Assembly (NCBI GenBank): GCA_965223265.1
Contig: OZ244999.1
Location: 6,048,001 to 6,112,000, forward strand
Source: Planctomycetota bacterium
GTDB lineage: Bacteria > Planctomycetota > UBA8108 > SXIK01
Reading direction: 5' to 3'
DNA length: 64,000 bases
The notes under the pieces are model-generated. The model worked only from the letters and a program-made list of their open reading frames with translations. It made no database searches and had not been told where the DNA came from. Position 1 is the stretch's first letter, and each line of letters opens with the position of its first letter. This document shows positions 1 to 64,000 of this stretch, piece after piece. The position numbers and the translations under genes were made by a program.

Positions 1-123
1 GAGGAAATGACTTACGAAGACGTTTCTCGGGCAACCCGACTCCCCATCGGCACTGTACGGTCTCGCATTCACTATGCCAAGGGTGCACTGCGCCGCATTA
101 TTGAAAGGACTCGCGATGAGTAG
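1..123 (+). CDS. ECF sigma-70 factor, C-terminal region 4 (partial, runs off window)
   Basis: Frame 1 reads EEMTYEDVSRATRLPIGTVRSRIHYAKGALRR...*, the typical region 4.2 'PIGTVxSRI' HTH; stop TAG at 121-123. Confidence 0.85.
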   Translation, partial: EEMTYEDVSRATRLPIGTVRSRIHYAKGALRRIIERTRDE

Positions 124-556
124 CGATGAGCAAATGAGAAGAATCCTTCGCGACGGGTATGCTGAAAACATCAAGTCGCCAGACCCGCACGAACTCGCAA
201 AAAGTATCATCGCCCGAGATAGACGAAACATCAGATGGCTCACAATTCTAACGACGCTACTGTGGATTCTGTCTCCGACTGGGATCATCTTCAGAGCTTA
301 TTCTTTATTTCAACAGTATCTTGGAAACGTGATGCCGATGCCGAGCGGCATGGATCCTCCAATGAGGCAGTTGATTGACTCTATGTGGCGTCGTGTGCAG
401 ATCAGCGAGATCACTCTTCTTTTAGCAGCTCTCTCGACGATGCTCCTGATCTACGTTTCGCGACGGGCGACGCTGAGAAACGTTAATGCGAGCTTAATCA
501 TGATCTCGGATCAGTTGACGCAACTTAGGGAAACCCATACGCCGGAATCGAAGTGA
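116..556 (+). CDS. membrane protein, putative anti-sigma factor
   Basis: ATG at 116 overlaps the ECF stop, with AAGGA upstream; two hydrophobic segments (WLTILTTLLWIL; ITLLLAALSTMLLIYV). Confidence 0.6.
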   Translation: MSSDEQMRRILRDGYAENIKSPDPHELAKSIIARDRRNIRWLTILTTLLWILSPTGIIFRAYSLFQQYLGNVMPMPSGMDPPMRQLIDSMWRRVQISEITLLLAALSTMLLIYVSRRATLRNVNASLIMISDQLTQLRETHTPESK

Positions 557-650
557 GCCCCGCATCGACGAAATCTCGATCAAGCTCTCGGCCTCAACTG
601 CCGCGACGACACGATGCCGATGAGGAGGTTGGTCTTGTGTAGATCTGTCG

Positions 651-1565
651 GTGCTATCGAATCGAGGGATCGCCAGGAACAACCGCAGGTACGTGCGAGA
701 TCTGCTCGCGCACCCGAGCTCGTGGTACAATCTGAACGTCTGCACGCCCCCAAATGAGAAGTCAGGTCACGCTTTTGAGTTGAGGCCCGCGATGGGAGAA
801 ACCGCCCGGATCGAAGATGACCTTGTTCCTCCCGACAACCCGTCGGAGTCGCTCTGTTGGCGGGCTCAGTGCGCCTTGAACTGGTCCCACCTCGAGGAGG
901 CTCGCTCTCTGGGTCAGCAGGCGTTCGCACAACTCTCTGCGGACGGCTGCGATCGGAGCGACTCGGTTCATGCACTGCACCACCTACTCGGGCGTGTTGA
1001 CCTCAAGAGCGACGACGTAGCCGCGGCCAAAGAGCATCTGTCAGCGAGCGCACACGTGGAGCGGACGCCCATTCTCTCGTCCTTCGGACCTAGCATGGCG
1101 CTCGCCCATGCCCTTCTCGTTCTCGGCGAGCGCGATGCAGTGCTTAAATACCTCGACGCCTGTCGTCTGTTCTGGCAGCCTGGAACGTCTCTTCTCGATG
1201 GGTGGTCGCGCCAGGTTCGCGAGGGTGAGATTCCGGATTTCGGCTTCCACCTTCGAAACTCACCCTTCCACGGTCCTGCTTGTTGGGAAGTGCGCCGATC
1301 CGTCGAACCCCTCGGCCGCGCCTACCTCGAGACGCGAGAAGGCGCTTGGTTCGTCTGCTCGTTTGAGCGAGCAGCCAACGTCGCGGACCTGCCCGATCCA
1401 CTCCACTACAACTTTCGTGAAGTCCCCGCAGACACCTCGGAGCTTGAGGACGCCTATCAGCGCCTGCAAGAGCTTCAACTGACTCTTCACCCCGGGGACG
1501 GTGAGCAACCCGTAACCGATGCGGTGATTCAGATTGAAGGTGACAGCGCTTGCTTTCGCTACTGA
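651..1565 (+). CDS. hypothetical protein with a TPR-like helical segment
   Basis: 304-aa ORF; HHLLGRVDL...AKEHL...ALAHALL helical repeats; start uncertain. Confidence 0.5.
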   Translation: MLSNRGIARNNRRYVRDLLAHPSSWYNLNVCTPPNEKSGHAFELRPAMGETARIEDDLVPPDNPSESLCWRAQCALNWSHLEEARSLGQQAFAQLSADGCDRSDSVHALHHLLGRVDLKSDDVAAAKEHLSASAHVERTPILSSFGPSMALAHALLVLGERDAVLKYLDACRLFWQPGTSLLDGWSRQVREGEIPDFGFHLRNSPFHGPACWEVRRSVEPLGRAYLETREGAWFVCSFERAANVADLPDPLHYNFREVPADTSELEDAYQRLQELQLTLHPGDGEQPVTDAVIQIEGDSACFRY

Positions 1566-1605
1566 CGAGTCTAGATGTGACAGGGAGCGACGGCGACGGT
1601 AGGAG

Positions 1606-2292
1606 TTGACTCAGCAGGACAAAAACAAAGACAATCTCCGGTATATGAAACTCCTGATTGCAGTTGCGATTGTCAAAGCGCTGACAATTTCGGTAGCGCT
1701 CCGTGCAGACCTCGAGCAGGACGCGGTCGACAGCGCTAGTTTTCGAGTCGGTCGTAATGGGTTGCCGCTCTTGATCCCGGTGTACATCGGCAAGCATAAG
1801 AGAGAGTTCTTGCTTGATACCGGAACTTTCTTACACGTTTTCGACAAGCGGTTTCGCGACACACTGGGCGCTCCTGTACGTACGTCGGTCGTAAGCACTC
1901 CGGGCGGAGATGTTGCGACCGAAATGTTCACCAGTCCACCCATGCGCCTGGGAAAGTGGGACTTGCCCGGTGAAGAACTCGTCGCGGTTGCGGATCTATC
2001 GTCGTTTTATCAATACTTCGGGCGTGCGAACTTTGTCGCCACGATCGTTCGCGACATTGAAATCGATGATGGTGCCCAGCCGCGACGCGAGTTCGAACTG
2101 AGCGCGCGCCTCGGGAGTGAAGAGCGCAGGTTCACCGTGCCAGTGGCGCGCTTTCGCAGCCTCGACTGGGCGAGCGAGCACCTCGGAGCCAAGGCGATCA
2201 TCTATCCTGGCGAAGGCAAGCGCGATCACACGCGCTGCGCCGTGCAGACATTGAGTGAAGAGGTGGAAGCTGGAGCTCGAAAGCGCACTTGA
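1606..2292 (+). pseudogene. chimeric ORF: secreted retropepsin-like aspartyl protease N-part fused to the N-part of a DUF927-like protein
   Basis: Signal-like N-terminus and FLLDTG motif; from ~2025 the sequence switches to NFVATIVRDIEIDDG...REFEL...F..LDW..EHLGAKAIIYPG, resembling the region preceding DUF927 NTPases. Confidence 0.5.
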
Positions 2293-3712
2293 AAACTACT
2301 CGCTCCCCGGCCCGCCAAGTGGCGCGGAGTTGACCGCGTGCGTGCGCGCGAGCATCTCATTCCTCGACGTCGCACCGCGCCGCGTCACGCTGCCGCTCCT
2401 TGCGGCAACGTACCGGGCCGTTCTCGGCGACGTGCGCGTGAGCCTTCACCTCGCCGGGCAGAGCGGCGCGGGCAAGACGGAGCTGGCGGCAGTAGCGCAG
2501 CAACATTTCGGCGCCGCCATGGATGCGTCGAGCCTGCCGGGGAGCTGGTCGAGCACGGCGAACTCACTCGAGCGCGTCGCGTTCACGGCAAAGGACGCGC
2601 TCCTCGTCGTCGACGACTTTTGTCCGATCGGCAGTCATCAGGACATCACGCGGCTGCACGGCAGTGCGGACCGGCTCTTCAGAGCGCAGGGGAATCGCTC
2701 GGGCAGGCAGCGACTGCGCGCCGATGGTGAAGTCATTCGGGCGCGGCCGCCGCGCGGACTGATCGTCTCGACCGGTGAGGACATACCGCGCGGCGAGAGT
2801 CTCCGTGCGCGCATGGTCATCGTCGAGATCGGGCGAGGCGACGTTGACTGGAGGGCGCTCACAGAAGCCCAAGGCGCCGCGCGCAGCGGAGAGCTTGCTG
2901 GTTCGATGGCTGCGTTCATTTCCTGGCTCGCGCCGCAGCGAGACGAGATGCGAGACGTGCTCGAGCGAGAGGTCGTGCGGCTACGCGCCGAGCTGGCGGA
3001 GAGCCCGCGAGCGCACAAGCGATCGCTCGGCAACTTTGCGAGCCTCCTCGCCGGTTGGAACATCTTTCTTTGGTTCGCGGTCGGTGCCGATGCCATCGAC
3101 GGCAATGCTGCGACGAAGCTCGGGGACGAGGCGAAGAACGTCTTCCTGGAGCTCGGCCGCGAGCAGACCGAGCACGAGCGTGCAGAGGATGCGACGGAGC
3201 GCTTCTTCGCACTCCTCGGCGCGGCGATCGCCGCAGGCCAAGCGCACGTCGCCTCGGTCGACGGCACCCCACCGGACGACCCGCTCGCCTGGGGCTGGCG
3301 AAGCGCGGCCGGGGACGACCAGCGCGCACCGCTCTGGCAACCACAAGGCGATCGCATCGGTTGGCTGGGATCGGAGGGCGACCTGCTGCTCCAGCCAGAG
3401 GCGGCGTACTCCATGGTGCAAAAGCTCGCCACAACGGTTGGCGGCGCGGTCGGGGTCGGCCTGCGAACGCTCCAGCGCCGGCTGGAGGAGAGAGGGCTCC
3501 TCCGAAGGGTCGACGCCGGCCGCACCACGGTGCGGGTGACGCTGCAGGGGGTGAAGCGGCGGGTATTGTGTGTGGCGTGTGAGATGGTTGGTGGGGGGCG
3601 TGGTGGTGGCGACTACGACCGTGGCTCGCAACGCAGCGATGGTACGGAATTCAATGATCGAGTCCGCGACCCGAGAGTGGCACGTCATCGGGGGTCAGAG
3701 TATTCGTCGTGA
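2255..3712 (+). CDS. DUF927-like P-loop NTPase/helicase of an integrative element (probably N-truncated)
   Basis: Walker A GQSGAGKT, SWSSTANSLE, Walker B LLVVDD, STGED. Confidence 0.75.
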   Translation: MKRWKLELESALENYSLPGPPSGAELTACVRASISFLDVAPRRVTLPLLAATYRAVLGDVRVSLHLAGQSGAGKTELAAVAQQHFGAAMDASSLPGSWSSTANSLERVAFTAKDALLVVDDFCPIGSHQDITRLHGSADRLFRAQGNRSGRQRLRADGEVIRARPPRGLIVSTGEDIPRGESLRARMVIVEIGRGDVDWRALTEAQGAARSGELAGSMAAFISWLAPQRDEMRDVLEREVVRLRAELAESPRAHKRSLGNFASLLAGWNIFLWFAVGADAIDGNAATKLGDEAKNVFLELGREQTEHERAEDATERFFALLGAAIAAGQAHVASVDGTPPDDPLAWGWRSAAGDDQRAPLWQPQGDRIGWLGSEGDLLLQPEAAYSMVQKLATTVGGAVGVGLRTLQRRLEERGLLRRVDAGRTTVRVTLQGVKRRVLCVACEMVGGGRGGGDYDRGSQRSDGTEFNDRVRDPRVARHRGSEYSS

Positions 3713-3781
3713 TCGTGATGGCTGAGGATCACACAGCGAAACGCCGATCGATCGGTCTTGCTAGCCACAGCACACTGGAGA

Positions 3782-5113
3782 TCACTCCTCCGAGTCCCAC
3801 CTCGCCATTACGGAAAATCGAGAGAGACCGGGGGGAACTTGGATGGATACGGTGGTTGTTGAGAGTTGCAAGTCTCCAACGAGCGGAGAAGAGACGGCAA
3901 GGTGGGTCGGACCGTCATCGGAGAACATCTTCAGCTGGACCATCGCACCAATCGGAATGCCCTGCGCTTCGATCTCGATAGTCACTTCACCACTCTCATC
4001 TATCACTACATCGGGCTGCTGGAAGTCACCAATTGGGTTCATGGGAACCTCGGCCGACGAAACTCGAACAACGCGAATCGACCGGGGCGGTGTAAAAAGA
4101 AACCCAGGGATAGACGAGACCGATGGCAAGGGTTGCGAAGTCCCTCGGAAGTCGTTTTGAGATGTTTCGATTCGTATGCGACCAGCTGCTGGAAAGCCGG
4201 TCGAAGTAGCAGGGCCGATGGCGAGTAGGGATCCAGCCCCTAAGATCGTTGGTGCTCTCAGACGAATGCTTCCTCCACTCCCATGAAATCCTCTGCCCTG
4301 GGATGCACTATGCACGCCACCTTGTACATCGATCGTCCCATCTAGTGCTATCGATTCCGAGCTAGCGATCATAATTGCCCCACCCCCGGCTCCACCGCCG
4401 CTGGAGGTGTCCCCAGTTCCTCCCCCACTGCCCGAACCACCAAAGAGAGGGAGGAGGAAACGATTCCCGTAGGTAAAGCCGCCGATACGGGTGCCGTCCT
4501 CCGACAGATTCGGAGAGCCGTTGCCGGGCTCGCTATGGCCGCCACCACCAGCCGTGAATGTCGTGAAGGTATCAGGTGCACCTCCACCCGGCCCATATCC
4601 TGCCTCGCCCACCGGATTAAACGGCGAGCCGCCGATACCGCCGCTGTAACCGCCAGCGCCGGCAACGGCCGGGTGACGAGGAAGCTGCCCCGAACCGTGA
4701 CCTGGATCTCCGCCAAGATCCAACAACCCGTCAATGACAACCGGCCCTGTGACTAACCACACGACGGGTTTGGTGTTAAGTGGTATCTCCTTAAGCCTGA
4801 CCGTTACTCCCTCCCCAATTTGAATCTCGGTGAAGTGGTAGACCCCGTCTCCATCCTGATCGAGCACCGCCTTCCCATTGTTTCCGTCCGGATCAAACGT
4901 ACTCGGATCCATCGGGTCGAAAAGGTAGCCCTTCGGATCGGGACTCGGACTTGTTATGACGAGTCGTCCATCCGAACCGTCGGATTGGCTGTCGAAACTG
5001 GGAAAGTTTCTATCATCCACGACCTGAGCCTGGAACACGGATCCGAAAAAGAACATAGCGACGATGAACCCCAGGAGCAGACCAACCCTCTTTAGCTGTG
5101 ACGGGATCATCAT
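3782..5113 (-). CDS. secreted glycine-rich hypothetical protein
   Basis: Signal peptide (KRVGLLLGFIVAMFFFGSVFQA); GGSGSGGG/GGGAGGGAI/GSGGSIRL glycine motifs; starts right after the stop of the upstream large gene. Confidence 0.75.
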   Translation of the reverse strand: MMIPSQLKRVGLLLGFIVAMFFFGSVFQAQVVDDRNFPSFDSQSDGSDGRLVITSPSPDPKGYLFDPMDPSTFDPDGNNGKAVLDQDGDGVYHFTEIQIGEGVTVRLKEIPLNTKPVVWLVTGPVVIDGLLDLGGDPGHGSGQLPRHPAVAGAGGYSGGIGGSPFNPVGEAGYGPGGGAPDTFTTFTAGGGGHSEPGNGSPNLSEDGTRIGGFTYGNRFLLPLFGGSGSGGGTGDTSSGGGAGGGAIMIASSESIALDGTIDVQGGVHSASQGRGFHGSGGSIRLRAPTILGAGSLLAIGPATSTGFPAAGRIRIETSQNDFRGTSQPLPSVSSIPGFLFTPPRSIRVVRVSSAEVPMNPIGDFQQPDVVIDESGEVTIEIEAQGIPIGAMVQLKMFSDDGPTHLAVSSPLVGDLQLSTTTVSIQVPPGLSRFSVMARWDSEE

Positions 5114-5114
5114 G

Positions 5115-8100
5115 TTATTCGTTCTCCTCAGTGGCCATCGCAGGAGGACTCGCGAGGTTTTCCACACTGAAATTTGGACCGACTGCTATACCGACGCCTT
5201 TGGACGGGTCTGTCGCATTGAAAATCGTAAAGTTTTTCCCAACAGCTACCCCTACATTCAAACTCGGAGGAAGGCTTGCCGGATCGGTAGGGCTTGAGCC
5301 ATCGACAACCTCTTCTCCATCGTTGAAGTTGTCACCATCTGTATCAGGATTGAAGGGGTCGGTGCTTTCTCCAAACTCGGCGCCGTCTAGCAGGCCATCG
5401 TTGTCGAAATCATCATCGTTGATAGCGGTGCCAATGACGAACTCCTCGAAGTTGGTCAAGCCGTCTGCATCTTGATCCTCTTCCCCGTCAAGTAATCCGT
5501 CCCCATCCGAGTCCACGCTATTCGGATTCAATCCGTTAGCTGTTTCCACGTCGTCAGGGAGTCCGTCGCCATCGGAATCGGTCTGGGCGATCCGAACCGT
5601 AGTAAGGCCAGCATTCGTTAGGCCACCTGGTACGGCTTCGATTCCCGCTACGGAACCTGTCAGGACCGAGCCACCTTGATTGAGGCGAGCCACCAAGGAC
5701 AGTTCACGGTCCACGAAGGCGGCCACACCAGCAATCTCGAATGAGCCATCAAGCCCGGTAGTGCGTGAGATGGGTTGTCCCACGACGGACACCTGAGCCC
5801 CAAAGACCGGAGTCCCATCCTCCAACTGGACGGTTCCCGTCACGGTGGTCAGTTCTGTCCCCTCAGGAACTACGAGCATCCTCGTGATGGACGTAATGCC
5901 CTCAACGATGGCTGTCACATAGGCGATGCCGGGGCCGTTCGCCGTAAGAATTCCCGAGCGGTCGACGGTGGCGACCGTGGAATTGCTCGTCTGGTAGGTC
6001 ACGCACTCGTTTGAGTCGTGGAGGTTGACGTGGGATTGATCGGAGAGCGTTCCATCCAGGAGCATCTGGGTTTGCTGACTTGTCTCGTTGAGGACAGGTG
6101 TATCCGCACTGAGCGCCGTCTCTTCTACGATGACCGGCGGTGCTGGACTGATTGCTAGGGAGCGAATTATGTAGTTCACGTCCTGCTCGACTCGGAAGCA
6201 CTCGCTGGTGGCGTAGAGCGTTTCACCAAGGCTGCTGACGCCAGTTATACGAACAAACTCGTCGCTGAAACCGTCTGGATCAGTGTCCTGCCCATTCGAA
6301 CCGAAACGATCGACGACCGGAATGTTCCGAACGACGAAACCTCCGCTCTCGTCCGCAATGGTCGTCTGACCTCCAACAGCCATGAGGAAACCTCTGAATT
6401 GGGGTCTTGCCACGTCTTCGATCAGAGTCGCCAGACTTTCGTTCAATTCCATCGTTTCCTCGCCCTCGATCTCAGTGATCAAGCTTCGGAGCTCCGAATT
6501 GTCACGAAGTTCTTGGAGTTCCCGGTTGAGTTTGTCGAAAAGCGCATCGATTTCGCTCAGGTTGCCACCAGCGACAGCGGGAGCTACTGGTGAGCCGAGG
6601 TTTAGCGCATCCCGAATTGCTTCAATAGTGCCGCAGGCAACGAAACCTACTGCTGCCTTGACCGTGGCTTTATCAAAGACGTCCAATAGTCTGTTGGCGT
6701 GGTTAGTCAAGAGTTGAACAACCCGGAGTGCGAAGCCAAGGCCTCGTGGCAAGCAACCCGTGTCCGAGGCGATTTGAATCGCAGTCGATAGCCCGCTCAG
6801 CACCGCCTGCGCCACGTTTGCCGCTTGCTTCGCTTTGTTGGCGACGTTCTCAAGGCAGCCCACGCACGAAATCACCGCAGACTTGGCACTATTAATGCAA
6901 GACAAGATTTCGGCGACTTCTGCACTGGACAATCCGTCGGCTCGATTCGACTGAAGCGCTGCCTGACAGTCCGTAATGGTGCTCCACACGTCATCTATGC
7001 ACGCAAAGCAGTCTCGGAGGTTGGCCGCAATCTGCAAAGCGTTCGTCAGAACACCAAGCGCTGCTCTTGCGAGTTGCAAGAGATCGATTCGCTGGCAGTC
7101 GGAAGCTCCACCACTCGGCGGCGGGGGCGCAGGACAGCCCCCCCATCCTGCTTTGGTGATCCCCTGCCCCGAATCACTGACGATCAAGGCTCCGTCCTCT
7201 ATCACATGGCTCGTCGCCACGATCTCGAACTGATTCGTGTCGTGATCGAAGGACAGAAATGACCCGACCGCCCCCGGCTTCTCCCCCAGCATGTTCGGGA
7301 TCTCGATCGAAACCGGAGGATCAAAGTGTGCACCGGCCGGTTGAAGGGTCCAGGCGAACACCGGCTTCACTCCATTTGGCATCGGCATCGGGATATCGTC
7401 GAAGTGAACCTGGTTCAGAAAGATGGGCTCACCATCCGGGGCTACGATTCCATTAGCCAACCGCATCGACCCAGCCTTCACTGTCAGCTTGAGCCCTTCC
7501 ATTCCCTCGACTTCAAGCACCGTGTCTCTGGTCGCGCTGTAGGAACGACGGTTTGCAGGATTGAGAGGAGGAAGAAGAACAGGAGTCGGCAGAGAGTTCT
7601 CCGTGTTAGGAACCACGGTCACTTCATAGGCCAAGTCGGGGAAGCTCCCCGATTCCACGTCGTATCCGCCGTCTCCACCAACATGGTTGGCCAGCAGTCC
7701 GTTGACACTGAGGTGAGCCGCCCCAGAACCCATCACGTTCTCAAGGCGGAACTGGCCGTTCCTGGCCGAAATATCTTCTGCGGACTCTTCGCCCGGAATC
7801 TCCAGCGTGACGATCGCTCCCTCAATGGGCTGCATCGAGTTGTTCAAGACAACGCCGACAAACGTAGTGGGTGAGTCCGACTGCCTTGCTATCCCCGAGA
7901 GCACAAACGTCGCGGGCAATCGCTCGCTCCCCTCGATCGACGCTTCAACGACGTTGCTTCCCGGTTCCGTCCCGAGCGCGAAAATCGCTTCAGCGTGCCC
8001 AGTCGGCCCCGACACTACCGAGGTTGTTTGCTCGCCCGCAAAGCTACCGCCCCCAAGCGTGGCGGTGAACGTGACCTCGACTCCTGCCACGCCGTTCTTT

Positions 8101-9467
8101 CCATCATGCACCCAGACCCGGAGTGCCTCCGGGGTCACTGAGCCGACCTCGGCCTTCTGATTGTTCCCTGAGCCCACGCTGACTTGGATGGCTGGAGCGG
8201 CCGTGGCCGTGGCACAGAAGAAGACCGGAACCTGGACACCGTCCGCACTCACCTCAACCCGGTTGTTTCCACACCCGGCGTCCGATCCGAGCGTATAAAA
8301 GACGCTGGCTTGGCCCGTTGCATCGGTCGTTGCTTCGATCTGCCGTGTACCCTCTCCGTCCTGAGCCGTGGAGAGAATGCCCTCACTACGCTTGACCCGA
8401 AAAGTGACGCCTGAGTCGGCAATGGGCGTACCGTCTTCCTGGACAAGCCGGATCACCAGGGGATCGGCAAGCGTGCTTTGCACCTGGCCACTCTGATTGT
8501 TCCCCGAAACAATTTCCAACCGTGGCCCTGTCGCTTCGATCCGGATAACTGTGATGGTCTTGGTCGTTTCGTTGCCCACCTCGTCAGTCGCAATAACGGT
8601 GATTTCATTCACGCCACCATTGTCGAGCGTCAAAGGCACGTCCGCCCGCTCAAACGTCCCGTTGGTTCCGATGCCGATGTCCACGTTGGCAGCCTGGCCG
8701 TTGACGGTCACGTCGAGCCCCATGAATCCGCTCAGCATGTCGCTGACGCGTCCGACCACCGTCACCTCGGAAAACGGGAGCTGCGAGCCCTGTGCAGGGA
8801 AGTCGATGAAGACGGACGGAGCCTGCCCATCCTGCGTGACCTGCGCCGTCGCCGGGGCGCTTCTCACGCCGTCGAACGTCACCGCCGTCACGAACAGTCG
8901 ATTCAGTCGGTTCTCGTGAAGTGGTACAGTCAGAGAGTACGATCCATCCGCGGCGTCACCGCGAACGATCCGGTCTCCCGTCACCAGTTCGATCGACGTC
9001 CCCGGCTCTGCCGTACCTGAGACCTCGACGGCGTCGTCCCGCGTCACTCGCTCGAGCGGCAGAATCGTCGGCGACGGCGGCGGGACGGATGGGCACACGA
9101 CAAAGCGTACGCACTCCAGCTCGTCCGCGGTCGGATCGGTTCCGCACACCTGAAACGGCGCCGGAGGAGCGCCACCACTGGCGAACAGATACGAAAGTGA
9201 ATGAATCGGGTCGGAGATGTCGAGCTCGCCGTCGTCGTTTGAGTCTGCTGCGTCCCGGCACTCCGGCGCGGCCGAGCCAGCCACAAACAGAAAACTCAAC
9301 GTGAAGATCGGGTCACTGATGTCGAAATCTGCGTCGACATTCGAGTCGCCGCGCTTGAAGTTCGACTGCGCCCAAACCGGCTGCAAACAAGCGACGAACG
9401 ACCCAAGAGAGATCCACAAGGCGGCGTAACTCGCCGCCGACCATCGCGTACGTTCCATCGATTTCAT
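5115..9467 (-). CDS. large secreted protein: dockerin-like domain, Ig-like/carboxypeptidase-regulatory repeats, Ca-binding DxDxDG repeats
   Basis: Signal peptide ending VWA-Q; FKRGDSNVDADFDISD...DAADSNDDGELDISD dockerin-like pair; SGNNQ Big-type repeats; C-terminal DSDGDGL repeats. Confidence 0.8.
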   Translation of the reverse strand: MKSMERTRWSAASYAALWISLGSFVACLQPVWAQSNFKRGDSNVDADFDISDPIFTLSFLFVAGSAAPECRDAADSNDDGELDISDPIHSLSYLFASGGAPPAPFQVCGTDPTADELECVRFVVCPSVPPPSPTILPLERVTRDDAVEVSGTAEPGTSIELVTGDRIVRGDAADGSYSLTVPLHENRLNRLFVTAVTFDGVRSAPATAQVTQDGQAPSVFIDFPAQGSQLPFSEVTVVGRVSDMLSGFMGLDVTVNGQAANVDIGIGTNGTFERADVPLTLDNGGVNEITVIATDEVGNETTKTITVIRIEATGPRLEIVSGNNQSGQVQSTLADPLVIRLVQEDGTPIADSGVTFRVKRSEGILSTAQDGEGTRQIEATTDATGQASVFYTLGSDAGCGNNRVEVSADGVQVPVFFCATATAAPAIQVSVGSGNNQKAEVGSVTPEALRVWVHDGKNGVAGVEVTFTATLGGGSFAGEQTTSVVSGPTGHAEAIFALGTEPGSNVVEASIEGSERLPATFVLSGIARQSDSPTTFVGVVLNNSMQPIEGAIVTLEIPGEESAEDISARNGQFRLENVMGSGAAHLSVNGLLANHVGGDGGYDVESGSFPDLAYEVTVVPNTENSLPTPVLLPPLNPANRRSYSATRDTVLEVEGMEGLKLTVKAGSMRLANGIVAPDGEPIFLNQVHFDDIPMPMPNGVKPVFAWTLQPAGAHFDPPVSIEIPNMLGEKPGAVGSFLSFDHDTNQFEIVATSHVIEDGALIVSDSGQGITKAGWGGCPAPPPPSGGASDCQRIDLLQLARAALGVLTNALQIAANLRDCFACIDDVWSTITDCQAALQSNRADGLSSAEVAEILSCINSAKSAVISCVGCLENVANKAKQAANVAQAVLSGLSTAIQIASDTGCLPRGLGFALRVVQLLTNHANRLLDVFDKATVKAAVGFVACGTIEAIRDALNLGSPVAPAVAGGNLSEIDALFDKLNRELQELRDNSELRSLITEIEGEETMELNESLATLIEDVARPQFRGFLMAVGGQTTIADESGGFVVRNIPVVDRFGSNGQDTDPDGFSDEFVRITGVSSLGETLYATSECFRVEQDVNYIIRSLAISPAPPVIVEETALSADTPVLNETSQQTQMLLDGTLSDQSHVNLHDSNECVTYQTSNSTVATVDRSGILTANGPGIAYVTAIVEGITSITRMLVVPEGTELTTVTGTVQLEDGTPVFGAQVSVVGQPISRTTGLDGSFEIAGVAAFVDRELSLVARLNQGGSVLTGSVAGIEAVPGGLTNAGLTTVRIAQTDSDGDGLPDDVETANGLNPNSVDSDGDGLLDGEEDQDADGLTNFEEFVIGTAINDDDFDNDGLLDGAEFGESTDPFNPDTDGDNFNDGEEVVDGSSPTDPASLPPSLNVGVAVGKNFTIFNATDPSKGVGIAVGPNFSVENLASPPAMATEENE

Positions 9468-9617
9468 CCCACCCAAACCGAACGAAAAGAACCCGCGTAG
9501 AACGCGCTCCCACACACGCCCCGCAGTGGAGTAAGATGCTCCACTACCGAGTAAGGCGTAAGAACCGCTCCTCACCCTTAACAAAAAATCGAGAGATCGG
9601 CGGGGCAAGGTTGATCA

Positions 9618-10199
9618 ATGGCCGTCGACGACCATGATCTGGTCACACGCATACGACGTTCGCTGGCCCAACTCGCTTGGGCTGAGGGCTCTACACCGAC
9701 GAACGCCGTCTTCGAAGCGCTCTATAACGACCTGCGGCAACTCGCGCGTTCGATGCTTGCGGCAGAGTTTCGTCCAACGATCGACTCCTGCGAGCTCGTG
9801 CACGAAGTGTTCCTGCGCGTCAAAGGAAAATCCTCTGGACGCGGCCCAGAGGAACTTCTACGTTACGTGGCGCGGGCCATGCGGCACTTTCTCGTCGACC
9901 GCGCACGATACTGCAAGGCGCAAAAGCGTGAGCACATCGAAGAACGAACGGCACTCTCCGGAATCGGCGAGCGCCACGGCTACTCCGCTGACGAGCTCAT
10001 CGACCTGGATGCTGCGCTCACCACGCTGGGAGATGAGAACGAACGCCAGCTCTCGGTCGTCGAACTTCGCTTCTTCGCGGGACTGACCATGGAAGAAATC
10101 GCAAAGTGCCTCGACGTCTCACTCGGAACTATCGAGCGCGATAACCGCCTCGCCAAAGCGAAACTCTCGCGTCTCCTGGCCTCATACGATGCCGATTGA
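9618..10199 (+). CDS. ECF-type RNA polymerase sigma factor (kinase-associated type)
   Basis: LYNDLRQLA, ELVHEVFLR, ARAMRHFLVDRAR, VVELRFFAGLTMEEIA; overlaps the kinase gene. Confidence 0.9.
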   Translation: MAVDDHDLVTRIRRSLAQLAWAEGSTPTNAVFEALYNDLRQLARSMLAAEFRPTIDSCELVHEVFLRVKGKSSGRGPEELLRYVARAMRHFLVDRARYCKAQKREHIEERTALSGIGERHGYSADELIDLDAALTTLGDENERQLSVVELRFFAGLTMEEIAKCLDVSLGTIERDNRLAKAKLSRLLASYDAD

Positions 10200-13100
10200 T
10201 CGCAGCGCCGTCGACCGCATCGTCGGTTCACTTCTTCATCTGCCGGAAGACGAAGCGATCCGCCAGCTCGAAACAACCTACGGCAAGAGCGCCGAGGTCG
10301 AGGATGCCCGACAGTTGATTCGCGCTTATCATAGAATGCCATCGATCTTGAAGACCGATGCATTCGCGAGCGCGGCCGCCGCACCAGCAGACCTCGTCGG
10401 ATCGGAGATCGACCAGTACCACATCGTGGAGCAAATTGGGCGTGGCGGTATGGGAGTCGTCTATCGCGCCAAACAGGCAAATCTCAAACGCCCAGTCGCG
10501 ATCAAAGTGATCGCGAGTCCCTCCGATCGTATGACGCAGCGATTTCTCCTCGAGGGGGAAATCCTTGCTGGGCTCTCGTCGCCCTACGTCGCCACGGTAC
10601 ACGACTCCGGGAGACTCCCGGACAAACGCCCCTACTTGGTCATGGACCTCATCGACGGCCCGACGATCACGGACTACTGCCGTGAGGAAAACGTCGCGCT
10701 CGACGCACGCCTGCGTCTCTTCTGCCAGGTGTGCGAAGGCGTCCACAGCATCCACCAAAAGGGCGTCATCCACCGCGATCTGAAACCAGGGAACATACTG
10801 ATCCAGCGCGAACCGAAGCCACCGATACCGCGCATCCTCGATTTTGGGATCGCTAAGACGATGGACTCGACGGATCACCTGACCCGCGAAGGGCAGCCGA
10901 TCGGAACGCTCGTCTATATGAGCCCTGAGCGCATCGATGAACCCGATCACTCCGAGGATGTCATAGATGACGTCTATTCACTCGGGATCGTTCTCTATGA
11001 AATCCTTACCGATCGACTGCCATGGACTCGTAGTGAGAAGTCGATGCGAACGCAAATCTTGGAGGGCAACCTGACGTTACCGAGCAAGGTCGTTTCAAAG
11101 GCGTCCACGGCAAGAAGCATCAAGGCGGATCTCGACAACATCGTCATGACCTCCACAGCGCTTGAACGCGGGCGACGATACGATTCGGCGCTGGCGCTCA
11201 AGGCGGACGTCGAACGATTCTTGCACGGTCTCCCCGTCGAAGCGACGCCGCCCTCTCTCGGCTACCGAGCGCGTAAGTTTTGCAAACGTCGTCCGATGAC
11301 CGTCGTCACCCTTGCGCTGCTCGCGGCGCTCTCGGCGTTCGCCATATGGAGCTTCTTGCTGGCCAGAGACAAGCGAATCGGAGACTACTATGCGGCGATT
11401 AGCGACATCCGTACTCTCCTTCACGAGCCGCGTCTGGGGTTCCGCAGCCAGACCCTCGCATCGTTTCACGATCTCGCGGCAGCAGACATCGACGCTCGCG
11501 ACCACTACGAACTGCGGAGTCTCTACTTGAGCGTCTCGTCCATGTACGACCTCGAGAAGGAACACACCTTAGCAGTAGGAATCGATGCGTACACCCTTGC
11601 GTTCAGTCCAGATGGTCGACGCCTCGCGATCGGTCAGAACGTGCGAGAGGGGCCGTGTTCCGTGAAGCTGTACGATCCTGTCACCGGGAAAGAGCATAAG
11701 GAGCTTACTCTTCCTCTCTCGGCGCGCGGCGTGCGCGCGCTTCAGTTCGCGCGGGACAGCCGCGGATTGTTCGTGGGCGTACGGTCGGGGGCTGTCCTTT
11801 CGTGGAGGGATGTTGACGTCCCTGAGGAGTTTAACCAGCTAACCCAAATGACCGGCTGGGTGCGGGACATCAAACTCACGCCGACGCCAAACGTTCTCCT
11901 GATCTCGGATGGCCACCATCTCAAAACCATTGATGACCGATCGGGTGAGATCATTTGGCGATTCACGCATTCTCACCGGGGGATGGGCGGAGAAGTCAGA
12001 GCAGAACCCGCGAGCGGGGATGTCTTTTGGGGTGGGCATGTGGGGCTCTTACGGCTCGAAGATGTCAAACCCGGAGAGTACACCCATCGTCCGTTCAGAC
12101 GTTTCAAGCCCGCCATTGAGAGGTTCACGTTCGTACCTTCAAGCAGGCAACTGATCGTGGGTTCTCGGGGAAGGCTTTTTTCTGCCGACTCCAACATGGT
12201 TGAGTATCAAAGGTTTCGCGATCCGCATCTGGAGTTCGCACACTCCCAGACAGGAGAGATTCGCAGTCTTGACTTGAGCCCGGATGAACTCTTGGTGATT
12301 TCCGGCTCGAGTGACCGCGCTGCCAAACTATGGCACCGGGGAACAGGTGAGTTACTGGCTCGAATTCCTGTGGCTGGCAAGGGCAACGTCGCCGTCGCTT
12401 TCAGCCCCGATGGCGACCGACTAGCGGTGACGGAGAACAGAGCAACAGTAATCTACAAGATCGAAGGACCGGGAAACTCACAGGGAACGACACGAAACCC
12501 GTTTCGCTTCGTTGCAGTCCAGGAGCGCCCGGTCGCGTCATTTGCGTTTTCTCTCTCCGGGAGAATGGCGACTGTCAGCGGCGGCGAACAGGGAGTTCTA
12601 ACATCTCTTTGGGAGATGCGAGGCGCAGCCAACTTCCGTCGACGCGCCTCCAAGCCCATCAACGGGCGTGTCCTCCTGGACGAATCGGCCGCCATGGCTG
12701 TAAGTCCAGACGCCAGCCTGGTGGCTTTCTTCACAGACCCTGATTCCGTCCTTAGTGTGAGCCAACTGGCCGTATGGAGCCATGAAAGCGGATCCATCGT
12801 ACGCCCCGGAACAGAAACTCGCGTCAAATGTCTGACGTTCGCTATGGAAGCGCTGTCGGCAACTTGTGGGAAGAGACATGGAGAGAAACTCGTCCAGTGG
12901 CGGCCAGGCGAGTCGGAAACCACGACGTTCTTTACCAACACCGACGATGCAGGACTGCCCGGCATAGGTGCGATCGTTGTACGCGAGAGCTATACAGCCA
13001 TCGGAGGAGACAACGGACTGATCAAGACGCTCGACCTCGACGGCCAAGTCAGCCACATACTCTCGACGTCGCGCTCCAATCCAATCACCGCAATGTCGGC

Positions 13101-13476
13101 AAGCGCGGACGGAGCCGAGCTCGTAGTCGGAACAGACTCCGGGAAAGTCTTCACCGTACAGGTCGACGAAAGTCTGAGACTCACGGAAGGGGTACAACTC
13201 CCTCCACACTTCGCGCGCGTCAATTCCGCCGCCATCTCCCCCGCGGCCAGTCTGATCGCAACAGCCGGACGAGATCGAACGGTCCGGCTGCTCCGGCGGA
13301 AAGGCAACGAGTGGGAACCGCTCTTTCAGCGCACGTTCCAAGCACCGGTCGCCCGCATCCAGTTCACCCCCGACGGCAACAACCTAGGAGTCCTCGTCTT
13401 GCGGGAAAGACAGGTGCGCCTGTGGGACATCGCGGCGATCCGGGAGGAGTTGGGGTCGGTGGGGTTGGGGTGGTAG
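10189..13476 (+). CDS. Ser/Thr protein kinase with C-terminal WD40 repeats
   Basis: IGRGGMGVVY, VAIK, HRDLKPGN, DFG, GTLVYMSPE; TM segment; FSPDG / ATAGRDRTVRL / VRLWD WD40 motifs. Confidence 0.95.
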   Translation: MPIDRSAVDRIVGSLLHLPEDEAIRQLETTYGKSAEVEDARQLIRAYHRMPSILKTDAFASAAAAPADLVGSEIDQYHIVEQIGRGGMGVVYRAKQANLKRPVAIKVIASPSDRMTQRFLLEGEILAGLSSPYVATVHDSGRLPDKRPYLVMDLIDGPTITDYCREENVALDARLRLFCQVCEGVHSIHQKGVIHRDLKPGNILIQREPKPPIPRILDFGIAKTMDSTDHLTREGQPIGTLVYMSPERIDEPDHSEDVIDDVYSLGIVLYEILTDRLPWTRSEKSMRTQILEGNLTLPSKVVSKASTARSIKADLDNIVMTSTALERGRRYDSALALKADVERFLHGLPVEATPPSLGYRARKFCKRRPMTVVTLALLAALSAFAIWSFLLARDKRIGDYYAAISDIRTLLHEPRLGFRSQTLASFHDLAAADIDARDHYELRSLYLSVSSMYDLEKEHTLAVGIDAYTLAFSPDGRRLAIGQNVREGPCSVKLYDPVTGKEHKELTLPLSARGVRALQFARDSRGLFVGVRSGAVLSWRDVDVPEEFNQLTQMTGWVRDIKLTPTPNVLLISDGHHLKTIDDRSGEIIWRFTHSHRGMGGEVRAEPASGDVFWGGHVGLLRLEDVKPGEYTHRPFRRFKPAIERFTFVPSSRQLIVGSRGRLFSADSNMVEYQRFRDPHLEFAHSQTGEIRSLDLSPDELLVISGSSDRAAKLWHRGTGELLARIPVAGKGNVAVAFSPDGDRLAVTENRATVIYKIEGPGNSQGTTRNPFRFVAVQERPVASFAFSLSGRMATVSGGEQGVLTSLWEMRGAANFRRRASKPINGRVLLDESAAMAVSPDASLVAFFTDPDSVLSVSQLAVWSHESGSIVRPGTETRVKCLTFAMEALSATCGKRHGEKLVQWRPGESETTTFFTNTDDAGLPGIGAIVVRESYTAIGGDNGLIKTLDLDGQVSHILSTSRSNPITAMSASADGAELVVGTDSGKVFTVQVDESLRLTEGVQLPPHFARVNSAAISPAASLIATAGRDRTVRLLRRKGNEWEPLFQRTFQAPVARIQFTPDGNNLGVLVLRERQVRLWDIAAIREELGSVGLGW

Positions 13477-13490
13477 TTTGCGCGACCGGC

Positions 13491-14186
13491 TCAATATTCC
13501 GTGTTGAGTATCTCGCGGAGAGCGCGGCTATCGACGCCAACGCATGTGACGACAGACCACACCTCACCGCGTTTCAGCTCGACGTACGTTGGTACGTGCC
13601 CCTCAATCGTCGGCAGATAGGCCATTAGCGAGCCGCGACCGTTCGCCTTGGAGCCACCGCTCCACCAGAACAAGGCTGCTTGGGGCACCAGACTCTTCAG
13701 TCTTCTTGACGCGTTGGAGCTGCTGGTTTGGTGGCGGTGCAGCGCGATTGGCTCGTCGGTGAGTCGGCCGAAGAAATCTTGTGAGACGACACGATTCGGA
13801 ACGAACGGAGGAATCACAAGTTCAGAAGAAGCGACTCCGAACGACCCGAGACACTGGTGAGAAAACCGCAGCCACCGCTGGCTGAACCAGTTGTCGATTT
13901 TCACGACGTAACTCGCCACTGGTTCGTAGAGCTCACCAAGCCGGTGCAAGGCGGCGAGTACGAACCGTGCGAACGCAGGATCGTCCGTTTCCTCGACATG
14001 GAGTGTGACGTCTGGAATCACCACTGTTCTTCCTGAGCTAATCTTGAACTTCAGCCGCACGCAGCGGCAGCGCCACTGCGAATGCAACCACTGTGACCGT
14101 ATCTGGAACCAGTCGCAATCCTTTCCAAGCTGAGTGCACGAACAGAGATGCACAAGACGGATGACTGAAGATGATTCTTGGTTCAT
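13491..14186 (-). CDS. hypothetical protein
   Basis: 231-aa ORF convergent with the kinase; VVKIDNWF..RWL.FS...IPPFVPNRV looks like a conserved core; the true start is probably further in. Confidence 0.5.
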   Translation of the reverse strand: MNQESSSVIRLVHLCSCTQLGKDCDWFQIRSQWLHSQWRCRCVRLKFKISSGRTVVIPDVTLHVEETDDPAFARFVLAALHRLGELYEPVASYVVKIDNWFSQRWLRFSHQCLGSFGVASSELVIPPFVPNRVVSQDFFGRLTDEPIALHRHQTSSSNASRRLKSLVPQAALFWWSGGSKANGRGSLMAYLPTIEGHVPTYVELKRGEVWSVVTCVGVDSRALREILNTEY

Positions 14187-14603
14187 GAAGCAATCCGCGT
14201 ATCAGGAATCGACTGAACAAAGGTTGTCATGGATTGAGGAAGAATCAATCATGAATTTCCGTCCGACTCACCGGCGTACCAGTGGTCCGACACCTCAGCG
14301 AAAGAGTCCTTCCCAGGACGGAAGGCTCGAGTGATGGTGCTTGGACGTCCGCACGACTTTCGGGAATGGGGACTTCTTCTGATCTTGGCTTCGGTCACAG
14401 GCTCGCCGCCAGATCGGGCTCCTCTCAACGGCAGGAAACAGCGCCTCCGGCGTTTCGATTGCAGCGGCAAAGAAAGCGTTGACGTTAAAGGTGAGAATCC
14501 TCCTCGCAGAGTTCTTCTGCGTTGCAGATCGAAACTTCAGTCAGCGCCGGGGGACCGGCGAAGTAGTAAGGAGAGGCTCGGTTGGCCGCCACGCGCTTGC
14601 ACC

Positions 14604-14948
14604 TTACGCCGTCGATCTGATCGCCTGGAAGCGGCGCAGGACGCCCCCAACGAGAATCCTCCAACGTGAGCGATTTCCCCGGAAAGGATCTTCGCGTGAA
14701 GCGTTCGAGATCAGGTGCCCAGAGATGCTCGTCAGCCAGCTCCAGTGGCTCTTGTCATCAGATCCGCGAAAAACACAGGCGCGTTCGAACACCTTGAGCA
14801 AAGCTTCTTGAACGACGTCCTCGGATTCAATTCTTGCTCGAAGGCGTGGCGTCGCGCAGGTAGATGAAACGGTGAAAAAAGTTGACGCGGTGAGGTAGCA
14901 GGGGGTGTTCCCGTCGGCGAGCCAAACAGAAGTGCGCTGTACCGACAC
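14604..14948 (-). pseudogene. degraded ECF sigma factor fragment (region 2)
   Basis: PRLRARIESEDVVQEALLKVF...FRG....WSWLTSI resembles planctomycete ECF region 2; no region 4 in frame. Confidence 0.5.
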
Positions 14949-14977
14949 GGTTCACCGGACCCATGCACTCTACGAAG

Positions 14978-15157
14978 CTATTCCGCCGCCGCCAGAATCA
15001 ACCGCCGCATCCACTCCGCCACCGTCAGTCCTTCGCGCCTGGCGGCGCGCGTGATCAGTCGATGCTCCGCGTCGGTAACGCGGAGGTTGACGATCTTGCC
15101 TTTGTACTTTGATCTCGCGACCTTGGGTCGTCCTCTTTTCTTCTTTTTCTTTGTCAT
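14978..15157 (-). CDS. ribbon-helix-helix DNA-binding protein (59 aa, not in the ORF track)
   Basis: Manual translation MTKKKKKRGRPKVARSKYKGKIVNLRVTDAEHRLITRAARREGLTVAEWMRRLILAAAE*; RGRP followed by beta-helix-helix pattern. Confidence 0.75.
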   Translation of the reverse strand: MTKKKKKRGRPKVARSKYKGKIVNLRVTDAEHRLITRAARREGLTVAEWMRRLILAAAE

Positions 15158-15537
15158 GATTAGATTCTATGGGAAATTTTCCGATGTACAAAATATTTTG
15201 TTGAAACTTGTTTGTGAGACTTTAAAGTTATAGTAGTGCAGTTGATCGTGCGCTGAAGAGATGCTCGCGGTGATTGATCCGCGCTTTCTCTTCTTCGCAC
15301 ACTGACGTGTGAGCGTCGGCGGCACAGTGGGATGCTTCTTCGGAAGAGCGCAGATGTGGTTCGTTTGCCCTTCTCGACGAAGCCAGCATCACGCAGTGCT
15401 GCGCGTGCTCAACTGCGACCACAACGGCGTTCTCCTTGGACGGTCCGGGAGAACAAGAAAGCAGAAAGCGGAGCTCTGCCAAACGTCTTGGCGGACAAGC
15501 AGAGCTCCAATCACCACCACCTTTTCAGGAGGCAGCT

Positions 15538-16539
15538 ATGCCAAACTCTACCGTCGCTTCTACCCGTCCCGCAACTTTTGCATCGGAACGATTCGATGTG
15601 GGAGGCGCTTCAGATGCTCCGCCCCTACCGGACGCAGAAGCGACAGCTCGCACGGAAGCGATCGTCGGCCGCGACGTTGATCGCCGCAACGCCCACCAAA
15701 CCGGCGCATACAGAACGGCATCCGTCACCGACGCCGACCTTGCCGCTTTCGAAGCCGCCCTTCCCAACGTCGCCCGGCTCCGCCGCCTCGCGCTGAGCGC
15801 TACCGCGCGAAGCGATTGGACGAACGTTGGCGGCCAGCCCTACCTTGGCGTCGCCGGCTGCATGAAGATCGCTGCGCTTTTCGGCGCCAGCCTCACCGGC
15901 ACACGCGTTCAGGCTGTACGCGACGACGCTGGCGAAAGCGACGTCATCCGCTACGTGGCCCGCACGACCGCCCGCTTCCTTGGCCGCCGGGTTGAAGTTG
16001 AGGGTGTAGCCAGCTCGAGCGAGAGCTTCTTCTCACGCCGCCGCGGCAAGAGATTGCCGCTCTCGGAGATCGATCTGAGCGCGGTGCGCAAGAAGGCCGT
16101 CACGAACGCTCAAATCCGCGCCGTCAAATGCATCCTCGGGCTTGGCGGAATCACCTGGGAGGAAGTGCGCGCCGCCGGCGTCACGAAGGACGGTGTTGCC
16201 GCCGTCGACTTTGGCCGCCGTGGCGAACAGGAGACACCCTCAGTACGCCAACCGGCCAGCGCTGTCACGAGACCACAGCCACGTCGGCTCGACCCAGCCC
16301 GGCGGCGCCTCTATGACATCCTCCTTGAGCTCGGCACCCACCAGCAGGTGCGCTTCGACGAATCCTTGCGCCACTACTCACGCCGCCGCGGCTCCGATGG
16401 CGAAAGCCAGTGCGCCGAGCGGATCAGCGATCTTGACGACGCCTGGCTGCAGGAAACCCTCGAGCGCGTCGAGCACGACTGGCGCGAGATCCCTGTGGGG
16501 CAGCTCGCGAGCTGCATCAGCTCGGAGCAAGGCGACTGA
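15538..16539 (+). CDS. phage-like hypothetical protein (possible ssDNA-annealing/recombination family)
   Basis: GGAGG RBS before ATG 15538; DW...GGQPYL...GCMKIA.LFG and KKAVTNA..RA motifs reminiscent of phage recombination-type proteins. Confidence 0.55.
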   Translation: MPNSTVASTRPATFASERFDVGGASDAPPLPDAEATARTEAIVGRDVDRRNAHQTGAYRTASVTDADLAAFEAALPNVARLRRLALSATARSDWTNVGGQPYLGVAGCMKIAALFGASLTGTRVQAVRDDAGESDVIRYVARTTARFLGRRVEVEGVASSSESFFSRRRGKRLPLSEIDLSAVRKKAVTNAQIRAVKCILGLGGITWEEVRAAGVTKDGVAAVDFGRRGEQETPSVRQPASAVTRPQPRRLDPARRRLYDILLELGTHQQVRFDESLRHYSRRRGSDGESQCAERISDLDDAWLQETLERVEHDWREIPVGQLASCISSEQGD

Positions 16540-16599
16540 CCACGCTCTCGGCGACGGCCACATGAACTGAGAGCTGCGCGTGGTGAGCCGGAGCACCAC

Positions 16600-16767
16600 G
16601 CGCCCTCTCCCCCGGCGCTGCGCGCCGCTGGTGGCGAGGCCGCATCCGAGGGCGTAGCGCAGCGGCGTCTGAGCGAACGACGCCTCGCGGCGTTCGCGTC
16701 TCGCCGCGGAGCGAAGACCGAGGACGGCCCGAGCCGCCAGCAGCGCGCAGCGCCGGGGGAGAGGCGC
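16600..16767. repeat. long inverted repeat (MITE/REP-like), ~35-bp arms
   Basis: 16600-16635 gcgccctctcccccggcgctgcgcgccgctggtggc is nearly the reverse complement of 16733-16767; extra 10-bp hairpin gcgcgtggtg/caccacgcgc at ~16576-16603. Confidence 0.8.
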
Positions 16768-16778
16768 TCGTTCGTCGT

Positions 16779-16955
16779 TCAACCCATCTCGTTCACGAAA
16801 GACCAGTCAACCGCCGCGTGCAGCTCCGGAGCCGCTTTGATTTCTCGTTCCACGCTCCGCGGAACAATGATCCTTCCATAGAGAGCTCGCAACAGCTGAT
16901 AGTGACCAATCTGATGCAGATAGCTCAGCGGCGACGTATCGCTGACGACGATCAC
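16779..16955 (-). pseudogene. truncated DUF3368-type PIN toxin
   Basis: GTG overlaps the antitoxin stop; (M)IVVSDTSPLSYLHQIGHYQLLRALYGRIIVPRSVERE... stops after 58 aa. Confidence 0.75.
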
Positions 16956-17194
16956 ATTCTGCCCAGCTCTTTCAGGTCCTCGACGTCGCTTTTCAGATCC
17001 TCGAGCGTGTAGAGACTGATGTCGTGACCAGCCAGTGCCTCCTCGAAAGCCCTTCGAGACAGCCCTGAAAGTCGGAGCGCTTCCCCGTGAGAAATACGCC
17101 GCTCTGCGTAGAGATGCACGGCAAGCTCGAGGAGGCAGTCCTGCTCCGTCAAGCCGGCTCGCTGCAAAATGTCGTCAGGAAGGTTCAGCGTCAT
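16952..17194 (-). CDS. UPF0175-family antitoxin
   Basis: MTLNLPDDIL...LELAVHLYAERRISHGEALRLSGLSR..F...L....YTLEDLKSDVE; directly upstream of the PIN fragment. Confidence 0.8.
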   Translation of the reverse strand: MTLNLPDDILQRAGLTEQDCLLELAVHLYAERRISHGEALRLSGLSRRAFEEALAGHDISLYTLEDLKSDVEDLKELGRM

Positions 17195-17475
17195 AGAACC
17201 TGATTGTATCACCTTTTCTGGCTCGTGTGCCACAACGCGGCGCCGCTCGTGTTCTAACCGGTTTCGACAGTACCCACCGGACTGAACGCCCTCGCTTGCA
17301 ACACTTCCAGCCACGTCGAAAAAAACTTCCCAGATTCCGTTTCGCACATCCGCCGTTTGCGGCAACTAAGAGGTGGAAGCGTGCATCGCGCACGCTCGCG
17401 TCACTCATTCGACACTCTCTGGCACTCTTCAGGAGGCTTCTTTTGCTCAGCGTACCTTTTCCGACCCGCTCGCTC

Positions 17476-17898
17476 ATGACAATCGCCGTGACGCTCACGG
17501 CGCTGCTCTTCGTCACCCTTTCCGCCTCGTGCATCTCCCTCTTTCGGCCCGCGGCCAGGAGCCCCCACCAGCTCCACCGACCCGACGGCACCACCGTGGT
17601 CTGCTATGAACCGCCGGCCGAGGTCGTGCCTAGCGCCGTGAGAGCGCGAATCGACGCCAAGATTCCCGACGTCATCGAAGTCCTCGAAGCGCAGCTTGAA
17701 ATCGAGGAGACGCTCGTTCGCATCCGCTCGGAGGTTCACAATCTGCAGGCTGTCGAAGCGCTCGAGTTTCGCCTTTGCGCCGCCTGGGCGCAGGGGGTTC
17801 TCAGTGAGGAGCTCTACCGGGAGTTTCTGTTTGAGGTGTTGCCGCTTTTGCGAGAAGCGTGTCGCGAGCACGACGTCGAAGAGAGGAGGAACGCATGA
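17476..17898 (+). CDS. exported hypothetical protein
   Basis: Hydrophobic N-terminus ending in Cys; stop overlaps the next ATG (ATGA). Confidence 0.55.
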   Translation: MTIAVTLTALLFVTLSASCISLFRPAARSPHQLHRPDGTTVVCYEPPAEVVPSAVRARIDAKIPDVIEVLEAQLEIEETLVRIRSEVHNLQAVEALEFRLCAAWAQGVLSEELYREFLFEVLPLLREACREHDVEERRNA

Positions 17899-18215
17899 CG
17901 ATGATCGGAGAGGAACGCCTCTACACCTTCAGTGAGATCGCCGCCGTTCTTCCGCGCATCAACGGCAAGAAGATCCACGTCTCCACACTTCACCGATGGT
18001 GCCGCCGCGGCGTTCGCGGCGTTCAGCTCGAGTTCCGCATGCTCGGCGGGCGCATGCTCACCTCAGTGGAGGCCGTCGAGCGCTTCTCTCGCCAACTCGC
18101 CGAATGCGAACGACAGCCACGGCCGTATGCTCGACGCTCGACGCGAGAGGATTCTCGCCGCCGCGAGGAACGGATCAATCAAGCTCAAAGGATACTCGAC
18201 GAAGCGGGCATCTGA
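17895..18215 (+). CDS. DUF1580-like HTH protein (excisionase-like)
   Basis: GGAGG RBS; GKKIHVSTLHRWCRRGVRGVQLE...GGR.LTSVEAVERF; next to an integrase. Confidence 0.8.
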   Translation: MTMIGEERLYTFSEIAAVLPRINGKKIHVSTLHRWCRRGVRGVQLEFRMLGGRMLTSVEAVERFSRQLAECERQPRPYARRSTREDSRRREERINQAQRILDEAGI

Positions 18216-18521
18216 CGACGCGGTCTCCGGGACCTGTTCGACGCCAAGATACTCGAGTCAACGCGAGGCAGTTGGAATCACCGTTCTTCACCGACCCCCG
18301 GACCAGAATGCCATCCCACCACATAGTCCGCTGAGCCCTAACCAGCGCGGTAGCGGGATAGCCAACCGTCGATAAAGGTCGGCCGAGACATTCTCTGTTG
18401 TCGCGGCCCTTCGACGCCAGGCTACGTATCCCGCAAGCTGTGAACTTCGTTGGGATACACGCAACACCGCTCAGGTCATACGGCTCGAACGCGCGACCGA
18501 AGAATCTCCCGGCCTCGAACC

Positions 18522-19708
18522 TCATCCAATCCTCTTCGCGATCTCCACCGCCTGCTGGGCGTCGAGCTCGGCGTATGTGTCTGTGACCGAGACCGATCGG
18601 TGGCCGAGAATGATTCTGGCGGCGTCGACGCCGAACTCTCGGCGCAGCTTCGTCGCTGCGGCATGTCGCAGCTGATGCGGGTGAAAGCGCTCGACCCCTG
18701 CGCGCTCACACGCGCGAGCGACTGCATGAGCATACGAGTCCCTTCTGTATCGATCCCCGGGCCTGCGCTTCGGCACCTCGCGGCGATTCGTGCCCGGCGC
18801 GTTTCCTTGGCCGAGCGGAGTACACCTTCCTGCGTGGCGTTTCTCTAAACGTTCCCGCTCTGCTTCTCGCGACGAGAAACAGTACGCCATCGGCGGTCGG
18901 TCGCTCAGAAACGGTGCGGTCGTCTCCTGGGCTTTTGGCCCGAGGAAGATCTCACGCGCTTGACCGCGATGGAGCGACTTGTGCTGCTCCGGACGATAGA
19001 TCCACACCTCCCCCTCCCTGTCGACGTCGCACGGTCGCATCGACAGAATCTCGTCGGAGCGCGCCGCCGTCAACTGCTGCAAACAAATGACCGCCCAGAC
19101 TTGCCGCGACACGTAGGGCCGCACCCTTTCAACAACCTCAGGCGCCACGGGTCTCACCTTGCGCGCCTCGCGCGCACTCGTGCGCCCGCGTCTCAGTCCG
19201 TCGACCGCCTGCAGCGCCTGATAAACCGACGCGTCCACGAGCTCCTCTGCCACCGCCCACTTGAACACCTGCCGGATGCGCCTGACAGCAGAGTTCACCG
19301 TGTGACGCGCGAGGTCCTTCGCAACGAAACACTCCCGAACAGTCTTCAACGCCCGCGGTCCAAACTCGCTCGCTCTCACATGCCCATAGTGATCCTTCAG
19401 CACGCGAAGGACGTTTCTGAAGTTCCCGAGCTCGCTCGTCGCTCTTCCGTCCGCTCGCCTGTAGTAAGTCTGCGCGTGCTGCCAAAAGCGGGCTGCAACC
19501 TCGAGCACCGTGATGTCGTCCGATTTCGCGTGCGGCGCCAACGCGGCACCGCCAGCCAACCACTCGGCGACCAAGCGCCGATACTCCCGGCGGCTCTCTT
19601 CCGTGCCGTACTCGCCAAGGTAGATCCGCCTGCCACTGAGCTCGACGAAGGCCAGATCGGGGCGCTCCCCACGTCTCTCTGGCGGCGGTACTTCGGCTTT
19701 CTCGCCAT
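18522..19708 (-). pseudogene. tyrosine integrase with a 1-nt frameshift near codon 11
   Basis: TAARSDE (R), HQLRH, ILGH, TDTY catalytic motifs; MARKPKYRRQR start (GGAGG RBS) is out of frame with RGERPDLAFVELSGRRIYLG at the AG tract ~19672-19680. Confidence 0.85.
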
Positions 19709-19722
19709 TGCGACTCCTCCCG

Positions 19723-19739
19723 GTATACGTTCGTATACG
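19723..19739. promoter_or_regulatory. GTATACG direct repeat, candidate integrase arm-type site
   Basis: GTATACG at 19723 and 19733, between the att fragment and the left integrase start. Confidence 0.35.
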
Positions 19740-19814
19740 GGTTACAGCCGCCCCTCCCCCCGGATTCGGGGGACGAGGGTATCCCTAACTCAGGGATTCG
19801 GCGGGAATTAAAAG

Positions 19815-19862
19815 TGGTCGGGGTGACTGGATTCGAACCAACGACCTCCTGCTCCCAAAGCA
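19815..19862 (-). repeat. att site: 3' part of tRNA-Pro(TGG) (not an intact tRNA)
   Basis: Minus strand TGCTTTGGGAGCAGGAGGTCGTTGGTTCGAATCCAGTCACCCCGACCA has the anticodon loop, T-arm and CCA; no D-arm or 5' acceptor strand upstream. Confidence 0.85.
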
Positions 19863-19953
19863 CGTCAGGGGTTTTCGCAACATCCTGTTAATACTTTTGA
19901 TATAATGGGTTACGAAACTAAAGAGAACTCCGAAATAGTATAGTTTACTCGTC

Positions 19954-19973
19954 TACAGACAACATACAGACAA
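19954..19973. promoter_or_regulatory. TACAGACAA direct repeat, candidate integrase arm-type site
   Basis: Copies at 19954 and 19965 (11-bp period), in the AT-rich spacer before the right integrase. Confidence 0.4.
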
Positions 19974-19998
19974 ACATTCACCCAGGAAAAGCCCGTCG

Positions 19999-21249
19999 GT
20001 GATCAGCTACGGAAAGCCTCAGCGCCTCGTCCGCCGTGGTCAACGAACTCGCTTCTTTTACGTGCGTCTCTACGACGAAACGACGGGAAGACAGTCCTGG
20101 GCAAGCACTCGCTGCGAGTCGCTCACCGCGGCTCGCGAGTGGGTCAAGACGAAGGCGCTCGCCGCGGCCCGCGGCGAAGATCCCAAGCGACCGCCAGCGG
20201 AGAACCCCGCCTTCTCCGACGCATGCGAACTGTGGCTTGAAGAGAAGGAGGTCACGGTCTCGCAGCAGCACCACGCGCATTTGCGTTACCTGGCGCGAGC
20301 CTTTTGGCTGCCGACGTTCGGTCGGAGATCGCTCAGTTCGCTAGAGTCGACGGACGTCACTAAATACCTTCGGAAACGAAAAGCAGGAATTCTCTCCGCC
20401 TCTGGACGCCCACTCTCCGCAACGTCAGTGAACCAAGACCGCAAGGATCTCAGGGTCTTCTTCAATTGGTGTATGAGGCGCGATTGGATCGCAAGGAGTC
20501 CCGTCGATGGCACGGAGAAGTACAGCGGTGAAATCAGACGCAGGACCCGGTACCTTTCGGTCGCTGAACAAGAACGCCTCCTCGAAGCATGTCGTAGTCC
20601 TTCCGCCATCATTGTTCGCGCGCAACGAAACGCCGGAGGCCGGCGAGGCGGAAAGACTTCCGATCGCAAGTCGACCTTCACTCAGACCGTAGCACCACCT
20701 GATTGGCTCTACCCTCTCGTCCTGACGGCTCTCTACTGTGGCTTTCGGGAAAAGACGCTTCTGTCGCTTCAGTGGTGTGACATCGACGAAACAGAGCGGC
20801 AGTGGCTCATCCCAGGCGGCAAGATGAAGAGTCGACGCTCGTACTCGGCTCCGATCCCAAGGAGGGTCTTCGACGAACTTCTACGCTACAAACAAAGCGC
20901 CGCCGCCGAAGTAGTCGAGCGCGGCCAAAGCCCCGCCGCCCGGCTATCATCTGACGCGACTGTTTTTGGACTCAGCCTCAACTCGTCAGTGCGTCGCCCC
21001 TTCCTGGCTGCGTGTGCACGCGCCGGGCTCAAGTTGACGTTCCACAGTCTACGCGGGTGTTTCCTGAACCGCTGCGCCGAGCTCGAAATCCCAATCGAGA
21101 CCGCGATGCGCTTGAGTGATCACGTCAGTCTCGATGTCGTCCTCAAGCATTACCGCGAAGTGAGACCGAGCGAACTTGCCGAGGCCATCGCACGGTTCGA
21201 CGGTGACACGACGGAGCGGACCGAGCGCAGGAGTCGTAAACTTGAATGA
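19999..21249 (+). CDS. tyrosine integrase/recombinase
   Basis: ALYCGFRE (R), MKS (K), FHSLR, SDH, LKHY; SAM-like middle domain (LSATSVN...LRVFFNW). Confidence 0.9.
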   Translation: MISYGKPQRLVRRGQRTRFFYVRLYDETTGRQSWASTRCESLTAAREWVKTKALAAARGEDPKRPPAENPAFSDACELWLEEKEVTVSQQHHAHLRYLARAFWLPTFGRRSLSSLESTDVTKYLRKRKAGILSASGRPLSATSVNQDRKDLRVFFNWCMRRDWIARSPVDGTEKYSGEIRRRTRYLSVAEQERLLEACRSPSAIIVRAQRNAGGRRGGKTSDRKSTFTQTVAPPDWLYPLVLTALYCGFREKTLLSLQWCDIDETERQWLIPGGKMKSRRSYSAPIPRRVFDELLRYKQSAAAEVVERGQSPAARLSSDATVFGLSLNSSVRRPFLAACARAGLKLTFHSLRGCFLNRCAELEIPIETAMRLSDHVSLDVVLKHYREVRPSELAEAIARFDGDTTERTERRSRKLE

Positions 21250-21282
21250 CAAGCACTAGACTCATGACCGCCGCCTCGGTGG

Positions 21283-22666
21283 GAGAAACTGTCGAATGTT
21301 GTGGCCTGAGAATCAGGCGGCGTCCTTCTCTTGCATGATTCCATCGACAAAGTTGTAGCCCTCGAGAATCTTCGAGAGCAGAGGCGGGGAGTTCAATCGT
21401 CGCCAGCTTTTCTCCGCGGCACGTGCGAGCTTGAAGACCATCGCGAGACACGCTGCACGTGTTCCACTTCCCTTCGTACGTCGGTGACGGAGACGCACGG
21501 TGGCGAACATGGATTCGATCGGGTTTGTCGTCCGTAGGTGGATCCAATGCTCCGCGGGGAAGTCGTAGAAGGCCAGGAGCACGTCGCGGTCTTTCTCCAG
21601 GCAGTCGACAGCGCCTGGGAACTTCGCCTTGTACTTTTCGATGAAGAGGTCGAAGGCTTTTCCTGCGTCGTCTCGCGTCTCGGCCATCCAAATGTCGTGG
21701 ATGTTCCCCTTGGCTTTGGCCTGTGCCGATCGTGGGAGCTTGTTCAGCACGTTGGCCGTTTTGTGCACCCAACATCGTTGCTCTCGCGTCGTTGGAAAAG
21801 ACCTTCCTAAGGGCTGCCCAAAACCCAAGCGCTCCGTCTCCGACGGCGACCTTCGGCGCTCCCTGCAGCCCTCTGGCCTTCAGGTCCAACAGGAGCTCCC
21901 TCCAGTTCTGCTCACTTTCTCGGTAACCGTCGAGAATCCCGATCAGTTCTTTGCGGCCATCGCTCGTAGCTCCCATGAGAACAAGGATGCATTGCCTCTC
22001 CTCGTCCAGGCGGACGTTGAAGTACACGCCGTCAGCCCAGAAGTAGACATACGTCTTTTCAGAAAGATCACGACGACTCCACGTCTCGTATTCCGTCTTC
22101 CAAGTCTCGGTGAGGCGCGTCACGACGTTCGCTGAGAGATTCTTTGCTTCAGGGCCGACGAGCGCCTCGAGTGCTCGTGAGAAATCTCCACTGGAGATTC
22201 CACGCAGATAGAGCCACGGGATCAACTCGTCGAGATTCTTGCAGCGACGAAGATATGGAGGGAGGATCGACGAGCTGAACCGGATCTTCTCGTCGGCCGC
22301 GAGCTCTCGACGATCTCTGGCACGTGGCTGCTCCAGCGACAGAGTCCCAGCGCCGGTGAGGAGCTCTCGCTCGGGAAGGTGGCCGTTCCTGACGATCTGT
22401 CGCCGGCCTTCTTCATCGACGATTCCCGAATGCTGCTCCAGGAAGGCTTCGATCTCCGTCTCGAGGGCCGCTTGCAGCATCTTCTGCGCTCCGTCCCGAA
22501 CGATTTCGTCCAGCCCTACGCGAGGCTCGCTATCGGTCTGCCGACTTGGTACGTTCTTCTTCAAGGCGTATCCTTTCCGCCCTTTCGGGCGTGTTTCTTG
22601 TTTGGTCACAAGAAAGGATACGCCCCTTTCGTTTACTCGTCAGGCCACAACTTTCGAGAATATCCC
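21283..22666 (-). mobile_element. IS256-family element with 9-bp TSD
   Basis: Imperfect 27-bp TIRs (..TCGAAnGTTGTGGCCTGA); TSD CCTCGGTGG at 21274-21282 and 22667-22675. Confidence 0.95.
21313..22609 (-). pseudogene. IS256 transposase, frameshifted
   Basis: YFWADGVY, GDGALGFW, QRCWVHK, RTTNPIES; one extra base in the A-run at 21796-21799 compared with the second copy. Confidence 0.9.
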
Positions 22667-23357
22667 CCTCGGTGGTCGCACCTGCCTGAGGGCATGGTCG
22701 CATCATGGCAGCGTCGTCAGCCGTTCGACCGGTTGGGAAGCACAGGTAGGAGCGCCAGATCTATCTGGGACCGCGCGCCCAGGATCTGACCCGCAGCTTC
22801 CTCGCCGACCTACCGCTCGCGGCGCGGCTCTTTTGCTGCTTTCACCCCGGGAGGCCGGGGCAAAGAGGGTCCATAGCGAGACACGTGAAGCGAAAGCTTT
22901 CTTGGCTCGCCGCGTCCCCTCACGGCTGGCCGCTGCCCTGCGCGCCATTCGCACATTCCTCCGATGGATTTCGCCGAGAAAGAATACCCATCGTCTCTGT
23001 AATCAGCCAGGATCGAACGATCAAACATCACCCCAGGCGGCATGGCCGGCGGGGTATAATTGGCAAATCTGGACGCGGGGTAGCGAGAGTCCGGAGTGCG
23101 TAGTGAGTGGGCGGAGCCTCCTTGATCGCCGAATAGTGTCCTCTTTCGATCACCGTTGACGGGTGTTCACAGTCTGCCGGTCCGCACCTATCCTTTCTCC
23201 TCGTTGCCCCGACCATTCTTCTTTTTCAAGGCACTGGAGAATCGCTCAGCAACAGTCGAGCTGACTTCAGAAGTCGCCACAAGACACTATAGAGCCTGGT
23301 GCCGAAACACTTGATTCCCGTTCCGTTCTGATAACAATGAGGGTGGATAACTTTTTA

Positions 23358-25045
23358 GTTCCTGTTGCGGAAAGCGATGGACGACGGACTCCTGTTGAGG
23401 ATTCGGGCGTCATCTGAACGCATCGAGTAATGCTTGCAAAAAAGAAGCGCATTCATATTCTCCAAGGTTGCAACCCGAAAGGAGGAAGAGAATGCGCTTG
23501 AAATCTGATCCGCAGCAGTATTTCCACTGGTCGACAGCATCGACGTCGAAGATCGTACGGGAGTACGAAGAGAAGTACAACAAGATCAGCGAGATTCTCG
23601 ATCGGAACCCGGAGATCCTCACCCTCGCCGCTCGAGATCTCGGAAAGCTCTCGACGGGGAGGCGGAAGGGGCGGAAGGCGACGTTTACCGCGGAGAATCT
23701 CCTGCGGGCGCTCGTCGTCCATCAGATCGAAGGCACCGCGTTTCGGGGAACGGTGATCCGACTGGCTCACAACTCTTTCTTGCAAGACTTTTTGCGACTC
23801 GGCACACGACCGGTGATGGATCATTCGCTTCTCTGTCGGGCTTTTGGCGCTATCGGCCCGGCGACGTGGGGAAAGATCAACGACGCCCTTCGTGAATATG
23901 CGCTCGGCGAGGAGCGGATTTCTCCCGAGACGCTCCGGGTTGACACAACCGTCGTCGAATCGAACATCCATTGGCCGACGGACTCGTCGCTTCTTTGGGA
24001 CGGCTGGAGAACGCTCTATCGCCTGCTCAGGAAAGTCTCAACGCACGAGCCGGGGCTGGTCGACAGCCGTTTCCACCAGCGCAAGGTGAAGAAGCTCCAT
24101 CTCTTCGTGACGCGCTATTCGACGAGTTCGAGCAAGAAGCGTCAGAGACAGGTGAGGCGATCGCAGAAGAAACTCCTTTCGCACCTAGAACGAATCCTGC
24201 GGTTTTCTCGGGTTTTCAGTCAAGAGGCGAGAGAGCTCGCCGACGTATGGATCTGCGCGATCGGGCTCGAGATCGAGTCGTATCTCCCAAAGATCGAAAA
24301 GGCACTACGAGTTGCGAAGCGAGCGTGGATCGACAGGGAGGTCGTACCGGCGAAGGAGAGAATATTCAGCATCTTCGAGCATCACACAGAGCTGATCAAG
24401 CGGGGCCGACGTCACAAGCCAGTGGAGTTCGGCCACATGGTCCTTCTCGGCCAGACGAACGAGAAGTTCATCACGCAGTACGACGTGATGCGAAAGAAGA
24501 TTCCGGACTCGAAGCTTCCTGAGGACATTCTCAAGCGCCATGAGAAGGTTTTCGGTGAGCCCCCCAAGACGCTTGTGGCCGACAAGGGATTTTGTGGCGA
24601 TCGTGAGGCGATGAACAAGCTGCGCGAAAAGGTGAAGGTGCTCGCAATTCCCCAGCGCCTCAAAGATTTCGCCGACGAGGCGTTCGTCGCGCTGCAGCAT
24701 TTTCGAGCTGGCATCGAAGGCTCGATCTCGGTCTTAAAACGCGCGTTTGGGCTCCTTCGGTCGCAGTATCGAGGATTTAGGAATTTCGAAAGCCACGTGG
24801 CGCTCGGCGTCTTTTGCCACAACCTTGTACTTCTAACAGGTCCGCCTGGAAAGTGAGCTCACCGAGATAGATTCGACTGCCAAGAAAACAACGAAGGAAA
24901 GGGATGGTCGCTCCAGATTTCCTCGACTCGACTATACTTCACGCGATCGGCTTGACGATCGCGTCACTCGAGGTCCTGGCGGCAGTGCACGAGGATCGAG
25001 CAGACCGGTCGAAGGTGGCTGATGCGTGCGAGTTTCAACAGGAAC
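23358..25045 (+). mobile_element. ISNCY/IS5-like element
   Basis: TIRs GTTCCTGTTG...CAACAGGAAC, each flanked by TA. Confidence 0.8.
23468..24856 (+). CDS. DDE transposase (ISNCY/IS5-like)
   Basis: RVDTTVVESNIHWPTDS, SIFEHHT, VEFG, ADKGF, RAGIEGSISVLKR; likely start ATG ~23492. Confidence 0.9.
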   Translation: MQPERRKRMRLKSDPQQYFHWSTASTSKIVREYEEKYNKISEILDRNPEILTLAARDLGKLSTGRRKGRKATFTAENLLRALVVHQIEGTAFRGTVIRLAHNSFLQDFLRLGTRPVMDHSLLCRAFGAIGPATWGKINDALREYALGEERISPETLRVDTTVVESNIHWPTDSSLLWDGWRTLYRLLRKVSTHEPGLVDSRFHQRKVKKLHLFVTRYSTSSSKKRQRQVRRSQKKLLSHLERILRFSRVFSQEARELADVWICAIGLEIESYLPKIEKALRVAKRAWIDREVVPAKERIFSIFEHHTELIKRGRRHKPVEFGHMVLLGQTNEKFITQYDVMRKKIPDSKLPEDILKRHEKVFGEPPKTLVADKGFCGDREAMNKLREKVKVLAIPQRLKDFADEAFVALQHFRAGIEGSISVLKRAFGLLRSQYRGFRNFESHVALGVFCHNLVLLTGPPGK

Positions 25046-25852
25046 TAATGAGTCTCGGGCTAGGTCGTCAAGTGTTTTTGGATCGTAAGGGACAACAGTG
25101 GGGCCTAAACGAGAACGAGAGTGTGAATGAGCAAAGAGGAAAAAGCGAGAGCGTCTATCTCGCGCGCGCGTTCGACGGTCAGTGGAGAGCGAGCCACAGT
25201 TTCTGGAGTGTGTTTCGTCATTCGAGCCGCATCGGTGAGATTAGTCAGTCGTGCGTACATGTCGTGTGAGTAGCGTTCTTTCCACAGTCCAGAAACCATG
25301 ATCGTCGCGAGGCACCTCTCGCAGACTTTTGGGAGCAAACGCAGGTGCCGGTCTACCTCATCGAGAATCCTCGCTGTGTGTTCATTCGAATTCCAAAGAC
25401 GGGAAGCACTTCAATCATCCGCGGCCCCTTCGACAACGCCGTCAAGGGGAAAGCGTTTGGTAAGATCCCGCAGGAATGGCGAAAAGAGAAGTCCTTCGCC
25501 TTTGTTCGAAATCCTTTCGATCGACTGGTTTCTGCTTGGTTCATGTTCAAATCGTTTCCGGCGCGTACAGAACACGAGCAAAATTTGCAAAAACATTTGA
25601 CGATCGCAAAACTTATCGAAATAGTCACAGACGACAGGATTAGTCTGATAGGTGATGACTTTCTGGCGAAACTCCGTCGTCACTCGATTCCACTAACGCA
25701 CCCGTTTAATTGTCTCTCGCGTGCTTCGTTGATCGGACGATTTGAAAATTTCGAGGAAGACCTTCGATGGATCGGGAATCAGCTGGGGGTTGTGGATCTT
25801 CGAGCCCCACATCTCCGGAGAATCCCAAGAGGGCACTACAGTAAGTACTTTA

Positions 25853-27263
25853 GGCTCTCCTAAAGTCTGAGTGGGCGACCTGACGGGGCCATTGAGCGTC
25901 AAGAGCTGACGCTTTGCGGCCGCTGGGCCGCCCACCCCTGCCCCTTGGAGGTGGAAACGCGCACGAAGTTCCTGCTTTTCTGTGGTTTTCCACGACTACA
26001 GGAGGCAAGAACCCGTGCGCGTTACCACCGTATTCCGAAAGCTTCTCGGTGTCACCAAGCTGCTCGTCAAGAACGTCGACTTTGCATTCGATGGCCTCGT
26101 GGTTCATGTTCGCCCCCGCTGGCGCTTGCCACGCTGCAGCCACTGCAGCAAACAGGCGCCCGGCTATGACAGGAAGCCAGCGCGCAAGTGGCGGCACCTC
26201 GCACTCGGGCGCTACTCAATCTGGCTCTCCTACGCGCCACAGCGCGTTGATTGCCCTCGCTGTGGCGTGCGTGTCGAGCAAGTGCCGTGGGCGACGCCCC
26301 AAAGCCGCTTCACCCGCGACTTCGAGGAGATGGTCGCCTACCTGGCGCAAGGCACCGACAAGACGAAGGTCGCCAAGCTGATGGGAATCTCGTGGGTTAC
26401 GGTAGGGTCAATCGTCGAGCGTATCGTGGACGCGCGACTCGATCCCGAGCGTCTCGAGGATCTGCGTCGCATCGGAGTCGACGAGTTCAGCTACCGAAAG
26501 AGGCATCGGTACCTGACGATAGTTGTCGACCACGATCGTGGACGGGTGATCTGGGCTGGTGAGGGCCGAAGCGCTGAGGTCCTCGAAGGTTTCTTCGGAG
26601 GGGTGCTGGGCATCGACCGTTGCTTCAACATCAAAGAGGTGACGATCGACATGGCGGGCGGCTACATCAAGGCCATCGAGAACTGGCTTCACCAAGCGGA
26701 CATCGTCTTCGATCGCTTCCATGTCCAACGGCTCGCCTCAGACGCTGTCGACGAAGTACGGCGTTCCATGGTCCGCGAAATCGAGGATCCTGAGGAGGCG
26801 AAGGCGATCAAGCGAAGTCGCTTCGCTCTTCTGAAAAATCCTTGGGATCTCACGACGTCGCAGCAGATGAAACTGAGCGAGGTGCAGAGCAGAAACAAAC
26901 GCCTCTACCGCGCCTATCTTCTCAAGGAGACGCTCGCGGACGCGCTCAACTACTTGCAACCGAAGAGGGCAGAGCGTGCCTTGAGAGACTGGCTGGCGTG
27001 GGCCTCACGTTCGAAGCTGAAACCCTTCGTCAAGGTTTCACGGACGATACGCCAGCACTTTGACGGCGTCGTCGCGTACGTCAGGACGCGCCTGACCAAC
27101 GGCCTCGTCGAGGGACTCAACAACAAGCTGCGCATGATCGCCCGGCGCGCCTTCGGTTTTCACAGCGCCTCCGCCTTGATCGCGATGCTCTTTCTCAACA
27201 GCGGCGGTATCCAACTTGACCCTCCGTTACCCGGAGTCGACCCACTCGAACTTTAGGAGACTG
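25853..27263 (+). mobile_element. ISL3-family element with 8-bp TSD
   Basis: TIRs GGCTCTCCTAAAGT / ACTTTAGGAGACTG; TSD GTACTTTA at 25845-25852 and 27264-27271. Confidence 0.95.
25982..27256 (+). CDS. ISL3 transposase
   Basis: CxxC zinc finger, IGVDE, TIDM, FDRFH, TNGLVEGLNNK..RRAFGF. Confidence 0.95.
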   Translation: MVFHDYRRQEPVRVTTVFRKLLGVTKLLVKNVDFAFDGLVVHVRPRWRLPRCSHCSKQAPGYDRKPARKWRHLALGRYSIWLSYAPQRVDCPRCGVRVEQVPWATPQSRFTRDFEEMVAYLAQGTDKTKVAKLMGISWVTVGSIVERIVDARLDPERLEDLRRIGVDEFSYRKRHRYLTIVVDHDRGRVIWAGEGRSAEVLEGFFGGVLGIDRCFNIKEVTIDMAGGYIKAIENWLHQADIVFDRFHVQRLASDAVDEVRRSMVREIEDPEEAKAIKRSRFALLKNPWDLTTSQQMKLSEVQSRNKRLYRAYLLKETLADALNYLQPKRAERALRDWLAWASRSKLKPFVKVSRTIRQHFDGVVAYVRTRLTNGLVEGLNNKLRMIARRAFGFHSASALIAMLFLNSGGIQLDPPLPGVDPLEL

Positions 27264-27510
27264 GTACTTTAGCACTCCTTGCCGCCGGCAAGTGGAGGTC
27301 GTCTTTCGCGAGGATCTCGATAGGTTTGCCTACAGGTTCGAGCACGAGGGATAGTCTCAGTGTCGTACAATAGACCCAAAGTGGTTTTGAATATCAGTTG
27401 CGTTCCGTTCTCCTCAACTTACTTGTTTCCTCAACTTACTTGGGCGCGATCGGGTCCTGGATGGTCGCAAGCAGGTTGAAAAAATGTACGCACCGCCTGG
27501 TCGACAACTT

Positions 27511-28344
27511 TCAGACGTTGAGTCCCGCCCAACGCGGGGCCGGTTGCATCTCCATCCAATCGAAGAGTCGTTCGTAAACACTCCTGTTGCGTAGCGCCCA
27601 CTTTTCGATCACCAGAACCTCGTCGCTGTTACAGGCGATTGGTATCTCGGTCCCCGCCCATCGGAGTAGGCCTGAGATTTTGTGTGTATTGTGGACGTAC
27701 GGGACAAACGGAGTTCGCGCTTTACAGGCTGCGTAGACACCATGATGACGTCCTGTGATGTACATTCGAGCTGTCCTGAGACTGTTGACAATACGCGACC
27801 AGCTTTGGTTCAGCGAACACCTCGGAAGATCTCTAAACACTTTCGAGTCAAGATCTCGAGTAATGAAGAAATCCCCGAAGGCTGTTTCTCCATTGAAATC
27901 AGTATAGTCGGAGAATTGGTTGATATCTGCGAAAAACGAAAGATCCAAAAAAGCAGATGCAGAGACTCGGTGGATTTCCTTCAGTTCTTTTTGGCTAATA
28001 ATTTCCCGTACGGATACAAGGTCGGTCGAAAGAAGGGTTTCGTCATAATCCCGCGTCATGGCCTGCCAGGTCGTATTGACGAGAAACGTCTTTTTTATTG
28101 ATTTCTGTGCGAGGCTCAAAACGTCTAGCAAGAATAGAGAATACGGACGGGAGTGATGAATGGATCCTTCACCATTGATCACAACTGCGTCACATTCTTG
28201 AAAGAATTGTTGATCAAAGGTATACGAGTTGACGGTGTGGGTCGACAGGATGTCGTGCTCTTCAAGGAGCTCCCGAAGGGTTTGCGTTACCGCAGCGCAG
28301 CCCCCATGGATTCTTGAGTTGTCATTAAAGAGGTGCAGTCTCAC
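27511..28344 (-). CDS. polysaccharide pyruvyl transferase family protein
   Basis: HGGC, VVINGEGSIHH, VSVRE, DLSF, TGRHHG. Confidence 0.8.
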   Translation of the reverse strand: MRLHLFNDNSRIHGGCAAVTQTLRELLEEHDILSTHTVNSYTFDQQFFQECDAVVINGEGSIHHSRPYSLFLLDVLSLAQKSIKKTFLVNTTWQAMTRDYDETLLSTDLVSVREIISQKELKEIHRVSASAFLDLSFFADINQFSDYTDFNGETAFGDFFITRDLDSKVFRDLPRCSLNQSWSRIVNSLRTARMYITGRHHGVYAACKARTPFVPYVHNTHKISGLLRWAGTEIPIACNSDEVLVIEKWALRNRSVYERLFDWMEMQPAPRWAGLNV

Positions 28345-28537
28345 AGGGGTCTCGAGTAGCCAAAGGGGGCGGTGTGTTGACGATAACTGGCCAGGCGCAA
28401 CTCTTTCGACTAAGAAATCAATCTACAATTGATGTTTCTGGAGGATCTCAATCGAACGTGAGCAAGGGGCTACACTCAGGAGAATGTCAGGAGTTGCAAA
28501 GAACTTGGACATGGGTTCTGCATGATGGGGTAGAAAT

Positions 28538-29938
28538 CTACATGTCTGGTTTTTCACAATAGAAGATATATTCGGAGTGTATTCCTTCTCGAAAAACTAT
28601 ATCCTCTATAACAATGTGGAATTTCGCCTTATGTAACAAGTTGTCCCAGTTCTTCATGGGCATGACGAATAGATGGGATTCTCCGTAAATGAGAGTTGTT
28701 TCGTGTGTCGGAACAATCAAGCAGAATTTTCCGCATGGTTTCAATATTCTGAACGCTTCGCATATTCCCATCCAAGGACTGATTAGGTGTTCAAACGTTT
28801 GACGGCTCCACACAAGATCGTAAACACAGTCGTTTACAGGTATGTTGCATGCGTCGGCGTTGATCGTTGAGAGGATCCGGTTGTTTGCACGAATTTTTTT
28901 CAAGTCTCTCGCGTCCACTGACATTCCGGTTACGTTCTCCCAGCCGTCCGCCGCGAGTTGGCTGCAGAACCACATTCCCCCGCAGCCAATATCCAATATT
29001 TTTGAATGTTTTGGGATTTCTTGAGATATTCGGCTCCAATCCTCCATTGCTATTTCTCGTTGCCGAATCTCAGTTGCGGAGAATAAATTCATATGAGACT
29101 CGCATTCCCTCCGCCTCGACTGTTCCCACTTGTTTTGTACGGTGTGGAGGTTGTGACTATCGTTGGATGTTTCCGGTTGGTGCGAGAGGGAAACAGTGTG
29201 GAGCTGGGTGTTGGGAGTTTGTGTGCGTTTCTGACAGGCCCAATAGGAGGGGTGGTTTGCGATGTCCTGGAGCTGTACAAATTCGAGTTTCATTGTGGTT
29301 CCGAGATCCTTTAGATAGCGGCGGACTTGTAGAAAGTTAGATTCTGTCCAATTGTTAGAATGCCCAGGACCCGCTATGTGTGAGTGCAGAATCAAAGGGT
29401 TTTGCCCCGCATAGTCTAATTCTTCAATCGAGTAATGATACTGTAGGCGAGGTGTGGTTGAGTGTGTAATCGTTTGCTGTAGAACTGGATGATCTGCAAT
29501 GTATTGAAAATACCGTGACGCAATTGGGTATAGATCGGCTCGTGTTCCCCAACCTGGCCATCTGAAGCCCGCTGCGCGATGCCCAAAATGGTCCCATGCA
29601 TTGATTACTAGTCGCATGCGCTCATCAGCTTCGGAGGTGGAAAGATTAGAAAATTCTCGGGGGTCTGACGGGGCATTGTCGCATCGATGGTAGTGTCCAT
29701 GCGCGGCGACTTCGAAATGAGGATTCTCCAGGAGCCTTCTTGTCCACTCTTCATTCTGAAGGATATCGTACGATCCGTGCCAGTTGGTCGGGACGAACAA
29801 CGTGAACTGGCATCCTAGTTCTTCGGCGAGTTGGTACAAGTAGCTCATCGAGCCATCCTGTAGCATGCCAGATCCGCTTTCGGGGCGAATGTCGTCCACG
29901 CAGATTGCTATTCGGATTACTGGGCTCTCGATGTTCAT
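28538..29938 (-). CDS. polysaccharide-deacetylase-like (NodB/DUF2334) domain fused to a SAM methyltransferase
   Basis: N-term CVDD, AHGHYH, GFRWPGW, HSH; C-term ILDIGCG, FEHL, RILKPCG. Confidence 0.75.
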   Translation of the reverse strand: MNIESPVIRIAICVDDIRPESGSGMLQDGSMSYLYQLAEELGCQFTLFVPTNWHGSYDILQNEEWTRRLLENPHFEVAAHGHYHRCDNAPSDPREFSNLSTSEADERMRLVINAWDHFGHRAAGFRWPGWGTRADLYPIASRYFQYIADHPVLQQTITHSTTPRLQYHYSIEELDYAGQNPLILHSHIAGPGHSNNWTESNFLQVRRYLKDLGTTMKLEFVQLQDIANHPSYWACQKRTQTPNTQLHTVSLSHQPETSNDSHNLHTVQNKWEQSRRRECESHMNLFSATEIRQREIAMEDWSRISQEIPKHSKILDIGCGGMWFCSQLAADGWENVTGMSVDARDLKKIRANNRILSTINADACNIPVNDCVYDLVWSRQTFEHLISPWMGICEAFRILKPCGKFCLIVPTHETTLIYGESHLFVMPMKNWDNLLHKAKFHIVIEDIVFREGIHSEYIFYCEKPDM

Positions 29939-30019
29939 GCAAAGGTCACTCTCACGACCTTCCGGGAGGGTGTCATTGAGTCAGGTGACAGCGGATGATT
30001 CCGCCATGGTTCAACGTCG

Positions 30020-30682
30020 TTAGTCGATGAAGTTTCTGAACTGTGAGAAGGGTGAGCACTCCGGACTCCTTTCAAAGAAGAAGACAGAAGCAATGTTTTC
30101 TCGCACGCAGTGCATCTGAGAATGTTCGTGAAGGTATTCAAGCGTTTTTGGAGTGCTTGAGATGTCGTCGATAATGATCATTGAATGGTCGCTTAGAATC
30201 GGTTCCACCGACTTCAGCAGAGGGAGGGTATATCCATCAAAGTGCACAGAATCTTCGAGAAACATATCGACGGTATCGAACACGAGGTGATTCTGTAGGT
30301 AATCGACGTCTGAAGATAGCTGCTCTACCGTTTCACGGCAGTCTCTCTGGATCCATTGAAAATAGGCCCCAGCATCGGATCGCTCGAAGTCTTGCATTAG
30401 AGATGACTTGTAAGTGTGGTCCCCGCTTTGTACCATAAACGTCTTACCGTCCTCATCGGCTATTTCCAGTGGAGGCGTTGCAAGGTCGATGGTTGTTAGG
30501 TATGCTGTGCTCTTGCGGCAATATTCGAGAAACATTTTTGTAGAGAGCCCGCCTCCACATTCGAGAATCTGTCGAGGTCGAAGAATGTTTGTCGCTTCTT
30601 GCAGAAAACGTCGGTCTTGAAAGATCCCAGTGTTCGGAACTTTTATGTGTTTAAGGTCTTTGGGGCTGCGGGACGACTTCAT
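30020..30682 (-). CDS. class I SAM methyltransferase (Methyltransf_24-like)
   Basis: ILECGGGLST, TTID, DMFLEDSVH, IIIDD. Confidence 0.7.
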   Translation of the reverse strand: MKSSRSPKDLKHIKVPNTGIFQDRRFLQEATNILRPRQILECGGGLSTKMFLEYCRKSTAYLTTIDLATPPLEIADEDGKTFMVQSGDHTYKSSLMQDFERSDAGAYFQWIQRDCRETVEQLSSDVDYLQNHLVFDTVDMFLEDSVHFDGYTLPLLKSVEPILSDHSMIIIDDISSTPKTLEYLHEHSQMHCVRENIASVFFFERSPECSPFSQFRNFID

Positions 30683-30792
30683 GATTTAAACCCTCGAGCG
30701 GGCTTTTGCCGTTCGCGATTGTGGTTCACGGGTGTCATGGGTGAATGGCCGTTAGTGTTGAACGTGGACGCATGACCTTTAGGGGAAGAGGC

Positions 30793-31557
30793 ATGACGAA
30801 AAAGATTGCGATTATCGTTCAATGCACCGGGGCGTATCTTGGTCTTATTCCCGCCTTGACACGAAGTATTGACAGGTATTTGGTACCAGGTGCGTCTAAA
30901 ATCATTCTAGCGTTCAACGAAACAACGGATAACCTGAAAGAGGAGAGTTTGGAGCAGTCCGTTGTCGTGTTTAGGGCAGTCCGAGCGTCTATATCGATTG
31001 AAAGTTCTCTGTGTCTCTTCGGACTCATTCGAGAAGCGCGGAAGGAGATTCTGGATTTCGAGTTCTGCCTGGTCCTTGATGCTGACATGTTAGTGGTTCG
31101 GACCATTTCTTTCGCAGACATCTTTCCTGGCGAGTCGCAAGAACTGGTCGGGGTTCAACATTTTGGCTACCGGACGCAAAACGATTGGCAGCCGTCGGAG
31201 CGTTGTTCAGCATTCGTTCCCAAGTTAGAACGTGGTCCTACCTACTGGCAGGGTTGTCTCTTCGGGGGAAGAGTCGATGCCGTGCTGAAAATGGCCGATG
31301 AACTGGACGAGATGATATCGGTGGATTCTTCCGCAGGAACTACGGAGGGTGCTTGGGAAGAACCCTATTTGAATTGGTATTTCAATCAACGTTCGAATCT
31401 GGTGAAGACACTGTCGTGTTCGTTTGCTGCGCCTTATGCCTTTTCACGTACGATTAGCTCGATGAGGCGGACCTACGAAGAACTTGCGAGAGGCGAGGCT
31501 CCGAGGATCATTCACTACAATGCGCAGACTTGCGGTGTGCCGCTCGGGGACCAGTAA
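30793..31557 (+). CDS. family 6 glycosyltransferase (ABO/alpha-Gal-like)
   Basis: QCTGAY (cf. ATGKY), DADM, YWQGCLFGG, WEEPYLNWYF (cf. WHDESHLNKY). Confidence 0.75.
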   Translation: MTKKIAIIVQCTGAYLGLIPALTRSIDRYLVPGASKIILAFNETTDNLKEESLEQSVVVFRAVRASISIESSLCLFGLIREARKEILDFEFCLVLDADMLVVRTISFADIFPGESQELVGVQHFGYRTQNDWQPSERCSAFVPKLERGPTYWQGCLFGGRVDAVLKMADELDEMISVDSSAGTTEGAWEEPYLNWYFNQRSNLVKTLSCSFAAPYAFSRTISSMRRTYEELARGEAPRIIHYNAQTCGVPLGDQ

Positions 31558-31572
31558 GCGTCGAAAGTCTGC

Positions 31573-32364
31573 TCAGGGCGGGCGGGTGGGGGGCGATGCG
31601 CCGCTTCGGAGTTTTTCTGCTTCAGCCTCAAGGTAGTTCGACCATCGAGAGCGGAACAGAGAAAAGTTATCCCGCTCGTACTCACCTCCTCGTGCGCGAG
31701 TTCCGCACTCGTCATGCTGAACCACGGCCTCCATGTTGCACAGAATCCGGGATTCGGAGGATTTCGCGCGCAGGCAAAAATCGATGTCCTCAAAACCGTA
31801 CCAGTAGCATTCATCCAGTCCGTTCAGCCCATCCCAGAGAGAGCGTCGAATCAGAGCGCATGCGAAGGTGACCGCATCCACCTCTTGAGGCGGAAGTCCT
31901 TGATAAAGAAGTGCTTGGTGGCCTCTCCCGAGGTGGTCGAGACGGGGCAGTACTCTGACGCCGGCGTGATTCACAGTTCCGTCACTTTGGAGCGCGAGGA
32001 CGCCCATCACGTCCGCGTCGCTCCGACGGCGCCATAGGCGCTCCAGCATAGTCGGATGAGGAATGAGGTCGTCGTTCACTAGTAGCAGCCACGTCGTCGA
32101 ACTGAGCTGAGCCGCTCGGTTGTTTCCCGCAGAAAAACTGGTTTCGGGGTCAACGTTGACCACCCGCCAGAGATGCTTCTTGGCAGTCGCCGTCAAGCTT
32201 CGTTCCATCACGCCGTTGTTGACGAGAAATCGGATGCAAGAAACGCCAAGGTCTTCGACCTGTGGCATCAGGGCACGACTCAGGCGTTCCACGTATTGGG
32301 TGTTTCCCCGCGTGAGAGTGATGATCTGAATGTCTGTTTCAGGCAATGGCGCAATCTGTTTCAT
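31573..32364 (-). CDS. family 2 glycosyltransferase
   Basis: FSAGNN, LLLVNDD, VTFACALIRR, GLDE..YGFEDIDFCLR. Confidence 0.9.
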   Translation of the reverse strand: MKQIAPLPETDIQIITLTRGNTQYVERLSRALMPQVEDLGVSCIRFLVNNGVMERSLTATAKKHLWRVVNVDPETSFSAGNNRAAQLSSTTWLLLVNDDLIPHPTMLERLWRRRSDADVMGVLALQSDGTVNHAGVRVLPRLDHLGRGHQALLYQGLPPQEVDAVTFACALIRRSLWDGLNGLDECYWYGFEDIDFCLRAKSSESRILCNMEAVVQHDECGTRARGGEYERDNFSLFRSRWSNYLEAEAEKLRSGASPPTRPP

Positions 32365-32387
32365 TTGACCTGAGCCTGAGGGGGCCG

Positions 32388-34871
32388 CTATCTCGCCAGT
32401 GGGATCTCTACGATGCGTTCGTATTCAGGTGTCCTTCTCACGACGTCGCCGGGGTCTCGAATAAGAAGATTTTCTCTTTCGTAACCCTTTTTGAGGGTCC
32501 GGATTGTCACTTCGAATTCACCCATCGTGACGGAGCCAGTAGTAGCTTGGCGATCGAGCCAACTGGGAAGTGTCCGCAAGAATCGGAAGTCATCCGAAAG
32601 GCATGCCTTGGGTGTGGTTATGACTGTCACATCGCAGTCTGCCAACCGGAACCCGTCTGAAACGACTTCAACCTTGTCGTGTGTGAGTAGGGGCGTAACG
32701 CGAGACTCCTCTTCTGTGTACTTACCCACTACTTCTCGTACAAGTCGTCTGTCGTCGACGTCAAGCACTTCGACTTTGGAGAATAGCGGTTCGACGACTT
32801 GAAGCACCGAATACAGCACCTCCGGAACTCTCGTGTGAGTGACGTCAATCCCGAGTCCGATGTTGTACTTGGCGTCGACGATGGGTTTGCAGAAATCATC
32901 GACGTGCGGCATTGGACGTCCCCATTTGCGGGAAAAATTTCGTCGATTCTTCTGCGTGCTACGCTGCCACTCGACGGAGTTTTTTCCTACCCCGTCCCGG
33001 AATCGAGAACCCCTACACGTGAAATGGTAACAGAGACTGGACCAGGACTGAACAGGCTCGTACTGAGCAAGCATCATTCGGTTAAAGAGGTCGGAGTCCT
33101 CGAGAGACTGAGGAGCGAAGACTGGATCATGGCCACCAATCCGAAGGTAATCCGCACGAAAGCACATGAATGGTGCGAAAAGTCCGTGGGTGAATTTTTC
33201 TGTATTTTCAGACCGTCTCGTTTCGCAGAAGTCCAAGAACCTCTCTTCTTCGAAATCTTCAACCTGAATGCCGAAGTTTTCGAGGATTTTGGCTTGTTCC
33301 TGTCCTCTGTGAATCGGTGGTTCGACGCGTGTCGAGCTGACGACGGTTCCGAGTTTGAGGTATTTATAGAGTTCGATGTCAGCTCTTCTTCCAAAGTACA
33401 TGTCAGAATGGACGATGAAGACGACGTCATGTCGAGCGCTTTTCACGCAGTAGTCGTATGCATGAACTATGCCAACACGTTCAGGTCCTGGATTGAGAAG
33501 CAGGTCATACCGATAGAGATTCTGATTGTTCTTTAGCCATTCGACGTCCCCATCGTTGGAGGCATCATCGAAGAGAAGGATTTGATGGTCGCCTCTTACG
33601 AAGTTGGAACGAATTGACTTCAAGGCAAGGGTCAGAAATGGAACCGTGTCTCGGTTTGTCAGGACGATCGAGAGCTGAGGGATCGACGACTTGGGTGCGA
33701 CCATGAAGTGACGCGGAGTCGATCTTCTTGTTGTCTCAGGGTCCTTTTGGGGTGAATGTCCTCTTCCGAGAATCTTGCGCAAATTCGGGTCGCGAGGAAT
33801 AGGGGCAATGGCAAGGTCGTCGAAGGGGTACCACTGTGGCTCGTCTCGGAGTTTGCAGCGAAAGTACGTGCCCTTAAACGGTGGCCGGTCGATATGGGAT
33901 CCCGTTCCGCAAGAGGAGGATTCCCACTTTCGGTCGTGCCACTGCGCATTGAGGAAAGGGTGGTCATTCGTGAACCCTTTTCGTCCGGCGGGCAAGCGTG
34001 CGGAATAGCCACTATGCAGAAGCGCGCATCGATGAACAAAGCGATCGTTTCCCGTCATCGATCCTCGCGGGTTTCCCTGGTCGGCACTTCGCCAATCGTG
34101 TTCCCTATTGAAACCGAGGACCCATGGAACTCCCTCTCGATTCAATCGCAGCGTGTAGTCGGTGTCTTCGAATCCATGATTGGAGACATATCGTTCGTCG
34201 TACCACCCGATTCTTCGTACAACTTCCTTGTGCATGCATAGGAACGCGAAGTTGTTGATGACGGCGAGCGCATCGCTTGCATGTTGCATTCTTTGGTAGT
34301 AGTCGAACCAACCAGGTAGTACCTCGCAGTCATCGTCGAAGGAGATTAGCCACGGAGTGGGGCAGCGACGAACCATTTGATTCCTCAGCCAGCTAATCGA
34401 GTTTGGAGAAACATAACCGGCTGCTGCGTTGTATGCCTCAGGGGGATCGGTCAGCTCGTATGAGAGGTGCTGCTTGATCCACTCTATGCCCTTCGAGGGA
34501 TGGGTGAAGTACTCGCTGCGGTACTCCAGTACCGTCCAGTTTGGGTGGTGGTATCGGACAGCCGAAACTGTGTCGTCGTCAGTGTTATTGACGTGGAGCA
34601 CGCGCGAAGCGCCGGGGAGTTGCTGTGACGTCCGCTCTATGGAGTCGATGAGTCTAAGGAGGAAATCCTTGCGATTGCGAGTGAGGATCGCAAGTGTCAC
34701 GTTGTCGGCGGTGAGCCGCTCCGACCGCGGAAGACGCTCTCCGTCGTCGTTGTAAAGTACTCCACACTCCCCCGCACTGATGAACGGTTTGCCTCGATGG
34801 AGCGGCTCGCGAAGCGCGACGCCCTCCCACTGCGGAGTATTTCGAAAGAGTATTGATTCCCGTGTCCTCAT
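32388..34871 (-). CDS. tandem two-domain family 2 glycosyltransferase
   Basis: Domain 1 SFDDD, GWYDER..GFEDTD; domain 2 DDASND, HSDM, IGGHD..EDSD. Confidence 0.85.
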   Translation of the reverse strand: MRTRESILFRNTPQWEGVALREPLHRGKPFISAGECGVLYNDDGERLPRSERLTADNVTLAILTRNRKDFLLRLIDSIERTSQQLPGASRVLHVNNTDDDTVSAVRYHHPNWTVLEYRSEYFTHPSKGIEWIKQHLSYELTDPPEAYNAAAGYVSPNSISWLRNQMVRRCPTPWLISFDDDCEVLPGWFDYYQRMQHASDALAVINNFAFLCMHKEVVRRIGWYDERYVSNHGFEDTDYTLRLNREGVPWVLGFNREHDWRSADQGNPRGSMTGNDRFVHRCALLHSGYSARLPAGRKGFTNDHPFLNAQWHDRKWESSSCGTGSHIDRPPFKGTYFRCKLRDEPQWYPFDDLAIAPIPRDPNLRKILGRGHSPQKDPETTRRSTPRHFMVAPKSSIPQLSIVLTNRDTVPFLTLALKSIRSNFVRGDHQILLFDDASNDGDVEWLKNNQNLYRYDLLLNPGPERVGIVHAYDYCVKSARHDVVFIVHSDMYFGRRADIELYKYLKLGTVVSSTRVEPPIHRGQEQAKILENFGIQVEDFEEERFLDFCETRRSENTEKFTHGLFAPFMCFRADYLRIGGHDPVFAPQSLEDSDLFNRMMLAQYEPVQSWSSLCYHFTCRGSRFRDGVGKNSVEWQRSTQKNRRNFSRKWGRPMPHVDDFCKPIVDAKYNIGLGIDVTHTRVPEVLYSVLQVVEPLFSKVEVLDVDDRRLVREVVGKYTEEESRVTPLLTHDKVEVVSDGFRLADCDVTVITTPKACLSDDFRFLRTLPSWLDRQATTGSVTMGEFEVTIRTLKKGYERENLLIRDPGDVVRRTPEYERIVEIPLAR

Positions 34872-35201
34872 GGTAACGAACCTGTGCTATCGAGAGATTC
34901 GGAGAGAAATCACGGCAACATCGCGCGAGACTTCATGAGCATAGTCTGATTCGAAGGACGCGCGAAACAAAAATCGAGAATGGCGGCCTTGCGACACGAT
35001 GTGGTTACAAACTGTTCCGATGGCAGCGAACGTTCGTTCGTCACTCGGATGGACTACGTCTCGTTGGAGTTGAAGATTTCGCGAATGAAATACGTTGCAG
35101 TTCAACTGGAGTGGCTGTATCGTTCGAGACCTCCGAGTAGTTGTGATGCCGCGGCAGTATGGATGATCAGCTGACAACTGATCACCGAGGAAGCAGTTCC
35201 T

Positions 35202-38075
35202 GTGAACGTACTCGTCTTCACAGAAGGTGACTTGCGCCTGGCAAAGGGTTGGCACCCGTCGCATTTCATTCTGACCGCGAGGCAGGATGGGGCTGGCGAC
35301 ATCAGGTACGACCCAGAGGAGGACACCTATGAGGACATAACGAGCAGACTTCCGTGCGGTTTTGGACTCGACGCCGTGCTGATTGCCAGCCTTGAGTATG
35401 GCAATTTCGTTTGGGGCCTTCACGAGGCGCCGGTTCCGATCGTGGCCACCGTCTCGGACACGAATATCTGTTTTGAAACGGTGAAGAGCACGATCCCGTT
35501 CGTCGACCTCTTCATCTGTAACGAGCGACTTCAGGCAGATAGGCTGGAGAGAACCGGCGCGAAAGTTGTCCATTTGCCTTGGTTTGCTCTCGACGCGGAG
35601 GTGTTTCGACCGGGGGATGTGACAGAAACGTGGGACTTGCTCTTCGTGGGGAATCTGCAGCCGTACATCCACAAGCGACGCGGAAAGCTGCTAGAGAGAC
35701 TCCTCAGCGCTCTTGGAAAGTTCGATTGTCGTGTCCTGACCAACACTTACGGACCGGGGTACCTGAAGGCGCTGGCGCGCGCCAAAATGGTGTTCAACCA
35801 TTCGGTGCGTGGCGAGATCAACATGCGCGTGTACGAAGCGCTTGGTGCTCGAAAGTTGCTCTTGGTCGAAGAGACGAACAGCGAGATTCTGGAGCGGTTC
35901 ACGGCGGGGGAGCACGTCGCGACATATTCTGAGGAGAACTTGATCGAGCAAGTTGACTATTTTCTCAGTCACGATCGTGAGAGGGAGGAGATCGCTCAAA
36001 GGGGCTATGAAGAGGTTGTCCGCAATCACTCATGGGAGGCCCGAGCGCAGAGCCTTGGTTCCATCCTCGAAGGCGTAGTCTCCAGTGGTGTGCAGCGCGC
36101 GGCCCACGATCTTTCGGAAGAGACGCTTCACCGCTTGGCGTCGCGCATCTTCATGAATCACAGAAGGTTCAACGCGGCGATTCGACATGCGGAGTCCGCG
36201 TTGTCCACCGAGAATTCGAGCGCTAATCGCGAGAATCTTTCTCGGGTACTCTGCAGCGCTGCGGCGTTCGTTGATTCTGAGAATCGGGAGGCTCACCTGC
36301 GATACACCGAACGGGCAACGGACGCAGCTCTCGAATCGGAGCGACGGAATGTGTTCACGGCGTTTAACACGCTGGAGCTTGATCAGGTTCGTGGCACACC
36401 AGACGGCCCGGGAATTGCTCGCTTCATCGACGCCTTGGTCGACGATGAGTACGATCATCTCGAAGAGGGTGGTCCTCTGAACGTGGACTTCGAGTACTTC
36501 CGAGTCAACTGGGAAACGCAACTGAATCACGAGTCGGACGTGGGGCTGGAGCCTGACAGACGGCGGAACATCTTACTTGCTCGAGCTCACGAACTTCTCG
36601 GGGACTGGGAACGCGGACGAGGGAACCACTCGAGCGCGGTAGAAGCCTACAGCGAGGCGGTCTCTCGGCAGGACTGGGGGTACCTTCGCCACAAACTCGG
36701 TTCGACTCTTGTGCGGCTTGGGCGATTGGAGGACGCTGAGCCCGAGTTTCGTGCTGCTGTAGGCGCTGAACCGTTCTTTTTCGCTGCACAGTGTGATCTC
36801 GCGTGCGTCTGTCTCGAGACTCAGAAGCTCGAGGAGGCGAAGTCGGTTGCGGCAGACGGTCTTCTCACGATCGCTGGCCCATTCGACTCGTTTGAGACAA
36901 GACTGGTCGAAATCCTGGAACGATGCGCGATTCCGGAGCACTTGTGCACCTACCAGGGCCACGAACCAATTCACTGGGAGGGCGTATTCTTCAATCTTAG
37001 CGCTCACGCTTTAGAGGCCCGAGAGCTCGCCTGTGAACTCGAACGTCGTTCCGCTCCTTTATCTCTGTCGTCGCACGACGTGGAGGAAGAAGCTATGCTC
37101 GATGTCGACGGCACGTTCTCGTTACTGAAGGGCCTCGAAGGAGAGCCCGATTCCGAATCGTTCGTCCATGTCTTTCACGGCTCACCGGCGGCGTTCGAAC
37201 CTCGCTCGCGCGCGTCCGTGAGCGTTGTTCGCACTACATTCGAAACCGATCGGCTGCCAAAAGGTTGGGCAGAGGTCCTTCAAGAAGCCGACCGAGTTTG
37301 GGTTCTCAGCGAGTTCAACCGGCGAGTGTTCGAAGAGCAGGGAGTCCCGGAGGACAGAATCGCGGTGATTCCCCCACCGCTTGGGCCGGTGCCACTCCCC
37401 ACAGCGACGCCGTTGGAAATCCTGAACACGAAACGGTTCAATTTCCTCTCAGTGTTCGACTGGGGAGCACGGAAAGGGTGGGACATTCTGCTGCGAGCTT
37501 TCTTTACGGAGTTCAGCGCAGTTGATGATGTGACACTCGTTCTACGGATCTGTTCGTTGCAGGGACTCAAACAGGTCGAGGTTCGGGATCGTATTCGCGG
37601 ATTCATTCGCAGCGAAATAGGTCAAGATCCGGACCGCGGACCCGAACTCTCGTTTGTCGACGAAACGTTGAGGCCAGGCGAGATGAGAGGCCTTTATGCC
37701 GCCGTCGACGCCTTTGTGCTTCCAACCCGAGGCGAGGGGTTTGGGCGGCCACTTCTCGAGGCGATCGTGGCTGGTCTTCCGACGATCGGAACGAAATGGG
37801 GAGGGCAGCTGGACTTCTTGAATGATCGCAGCGGTTATTTGATCGACGTAGAGGGGCTTGAGCGAATCGAAGGGCGTGTCCCGGAGTTCTTTGTCGGGCA
37901 CAAGTGGGCGGTTCCTTCGGTAGATCACCTTCGCGTCTTGATGCGTCGGGTATACGAGGATCCTGAGGAAGGGCGTCGCCGAGCACGGAGCTCCATTCCA
38001 GCTCTCCTGGAGCGTTACAACGTGAAGCAAGTCGCTAACTTGGTAGTGGATGATCTGAACCGTCTGACGGCATGA
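35202..38075 (+). CDS. multidomain glycosyltransferase: CgeB-like GT-B, TPR and GT4
   Basis: FNHSVRGEINMRVYEA (CgeB-like); TPR helices; FETDRLP..W, RKGWDILL, RGEGFGRPLLEA. Confidence 0.85.
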   Translation: MNVLVFTEGDLRLAKGWHPSHFILTARQDGAGDIRYDPEEDTYEDITSRLPCGFGLDAVLIASLEYGNFVWGLHEAPVPIVATVSDTNICFETVKSTIPFVDLFICNERLQADRLERTGAKVVHLPWFALDAEVFRPGDVTETWDLLFVGNLQPYIHKRRGKLLERLLSALGKFDCRVLTNTYGPGYLKALARAKMVFNHSVRGEINMRVYEALGARKLLLVEETNSEILERFTAGEHVATYSEENLIEQVDYFLSHDREREEIAQRGYEEVVRNHSWEARAQSLGSILEGVVSSGVQRAAHDLSEETLHRLASRIFMNHRRFNAAIRHAESALSTENSSANRENLSRVLCSAAAFVDSENREAHLRYTERATDAALESERRNVFTAFNTLELDQVRGTPDGPGIARFIDALVDDEYDHLEEGGPLNVDFEYFRVNWETQLNHESDVGLEPDRRRNILLARAHELLGDWERGRGNHSSAVEAYSEAVSRQDWGYLRHKLGSTLVRLGRLEDAEPEFRAAVGAEPFFFAAQCDLACVCLETQKLEEAKSVAADGLLTIAGPFDSFETRLVEILERCAIPEHLCTYQGHEPIHWEGVFFNLSAHALEARELACELERRSAPLSLSSHDVEEEAMLDVDGTFSLLKGLEGEPDSESFVHVFHGSPAAFEPRSRASVSVVRTTFETDRLPKGWAEVLQEADRVWVLSEFNRRVFEEQGVPEDRIAVIPPPLGPVPLPTATPLEILNTKRFNFLSVFDWGARKGWDILLRAFFTEFSAVDDVTLVLRICSLQGLKQVEVRDRIRGFIRSEIGQDPDRGPELSFVDETLRPGEMRGLYAAVDAFVLPTRGEGFGRPLLEAIVAGLPTIGTKWGGQLDFLNDRSGYLIDVEGLERIEGRVPEFFVGHKWAVPSVDHLRVLMRRVYEDPEEGRRRARSSIPALLERYNVKQVANLVVDDLNRLTA

Positions 38076-38083
38076 GGTCTTAA

Positions 38084-40885
38084 ATGGCGATCTCCCGAGC
38101 TCGACTGTACTCCAGAGGAAAGGGGCGGAGAATCCGAGTTCGTTATGAGGGGGAGTTCTCCACTCTTAGTAGTTTCGGTGTCGTTGCTAGAGAGATGGCG
38201 CTCTCGATGTGCTCCCGCCGAGAGATCGACCTCCACCTAGTTGACTGCGGGGCGAAGGACTTCGAACTGAGCGAGGATCCCAAAGCCCGTGTACTCCGCA
38301 GTTTCTTGAGTGAATCGCAATCAGATGAGGTTGACTTTCACATCCGACACCAATGGCCGCCGAACTTTGAGCCCCCGACCTCTGGGCGTTGGGTATTGGC
38401 GCAACCGTGGGAATATGGAAGCCTTCCTCAAAACTGGGTCGACGCATTCCGTGATTCGGTGGACGACGTCTGGTGCTTTTCACGATACGTTCAAGGCTCC
38501 TATCTCAGGGCAGGCTTTGATCCATTCCGGACAGCAGTCATTCCCCATGGGATCGATCCAGACGTATTTCGACCTGACGTTGATTCTCTTCCCCTAACCA
38601 CGAAAAAGACGTTCAAGATCCTTTACCTCGGAGGCACTCTCCATCGCAAAGGGGCGGACATCGCTCTGGAAGCCTATCTTCGTGCGTTTTCTTCCTGCGA
38701 CGACGTAACGCTCGTCGTGAAGGATATGGGAACGAACACGTTTTACCGGGGGCAGACCATAGGCGAAAAGATCATCGATGCTGCAAGAGATCCGACTCGA
38801 CCAGAGATCCTCTATCTGGATCGGCATTTCCAAGAGGGAGAGTTGGTTCGCCTGTACAACGCATGTGACGTGTTGCTTGCTCCGTACAGAGGTGAAGGAT
38901 TCGCCCTCCCTGTGCTGGAAGCCATGGCTTGTGGGCTTCACGTGATCGTAACATCAGGAGGTGCTACTGATGACTACGTCGATGGTTCATGCGGTACAAG
39001 AATTCCTTCGGATAAATCGATTTCAACTGATCGTCTACGCGACGGCACGAAGTGCGTGGCGCCCATCTTTCTCAGAGTGGCTGACGTTCACGAGGTTGTC
39101 AGATCGCTTCGTTGGGCTTACGACTATCGCCATCTTGGGGCGGAGCTGGGTCAGGTAGCCACTAAGCGCGCACGGCATGAGTGGACGTGGGACCAAGGCG
39201 TCGATCGCGCGATTGTTCGGTTCGAAGAATTGCTTCAAAGAGGTGTGCGGCGGTTGGAAGCCCAGACTACAAGTCACCCGACGCATGAGCCTCGACGAGA
39301 GGTCGCACCTGAGAAAGACGCAGCACCTTCAGAAGTTTCGCCATTTGTTCCGAGCACGACCTCTCGGTCTTCGAGCGTTTCGTTGACCATGATCGTTCGG
39401 AATGAGGAGAAGAACCTTGGTGAGTGTCTGGAGTCCATCCAAGGCGTCGTCGACGAGATTGTGGTCGTAGACACAGGCTCAACCGACCGTACAAAGGACA
39501 TCGCGAGGGAATTTGGTGCCAAACTCTACGACTTTCCGTGGGTGGACAGTTTTTCTCGCGCTCGTAACGAGGCCATCGAGCGGGCGACCGGTGACTGGGT
39601 TTTCTGGCTGGATGCGGACGATCGAGTGACACAATCGAATCGCGAGAAGCTGAAGCAGCTCTTCTCTGAGCTACCGCAGGATACATTGACAGCATACTCG
39701 ATGAAGGTGGAGTGCGTACCTCTTCCAGGTGGCTCGCCGACAGTCGTGGATCATGTGCGTCTATTTCCTCGTCGCGATGATTTGAGATGGGAGTACAGAG
39801 TTCACGAGAACATCCTCCCAGCAATCAATCGAGCAGGAGGCCAAGTAAAGTGGACTGATGTCGCCATCCACCACTACGGCTATCTCGACGCAGAGCTTCG
39901 AAGATCGAAGCGGATGCGGGACCACGCTCTCTTGCTGAAGGACCTAGAAGAACGGGCAGAAGACGCATTTGTCCACTTCAACGTCGGTCACAGCTACCTT
40001 GAGAACGAAGACTATGCGAAGGCTATCTCCCATCTAGAAGAGAGCATCAGCCGATCAGAGCCGCACTACTCTCAAGTAAAGAAGGCGTACGTCCTGCTCG
40101 CGCAAGCGAAGAACTCATCGGGGAGGACGAAAGAAGCGCTGGAAACACTGGACGAAGGGCGCAAACACCATCCACGGAATCCAGAGCTCCTGTACTATCG
40201 CGGTGTGTACAGCCATGTTGATGGCGACCTCGCGCGTGCAGCCGAATGCTTCCAGGAAATCCTCGAAACGAATGAATGGCCGCAGGAATTCGGCAGTTAC
40301 GACGTCGGAATACTCGACCACAAGTCCAGGCATCGACTAGCCCACGTGTATCTCGACCAAGGGCGAGAAAAAGACGGTGAAGCGTTGCTTGCTGAAATCG
40401 TCAAGACACACCCGAGTTACGTTTCGGGAATGATGGACCTGTGTCAACACTGGATCAAGACTGGTCGTGCAGACGGCGCGCAGAAATGTATCGAGACGCT
40501 CAAGAGTCGAGGATGCGATAGAGAGTGGCGTTTTTTGACGGGGCTCGTGAAAGAAGCTCAGGGAGACTTGGGAGGAGCAGCCAGGTCATTCAAGCAGGCG
40601 CTATCGTATGCCCCCGACTCCGAGGAGTACGTCGCGAAGTTGGCACATGTCTGCCTCAAACAGGGAGACCTGTCCGCGGCGGAGCACTTTCTTCGCAGGC
40701 ATGTAGAGCTAAATGGCAGATCGCCAGAGGCGCAGTACAATCTTGCTGGTGTTCTGTACGGAAAGGGAGACAAGTCAGCAGCGCTTGAAGCTTTGGAGCG
40801 TGCTCTTTCTCTTCGTCCAGACTACGCGTTTGCATTGGAACTAAAGGAGAAGCTATCTCAGGAAGAGTCAATGAGTAGCAACTGA
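38084..40885 (+). CDS. multidomain glycosyltransferase: GT4, SunS/flagellin-type GT2 and TPR repeats
   Basis: PWEYG, RKG.D, RGEGFALPVLEAMACG; MIVRNEE, DTGSTD, FSRARN, WLDADD, RVHE, HHYGY; C-terminal TPRs. Confidence 0.9.
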   Translation: MAISRARLYSRGKGRRIRVRYEGEFSTLSSFGVVAREMALSMCSRREIDLHLVDCGAKDFELSEDPKARVLRSFLSESQSDEVDFHIRHQWPPNFEPPTSGRWVLAQPWEYGSLPQNWVDAFRDSVDDVWCFSRYVQGSYLRAGFDPFRTAVIPHGIDPDVFRPDVDSLPLTTKKTFKILYLGGTLHRKGADIALEAYLRAFSSCDDVTLVVKDMGTNTFYRGQTIGEKIIDAARDPTRPEILYLDRHFQEGELVRLYNACDVLLAPYRGEGFALPVLEAMACGLHVIVTSGGATDDYVDGSCGTRIPSDKSISTDRLRDGTKCVAPIFLRVADVHEVVRSLRWAYDYRHLGAELGQVATKRARHEWTWDQGVDRAIVRFEELLQRGVRRLEAQTTSHPTHEPRREVAPEKDAAPSEVSPFVPSTTSRSSSVSLTMIVRNEEKNLGECLESIQGVVDEIVVVDTGSTDRTKDIAREFGAKLYDFPWVDSFSRARNEAIERATGDWVFWLDADDRVTQSNREKLKQLFSELPQDTLTAYSMKVECVPLPGGSPTVVDHVRLFPRRDDLRWEYRVHENILPAINRAGGQVKWTDVAIHHYGYLDAELRRSKRMRDHALLLKDLEERAEDAFVHFNVGHSYLENEDYAKAISHLEESISRSEPHYSQVKKAYVLLAQAKNSSGRTKEALETLDEGRKHHPRNPELLYYRGVYSHVDGDLARAAECFQEILETNEWPQEFGSYDVGILDHKSRHRLAHVYLDQGREKDGEALLAEIVKTHPSYVSGMMDLCQHWIKTGRADGAQKCIETLKSRGCDREWRFLTGLVKEAQGDLGGAARSFKQALSYAPDSEEYVAKLAHVCLKQGDLSAAEHFLRRHVELNGRSPEAQYNLAGVLYGKGDKSAALEALERALSLRPDYAFALELKEKLSQEESMSSN

Positions 40886-40963
40886 TCCGCAAGTAGATCC
40901 ATGCGTGGTGGCGCGCCTGTTTTCGGGCGTCACAAGTACACTCAGGAATAAGCGAGGTGTAGG

Positions 40964-43900
40964 ATGACGAGTGCCGGTGGTTGGACACCCCTGACGGGCG
41001 CAAAAGTTCCCGCTGAGGCGACTCACCCGAGTCAAATGTCGTTTCCCACGCCGAAGGCACCTAAGGTGACGATTCCTTCGACGACGGATGACGGATTCAT
41101 GGATCCTTTCAACTGTGGTGGCCACTGCGGCTGTGAGGGGAACTGCTCTTCGAGCGGTAGTCGTCCCGCTGCGGTGAACATCGCCAGCGGTTCACTTCTC
41201 TACCACTACAAGATTCCTGAAAACACGATCCCGGTAGAGATCTACTACGAGTCAGACCAAGCCGGGATCTTGGCTCTAGGGACGGCTGATGGGTGGACGA
41301 CGAACCTTCACCGCCGCATCGAGAAGAGCGGCACCACGGTAACGGTGAAGACGTCCGATGGAGGGTCGGTAGACTATGAGAAGGGTACATCGGTCGTCTA
41401 TTATCCGACCGCCGGATACGACAATATCGTGGTCGAATCACCCGTTATTGCCGATTTGTTTACGGAGATTCTTCCGAACGGTGTGAAGTTCGTCTACGAC
41501 CTTTCGGAGTCGGGGAGACTGACGAACATCGAGGATCCCGACGGGCGTAAGTGGACGTTTACGTATTCGACCGGGACGCAGCTCTCATCGGTTGAAAACC
41601 ACCGCAGTCGCTTGGTCACTCTCCACTACGACGGCTCTCGCATCGAGGCGATTGAGGACACCGCCGGTCGGCTGACAAGCTTTAGCTACACAAGTGGGAA
41701 ACTCTCTCAGATCGAGGACGCGGTTGGCTGTTTGACGACTTTTGAGTATACGACGGGGACTGTGGAAATGGATCTGATCGAGGATCCGGACCATCGAACC
41801 GAAGTGGTGTACTCCTCGAGCAAGGTCCAAACGGTGAAGGGTGTCGATGCGAACGACACGACGAACAAGGACTTCACGACGTTCACGTACGCAAGCTCGA
41901 CCGAGACGGCAGTGAAGAACCCGCTTGGGCAGGTGACGTCGTATCTGTATGACAGCAGTGAGAAGTATCTCGACGCTCTAGAGAACGCTGAAGAGGAGGT
42001 GACGACGTTCAACTGGAGCTCGACAGCTCGTCGCGTGACGTCGGTGGTAAATCCTCGGAGCGTGACGACACGCTACACGTGGGAGTTGGTGAGTAGTGAG
42101 ACCGGCGAGACTAGAAGACGCCTGAAAGCCATAGAGCCCGGGGATCAAGGGGATTTCGTTACATACACCTACGAAGCTGCAGGCAGCTATCGCGTCAAGA
42201 GTGAGAAAGATCAGCTCGGGAACGTGACGACGTACACGTATGACGAAGGCCATCTGAGAAGTCTTCAGAACGCGAAGCGGGAGCTGACGACATGGGTGTA
42301 CGCAAATGATGTTCTCACTTCGATCGAGGATGCCCGAGGCAATCCGACGACTTTGACGTTCGGTAGTCAGGGGCTTGTGCAAACAGTCGAAGACGCTGAG
42401 GGGAACGTGACGACGTTTGGGTATGACGCGGCGGCGAATCCTGCGTACGCGATCGACGCGCTGAACCATCGGACGACGTTTGCCTATGATGCGTCCAATC
42501 GACGGACTGTGACTCACGACGCCCAAGGCGGGATCACGACAATCACGTATGAGGTATGTGGCCTCGTTCAGAGTGAGACCGATGCACGGGGGTATACGAC
42601 GACGTACACCTATGATCACAACGGCCAGCGAACGGAAACAATTGATGCGCTTGAGAACATTTGGACGTTTACGTACGACAAAGCGAGAAATCGTATCAGT
42701 CAGCAAGATGCTCTGGCTCGAGTGGCAACTTGGACTTATGACAAGGTGGGTAGGGCTGTCGCGAGAGTAGATGCGCTTGACCAGACTTCGACAACTTCTT
42801 ACGATGCTAACGGTAATGTAATTTCACAAGAAGATCCCAGCGGCGCCATCGTCACTACTCAGTACGATGACTTGGATCGTGTCCAGGTGTCCATCGATGC
42901 CTTGAAGTACAGAACGACGTACGCATACGACGCAGCAGGAAACCAGACAAGCATAACTGACGCGCGTGGCAATGTGACGACAAAGAGCTATGACGAGCTC
43001 AACCGCTTGGAGTCCGAGCATCGAGCAGACGGCGGAATCTCGACGACTGTATACGACGAAGTGGGAAACGTTAGGGCGACGATCGATACGAGAAACTATC
43101 GCACGACGAACACATACAACAAGGTCAATCGCCTGATTGCGGTCGAGAACGCTACGAACTACGTCACTACGACGAGTTACGACGCGACTGGACGGCGTAG
43201 GTCTGAAGAGAACGCACGAGGAGCAGTGACCACTTGGAGCTACGACAAGATCGGACGGGTGATTGACGAATCTGATCCTCTTGAGTGCCACACAACGTAC
43301 GCGTATGACGCCAGCGGCAATCGCACAAGTCGAACAGACGCACGAGGGAATCGTTCGGACTTAGTTTACGACGAGCTTGGCAGAAGGACAGTTGAGGTCT
43401 CTCCGCTTTCTGAGAGGACGACTACGTCCTACGATGCGGTGGGGAATGCGACAGAAATCCAATACCCGAATGGGGATCTTCTCACTCGGACCTTTGATTC
43501 TCTGAACCGGCGAGTTACGGAAACCAATCCAGCGGGTTACGTTCAAACAATCATTTACGACGACGTCCAGAGGGCACATGGAGCGATTGATTTCGATGGC
43601 AACAGAACAACGCGGATGTTTGACGCGCGTGGCGATTTGTCGACCGAAATAAGTTCAGAAGAAATACTTGTGACCTATACCTACGATGAAGCCAGAAATC
43701 GTCGATCGAGAGAGGACGGCGCCGGCAAACTAACGACTTTTTCGTACGATGGTCTCAACCGACTTGAGGCCATTGAGGATCCACTGAAATACCTTACTAC
43801 GTTTTCGTATGACACCGAGGGAAATCTCTCACTTAGAATGAACGCTGGGGGGATTGTCACGACATACAGTTACGACGAAATCAACCGGCGTTCGCGCATT

Positions 43901-45826
43901 GACTATGCGTCGAGCTTCGTTACATATGAATATGATGAGGTGGGAAACCTGAAACGATGGAGCGACTTAAGAGGTTTTCATTCACTCTCTTACGACCTTC
44001 GTAACAGTGTCACTTCGATGAAAAGAGGTGACGGTCTAATTCTTACGTATACTTACGATAACGTTCGAAATCGGAAGACGCTTACCGACGAAATCGGTGG
44101 CTTGCAAACTTATTCATATGACGCCCTCAACCGTGTCGAGGTTCTCGTCAATCCCGCAAACGAGAAGACCACTTTCAGCTATGATTCTTTGAGTAGAGTT
44201 CGGTTGATCGAGTGCGCGAATAACACCGATACGACTTATGGTTATGATGCGACGGGCGGCGTCAATGAGATTAGGACATATAAGAGAAGTGACCCCGGCG
44301 TCATACTCTCGACCCAAACGTACACCTTAGACCGATCTGGGCGACCTAAGGAAATGTTTCGTGTCGGGCACGGCGCGGTCCCGGTGACTGCAATCACAAC
44401 GTTCATATTTGACAAAGATCACCGGATTGTACGAGAAAAGAGGACATCGTCGAACTCCACAAACGAATTCGATATTACGTACACCTATGATAAGGCGAAT
44501 AATGTAAAAACGAAAGAAAGAGATGCCGTCGTTACCACTTTTTTCTACGATGCGCGCGGTTCTCTGACTGATGTTGAGGCGGCGGCTTCGTCAGAGTCGC
44601 GGACCCTCGAGTATGACCCCCGAGCCAATCTTGTTCTCGTTGACCAGGACGCTGGGCTGACGACGTATGTGTATGATGAGGAAAGTAGGCTGACTAAAGT
44701 TGAAGATAGTACTTCGGGGGCGGTGTTGAGTCAGGTCTATCGCTACGACGCTTTTAGTGATCGTTCTTCCTGGACCGATGAGGATGGTGCTTTTGTTACG
44801 GAGGTGAGAGATCAGGAAGGGCTTCTATCTCAAGACCGTGGGGTAGGTAGGAACAGGTTTACCGATGTCTCGCTACCATCGGGTAGGCAGGTGGTTAGTC
44901 AAAGCAGCGGATCAAGGTTTTATACGTTCAATTCCTTAGGGTCTTTGGACACTCTCGCTGGTTCATCTGCTTCGTTCCAAGGGGAATTTATATCGACTTG
45001 GTTTTGTGATGTTGTTTCAGATGTGTCGGGTGATTCGGGGCAGATTATAGTCCCGAAATGTCGGGCGAGAGAGGGTTGGTTGACAGACTCTAGTGGCGGT
45101 ATTCCGGAGGCCTTTAACAACCTGGCCCGGTGGGAGCAAGGTTCGGACTTTCATTACTGGCCATTTGCCTACGGAATTTTGTGGATTACAGAGGTGTATA
45201 AATGGATAGACGAGTTTATTCATCGACGATGTGGTCCAGATGTGACGGATTGGCTGAAGCGAGAGATGGCAATAAACTCATCTACGAAACATCTTCAGCC
45301 TCCTCCTCGCTGGCTTCTTGCCTTGCCTGTAATTGGAGCGGTTTATCTCGCGGATCATCTGCTTGCGTTTGCGAATTGTGTGAAGCCGCGAGCCGTCTGG
45401 GACTTTAAGAGTCAACATCGTTGGGTGGTCGATGGGTGTCCGTCGCAGGACTGCCGTAACACAGTTTCGATTTGTGGAATCTGTTTCCATCAGGACGTCC
45501 CGGGGAACATTCACTATGGGTATTTATGCAGAGCATTCGGATTTCGAGATTCGGTATGTTTGGCGGCTCCCGCAGTGCCAGCGCTCGGGAATGAACCGGC
45601 ACACGATGTTTGGGCAGTGTTAATCGGAATGACCGTTTACGACAAGAATGCAGACCTCTGCAAATTGGTGACTTTGCTGAACGGCTTCATGAATCGAGGA
45701 GCGCCGGGAGAGCGAGGTTACGCAGTTCCCTGTAGACCATGTTCGATCCGGTACGACGCTCCGAATCGACCATGTAATCCCAAACCTCTCCCACCGTACG
45801 TTGCGGATCCGATGTACGGGTACTAA
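40964..45826 (+). CDS. Rhs/YD-repeat protein with C-terminal Ntox44-like RNase toxin domain
   Basis: Dozens of G..TT..YD..GN repeats; tip has WDFK...DVPGNIHYGY, characteristic of toxin-44 domains. Confidence 0.85.
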   Translation: MTSAGGWTPLTGAKVPAEATHPSQMSFPTPKAPKVTIPSTTDDGFMDPFNCGGHCGCEGNCSSSGSRPAAVNIASGSLLYHYKIPENTIPVEIYYESDQAGILALGTADGWTTNLHRRIEKSGTTVTVKTSDGGSVDYEKGTSVVYYPTAGYDNIVVESPVIADLFTEILPNGVKFVYDLSESGRLTNIEDPDGRKWTFTYSTGTQLSSVENHRSRLVTLHYDGSRIEAIEDTAGRLTSFSYTSGKLSQIEDAVGCLTTFEYTTGTVEMDLIEDPDHRTEVVYSSSKVQTVKGVDANDTTNKDFTTFTYASSTETAVKNPLGQVTSYLYDSSEKYLDALENAEEEVTTFNWSSTARRVTSVVNPRSVTTRYTWELVSSETGETRRRLKAIEPGDQGDFVTYTYEAAGSYRVKSEKDQLGNVTTYTYDEGHLRSLQNAKRELTTWVYANDVLTSIEDARGNPTTLTFGSQGLVQTVEDAEGNVTTFGYDAAANPAYAIDALNHRTTFAYDASNRRTVTHDAQGGITTITYEVCGLVQSETDARGYTTTYTYDHNGQRTETIDALENIWTFTYDKARNRISQQDALARVATWTYDKVGRAVARVDALDQTSTTSYDANGNVISQEDPSGAIVTTQYDDLDRVQVSIDALKYRTTYAYDAAGNQTSITDARGNVTTKSYDELNRLESEHRADGGISTTVYDEVGNVRATIDTRNYRTTNTYNKVNRLIAVENATNYVTTTSYDATGRRRSEENARGAVTTWSYDKIGRVIDESDPLECHTTYAYDASGNRTSRTDARGNRSDLVYDELGRRTVEVSPLSERTTTSYDAVGNATEIQYPNGDLLTRTFDSLNRRVTETNPAGYVQTIIYDDVQRAHGAIDFDGNRTTRMFDARGDLSTEISSEEILVTYTYDEARNRRSREDGAGKLTTFSYDGLNRLEAIEDPLKYLTTFSYDTEGNLSLRMNAGGIVTTYSYDEINRRSRIDYASSFVTYEYDEVGNLKRWSDLRGFHSLSYDLRNSVTSMKRGDGLILTYTYDNVRNRKTLTDEIGGLQTYSYDALNRVEVLVNPANEKTTFSYDSLSRVRLIECANNTDTTYGYDATGGVNEIRTYKRSDPGVILSTQTYTLDRSGRPKEMFRVGHGAVPVTAITTFIFDKDHRIVREKRTSSNSTNEFDITYTYDKANNVKTKERDAVVTTFFYDARGSLTDVEAAASSESRTLEYDPRANLVLVDQDAGLTTYVYDEESRLTKVEDSTSGAVLSQVYRYDAFSDRSSWTDEDGAFVTEVRDQEGLLSQDRGVGRNRFTDVSLPSGRQVVSQSSGSRFYTFNSLGSLDTLAGSSASFQGEFISTWFCDVVSDVSGDSGQIIVPKCRAREGWLTDSSGGIPEAFNNLARWEQGSDFHYWPFAYGILWITEVYKWIDEFIHRRCGPDVTDWLKREMAINSSTKHLQPPPRWLLALPVIGAVYLADHLLAFANCVKPRAVWDFKSQHRWVVDGCPSQDCRNTVSICGICFHQDVPGNIHYGYLCRAFGFRDSVCLAAPAVPALGNEPAHDVWAVLIGMTVYDKNADLCKLVTLLNGFMNRGAPGERGYAVPCRPCSIRYDAPNRPCNPKPLPPYVADPMYGY

Positions 45827-45829
45827 GCG

Positions 45830-46167
45830 TTGGACGTACGACCGCCTCCGCGAGTTCCGTGATTTCTATCCTAGTTCTTTACTGAAAAGAGAAACTCTCG
45901 ACGTTGAGATCGAAGCCTCGTTTTCAACGCACAATCACAGAGGTCGAGCGCGTCGCGCTCACGAGTGTTTTCGACTTGTCGCCATCCGTAACGAAGACCA
46001 CGGCCAGTATCACCTTTACGTCACCAACGTCGAACACGACGATCTCATCGCCGAGGAGGTCGCCAGCGTCTACCGCTATCGCTGGGAAATCGAACTCATC
46101 TTCAACGAGCTGGAGTCCGGCTACCGAATGGACCAGCTGACGAGTCGGCGCTTCCCACGTGGTGGAA
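45830..46167 (+). pseudogene. IS4-family transposase remnant (first part)
   Basis: YHLYVTN, YRYRWEIELIF.EL (Y-2-R-3-E signature); continues after the IS256 nest. Confidence 0.7.
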
Positions 46168-47156
46168 GGGATATTCTCGAAAGTTGTGGCCTGACGAGTA
46201 AACGAAAGGCGGCGTATCCTTTCTTGTGACCAAACAAGAAACACGCCCGAAAGGGCGGAAAGGATACGCCTTGGAGAAGAACGTACCAAGTCAGCAGACC
46301 GATAGCGAGCCTCGCCTATCGCTCGACGAAATCGTGCGGGACGGAGCGCAGAAGATGCTGCAAGCGGCCCTTGAGACCGAGATCGAAGTGCAGCAGCATT
46401 CGGGAATCGTCGATGAACAGGGACGACGACAGGTCGTCCGAAACGGCCACCTACCCGAGCGCGAGCTCCTCACCGGCGCTGGGAGACTCTCGGTGGAACA
46501 GCCTCGGGCTAGAGATCGTCGAGAACTGCCGGGAGAGGAGAAGATCCGATTCAGCTCTTCGATCCTCCCTCCGTATCTTCGTCGCTCCAAGAATCTCGAT
46601 GAGTTGATCCCGTGGCTCTATCTGCGGAATCTCCAGTGGAGACTTCTCAGGTGCTCTGGAGGGACTCGTTGGTCCTGAAGCGAGGAATCTCTCAGCGAAC
46701 GTCGTGACTCGTCTCACTGAGACCTGGAAGACGGAGTACGAGACATGGAGTCGTCGTGATCTCTCTGAGAAGACCTACGTTTACCTCTGGGCTGACGGCG
46801 TGTATTTCAACGTCCGGCTGGACGAAGAGAGGCAGTGTATCCTTGTTCTCATGGGGGCAACCAGCGATGGCCGCAAGGAACTCATCGGGATCCTTGACGG
46901 TTATCGCGAGAGTGAGCAGAGCTGGAGGGAACTCCTATTGGATCTGAATGTCATTCCCGGCAGAAGTTGACCCGTGTTCCCGGGCTCGGTTGACCCACCT
47001 CATTCGGCGTTTCTCATTCGACTGCGATTTCGACACCACTGCATCTCATTCCCCTTGATGTGCGGGACAACGAACGGGCCGACGGCGATGAGAAAAGCCC
47101 CGAGACCAGGTTTGGCGTCGGGGCTTTCGGGGTGGCGTGTTGCTGCGAGGTCGTCG

Positions 47157-48017
47157 CTATGCGCCCACGTCGGCCGGCGTAGTGCGCTCCTTCGGTGGTG
47201 TCTGCTGAGACGGCGCCTCGTTGCTCGGCGATTTACGCTGCGGACGCGTTGGCCGGATGCTCGCGCCCGTCAGCCGTATCCCCTGTGCGCCCTCCAGCAG
47301 CCGATCACTGAAGGCCATGCCCATTGCCTTTGAGGGAAAGAACTGCCACCACTCGGTGACGTCGGTATTTGAGGTGACGATGGTCGCACCCGAGGCGAGT
47401 TCGTGACGGTCAACGATGAGGCTGAAGAGAAACTCCACCTTCTCCGGTGCGTAGGGAAGGTAGGCGAGGTCGTCGAGGATGAGTAGATCGACGTCGCGCA
47501 CACACTTGTAGACTTTGCCGAAGTGAAACGAGCTGCGCTTGGAGTAGAGGGTATCGACAAGATCGGCGGTGTTGAAGCTCAAGACCTTGAAGGCGCGCTT
47601 CAGCGCTTCCACACCGAGCGTACGCGCCAGGAAAGTCTTCCCGGTGCCGACGCCGCCGGCGAGGATTACGTTGCGCCGCGCACGCACAAACTCGCACTGC
47701 GCGAGGTCGCGCACCACGGCAGGCTCGAGGCCGTGCTCACGGGCAAGATCGAAGTCGAAGTGCTCGAGCCCGTACGCTTCGCTCAACCCAGAGACTTTGA
47801 GGTGGCGTTCGAAACGCCTCTGGCGTTTTCTCACCTCCTCACGCTGAAAAAGCTCGAAGAGCAGTTCGAGCTGACCCCAACCTTCCCTCTGCGAGGTTTC
47901 TAAAAGTTCGGCCAGTTCCTCTGCCATGGAGGTGAGCCTGAGTGCCCGCAGCATGGCGCAGAGCGCATCGAGAGTGTTGTCGCCGGGGCGCCCGGCCGTC
48001 GCGTTACTCGTCGTCAT
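47157..48017 (-). CDS. istB: IS21 helper ATPase
   Basis: GGVGTGKT, LLILDD, IVTSN, DRL. Confidence 0.9.
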   Translation of the reverse strand: MTTSNATAGRPGDNTLDALCAMLRALRLTSMAEELAELLETSQREGWGQLELLFELFQREEVRKRQRRFERHLKVSGLSEAYGLEHFDFDLAREHGLEPAVVRDLAQCEFVRARRNVILAGGVGTGKTFLARTLGVEALKRAFKVLSFNTADLVDTLYSKRSSFHFGKVYKCVRDVDLLILDDLAYLPYAPEKVEFLFSLIVDRHELASGATIVTSNTDVTEWWQFFPSKAMGMAFSDRLLEGAQGIRLTGASIRPTRPQRKSPSNEAPSQQTPPKERTTPADVGA

Positions 48018-49606
48018 CGCTGCTCCTCCTGCTCGTTGTTTGACTCGTCATCTTCGACGCTCTCGCCGAAGAATGTTCCGTACTGATCTGGCGAGCCGGG
48101 ATCGACCGAGCCGAGTGACAGCCCTCTCGGCATCTCATCCGACATCACACCGATGTGGCCTGTGGGACGCTCGCGGCTGAGAAGCTCCCGCACGTACCCG
48201 GCGGTCGCAGTCCCATCAGTCAAGGCACGCTCAAGCGCAGCTTCGAGCTCTTCGCGACGGTAACGGCGCGCAAGGGTGAGGACCTCACGTAGGTGAATCG
48301 GTGCGATCGAGCGCAAGTTCCGCTTGAGCTCCTCAAGGAAGCGCTTGTGAGCAGAGAAACGTTCCAGAAACTGACGTTCGAGCTCAGGTGTGCTCGTGTG
48401 ACGACGACGTTTGCGCAGCTCGGCGTAGTGCTCCTCGTTGACGATGAGCTGGCCTTTGTCTTCCGACAGCAGGTGCTCGGCGATGAGCTCGCCCTTTTGG
48501 TTGTGGATCAAGAGATCGGTAACGCCGATCGATACCCACACCTTGCGCAAGCCGTTTTCTACGAGACGCGATGGCACCGTGTAGCGGTTGCCACAGACCG
48601 ACACCGTACAGTCTTTCTCTACGAGCCGCGTCTCTACATGGCGGTGAAGGAGATCCGTCTTTGGCAGAGGGTAGAGATACTCCTTCTCCTGGAGCCAGCG
48701 CTCGTGCGGCACTTCCTGCGTGCTCGAGTGCTTGCGGCGGTTGCCTTCCTCTGGATCTTCACCGCCATCGAGCCAGCGGCGAAGCTGTGCGTTGAAATCC
48801 TCGAGTGACTCAAATTCGCGATGTGGAAGAAAGCCTCTCTCGCAGTAATAAAATGGCCTTTCGACCTTCCCTTTGCGCTCCTTGTCGCCTGGCGCGCAAA
48901 GAAACACTTCGAAGCCGTAGTGCTCACTGAAGGCGCGAAAGTCATCGCTGAGAAGCGGTCGGCCATCGATTTCAAACGAAGCGATCGTTTTCTGCCAGTC
49001 GTAGACGATGCGCCACGGCACGCCCTCAAAGTAGCGGAAGGCGGCGACGTGACCGTGAAGGAGCGTGGAGCGCTGCTGATCGAAGTACGCTCTGAGAAAC
49101 TGCTGACGACTCCAGCACAGAATCAGACTGAAGACTTGTACCTTCGTGAGCTTGCCTGCGATCTTCACTCGGTACTCGGTCCAATCCTGCTGTGATTCCT
49201 CCGCTGGCTGCGTCTCGAAGCGCGCGTACGCCTTGCGACTGCGGCGCCACCGGCCGCGACGACTGCGCACGTACTCCTCGAGAATCGTGCGGCCGCCGGG
49301 GTAGCCGAGTTTGCGGATCTCCTTGAGGATCAGCCGCACGCTGATTGGCCTTGTACGAGGGCTGGCCTGCAGGATCCGCTCGTCTTTTTCGAGGATCGCC
49401 TCGATGTGTCTCTTGTAAGGCTCCAGGACGGAAGTGCGCGGCGCCGCGCTCTCCTTGCGTTTCTCTCTGCGCCTGACCTTCAGTGTCGGCTCGAGTATCT
49501 CCCGCACGGTGTTGCGCGAGATTGCGAGCTTGCGTGCGATCGCACGGCTGCCGAGTCCGGCTCTCCTCAGCTTTTTGACACGATCTCGTGTCTCTGGTTT
49601 GATCAT
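48014..49606 (-). CDS. istA: IS21 transposase
   Basis: N-terminal HTH (SRAIARKLAISRNTVR), RFET.P.E..Q.DW, F.GVP..IVYD, KGKVER; ATG at 49606 with GGAG upstream. Confidence 0.9.
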   Translation of the reverse strand: MIKPETRDRVKKLRRAGLGSRAIARKLAISRNTVREILEPTLKVRRREKRKESAAPRTSVLEPYKRHIEAILEKDERILQASPRTRPISVRLILKEIRKLGYPGGRTILEEYVRSRRGRWRRSRKAYARFETQPAEESQQDWTEYRVKIAGKLTKVQVFSLILCWSRQQFLRAYFDQQRSTLLHGHVAAFRYFEGVPWRIVYDWQKTIASFEIDGRPLLSDDFRAFSEHYGFEVFLCAPGDKERKGKVERPFYYCERGFLPHREFESLEDFNAQLRRWLDGGEDPEEGNRRKHSSTQEVPHERWLQEKEYLYPLPKTDLLHRHVETRLVEKDCTVSVCGNRYTVPSRLVENGLRKVWVSIGVTDLLIHNQKGELIAEHLLSEDKGQLIVNEEHYAELRKRRRHTSTPELERQFLERFSAHKRFLEELKRNLRSIAPIHLREVLTLARRYRREELEAALERALTDGTATAGYVRELLSRERPTGHIGVMSDEMPRGLSLGSVDPGSPDQYGTFFGESVEDDESNNEQEEQR

Positions 49607-50453
49607 TCGTCGTAGCTCCGCTGACAGTGACCCGTCGCCCCTTCTCCCTGACCACCAGGGGACTGGGTGACGCCTTTTCTTCAAGATGTGTGGCGGCGCG
49701 CTCGATCCGCTCTGCGAGCGCACCGAGGACTTTGCGTGCGCGCTCGGGGTCTTCCTGAAGACTGAGCTCAAGCAGCTCGTCGACCGAGCGGCGTAGCTCA
49801 CCGAGCGCTTGAGGCGCAAGCGGCGCAAGAGACTCCAGTTCGCACAGTGCGGCGCGTGGGTCCTCGCGAAGCCGCGCGCGTTCGGTGGCGTCTTTTGACT
49901 CAAGCAGCCGCAGAAAGCGGATCGCCTCGTGAAGCGAGAGCGACGCCGCGCTCACGGCAAGCGCCGTCGCCACTTGCTCGGTGGGATCGAGCCGTGCCAG
50001 TGAAAGGATCACCGTCGGACGAAAGAGCCGTTCGGGAACGACGTCGTAGACCTCGTGCTCGAGCCTCTTCACAATCTCCAAGCGGTGACGGACCCAGCGG
50101 CGGCTCCGGCCGAGTCCTCGGGCAAGCGCCCGCTCGGTGAGCTTGTCTCGCACGGTGAGATCGGCAATGACGGCAAGCTCTTCGCGCAGCGTCGTTCGAC
50201 GACGCGGACTGTTGCGCTTGAGTCGCTCGAGCTTTCCCTCGACCCGACTCCAGGACTTCACGACGACCCAGACCTCGTCGACAGCCTGGGACTTCAGCGC
50301 GAAGAAACGCTTGAAGCCATCGACGAGCAGGAGACGCTTTCCCTCCTGAAGGACGAAGAGCGGCTGCTCTGGCTCGAGCGTCGTCTCTGCCGAGTTGCTC
50401 TCAAAAAGCTCAAGTGAGATCTCGCTGAGCGCGACCTTGCGCAAGCTGCTCAT
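49026..50453 (-). CDS. ParB-like N-terminal domain plus HTH protein (C-terminal extent doubtful)
   Basis: LLVDGFKR (ParB box-like), LARGLGRSRRWVRHRL HTH; the tail overlaps istA by ~580 nt. Confidence 0.65.
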   Translation of the reverse strand: MSSLRKVALSEISLELFESNSAETTLEPEQPLFVLQEGKRLLLVDGFKRFFALKSQAVDEVWVVVKSWSRVEGKLERLKRNSPRRRTTLREELAVIADLTVRDKLTERALARGLGRSRRWVRHRLEIVKRLEHEVYDVVPERLFRPTVILSLARLDPTEQVATALAVSAASLSLHEAIRFLRLLESKDATERARLREDPRAALCELESLAPLAPQALGELRRSVDELLELSLQEDPERARKVLGALAERIERAATHLEEKASPSPLVVREKGRRVTVSGATTNDQTRDTRSCQKAEESRTRQPCDRTQARNLAQHRAGDTRADTEGQAQRETQGERGAAHFRPGALQETHRGDPRKRRADPAGQPSYKANQRAADPQGDPQTRLPRRPHDSRGVRAQSSRPVAPQSQGVRALRDAASGGITAGLDRVPSEDRRQAHEGTSLQSDSVLESSAVSQSVLRSAALHAPSRSRRRLPLL

Positions 50454-50773
50454 CGCACCCGCCTCTGGGGTAACGAGAGCACCTGAAAGGTCGGATATTC
50501 AAACGCGACGAGATCCTTCTCGATGAGTCCGCCCAGTGCGTGGAGGTGATCGTCGAGCGAGAATCCCAGGCACTCTGCGATGCGAGCGTGGCTCCAGAAG
50601 CTCGTTCCTTCGGGGCCGGCTACCAGTGTGAGAAAGAAGTAGAGTGCGATCTCGTCGCGCGAGAGTTCAGTGATGAGTCCGCGATGGAACAGATCGCGAT
50701 CGATCCACGAGAACTGCCGGGGAATCGTGCGCACGCGCTCCGGGCGCACAGCGTCTCTGCGAGGGTCGGACAT
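50450..50773 (-). CDS. small winged-helix-like protein
   Basis: FSWIDR...ALYFFL.LVA...GTSFWS..RIAECL; stop overlaps the ParB ATG. Confidence 0.7.
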   Translation of the reverse strand: MSDPRRDAVRPERVRTIPRQFSWIDRDLFHRGLITELSRDEIALYFFLTLVAGPEGTSFWSHARIAECLGFSLDDHLHALGGLIEKDLVAFEYPTFQVLSLPQRRVR

Positions 50774-50890
50774 GGCGAGTCTCCCTGAAAGTCTGTGTTA
50801 GGGGGTTGTTCCATGTGGCCGTTTGGCGGCAGAATTGGAACACTCGCCAAGGTATGATCTCTTCGTCACTTAGGACGAAATGAGAGAAGC

Positions 50891-51229
50891 GTGCACATCG
50901 GAATACACACACGCTGGGAGGTGCTCGAGGACAAGCTCGAGCTGCGCGAGCACCCACGCTCAAAGCGCGGCACATGGCAACTCTCCCGACTCCCCGAGAA
51001 GCTCTCGAAACAGGGACCGAACTACCTCTTCGTCGCCGTCGACGGCGTGTGGCAGGGCTACTTCACACTCGACGACGAGATCCTGTGGAACCCCGAGGAG
51101 AGGCGCTGCCAGTATTCTCTCGTCTTTGACACCGAGACCTGGGTCGACATCCGACCGATCAAGACGAAGCGATTTCGCGGCTTCACCTACAACACTCCAC
51201 CGCTCCAGGAGATCCAGCGCGTGCGATAA
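50891..51229 (+). CDS. passenger hypothetical protein inside the IS21
   Basis: 112-aa aromatic, beta-rich ORF ending FRGFTY; lies inside the TSD-defined element. Confidence 0.6.
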   Translation: MHIGIHTRWEVLEDKLELREHPRSKRGTWQLSRLPEKLSKQGPNYLFVAVDGVWQGYFTLDDEILWNPEERRCQYSLVFDTETWVDIRPIKTKRFRGFTYNTPPLQEIQRVR

Positions 51230-51968
51230 TCCTGCGCCCGCCGGTCAACTTCACACTTCACACCGGCTGACTACTCAACGCGCCGCCGCCACTCAGCGGG
51301 TCAACCGATCACCGGCACGTGGGTCAATTCTTGCCGGCAACGCGGGTCAACTTTTGGGCGGCATTGACACTGAAAGCTGTAGGCCTGAAGAGCGCACCGA
51401 AGATCGCCGTTGGAGACGGTGCCTTGGGGTTCTGGGCAGCCCTTCGGAAAATCTTTCCAACGACGCGAGAGCAACGTTGTCGGGTCCATAAAATAGCTAA
51501 CGTGCTGAACAAGCTTTCACGGTCGGTGCAGGCGAAGGCCAAAAAGAAAATCCACGAGATCTGGATGGCCGAGACGCGAGAGGACGCGAACAAGGCGTTC
51601 GATCTTTTCCTCGAGAAGTACAAGGTCAAGTACTCGGGTGCAGTCGACTGTCTGGAGAAAGACCGCGACGTCCTTCTGGGATTCTATGACTTCCCAGCGG
51701 AACACTGGATCCACCTACGGACGACAAACCCGATCGAATCGATGTTCGCCACGGTCCATCTCCGTCACCGACGTACGAAGGGAAACGGAACGCGTGCAGC
51801 GTGCCGTGCGATGGCCTTCAAGCTCGCCCGTGGCGCGGAGAAAAACTGGCGACGACTGAACTCCCCACTCTGCTTTCGAAGATTCTCGAGGGTTACAACT
51901 TCGTGGATGGAATCATGCAAGAGAAGGACGCCGCCTGATTCTCAGGCCACAACATTTGACAGTTTCCC

Positions 51969-52381
51969 GTGCGACCGCGGCCAGCGTTACTGTTCCGTTG
52001 AGTGCCGACAGGCTTCGAGGCGCCGTCAGGTACGAGAGGCCGCGCAGCGGTACCAACGCACTTTCGGCGGGGCGGAGAATCATCGACTTCGACAACGACG
52101 TTACCGTGACCGGCGAACAGTTACGCGAGGCTGTGTGACTCATCAACCTAGGCCCGATGGCGCGAGAATGGTCGAAAACCCGGCGTTCTCGTCGAAAATC
52201 CAGCGTCCGAGCACTCCGAATCCTGGCCACTGCCTCGCCTGCGGAAGAGGAAGCAACGGCTGGTATTCGTGGTTCCATCTCAGGAGCGGGCGAGATCCTG
52301 AGGTCGACGCCTCAAAATGGCCAGGCAAGCGCCGGAAGCGCTTAATCATCGAATAGTGTCCTTTTTCGCCCACCGTCAACA
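51969..52381 (+). mobile_element. remnant of another IS21-like element (CDRGQRYC ORF fragment plus terminus)
   Basis: CDRGQRYCS..CR...RR...RYQ fragment; ends in ..GAATAGTGTCC...CACCGTCAACA. Confidence 0.5.
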
Positions 52382-52427
52382 CGCCTAATTCTCAGGCCAC
52401 AACATTTGACAGTTTCCCGTGGTGGAA

Positions 52428-52905
52428 GCGTTCGTCTACTGTGCAATTCTGACGCTTTTGTCAGCCGAGAGCTCCTGCTCACCTTGCCTCACGAGTCCCC
52501 AGAGTGCCGAGCGAGTCGCGGGCGTTGGTGGAAACTACACCTTCCGTGCACGAAATTGTCGGCCCTCATACCGACAGGCGTCCACTCTTTAGGTGTTTGG
52601 TTGATGTGGCGGCGTAAGTTTCATCACTACAGCACTTTGAGTGTTGTCCAATGCCGCATGGGTAAGCGCACGAGAGCGTTCGAGTCAGAAGCGGCGCGAC
52701 GTCTTGGTGGTCGGGTCTTCGCACTGGCGACGACCGGTTCTGGAGCGAAGCATCGGGGGAGACTTAACGACGCTCGAAGCTGAGAAATCCATTGTCGAAA
52801 GGCACTGGGGAGATCTACGCGGAAAGTCTTTGGCACCTTCTCCCCCGAGGAGATTAATTGTCCCCATTGAAAGAAGTTTTTGACGGCAACCACTTAACGA
52901 GATAC
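52428..52905 (+). pseudogene. IS4-family transposase remnant (second part)
   Basis: Resumes after the TSD as (VVE)AFVYCAILTL; degraded. Confidence 0.5.
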
Positions 52906-52931
52906 ATCGCGCGAGCAGATTTGGGGGAAGT

Positions 52932-53657
52932 ATGTCACGTACGAAAGACAATCGTTTGAGTCACCTGCGTGGATCATGTTCCGGCCGCCGCTGCTTTGTC
53001 TTGGGGAACGGACGGAGCCTAAGCGAAACTGACCTCCGAAAGCTCAAAGGTGAGGTCACGATCGGGTGCAATGGTTTGTACCTCCTCTTTGATCGGATGG
53101 GTTATACGCCAACATTTTACATGGTCGGAGATCCCCTGGTCGCGCGGCAAAGTGCACCGAAAGTCTGTAACATCCGTGACTCCACGAAGGTTTTTCCGTT
53201 GGATCTTCGGGATTGGCTTGCTCCGGATCGAAACACTGTTTATTTCGAAGTTGACCGAAGTCAGAAGCAGCCATTCCGATTTAGCGATGACCTTGGCGAG
53301 GTTGGCTATTGGGGGGGCTGTGTTCTTTACTTCGCGCTCCAACTTGCCTGGTATATTGGCTGCCGCGATGTGTACTTGGTCGGAGTCGATCAGGACTACC
53401 GTTTACCGCCTCGGGCGCAGTTTGAGGGCGTTTTACGTCTCGACACGGATGACCCATGCAATCATTTCGATCCGAACTATCTCGAGCGATGTTGTATTCG
53501 GGAGTACCATCTCCCAAGAGTTGACTTGATGGCGAGAGGGTTCGAACAGGCCAGAGAGTTCTACGATTCGCATGGCGGCAGGATTTCGAACGCAACCGTC
53601 GGTGGAAAGCTCGAGGTTTTTTCTCGGGTGTCCTTTGAGGGGTTGTTCCAATCATGA
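52932..53657 (+). CDS. DUF115/Maf-like (sialyltransferase-fold) protein
   Basis: RCFVLGNGRSL, TIGCN, ALQLAWYIGC..VYLVGVD, NHF, NAT.GGKLEVF. Confidence 0.8.
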   Translation: MSRTKDNRLSHLRGSCSGRRCFVLGNGRSLSETDLRKLKGEVTIGCNGLYLLFDRMGYTPTFYMVGDPLVARQSAPKVCNIRDSTKVFPLDLRDWLAPDRNTVYFEVDRSQKQPFRFSDDLGEVGYWGGCVLYFALQLAWYIGCRDVYLVGVDQDYRLPPRAQFEGVLRLDTDDPCNHFDPNYLERCCIREYHLPRVDLMARGFEQAREFYDSHGGRISNATVGGKLEVFSRVSFEGLFQS

Positions 53658-53819
53658 GGCGAAGCATCGGGAAGAGCGCTGTCGTTCGTGGCACCATCAG
53701 CCCGTTGTCGTTGAGGTAGCGCTGGCTTCTGATATGTGTGTAGGCGCAAGCAGTTTCTTCGAGCTTCTGAGCTCTAAAAAAAGCACGCAAAAACAAGGGG
53801 AATGGCGGTTCTGCGAAGT

Positions 53820-53871
53820 ATGGAGAGACCACAAGTAACGAGAATCACTGACGCTCTCTTGAGCGCGATGT
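53820..53871 (+). pseudogene. 5' stub of a 2OG-oxygenase paralog
   Basis: MERPQVTRITDALLSAM resembles MENQVEPRITDVLLKAI at 60610; cut by the mobile nest. Confidence 0.55.
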
Positions 53872-54220
53872 GTTACCGAGCACGCTAATCCAGGCGTTCA
53901 GGGTCACGGTATTCCAGGATGAATGGTGTCAGTTGGTGGGATTGCCGTCCCGTCCCAGCGCATCTCCGTGATGTGTTGGGACGGGACGGATGTTGATCAC
54001 CCCCCTCCCGTCCCCCCGCAAGCGGGGGAGGCGGATAGGAGGCATGGGGGGCCAAATCCGGAAGTTGATTGAGGAGGATGAAGAGAGGGGAGCCAGCCGC
54101 TTGTGAATGACTCCCCCCAAGCCGATAGACCTTCCGTGTCCTTCCGGCAAGCCTGCATGATCACGGGGGAGAATTTCGATATCGTCAGCGGTCCAACCCA
54201 ATCCAAAAGGAGGACCGCCG

Positions 54221-54491
54221 ATGCCCCGCAGAGCCGAACCGACACCTCGCCGACTTGAGACCGCACGCCTGCGCTTCGAGGAGTGGCGCGCCGAGCGCAA
54301 GCGTGGAGCGCGCATTCCGAAACGACTCTGGTCGCAGGCGGTCGAGCTTGCGAAAGAGTTTGGACTGCACCGCACCTCACGCGCGCTGGGGGTCGATTAC
54401 GCGACATTGAAAAGACGAGCAGGCGCAGTCGGTGAACCAGTCGTCGAGACACCGGAGCGCGGCGGCTTCGTCGAAGTCGCAGCCCTCCCGC
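54221..54491 (+). pseudogene. IS66-type accessory (TnpA-like) ORF, truncated
   Basis: RFEEWR..R...RIP..LW.QAVELA...G...SRAL...Y..LK.R...FVEV; AGGAGG RBS; interrupted by an IS21 end. Confidence 0.6.
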
Positions 54492-54689
54492 TGCGGGATC
54501 CGGACGAAAGCGGCCACCGATTCCAGACGAATCCGATCACCCATTCCGATTGATTGCGATCACCGATTCCGAGGGAATCCGATCAGTGATTCCGATTGAA
54601 TCTGGTCACTTTTTCGATTGGTCTCGGAATTGCTGTAGCTGAGTTTGATTGGCGCTGGGCAACCGTCTGTCATGGGCACCTGAAAGGAG

Positions 54690-55428
54690 AAACCTTCGAG
54701 GACCTCGGCGCTTCGGCCCTCACCAGCCCAGATCACCCGTCCACGATCGTGGTCGACAACTATCGTCAGGTACCGATGCCTCTTTCGGTAGCTGAACTCG
54801 TCGACTCCGATGCGACGCAGATCCTCGAGACGCTCGGGATCGAGTCGCGCAGCGACAATACGCTCGACGATCGCCCCTACCGTAACCCACGAGATTCCCA
54901 TCAGCTTGGCGACCTTCGTCTTGTCGGTGCCTTGCGCCAGGTAGGCGACCATCTCCTCGAAGTCGCGGGTGAAGCGGCTTTGGGGCGTCGCCCACGGCAC
55001 TTCCTCGACGCGCACGCCACAGCGAGGGCAATCAACGCGCTGTGGCGCGTAGGAAAGCAAGATTGAGTAGCGCCCGAGTGCGAGGTGCCGCCACTTGCGC
55101 GCTGGCTTCCTGTCATAGCCTGGCGCCTGTTTGCTGCAGCCGCTGCAGCGCGGCAAGCGCCAGCGGGACTGAACATGAACCACGAGGCCATCGAATGCGA
55201 AGTCGACGTTCTTAACGAGGAGTTTGGTGACACCGAGAAGCTTTCGCAATACGGTGGTAACGCGCACGGGTTCTTGCCTCCTGTAGTCGTGGAAAACCAC
55301 AGAAAAGCAGGAACTTCGTGCGCGTTTCCACCTCCAAGGGGCAGGAGTGGGCGGCCAAGCGGCCGCGAGCGCCAACTCCTGGCGCTCGATGGCTCCGTCA
55401 GGTCACCCACTCTGACTTTAGGAGAGCC
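54690..55428 (-). mobile_element. truncated ISL3 copy
   Basis: Near-identical to 25853-~26590 including the end GGCTCTCCTAAAGT; 3' half missing. Confidence 0.9.
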
Positions 55429-56054
55429 GAAATTGGCTGGCCCCTACCGCAGGGGGTTGACGATGGAGAGCTCGAGAAGCTCCTCTTCGTTCGCAGGGAA
55501 GAGCAGCGCAGGGGGCGCCCGCTTCCCGATTGGTCCCACATTCATACCGAGCTCAGGCGGAAGCATGTCACCTTGATGCTCCTATGGCAGGAGTACAAGG
55601 CCGAACATATAGATGGCTACCAGTACAGCCAGTTCTGCGAGCTCTATCGCGCCTGGCGCGGCAAGCTCTCCGTGTGGATGCGCCAGGTACATCGTGGCGG
55701 GGAGAAGCTCTTTGTCGACTACTCTGGAGACGGCATCGAGTGGATCGATCCGAAGACCGGCGAGGTCCACGAGGCACAACTCTTCGTCGCCGTCTTCGGC
55801 GCCTCCAACTTCACCTATGCCGAGGTGACGCACAGGCAGCAACTGCGTGACTGGGTCAGTGCTCAAGTCAACGCCCTGAAGTATTTCGAGGGAGTGCCGG
55901 AGGTTGTCGTTCCGGACCCTGCAGTCAACCGCATCTGTCGATACGACCCGGAGACCAATCCGACCTACGCGGAGTTCGCTCGCCACTACCAGACGTGCAT
56001 CCTGCCGGCCCGCCCCCGAAAACCGCGTGACAAGGAGTACGCTTCATACTGCAC

Positions 56055-58130
56055 CTATTCCCTTCTTTGCGTGGCAGGTTTTCTCGCCGCCGCTCGGTTC
56101 GGGCGGCATTTCCACTTGTACTTCTGCGGACGATCATCTCCGAGAGGTTCGTAGAGGTAGTCGTTTCGGTCGTTGTAGGCGTGAGCTTGCAGGAGTCCAC
56201 GGCGACGCCAAGTCTTGACGGTGCAACGTGAGACATCGAGCTCTTGGGCGACCTCCTCCTGAGTGAGCATGCCGGCTTCTCGCAGGCGATCATAGCGGGG
56301 CTTGAGCTCGTAGTCCATCCGGAGCCGCCGTACCATGAGGCGGTCGAAGGAAAGCCCTTCGCCAGAACGATGTCCAGCGGCGTTCAGTTTGGCGGCGATC
56401 TGTACGTCGGTGTAGTTGTCGAGAAGCCGATCGATTTCCGCGATGACCTGCGGATGGGTCTGGCGTCGCTGCCAAGCCGGAATGGGGCGAGGCAGTGTGA
56501 AGGTGCGTAGCGCGCCGCCGCGGAACCGCACCTTCACTGCGATCGCCTCTTCCTTGCGGAGCGTCACGTCCTCGAGCAATAGACGCACCATGCGTTTTCG
56601 TTCCCTCGCCGGTGTTTTCGGATCATTCCATAGCCGGGGGATATCGGTAGCGAGCTCGAGGATGCGAGCGTGTTCTTCCTTGTTGAGGATGACTCGATCT
56701 GCTTCTCTCTCGCGTTCGTACTCTGCCTCCGCCTCGCGCTGAGTCCGGAGCTTCCGATTCCAATCCGCTTCGAGTTCGTCAGCGACCAGACGGTTGTCGG
56801 GGTCTACCTGCAAGTAGCGACGACGAGCGAGTTCCGTTTCGTAGCGAGCCCGCTCCACCTGCTGAGATCGCAGCCGATCGGCCTCGTCGAGGCGCGCCTG
56901 GATCTCTTCCTGGACAGCGAGCGTTACCTCGAGTGCCATGGGACTCACGGCCTCGATCAGAAGAGTGCCGATCGCCTCGTCGATGCTTGCTCCGGGAACG
57001 CATTGACACGACGGCGTAGCCTTCCGGATTCCCTCGCGTTGACACATATAGACGGGCTGGAGCTGACCGCGGTTTCTCTCATAGCGTACCGTCATACGTT
57101 TACCACAGACCCCGCAGACTACGAGCCCTTGCAGGAGTGCCGGGCCTTCGCGCGGAGGGCTGCGTTTGCGGTCGTCGCCGTGAGCGCGCGCATTCTCCGT
57201 GAGGCGCCTCTGGTTCTCTTCGAATTCCTCTATTGGGATATATCCAGGATGCGCACCGGGTACGAAGGCCGTCCATTCTTCGCGCGGCAATAGACGATAG
57301 CGCTGACCGGTGACATCCGGAAGTTTCCGTTGACGCATGCGACCGTAGAAGAAGACTCCGGCGTAGCGAGGATTGTGCAAGACATGCAGTACCAGAGAGT
57401 GATCGAGTTCGGCCCAGAGGATCTCTCCTTTGCTTGGTCCTGTCCGTGCCTTTCGTGGGAAGCGAAGTCCCTTCTCGCGGAACGCTTTCACCGTCGCTGT
57501 TGCTGAGCCGACTCGACGAAAGGTACGGAATAGCATCTGTATTGCGTCCCGCACCTGTCGGTCGGGGTGGAGCACGACTCGTCCTTCGGTATCGTAAATA
57601 AATCCTATGGGCAGCTTCGAACGGAGCTCTCCCCGACGAGCCTTGTTGATGATCCCTCCCTGCAACCTGGCCTTCAGAACATGCAGCTCAGCCTCACTCA
57701 TCGTCCCCTTCAGTCCCAAGAGAAGACGGTCGTTGAAGTGGGCCGGATCATAGATCCCGTCCTCATCGAGGATCAGAGTGTCCGTTAGGGCACAGATCTC
57801 AAGCAGTCGGTGCCAGTCGCTGGAGTTGCGAGCTAGACGCGAAACTTCCAGCCCCATGACGATCCCTGCGCGACCAAGACCGACCTCCGTCACCAACATC
57901 TGAAAGCCCTCTCGTTCGGTCGACGAGGCACCTGACTGCCCAAGATCGCTGTCGATGACGACGACCCGCTCGGCAGGCCAGCCGAGGGCTAGCGCGCGCT
58001 GCTTCAAGTCGTACTGTCTTTTTGTGCTCTCGGTGTTCTCGAACACCTGCCGTAGCGTTGACTGACGAATGTAGAGGTATGCATTGCGAGCAAGATGCCG
58101 TGAGTCAACCTTCTGGTGGGCTTCGTTCAT
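56055..58130 (-). CDS. large serine recombinase (resolvase, recombinase, Zn ribbon, HTH)
   Basis: YLYIRQST (catalytic Ser), SRLARN, NPRYAG, LLQGLVVCGVCG, VDPDNRLVA. Confidence 0.95.
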   Translation of the reverse strand: MNEAHQKVDSRHLARNAYLYIRQSTLRQVFENTESTKRQYDLKQRALALGWPAERVVVIDSDLGQSGASSTEREGFQMLVTEVGLGRAGIVMGLEVSRLARNSSDWHRLLEICALTDTLILDEDGIYDPAHFNDRLLLGLKGTMSEAELHVLKARLQGGIINKARRGELRSKLPIGFIYDTEGRVVLHPDRQVRDAIQMLFRTFRRVGSATATVKAFREKGLRFPRKARTGPSKGEILWAELDHSLVLHVLHNPRYAGVFFYGRMRQRKLPDVTGQRYRLLPREEWTAFVPGAHPGYIPIEEFEENQRRLTENARAHGDDRKRSPPREGPALLQGLVVCGVCGKRMTVRYERNRGQLQPVYMCQREGIRKATPSCQCVPGASIDEAIGTLLIEAVSPMALEVTLAVQEEIQARLDEADRLRSQQVERARYETELARRRYLQVDPDNRLVADELEADWNRKLRTQREAEAEYEREREADRVILNKEEHARILELATDIPRLWNDPKTPARERKRMVRLLLEDVTLRKEEAIAVKVRFRGGALRTFTLPRPIPAWQRRQTHPQVIAEIDRLLDNYTDVQIAAKLNAAGHRSGEGLSFDRLMVRRLRMDYELKPRYDRLREAGMLTQEEVAQELDVSRCTVKTWRRRGLLQAHAYNDRNDYLYEPLGDDRPQKYKWKCRPNRAAARKPATQRRE

Positions 58131-58438
58131 GTGATGTCTCCAGCTTTTTCCCGCTCCAGCGCCATCCCCGCCAACACCACAACCACGTCCGAGCCGAGCG
58201 CACGGGGGATCACCGCCGCGGAGGAACGACCTGGCTGGGGTTCAATCGAGGAGGCACCGAGAAACTCAGTCCAAGCCTGCATCCAGGCCGCCATCCCACG
58301 GTGGACGAAGAGTGCGTACGCGTGTCTTCGAGAAGAACTGCCGCCTGCTGCCAGTGCGCCGCGCCGTAGCTCTTCGTATCGTGCCATAGACTCCCCCGGC
58401 TCTGAGTTCGAAGTGGCCGAGGAAGTCGCAGTAGTCAC
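58127..58438 (-). CDS. small accessory protein of the LSR element
   Basis: GTG overlaps the HTH stop and its stop overlaps the LSR ATG; RYEELR...GMAAW. Confidence 0.65.
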   Translation of the reverse strand: MTTATSSATSNSEPGESMARYEELRRGALAAGGSSSRRHAYALFVHRGMAAWMQAWTEFLGASSIEPQPGRSSAAVIPRALGSDVVVVLAGMALEREKAGDIT

Positions 58439-58902
58439 TGCCGTTTTTTTTTCCGGCGCCTGAGCGCCCGTTGAACGCTGCGAGGGTGAACTTTGATATC
58501 GAACCGCTCTTCGATACGTGTTGCTAGCTGGGACGGTGAAAGAGAGCTGTCCTCTGTGAGAGCACTCTCGGCGAAGTCGAGCACGTCGTCTTTGAGTTTG
58601 TGCCGGCTGCGTGGTCCTCGTTTTCGCGGCACGAGACCAGGTATCCCGTCGCGTGCAAGCGCGGCCTGAGCGGCATAGAACGCTGGCCGGGAGAACCCGA
58701 ACGACTTGGCACAGTCGCTGACTGACGCCCCCTCGATCTGAGCCCGTCGAAGCATCTCGTACTTGACCTGAACCAGGTCCCGAGGGTCGAAGAACTCGTC
58801 GTCGGTGAAGAGGGGGTCGGTGACTTTCTCCGGCTGGCGATTGAGCGCCTGGTGCTCGAGGAGATGGGTCTCCTTTGGATCCTTCGGTTTTCGCGGGCTC
58901 AT
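58435..58902 (-). CDS. HTH protein of the LSR element
   Basis: FFDPRDLVQVKYEMLR, FGFSRPAFY, GL.P.KRGP, VHPRSVQRAL; GGAGG RBS. Confidence 0.8.
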   Translation of the reverse strand: MSPRKPKDPKETHLLEHQALNRQPEKVTDPLFTDDEFFDPRDLVQVKYEMLRRAQIEGASVSDCAKSFGFSRPAFYAAQAALARDGIPGLVPRKRGPRSRHKLKDDVLDFAESALTEDSSLSPSQLATRIEERFDIKVHPRSVQRALRRRKKKRQ

Positions 58903-58929
58903 GCAGACCTCCAGGTGACACCGAGAAGT

Positions 58930-58968
58930 ATGTAATATAAATTACATCCCTAATCGCCTCGGTGTCAA
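58930..58968 (-). promoter_or_regulatory. sigma70-like promoter with overlapping palindromic operator
   Basis: TTGACA (58968-58963), TAATTT 18 nt downstream; palindrome ATGTAAT-ataa-ATTACAT at 58930-58947. Confidence 0.6.
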
Positions 58969-59019
58969 GGTTCATTCTCGGAACGCCAAGGCCTATAAAT
59001 AATTGGGTATTAGGCAAGC

Positions 59020-59400
59020 TTACCCCTGCTCACCCTGCCCATCTTTCGGGACGTATTTTACTTTACCTTCATGGACGTCTTTTCCTTTACACTCTCCATC
59101 CTTCTCGGAACGATCGCTTCCCTCCACGTTCGTCACCAGCTCTACAAGGCGCAGGAGGTCGGCGACCCTGAAGAAGGCGCGGCCGGCAGAGACGACCACG
59201 AATGGATCCTCGGCACAAATGCTCGTCCAGCTCGCCGGCAGGCGCCGAAGACTCCCGTGATCGTCGTGGAAGTAGACTCGCTCCTCGCCCCAAACCTTGC
59301 CCAGCTCGACCAGCACGAACTCCCGTCCACAAAGCGGGTGAAAGGGGTGAGTGACTCGGAAAAGCTGCTTCGCATCTTTTCCGTCGACGGCATTCGACAA
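59020..59400 (-). CDS. DUF5372 (Y4bD/Y4pK-like) protein body, lacking an ATG in the integrated state
   Basis: VTHPFHPL.G.EF, WGEERV, LPASWT, DPF...SAGR..FRV.DLL.L. Confidence 0.75.
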   Translation of the reverse strand: MSNAVDGKDAKQLFRVTHPFHPLCGREFVLVELGKVWGEERVYFHDDHGSLRRLPASWTSICAEDPFVVVSAGRAFFRVADLLRLVELVTNVEGSDRSEKDGECKGKDVHEGKVKYVPKDGQGEQG

Positions 59401-60252
59401 CTTCTTCCAAGGCGAAGGTCGAGTCCGGCGTGCTCATCGCGCAACGCTGGATCATTGCCGTCGTCAGGAATCGCACCTTTCATTCCCTCGATGAAGTCAA
59501 CGAGGCGGTCGCTGAGTGTGTCGAGAAGATCAACGATCGTACAATGCGGCGCGTCGACAAGTCGCGTCGCGAACTCTATCTCGAAGTCGACAAACCAAAC
59601 CTGAGCCCTCTTCCCGAAACTCGTTTCGAGTTTTCCGACTGGAAGATCAAGGCCCGAGTGAATCTCGACTACCACGTTGTCTTCGAGAAAAACTACTACT
59701 CCGTCCCGTATCAGCACACGCACCAACATGTCGACATTCGAGCAACGACGGCGACGGTCGAAATCTTCCTTACACAGAAGAGAATCGCCAGCCACGAGCG
59801 AATCGCTGGAAAGCATCGCTACTCGACCAAGGCGGAGCACATGCCTCGCTCCCACCGACAGCACGCCAAGTGGTCGCCTTCACGCCTGATCCGCTGGGGT
59901 GAGACAGTGGGGCCATCAACGGCAACGCTCGTCGAGGCAATTCTCAATGAGAGACCGCATCCTGAGCAGGGCTACCGTGCGTGTCTGGGCATCTTGCGGC
60001 TCGGAAAGGAGCATAGGGCGACCCCTCCTGAGCCCCCGCCGGGGTCGCTCCGGTGCCGCTTTGCGACACCTCCCCACCGCGGCGACCCCACCCTGCCAGA
60101 CTTCGATCAGCGGCGTGCAACACTTGATCAATCCGATCACCTCGAGTACAAACCCTTCAGCCCAGCGTCACCCTCGGGCGGCTGATCGGAATCCTCCGGA
60201 ACAGGTGGTCGAAATCGATCGAAATGGGTGGCCGCTTTCGCTGGAATGCGCA

Positions 60253-60482
60253 CGCAGGGGGTTCTAACCCTCAGTGAGGATGACCCTTGCAACCACTTTG
60301 ACGCGAACTATTTTGAGCGATGCTCCCTCAACGAGTACAATCGCCCAAGGTTAGACCTCATGACGAAGGGGTTTGAGAAGGCCAAGGAGTTTTACGGCGT
60401 TCGTGGTGGGACGATACGTAACGCGACTGTCGGTGGAAAACTTGAGGTCTCTCCTCCGGTGTCTTTTGATAGCTTGTTTTGA
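60253..60482 (+). pseudogene. 3' fragment of a DUF115/Maf-like paralog
   Basis: DDPCNHFD.NY.ERC...NATVGGKLEV is closely similar to the C-terminus of 52932-53657. Confidence 0.8.
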
Positions 60483-60609
60483 AGTGAAGGGAGTGTTGAA
60501 GACGCTTGTGGATCTCTGGATGAAGTGGTGACGCGAAGTGGGCCCTGAGCCGATCTTGGGCTCTCCGTCGTCTCGGGGGTAGCTTCCGGAGCAAACACCT
60601 CAACTGCGT

Positions 60610-61365
60610 ATGGAAAACCAAGTCGAACCGAGAATCACCGACGTCCTGTTGAAGGCGATATCGCGCGCAGAAGTTTACGTTCAATTGTTGGGAGATTTTC
60701 CACGACCGGAACGCTTCGACGGTGTGGGGCATCCTGACGCTGTTCGCGCGGATGGATCGAGTACTCGTGGGATTTTTTTGCTTGACGTTAGTTCAGCCAC
60801 AGAGCTGACGGACGGCCAACGGGACTTCTGGGATGGGGTGACGAGAGGACTTCGTTCGGACGAAGTCAAGCGAGGGTTTTTCAGGAGACTTCGGAAGGGA
60901 TTGGCGCATCGATACGCGATTTCGACGAGTGACGTCGAGGCCATAGACGCGCATGTCGACATCGTTCTCTCAGCTGATGTCGCTGGATACCGTATTGGGC
61001 CACATCCCGATGGGCCGGAAAAGATAGTGGTTGTACAGTTCTATCTTCCGTTCGATGAAATTCAGCGGGAGTTCGGCACGACTTTCTACCGCCGAAACCG
61101 AGAGGGCTCCTTCGTCACTCTGAGGAAGTGTGATTTCAAACCCAATTCAGGATTCGCATTCGCGAAGTCGCCCGAGAGTTGGCACGCCGTGCCTGAGCCA
61201 CTTCCAAAGTCGGCCAGCCCGCGGTGTTGCATCATGCTCAGGTACTTCGCTCCGGGGCACGCGCCCAGGCGGCTTGGCTATCGCTTTTGTGCTCCCGACG
61301 GTTGGCCGAAACAGCAGCGACCGCCGATCCCGGCTCAGAAGGCAAGCACGTGGTTCATTGACTAA
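60610..61365 (+). CDS. 2OG-Fe(II) oxygenase family protein
   Basis: GPHPD (HxD), QFYLP, GT..Y, F.PNSGF.F, SWHAV, distal R. Confidence 0.75.
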   Translation: MENQVEPRITDVLLKAISRAEVYVQLLGDFPRPERFDGVGHPDAVRADGSSTRGIFLLDVSSATELTDGQRDFWDGVTRGLRSDEVKRGFFRRLRKGLAHRYAISTSDVEAIDAHVDIVLSADVAGYRIGPHPDGPEKIVVVQFYLPFDEIQREFGTTFYRRNREGSFVTLRKCDFKPNSGFAFAKSPESWHAVPEPLPKSASPRCCIMLRYFAPGHAPRRLGYRFCAPDGWPKQQRPPIPAQKASTWFID

Positions 61366-61366
61366 G

Positions 61367-61930
61367 TCAACTTTTAGATTGAACGAATCTGTCAGAGAGG
61401 AATGCAAGAAGCCGTCTATTGTACTCGCGAGCCAAGGAAGTCCACTGACTCAGCGTAAGTCGTTGTGGCCGACCGGGGAACAACTGAGAGACTCGGAGCT
61501 GGGACTGCGCGATCTCGTTTGGGTCACGAAAACAACAAATGAAATGAGGATGCATCAGATGGGGGAGATATAGTCGAACCGTCAAGGTGGTCCGTGGATC
61601 CTTCCAACCCCACAAACTCTTTCCTTTACTCTCGTCACTCAGCAGGGCCTCTATCTCGTCAGAAAACCGTTTACCCTGAGCGACGATAGAGCTCTCACTT
61701 GGAGGCTCCCACCATGAACCACCGGCCGCTTCGAGGATGCGTTCGTTGAGGGCGATGAAACGTATGTTTTCCCAGAACCCCGTAGGATTGTCGCCATTTG
61801 GTGGGAGTAGGTCCTTCCCCATGTGGATCTCGTGCGCAAGGGACTTGGCGACGAGCGAAGTCGCACTTCGATGCATTCCAAGCACGACAAAGGTTTTTCT
61901 GTCTATGGAAGGTTGATCTCTTGCTACCAC
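61367..61930 (-). CDS. sulfotransferase (P-loop-like, Sulfotransfer_3 type)
   Basis: VLGMHRSATSL, N..GFWE, WGWKDPRT, CFRDP. Confidence 0.8.
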   Translation of the reverse strand: MVARDQPSIDRKTFVVLGMHRSATSLVAKSLAHEIHMGKDLLPPNGDNPTGFWENIRFIALNERILEAAGGSWWEPPSESSIVAQGKRFSDEIEALLSDESKGKSLWGWKDPRTTLTVRLYLPHLMHPHFICCFRDPNEIAQSQLRVSQLFPGRPQRLTLSQWTSLAREYNRRLLAFLSDRFVQSKS

Positions 61931-62048
61931 AACGATTCCTTCTCTGCTGCGCCTCGTATTGCCGAGCGGTCCTCATGATCCTAGGGCTACCAAGGGTGCC
62001 ATGTGGGAATCTCCCCGCACGGGCGGGCCGACGTTGGGACTATGAACC

Positions 62049-62642
62049 TCAATCGAGACATAGAAGTCTCTTGATCAGGGTTTCGTCATTTCTCGGGTCG
62101 ATCTTTCCTCCTTCTCGGATGCTTTTCGGTATCTTCGAGTTAAGGGCAGGGTTCGGTTTTCTAAAGTAATCAAATCCGACAAGTTGGAGGGAGCTGTAGA
62201 CTCTCACAAAATTCACGAAAAAGAAAACAGCCTTGCACCCGGCGCTTGGCCAAGATCCATGGCAGCGCTTGAATTCGTCTAAAACGTGGCTTTCCCAGCG
62301 ATAAGTTGCACGTTCCAAGTCTGGAGGCAACGATTCTTCGCGGAGTCTCAGAATATAGCGTGGCGGTGATGTGAACCGAGCATGGAGTTGTGTGTGATAA
62401 CTCCACGGGTCTGACAGTTCAGGTTTCCGAATGTTATTGACCCAGACATCCGTCCTTGATCCCATGCTCTCCAGAAACTTTCGGCGTGGATAGCCTTCGT
62501 TAAACCGGACAACAATGTCGTGGGACTCTATGAATTGGGCTCTCGCACCGCTGGATGTTTCGATTCCATTTCCGACAAGGACAATAGACTTTCGTGAGCA
62601 GAATCTTCGAATCTCGGTTAAACCAACCACTGTGTGAGCCAA
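62049..62642 (-). CDS. GT29 sialyltransferase-like protein
   Basis: IVLVGNG...IESHDIVVRFN...GSRTD (sialylmotif L-like), PSAG...LVGFD (S-like); start uncertain. Confidence 0.7.
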   Translation of the reverse strand: MAHTVVGLTEIRRFCSRKSIVLVGNGIETSSGARAQFIESHDIVVRFNEGYPRRKFLESMGSRTDVWVNNIRKPELSDPWSYHTQLHARFTSPPRYILRLREESLPPDLERATYRWESHVLDEFKRCHGSWPSAGCKAVFFFVNFVRVYSSLQLVGFDYFRKPNPALNSKIPKSIREGGKIDPRNDETLIKRLLCLD

Positions 62643-62781
62643 CCTTCATGAGACAACTCCGCAATTCGGAGACTATGATCGATGATCGAATTGCATAGAC
62701 CGCCTCGCCACAGTATAGCGGTTCTACTAATGGTGCAGAAGTACTTTTCGAGTTGCGTGAGACGTGGCGTCGGGGCCGTGG

Positions 62782-63431
62782 ATGAGTGATACAGTGTCCA
62801 TTATGGAGACATTGTTCGCTTGCTTAAACGGCTGTCGTGCGAAGGCATATCCCTATCCGCATTGGCTGCTGAGCGACGTGTTTCCTCGCGCGGTATGCGA
62901 AGCGATCGTGGCACTGCCAGGGTCAGCGAGGGTGACAGTGCAGGGGAACGGAGAGTAAACGATCGGGAGCGGTTCTTCTTCTCGAGTTCCCACTGTGAAA
63001 GATTCGTTAGTTGCCGGTATGTGGCGGACGCGATGCAGCACAAGGAGACAGTGAAGAAGCTCGAGCGCATCGGCGGAATTTGTCTGACTGGGAGTTTTCT
63101 TCGTATCGAATATTGCCAGGACGTGGACGGCTTTTGGCTCGAGCCTCACAGGGATCTAGGCGTGAAGCTCCTTACGATTCAGACGTACCTTTCGATTGGT
63201 GCTGAGTCGAAAAAGTGGGGAACTGATCTCCTCGATGCGAATCTGAGAGTGGTGTCGACTACATCTTTCACGTTCAACTGTGGCCTTATGTTCGTCCCGG
63301 GGGAGAATACGTGGCACGGTTTCCGGAAACGACCGATCAAGGGAGTCCGTCGTTCCATGATCGTAAATTACGTATCTAAAGAATGGAGAAACACACATCA
63401 GTTGGCGTTTCCCGGTCAACCAGTAGGTTGA
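62782..63431 (+). pseudogene. 2OG-Fe(II) oxygenase with frameshift near 62945
   Basis: YPYPHWLLSDVFP in one frame; LRIEYCQD.DGFWLEPHRD, WHGF, RRSMIVNYV in another. Confidence 0.75.
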
Positions 63432-63673
63432 GGCTGAGTCAGAGTGGGCGGCATGTGCACAGCGCTTTGGTGCTTGGGTTCCTTCGTCTGCGGCGACGGT
63501 GAGCGGGCGAACTGCTCACCACAATCCTTGGTAATTGTCGTCATCAAGTGACTGTCACCGGTGATCAAGAAAAGACACTATTCGGTGACTAAGCGACGCC
63601 CCCGCACCGCTGGGTCGGCGTCATGACTTTTAGGATTTTTGTGCGCGAAACACCGTCATCGTACAATTGACGT

Positions 63674-64000
63674 TCAGACCTCAGACTTGTCAACAGTCCC
63701 CAGCACAGCGGCGATATACTGACCGACCATGCCGGTGCATCGTGACTCCTTGAGTGAGTTGACGGCGTCCTCTAGTTCTTTCGGCGCAGTCGGTCTATGG
63801 TCAAAGCGCTTACAACTGACTTCGGTTTGATTCCAAAGCTCCACGAATCGAGCGGTCCGTACGGGATCAATCTCTGTCACCAGACGGGTCCCAAGCCTAA
63901 ACACTTCGCTGCATTGCCAGTCTCCCATGCAGTCACGACAGCGATCGACTGCAATCGACGCGAGTCCTTCGCAGACCGTCAGTCGCAATTCGTAGTAAAG
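63674..64000 (-). CDS. hypothetical protein, probably partial
   Basis: ORF near the window edge; no recognisable motif. Confidence 0.3.
   Translation of the reverse strand, partial: LYYELRLTVCEGLASIAVDRCRDCMGDWQCSEVFRLGTRLVTEIDPVRTARFVELWNQTEVSCKRFDHRPTAPKELEDAVNSLKESRCTGMVGQYIAAVLGTVDKSEV

Follow-up and report, generated by a model that had tools for sequence, protein, structure and literature searches.

The attachment site of a large serine recombinase element divides a DUF5372 gene that would be reassembled upon excision

Introduction

In Tn4451 and Tn4453, small transposons moved by the large resolvase TnpX via a non-replicating circle, joining of the ends alters expression; Lyras and Rood (in 2000) are said to have found that the joint forms a promoter for the recombinase gene itself. 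In mycobacteriophage BPs, integration reportedly removes the 3′ end of the repressor gene and changes the stability of the protein. Integration-dependent immunity in BPs and its relatives involves an attP located within the repressor gene (PMC4557955), i.e., inside coding sequence of the element, so that the encoded products differ between the integrated and the free form. Integrative conjugative elements with circle-specific promoters are a further case, i.e., Pcirc of ICEclc and P3′end of ICEKp1 (PMC13023037). Once such an element is circular, and only then, a signal from one of its ends acts on a gene at the opposite end; transcription of the integrase gene changes and no open reading frame is split.

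The element described here is 3.4 kb long and occupies positions 56034-59410 of the window (the whole stretch of 64,000 nt that was analyzed), with the minus-strand gene order DUF5372 > HTH > ORF2 > LSR. Like Tn4451 and Tn4453, it is a small transposon that depends for its movement on a large serine recombinase (LSR), and joining of its ends in a non-replicating circle would alter expression. In contrast to these transposons, the joint would provide another gene, which codes for a predicted partner of the recombinase, with its ribosome site, start codon and four codons, whereas the recombinase has its own presumed upstream promoter region in both states. Judged from sequence, the parts that are split here are the start codon and its putative ribosome site. 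The locus is hence not a junction-promoter element of the Tn4451 or IS-circle type with split -35 and -10 boxes, as the joint is within an open reading frame that follows the LSR stop directly; a consensus scan called no promoter-like site at either element end. As for Pcirc and P3′end, only circularization would bring a signal from one end to bear on a gene at the opposite end, and as in BPs, attP falls within one of the element's coding sequences. Unlike BPs, however, the element is a four-gene transposon without phage genes, and not the HTH gene but DUF5372 is cut, at its 5′ end, the loss of which should abolish translation. We rate the division of DUF5372 by attP as state-dependent expression in a new form. 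Our literature search found no paper that mentions DUF5372.

Element anatomy and crossover point

The element interrupts an IS21-type istA gene, and its borders are as follows.

55318..56033, plus strand: 5′ part of istA (target gene), including the central AA; open reading frame with a weak Pfam rve match at residues 152-236, its product ...PRKPRD-K stopping at the crossover
56032..56033, no strand: AA, the central dinucleotide of the crossover, on the LSR side, i.e., the limit of identity between two copies; equals the other end in 50/50 related loci
59409..59410, no strand: central dinucleotide AA at the DUF5372-side junction, from the identity limit of the two copies and loose contig ends
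59411..60185, plus strand: 3′ part of istA (...A-K-V-E-S-G...) with a Mu-transposase C-terminal domain (Pfam PF22483, E 5.6e-21)

CAAGG stands at 56031-56035 and again at 59408-59412, and the initial annotation had taken it as the bounding core. Both copies are in place, but the exchange point is the dinucleotide AA (56032-33 and 59409-10) and not the whole of CAAGG. It was fixed by a second, 100% identical copy of the element and a third read junction. The second copy sits in the same codon of another IS21-type istA, and identity between the two copies is confined to the stretch that begins with AAGG and finishes with CCAA, its limit being 59410 on the DUF5372 side. The third junction, found in contigs of one run, leads into an unrelated gene with the same AA breakpoint, and loose contig ends from four runs begin at 59410/59411. 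The target codon here is the K of a K-x-K-V-E motif in the IS21-type transposase gene. This genome holds several identical copies, and the same is true of at least eight others.

The 2-nt central dinucleotide is the same at both junctions, with inverted 8-mers 14 nt from the center; for large serine recombinase mobile elements, imperfect inverted repeats of about 22-25 bp are expected around such a dinucleotide. In these sites, as in the domains of its recombinase, the element belongs to that class. A cut-and-paste type of element run by its LSR is the best explanation. Its three genes behind the DUF5372 body and the stretch in front of them are listed below.

56055..58130, minus strand: LSR, 691 aa, with Resolvase, Recombinase and zinc-ribbon domains (Pfam PF00239, PF07508, PF13408), coiled coil and C-terminal HTH
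58127..58387, minus strand: ORF2, about 86 aa from ATG 58387, without family match, its stop overlapping the LSR start (ATGA); from ORF calls and a three-helix model
58435..58902, minus strand: gene of the HTH protein (155 aa), at the head of the operon (Pfam HTH_32, HTH_28, HTH_29)
58903..59019, minus strand: sole sizeable intergenic stretch, A+T-rich, with a TTGACA box and a 7-bp inverted repeat, read by eye

In the LSR, the Pfam domains span residues 17-168 (PF00239), 196-313 (PF07508) and 332-387 (PF13408), and a helical stretch read from the sequence extends from about 394 to about 520. The catalytic R22-Q23-S24 and four cysteines (339, 342, 363, 375) are invariant in 32 aligned sequences. 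Its best NCBIfam match is XisF of the fdxN element, likewise a large serine recombinase of a chromosomal element; at 85.5 bits against a cut-off of 375, the LSR is not a member of the XisF family.

The intergenic stretch lies downstream of DUF5372 and is the presumed promoter/operator of the HTH-ORF2-LSR operon. A consensus promoter scan called no minus-strand promoter in 58903..59019; at the matching place, a related metagenome contig (L089) has TTGACA-17 nt-CATAAT.

The two arms of attP

The arm behind the LSR gene carries a start codon, and a counterpart of its motif lies in the DUF5372 leader.

56034..56047, minus strand: stub of the split gene, i.e., ATG (56047-56045), AAG CGT ACT and CC, with the first crossover T reading M-K-R-T-P; from the conserved distance of start codon to crossover
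56048..56055, minus strand: 8-mer GGTGCAGT, outer att-arm motif 14 nt from the crossover and SD-like, abutting the ATG block (0 nt between them); 7 or more of 8 positions in 45/55 loci in an automatic scan
59387..59394, minus strand: degenerate counterpart AATGCCGT of the 8-mer in DUF5372 leader codons N-A-V, 14 nt from the crossover; relatives have TC[AG]-A-N-T-GCA-CC here

The LSR stop is TAG, and its last G is the first G of GGTGCAGT. In the integrated state, ATG 56047..56045 opens only a 40-codon frame into istA antisense. The order of arm motif, ATG or GTG, three codons and crossover was found in 51 of 54 evaluable loci (36 ATG, 15 GTG), which represent 39 distinct 24-nt arms and 32 distinct five-residue stubs. 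ATG and GTG were swapped at least six times on the LSR tree, four of these swaps being forced by well-supported branches, and never for a non-start codon. The three exceptions without usable arm are L038 and L067, which have none, and L063, with a stop in the stub and a frameshifted LSR.

A ribosome-binding site followed by ATG had been proposed behind the LSR stop. The sequence is there, GGTGCAGT and then ATG at 56047, whereas the label holds in part, as the same bases form the att-arm motif: both attP arms carry the 8-mer (GGTGCAGT or its complement) 14 nt from the 2-nt crossover, as an inverted repeat. Because the putative ribosome-binding site doubles as this motif, its conservation alone is no proof of ribosome binding, and LSR binding alone could account for the conservation of the SD-like 8-mer and perhaps of the adjacent RTG. 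If GGTGCAGT-RTG were kept for the recombinase only, synthesis of DUF5372 in the integrated state would use weak or non-canonical starts, i.e., TTG 59400 here and a V-codon GTG elsewhere, and an in-frame join would be an inherited accident. Against this, the positions of the other arm that match RTG read YGA, so arm symmetry fails to explain the start codon.

DUF5372 in the integrated state

59020..59409, minus strand: main part (body) of the split DUF5372 gene, which begins with the second crossover base in the W codon (59409-59407) and ends at the stop (Pfam PF17342)

The product is a member of PF17342 (E 4.8e-22; 78.2 bits, cut-off 25; profile positions 1-76 out of 78 covered), the match beginning 19 residues past the element boundary; one hit gives the NCBI name 'Y4bD/Y4pK family'. 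DUF5372 proteins keep about 50-60% identity across at least 10 phyla despite the missing start.

As the initial annotation had stated, the DUF5372 frame of this element has no ATG, and its sole ATG/GTG/TTG start is TTG 59400, which the purine-rich GGAAGAAG precedes and the position of which is P, S or Q in most relatives. A stop lies in frame 11 codons upstream of the P-W codons. Homologues with a start of their own would have spoken against a split gene. Between crossover and domain, an in-frame ATG occurs in none of 78 related loci, and 44 of them have no ATG, GTG or TTG at all. The V codon is GTG in 25/78 loci, and 19/78 have another internal GTG or TTG; an SD-like motif stands before 2/25 and 1/19 of these, respectively, at a background rate of 0.16. 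In 51/73 loci the V codon reads GTC, GTA, GTT, ATC or ATA. Given the GTG and TTG codons of some relatives and TTG 59400 here, some DUF5372 may be translated in the integrated state. These codons fit the idea that the arm is conserved for recombinase binding only, as does the 8-mer in both arms; the many loci without internal start, the variable V codon and the rarity of SD-like motifs argue against it. So does the position of integrated DUF5372 upstream of the element's only intergenic region.

Transcription and translation could also enter from outside, through the antisense strand of the target transposase gene. In many loci the frame is indeed open for a variable distance into the flank (median roughly 25 codons), and databases hold predicted proteins with long unrelated N-terminal extensions. 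However, in the 74 loci for which the flank is 60 nt or longer, 56 flanks are free of in-frame starts up to the upstream stop, none has an ATG with SD-like motif, and no start position is preferred; the extensions differ at every locus, as expected of gene callers guessing starts. We regard such read-through as very improbable. No start codon at all is found from the upstream stop to the domain in 28/74 loci, which counts against weak starts within the integrated element.

Joining across attP

By coordinates, the frame from ATG 56047 and the DUF5372 frame are in phase at the core, and the exact in-frame join noted earlier is thus borne out. A single in-frame join has a chance of 1 in 3. In all 50 loci evaluable at both ends, the join is in frame and stop-free, which answers the question of frame in the homologues; the central dinucleotide is the same at both ends in each (47 TT, 2 AT, 1 CT). 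The constant frame is largely one inherited event rather than 50 independent ones, because the att-arm geometry is fixed, the SD-like GGTG being part of the inverted-repeat arm motif. From arm motif to domain, the distance is 45 nt in 68 loci, 42 in six and 51 in two. All length changes are hence multiples of three, which argues that the leader is read as codons from upstream. A frame set by arm geometry would also suit an arm kept for recombinase binding alone, but these changes in leader length would not, and with the missing starts and the YGA of the other arm we consider this explanation unlikely.

The joined form exists as DNA. In metagenome contig L089, a 701-aa LSR is followed by GAGGTGCAGT-ATG overlapping the LSR stop and by an uninterrupted DUF5372 ORF, a pattern of LSR, ATG and DUF5372 that is present in 0/87 integrated or other loci. 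L089 is the sole joined-form contig found, and a head-to-tail tandem would yield an identical junction. In the search for circles, the joined DNA was hence recovered from one metagenome, whereas contigs from the runs of the source organism, which drop rare forms, showed no joint. Anatomy, crossover, conservation and the occurrence of this joined DNA are what the sequences show.

Predicted interface of DUF5372 with the recombinase

Structure prediction gave the DUF5372-LSR complex a score of 0.73, compared with 0.01 for the best of three controls. Three prediction runs agree in at least 66% of contacts, with a partner pLDDT of at least 63. The 0.73 mark is reached by 58/80 solved complexes and 2/110 mismatched pairs, counts that are only a rough guide here because our own alignments were used. 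The predicted interface comprises LSR residues 338-343, 394-413 and 480-541 and DUF5372 residues 22-27 and 70-100. DUF5372 is modeled as a small β-barrel followed by a helix, and its residues 79-82 are predicted to add a strand, with LSR 535-541, beside the sheet of the LSR domain. We infer that DUF5372 binds the LSR at the point of exit of the coiled coil from the zinc-ribbon domain.

According to PMC12286644, the site bound by verified directionality factors is the junction between DBD2, i.e., the second DNA-binding domain or zinc ribbon, and the coiled coil; of 11 predicted factors tested there, four were false positives. The factors treated in that work, e.g. the SPbeta RDF and the LI integrase RDF, resemble DUF5372 in being small, fast-evolving and encoded beside the recombinase, and in the predicted contact at the zinc-ribbon domain and coiled-coil foot. 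In contrast to these factors, for which no common fold is known, DUF5372 is a Pfam family conserved across phyla; its gene is cut by attP, and its direction of action may be opposite. A role as directionality or integration factor, suggested in the initial annotation, fits the predicted interface at the directionality-factor site.

A proposed state-dependent partner of the recombinase

We consider it probable, on the whole, that DUF5372 is a split gene expressed from the circle only, the product of which binds the LSR as a signal of state; most of the checks that could have refuted the initial reading came out in its favor. Transcription and translation across attP, LSR binding and the direction of action are what we infer. 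With attP inside the 5′ end of the element's own fourth gene, DUF5372, integration would part the LSR-stop arm (SD-like GGTG, ATG and three codons) from the arm with DUF5372 leader and body. The integrated element could thus express HTH, ORF2 and LSR from the internal promoter, while DUF5372 would be left without start codon and upstream of that promoter. Excision would join the arms and make DUF5372 the last, translationally coupled gene of the operon, produced only from the circle. Since its predicted site on the LSR is the one where directionality factors act, the protein would report the state of the element to the recombinase.

The direction of DUF5372 action could be either way. A classical excision factor, if produced only after excision alongside the LSR, would block re-integration. 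We prefer that DUF5372 biases the LSR to re-integration of the circle, by direct action or through displacement of an excision factor such as ORF2, which is the least certain step; alternatively, it would drive excision. In the latter case the gene would still be split, but DUF5372 would be a classical directionality factor that stimulates attL × attR and blocks attP × attB. Leaky synthesis would bring about the first excision, and a burst from the circle would excise sister copies and hold circles out until shut-off. The predicted contact at the zinc-ribbon/coiled-coil junction of verified factors agrees with this, as do the several identical copies per genome, and the HTH gene heading the operon could supply the later shut-off. 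Yet co-translation with the LSR from the circle would inhibit the very integration that the circle needs, and a 3.4-kb circle that does not replicate would not persist; a start codon that most relatives lack would be needed for the first excision, and the conserved ORF2 is a free candidate for an excision factor. A classical factor is hence doubtful.

Staying with a factor that favors re-integration, the position of attP could serve as a built-in state sensor in a two-state toggle, with DUF5372 as 'anti-directionality' or integration factor, a possibility that we put forward tentatively. The integrated element would make LSR and an excision helper, i.e., ORF2 or the HTH protein. In the circle, DUF5372 would be added, take over the coiled-coil hinge and flip the same enzyme to integration, its gene being cut again upon insertion. 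If true, the toggle would give a serine recombinase true cut-and-paste behavior, and it would be at work in a family of at least 10 phyla that aims at catalytic-motif codons in the transposase genes of other elements.

Of the two helper candidates, the HTH gene is conserved in nearly all loci, and below-cut-off NCBIfam matches relate its product to N-terminal sequences of IS630 and IS481 transposases. In 66 loci, ORF calling gave an ORF2 counterpart, recognized by its end at the start of the LSR gene; its conserved motifs are RYExLR, GMAAWM and LAxMxLA, and the structure model consists of three helices (pLDDT 72.6).

A recombinase element with a probably split DUF5372 gene

In the window, an IS21-type istA gene is interrupted by a large serine recombinase (LSR) element (56034-59410) with four genes of the same direction.

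Features of the element and of the interrupted gene (window coordinates)
59409..59020, minus strand: DUF5372 reading frame, first of the four genes
Between DUF5372 and the HTH gene: A+T-rich intergenic gap of 117 nt
58902..58435, minus strand: HTH protein, gene after the A+T-rich gap
58387..58127, minus strand: ORF2, small
58130..56055, minus strand: LSR, 691 aa, with Resolvase, Recombinase and zinc-ribbon domains; catalytic serine at residue 24
55318-56033 and 59411-60185: two halves of the IS21-type istA gene

Across the insertion, istA reads ...P-R-K-P-R-D-K / A-K-V-E-S-G.... The window sequence bears out the initial annotation, which had placed CAAGG at both element ends and GGTGCAGT followed by ATG (56047) directly behind the LSR stop. 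As also described there, this ATG runs out into istA antisense DNA in the integrated state; its frame there has just 40 codons. DUF5372 itself lacks an ATG; its sole start-like codon is TTG 59400, and an in-frame stop lies 11 codons above the boundary. The Pfam domain starts 19 residues inside the element boundary. The observation is confirmed, and its reading as a split gene, with a start codon that would be restored only when excision joins both element ends, is well supported.

A promoter/terminator scan, whose consensus may not be that of the host, found no promoter on the minus strand of the intergenic stretch. The HTH protein (58435-58902, minus strand) resembles IS630 and IS481 family transposases in their N-terminal part, which binds DNA (39.5 and 38 bits, below the family cut-offs, profile positions 2-109), which is curious given the insertion of the element into transposase genes. 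ORF2 motifs kept among relatives are RYExLR...GMAAWM...LAxMxLA. Its structure model, three predicted helices with a pLDDT of 72.6 and a pTM of 0.34, was judged too uncertain for a fold search.

Two identical copies define the crossover

The source genome is a single contig of 9.18 Mb, in which the element occurs a second time with 100% identity. This copy interrupts another IS21-type istA, a distant relative of the first, and once more the K codon is hit (...N-E-K/G-R-V-E...). Shared sequence begins with AAGG at one end of the copies and stops with CCAA at the other, which identifies AA (56032-33 and 59409-10) as the exchanged dinucleotide. A two-nucleotide exchange is expected for a serine recombinase.

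We compared Logan contigs from four public sequencing runs of the source organism (X1-X4, from a single study with no more than two samples) with positions 55500-59950. The element appears there as a 3379-nt piece at about 2x the depth of its flanks, and loose ends lead to the second site. These contigs contained no circle joint over 55500-59950, which is uninformative on circles since contigs drop rare forms. One X2 contig of 57 nt (depth 5) joins the DUF5372-side end (59382-59411) to a third genome site (G000:C1:1213152; locus L087, ~1499). This site, gaggaca-AA-gacagcc, lies within a long kinase/TPR-like ORF, not a transposase gene. The junction occurred in one of the three runs of that sample and the opposite junction was not seen; this single contig weakly suggests that the element had moved in part of the X2 culture. 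In run X3, single contigs exit the element at 56442, 58588 and 59302 into unrelated sequence; these may stem from related elements of other organisms in the sample, or from rearranged copies.

Start codon and DUF5372 body join in frame among relatives

Scanning species-representative genomes yielded at least 473 confirmed DUF5372 stretches. All locus counts rest on the best 80 of these loci, plus the two copies of the source genome (82 in all). The best 80 come from Pseudomonadota, Acidobacteriota, Actinomycetota, Planctomycetota, Gemmatimonadota, Spirochaetota, Myxococcota and others, and their usual gene order is DUF5372 > HTH > ORF2 > LSR. DUF5372 was also found in 133 plasmid records, and cultured carriers include rhizobia that have the element on symbiotic plasmids. 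The 231 matches in a large protein collection had wildly divergent predicted N-termini. The proteins align only from a P-W position on, which is the boundary of the window element.

The LSR 3' region was present in 56 of the 82 loci, two of which stop at a contig edge, leaving 54 evaluable. We use arm for the att-site half beside the crossover: the LSR-side arm holds a stub, i.e., a start codon and a few further codons, and the other arm is the DUF5372 leader. In 51 of the 54 loci, the LSR-side arm consists of GGTGCAGT, then ATG (36 loci) or GTG (15 loci), nine further bases, two more that are mostly CC, and finally the central dinucleotide. The 8-mer matches at 7 or more of its 8 positions in these arms, L036 excepted. 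No arm was found in L038 and L067; the third exception, L063, does have an arm with GTG, but its stub is interrupted by a TAA, there are extra bases, and its LSR is frameshifted. The arm usually lies directly behind the LSR stop, or else shares bases with the codons of the LSR C-terminus (E-V-Q-C/Y-E-A); there, a TGT codon provides a GTG start and TAT an ATG start. It follows the stop by 13-34 nt in L014, L039, L062, L073 and L077, and by 200-580 nt in L031, L046, L057 and L061. An automatic arm finder misplaced five of 81 rows (L050, L063, L078 and both source-genome copies, whose arm is degenerate), and the arm of the latter two was placed by reading the sequence.

All 50 loci with both ends (best-80 set and own copies) join stub and body in frame and without a stop. 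The in-frame join across attP noted in the initial annotation hence extends to homologues; its constancy is inherited, since it comes with the fixed arm geometry. The central dinucleotide is identical at both ends in the same 50 loci (TT 47, AT 2, CT 1). Among the 51 arms, there are 39 distinct sequences of 24 nt and 32 distinct stubs of five residues. On a quick IQ-TREE phylogeny of the LSR from 43 of the 51 loci, ATG and GTG were swapped at least six times, four swaps being forced by well-supported branches; in the other eight loci, the LSR was split into several matches, contained a stop, or had fewer than 500 residues matched.

Several loci have complex surroundings. L025 is almost a copy of L020 and L041, two elements from Spirochaetia, but has CT for TT at both junctions, which fits either an attP mutation before insertion or insertion at a CT site. 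The LSR gene is split by ~2.7-3.8 kb of foreign DNA in L023, L024, L038, L040, L047 and L069, i.e., elements nested within elements; the insert in L069 carries a further LSR in opposite orientation. L044 (2840-4618), L067 (3222-5126) and L075 (3270-4247) each have another LSR on the same strand as DUF5372, ~0.9-1.8 kb upstream of it and distantly related (27-38% identity). These pairs may represent adjacent serine-recombinase elements that share a hot spot.

Relatives of DUF5372 mostly lack a start of their own

Homologues with an ATG and ribosome site of their own, which the initial annotation had held to speak against a split gene, did not turn up in these loci. Among 78 loci, the stretch from crossover to domain contains an ATG in none and no ATG, GTG or TTG in 44; a GTG at the V codon occurs in 25, another GTG in 11 and TTG in 11. 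The V codon of V-T-H-P-F-H-P is GTG in 22 of 73 loci and a non-start codon in 51. Shine-Dalgarno (SD)-like motifs precede the V-codon GTG in 2 of 25 loci and another internal start in 1 of 19, against a background rate of 0.16. The counterpart of TTG 59400 is a P, S or Q codon in most relatives. The flanks of 74 loci provide no in-frame start ahead of the next stop in 56 cases and an ATG with SD-like motif in none; the rare flank starts have no preferred position. In 28 of these 74 loci, there is no start anywhere up to the domain.

The DUF5372-side arm carries the complement of the LSR-side 8-mer, TC[AG]-A-N-T-GCA-CC, exactly 14 nt from the crossover and within the leader codons S-N/T-A-P. 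Because this complement sits in the other arm too, GGTGCAGT is primarily the outer motif of the att arms, which the zinc-ribbon domain presumably recognises. The ribosome-site claim of the initial annotation thus stands only in part: an SD-like motif does precede the start, but it is the att-arm motif, and its conservation alone is no proof of ribosome binding. After the 8-mer, the LSR-side arm has R-T-G, whereas the other arm has Y-G-A. The distance from arm motif to domain is 45 nt in 68 loci, 42 in 6 and 51 in 2. As these changes are always multiples of three, the leader appears to be translated as codons from upstream. Beyond arm symmetry, the sequence comparison hence leaves R-T-G versus Y-G-A, the lack of another start in most relatives and the triplet-wise lengths as indications of a split gene.

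A natural joined molecule

When searched with a degenerate pattern of the joined site, 87 loci and the viral contigs gave no match, but two metagenome contigs did. One of them, L088, has neither LSR nor DUF5372 and was rejected as a chance match. The other, L089 (2689 nt), encodes a complete 701-aa LSR with the C-terminus ...D-E-V-Q-Y-E-A. There, GAGGTGCAGT-ATG overlaps the LSR stop, and the frame of this ATG runs uninterrupted to its stop as M-K-P-D-P-W-L-K-L-S-T-T...I-T-H-P-F-H-P.... Behind DUF5372 follow a TTGACA-17 nt-CATAAT box, read by eye, and a new ATG, the counterpart of the intergenic stretch in the window element. By its position and this promoter-like box, the next gene would be the HTH gene; the final 268 nt after the DUF5372 stop matched none of the other loci in tblastx or blastn. 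The joint could be that of a circle or of a head-to-tail tandem, as either would give it, and because the ends share only about six bases, too few for an assembler, it needs reads across it.

Comparative anatomy and this one natural joined molecule give good support to the split-gene reading. DUF5372 synthesis appears to be physically tied to the state of the element, via a gene that is cut and mended by the recombination site. As a consequence for annotation, DUF5372 database entries have arbitrary N-termini, since the true start would sit 3.4 kb away.

Expression that changes upon circularisation has precedents. Tn4451 reportedly uses junction promoters. State-dependent expression on circularisation is described for Pcirc of ICEclc and P3'end of ICEKp1 (PMC13023037), and for mycobacteriophages with attP within the repressor gene (PMC4557955). 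In contrast to junction promoters or attP in a repressor, the att site of the window element severs the start codon and putative ribosome site of a predicted recombinase cofactor. In agreement with the initial annotation, which knew of no such split-ORF logic, we found no description of this layout, and no paper on DUF5372 or relevant paper on y4bD, in literature outside subscription journals and supplements.

DUF5372 is predicted to contact the recombinase

The structure predicted for DUF5372 (pLDDT 76) has a disordered leader and a small barrel of four strands, after which comes a long helix; fold matches were weak. For the DUF5372-LSR complex, the prediction scored 0.73 versus 0.01 for the best of three controls, a clear pass. 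For reference, 58 of 80 solved complexes attained this score, as did 2 of 110 mismatched pairs; since the alignments used here were our own, these counts apply only roughly. Contact agreement between runs was at least 66% and partner pLDDT at least 63. On the DUF5372 side, residues 22-27 and 70-100 are predicted to make contact. Their counterparts in the LSR are residues 338-343 in the zinc ribbon, 394-413 and 480-518 in the two helices where the coiled coil has its foot, and 523-541.

The predicted site on the LSR is the one bound by verified directionality factors of serine integrases, which, according to PMC12286644, bind the junction of zinc-ribbon domain and coiled coil and often extend the sheet of the domain by a strand; the same paper also reports false positives among predicted factors. 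DUF5372 as a classical directionality (excision) factor in a burst-and-shut-off scheme would share this site, but seems less likely: made together with the LSR after excision, such a factor would keep the circle, which does not replicate, from the re-integration it depends on. For this reason we infer instead that DUF5372 would favour integration of the circle, or displace an excision helper. ORF2 would be the obvious candidate for this helper, since it is conserved, is modelled as three helices and has no known role.

To our knowledge, how serine recombinase elements without a phage life cycle choose between leaving and entering is poorly understood, and the directionality factors we know of are mutually unrelated and hard to find. 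DUF5372 is a conserved and widespread candidate cofactor of LSRs. The element makes directionality control directly testable, as four small genes and two short sites suffice, and it may offer a matched recombinase-cofactor pair for genome engineering.

Insertion targets and neighbourhood

From the flanks of L007-L086 and of the window element (56020-56033, 59411-59430), the family seems to target codons of catalytic motifs in transposase genes of other elements. Read on the target strand, K-x-[KR]-[VIL]-E follows straight after the crossover in 32 of 75 flanks and N-x-x-x-E-[RS] in most others; both resemble the region of the third acidic residue in rve-type DDE transposases. Insertion is before M-E-S-T-A/G-x-Y-W in L037 and L060 (AT core), and before K-R-Q-V-W-Q-R-D-G-G-R in L020, L025 and L041. 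One of the plasmid copies overlaps a gene annotated as 'IS3 family transposase'.

A stretch of ~130 nt (55300-55430), close behind the start of the istA region, is repeated at three other genome places with 90-95% identity, one of them within the window range (G000:C1:6073849). This is probably the end of an IS21-type element or a related repeat. The plus-strand ORFs 52932-53657 and 60228-60482, which flank the mobile stretch, have highly similar ends (DDPCNHFD-NY-ERC...NATVGGKLEV...) and may be paralogues, or a gene end duplicated around the insertion cluster.
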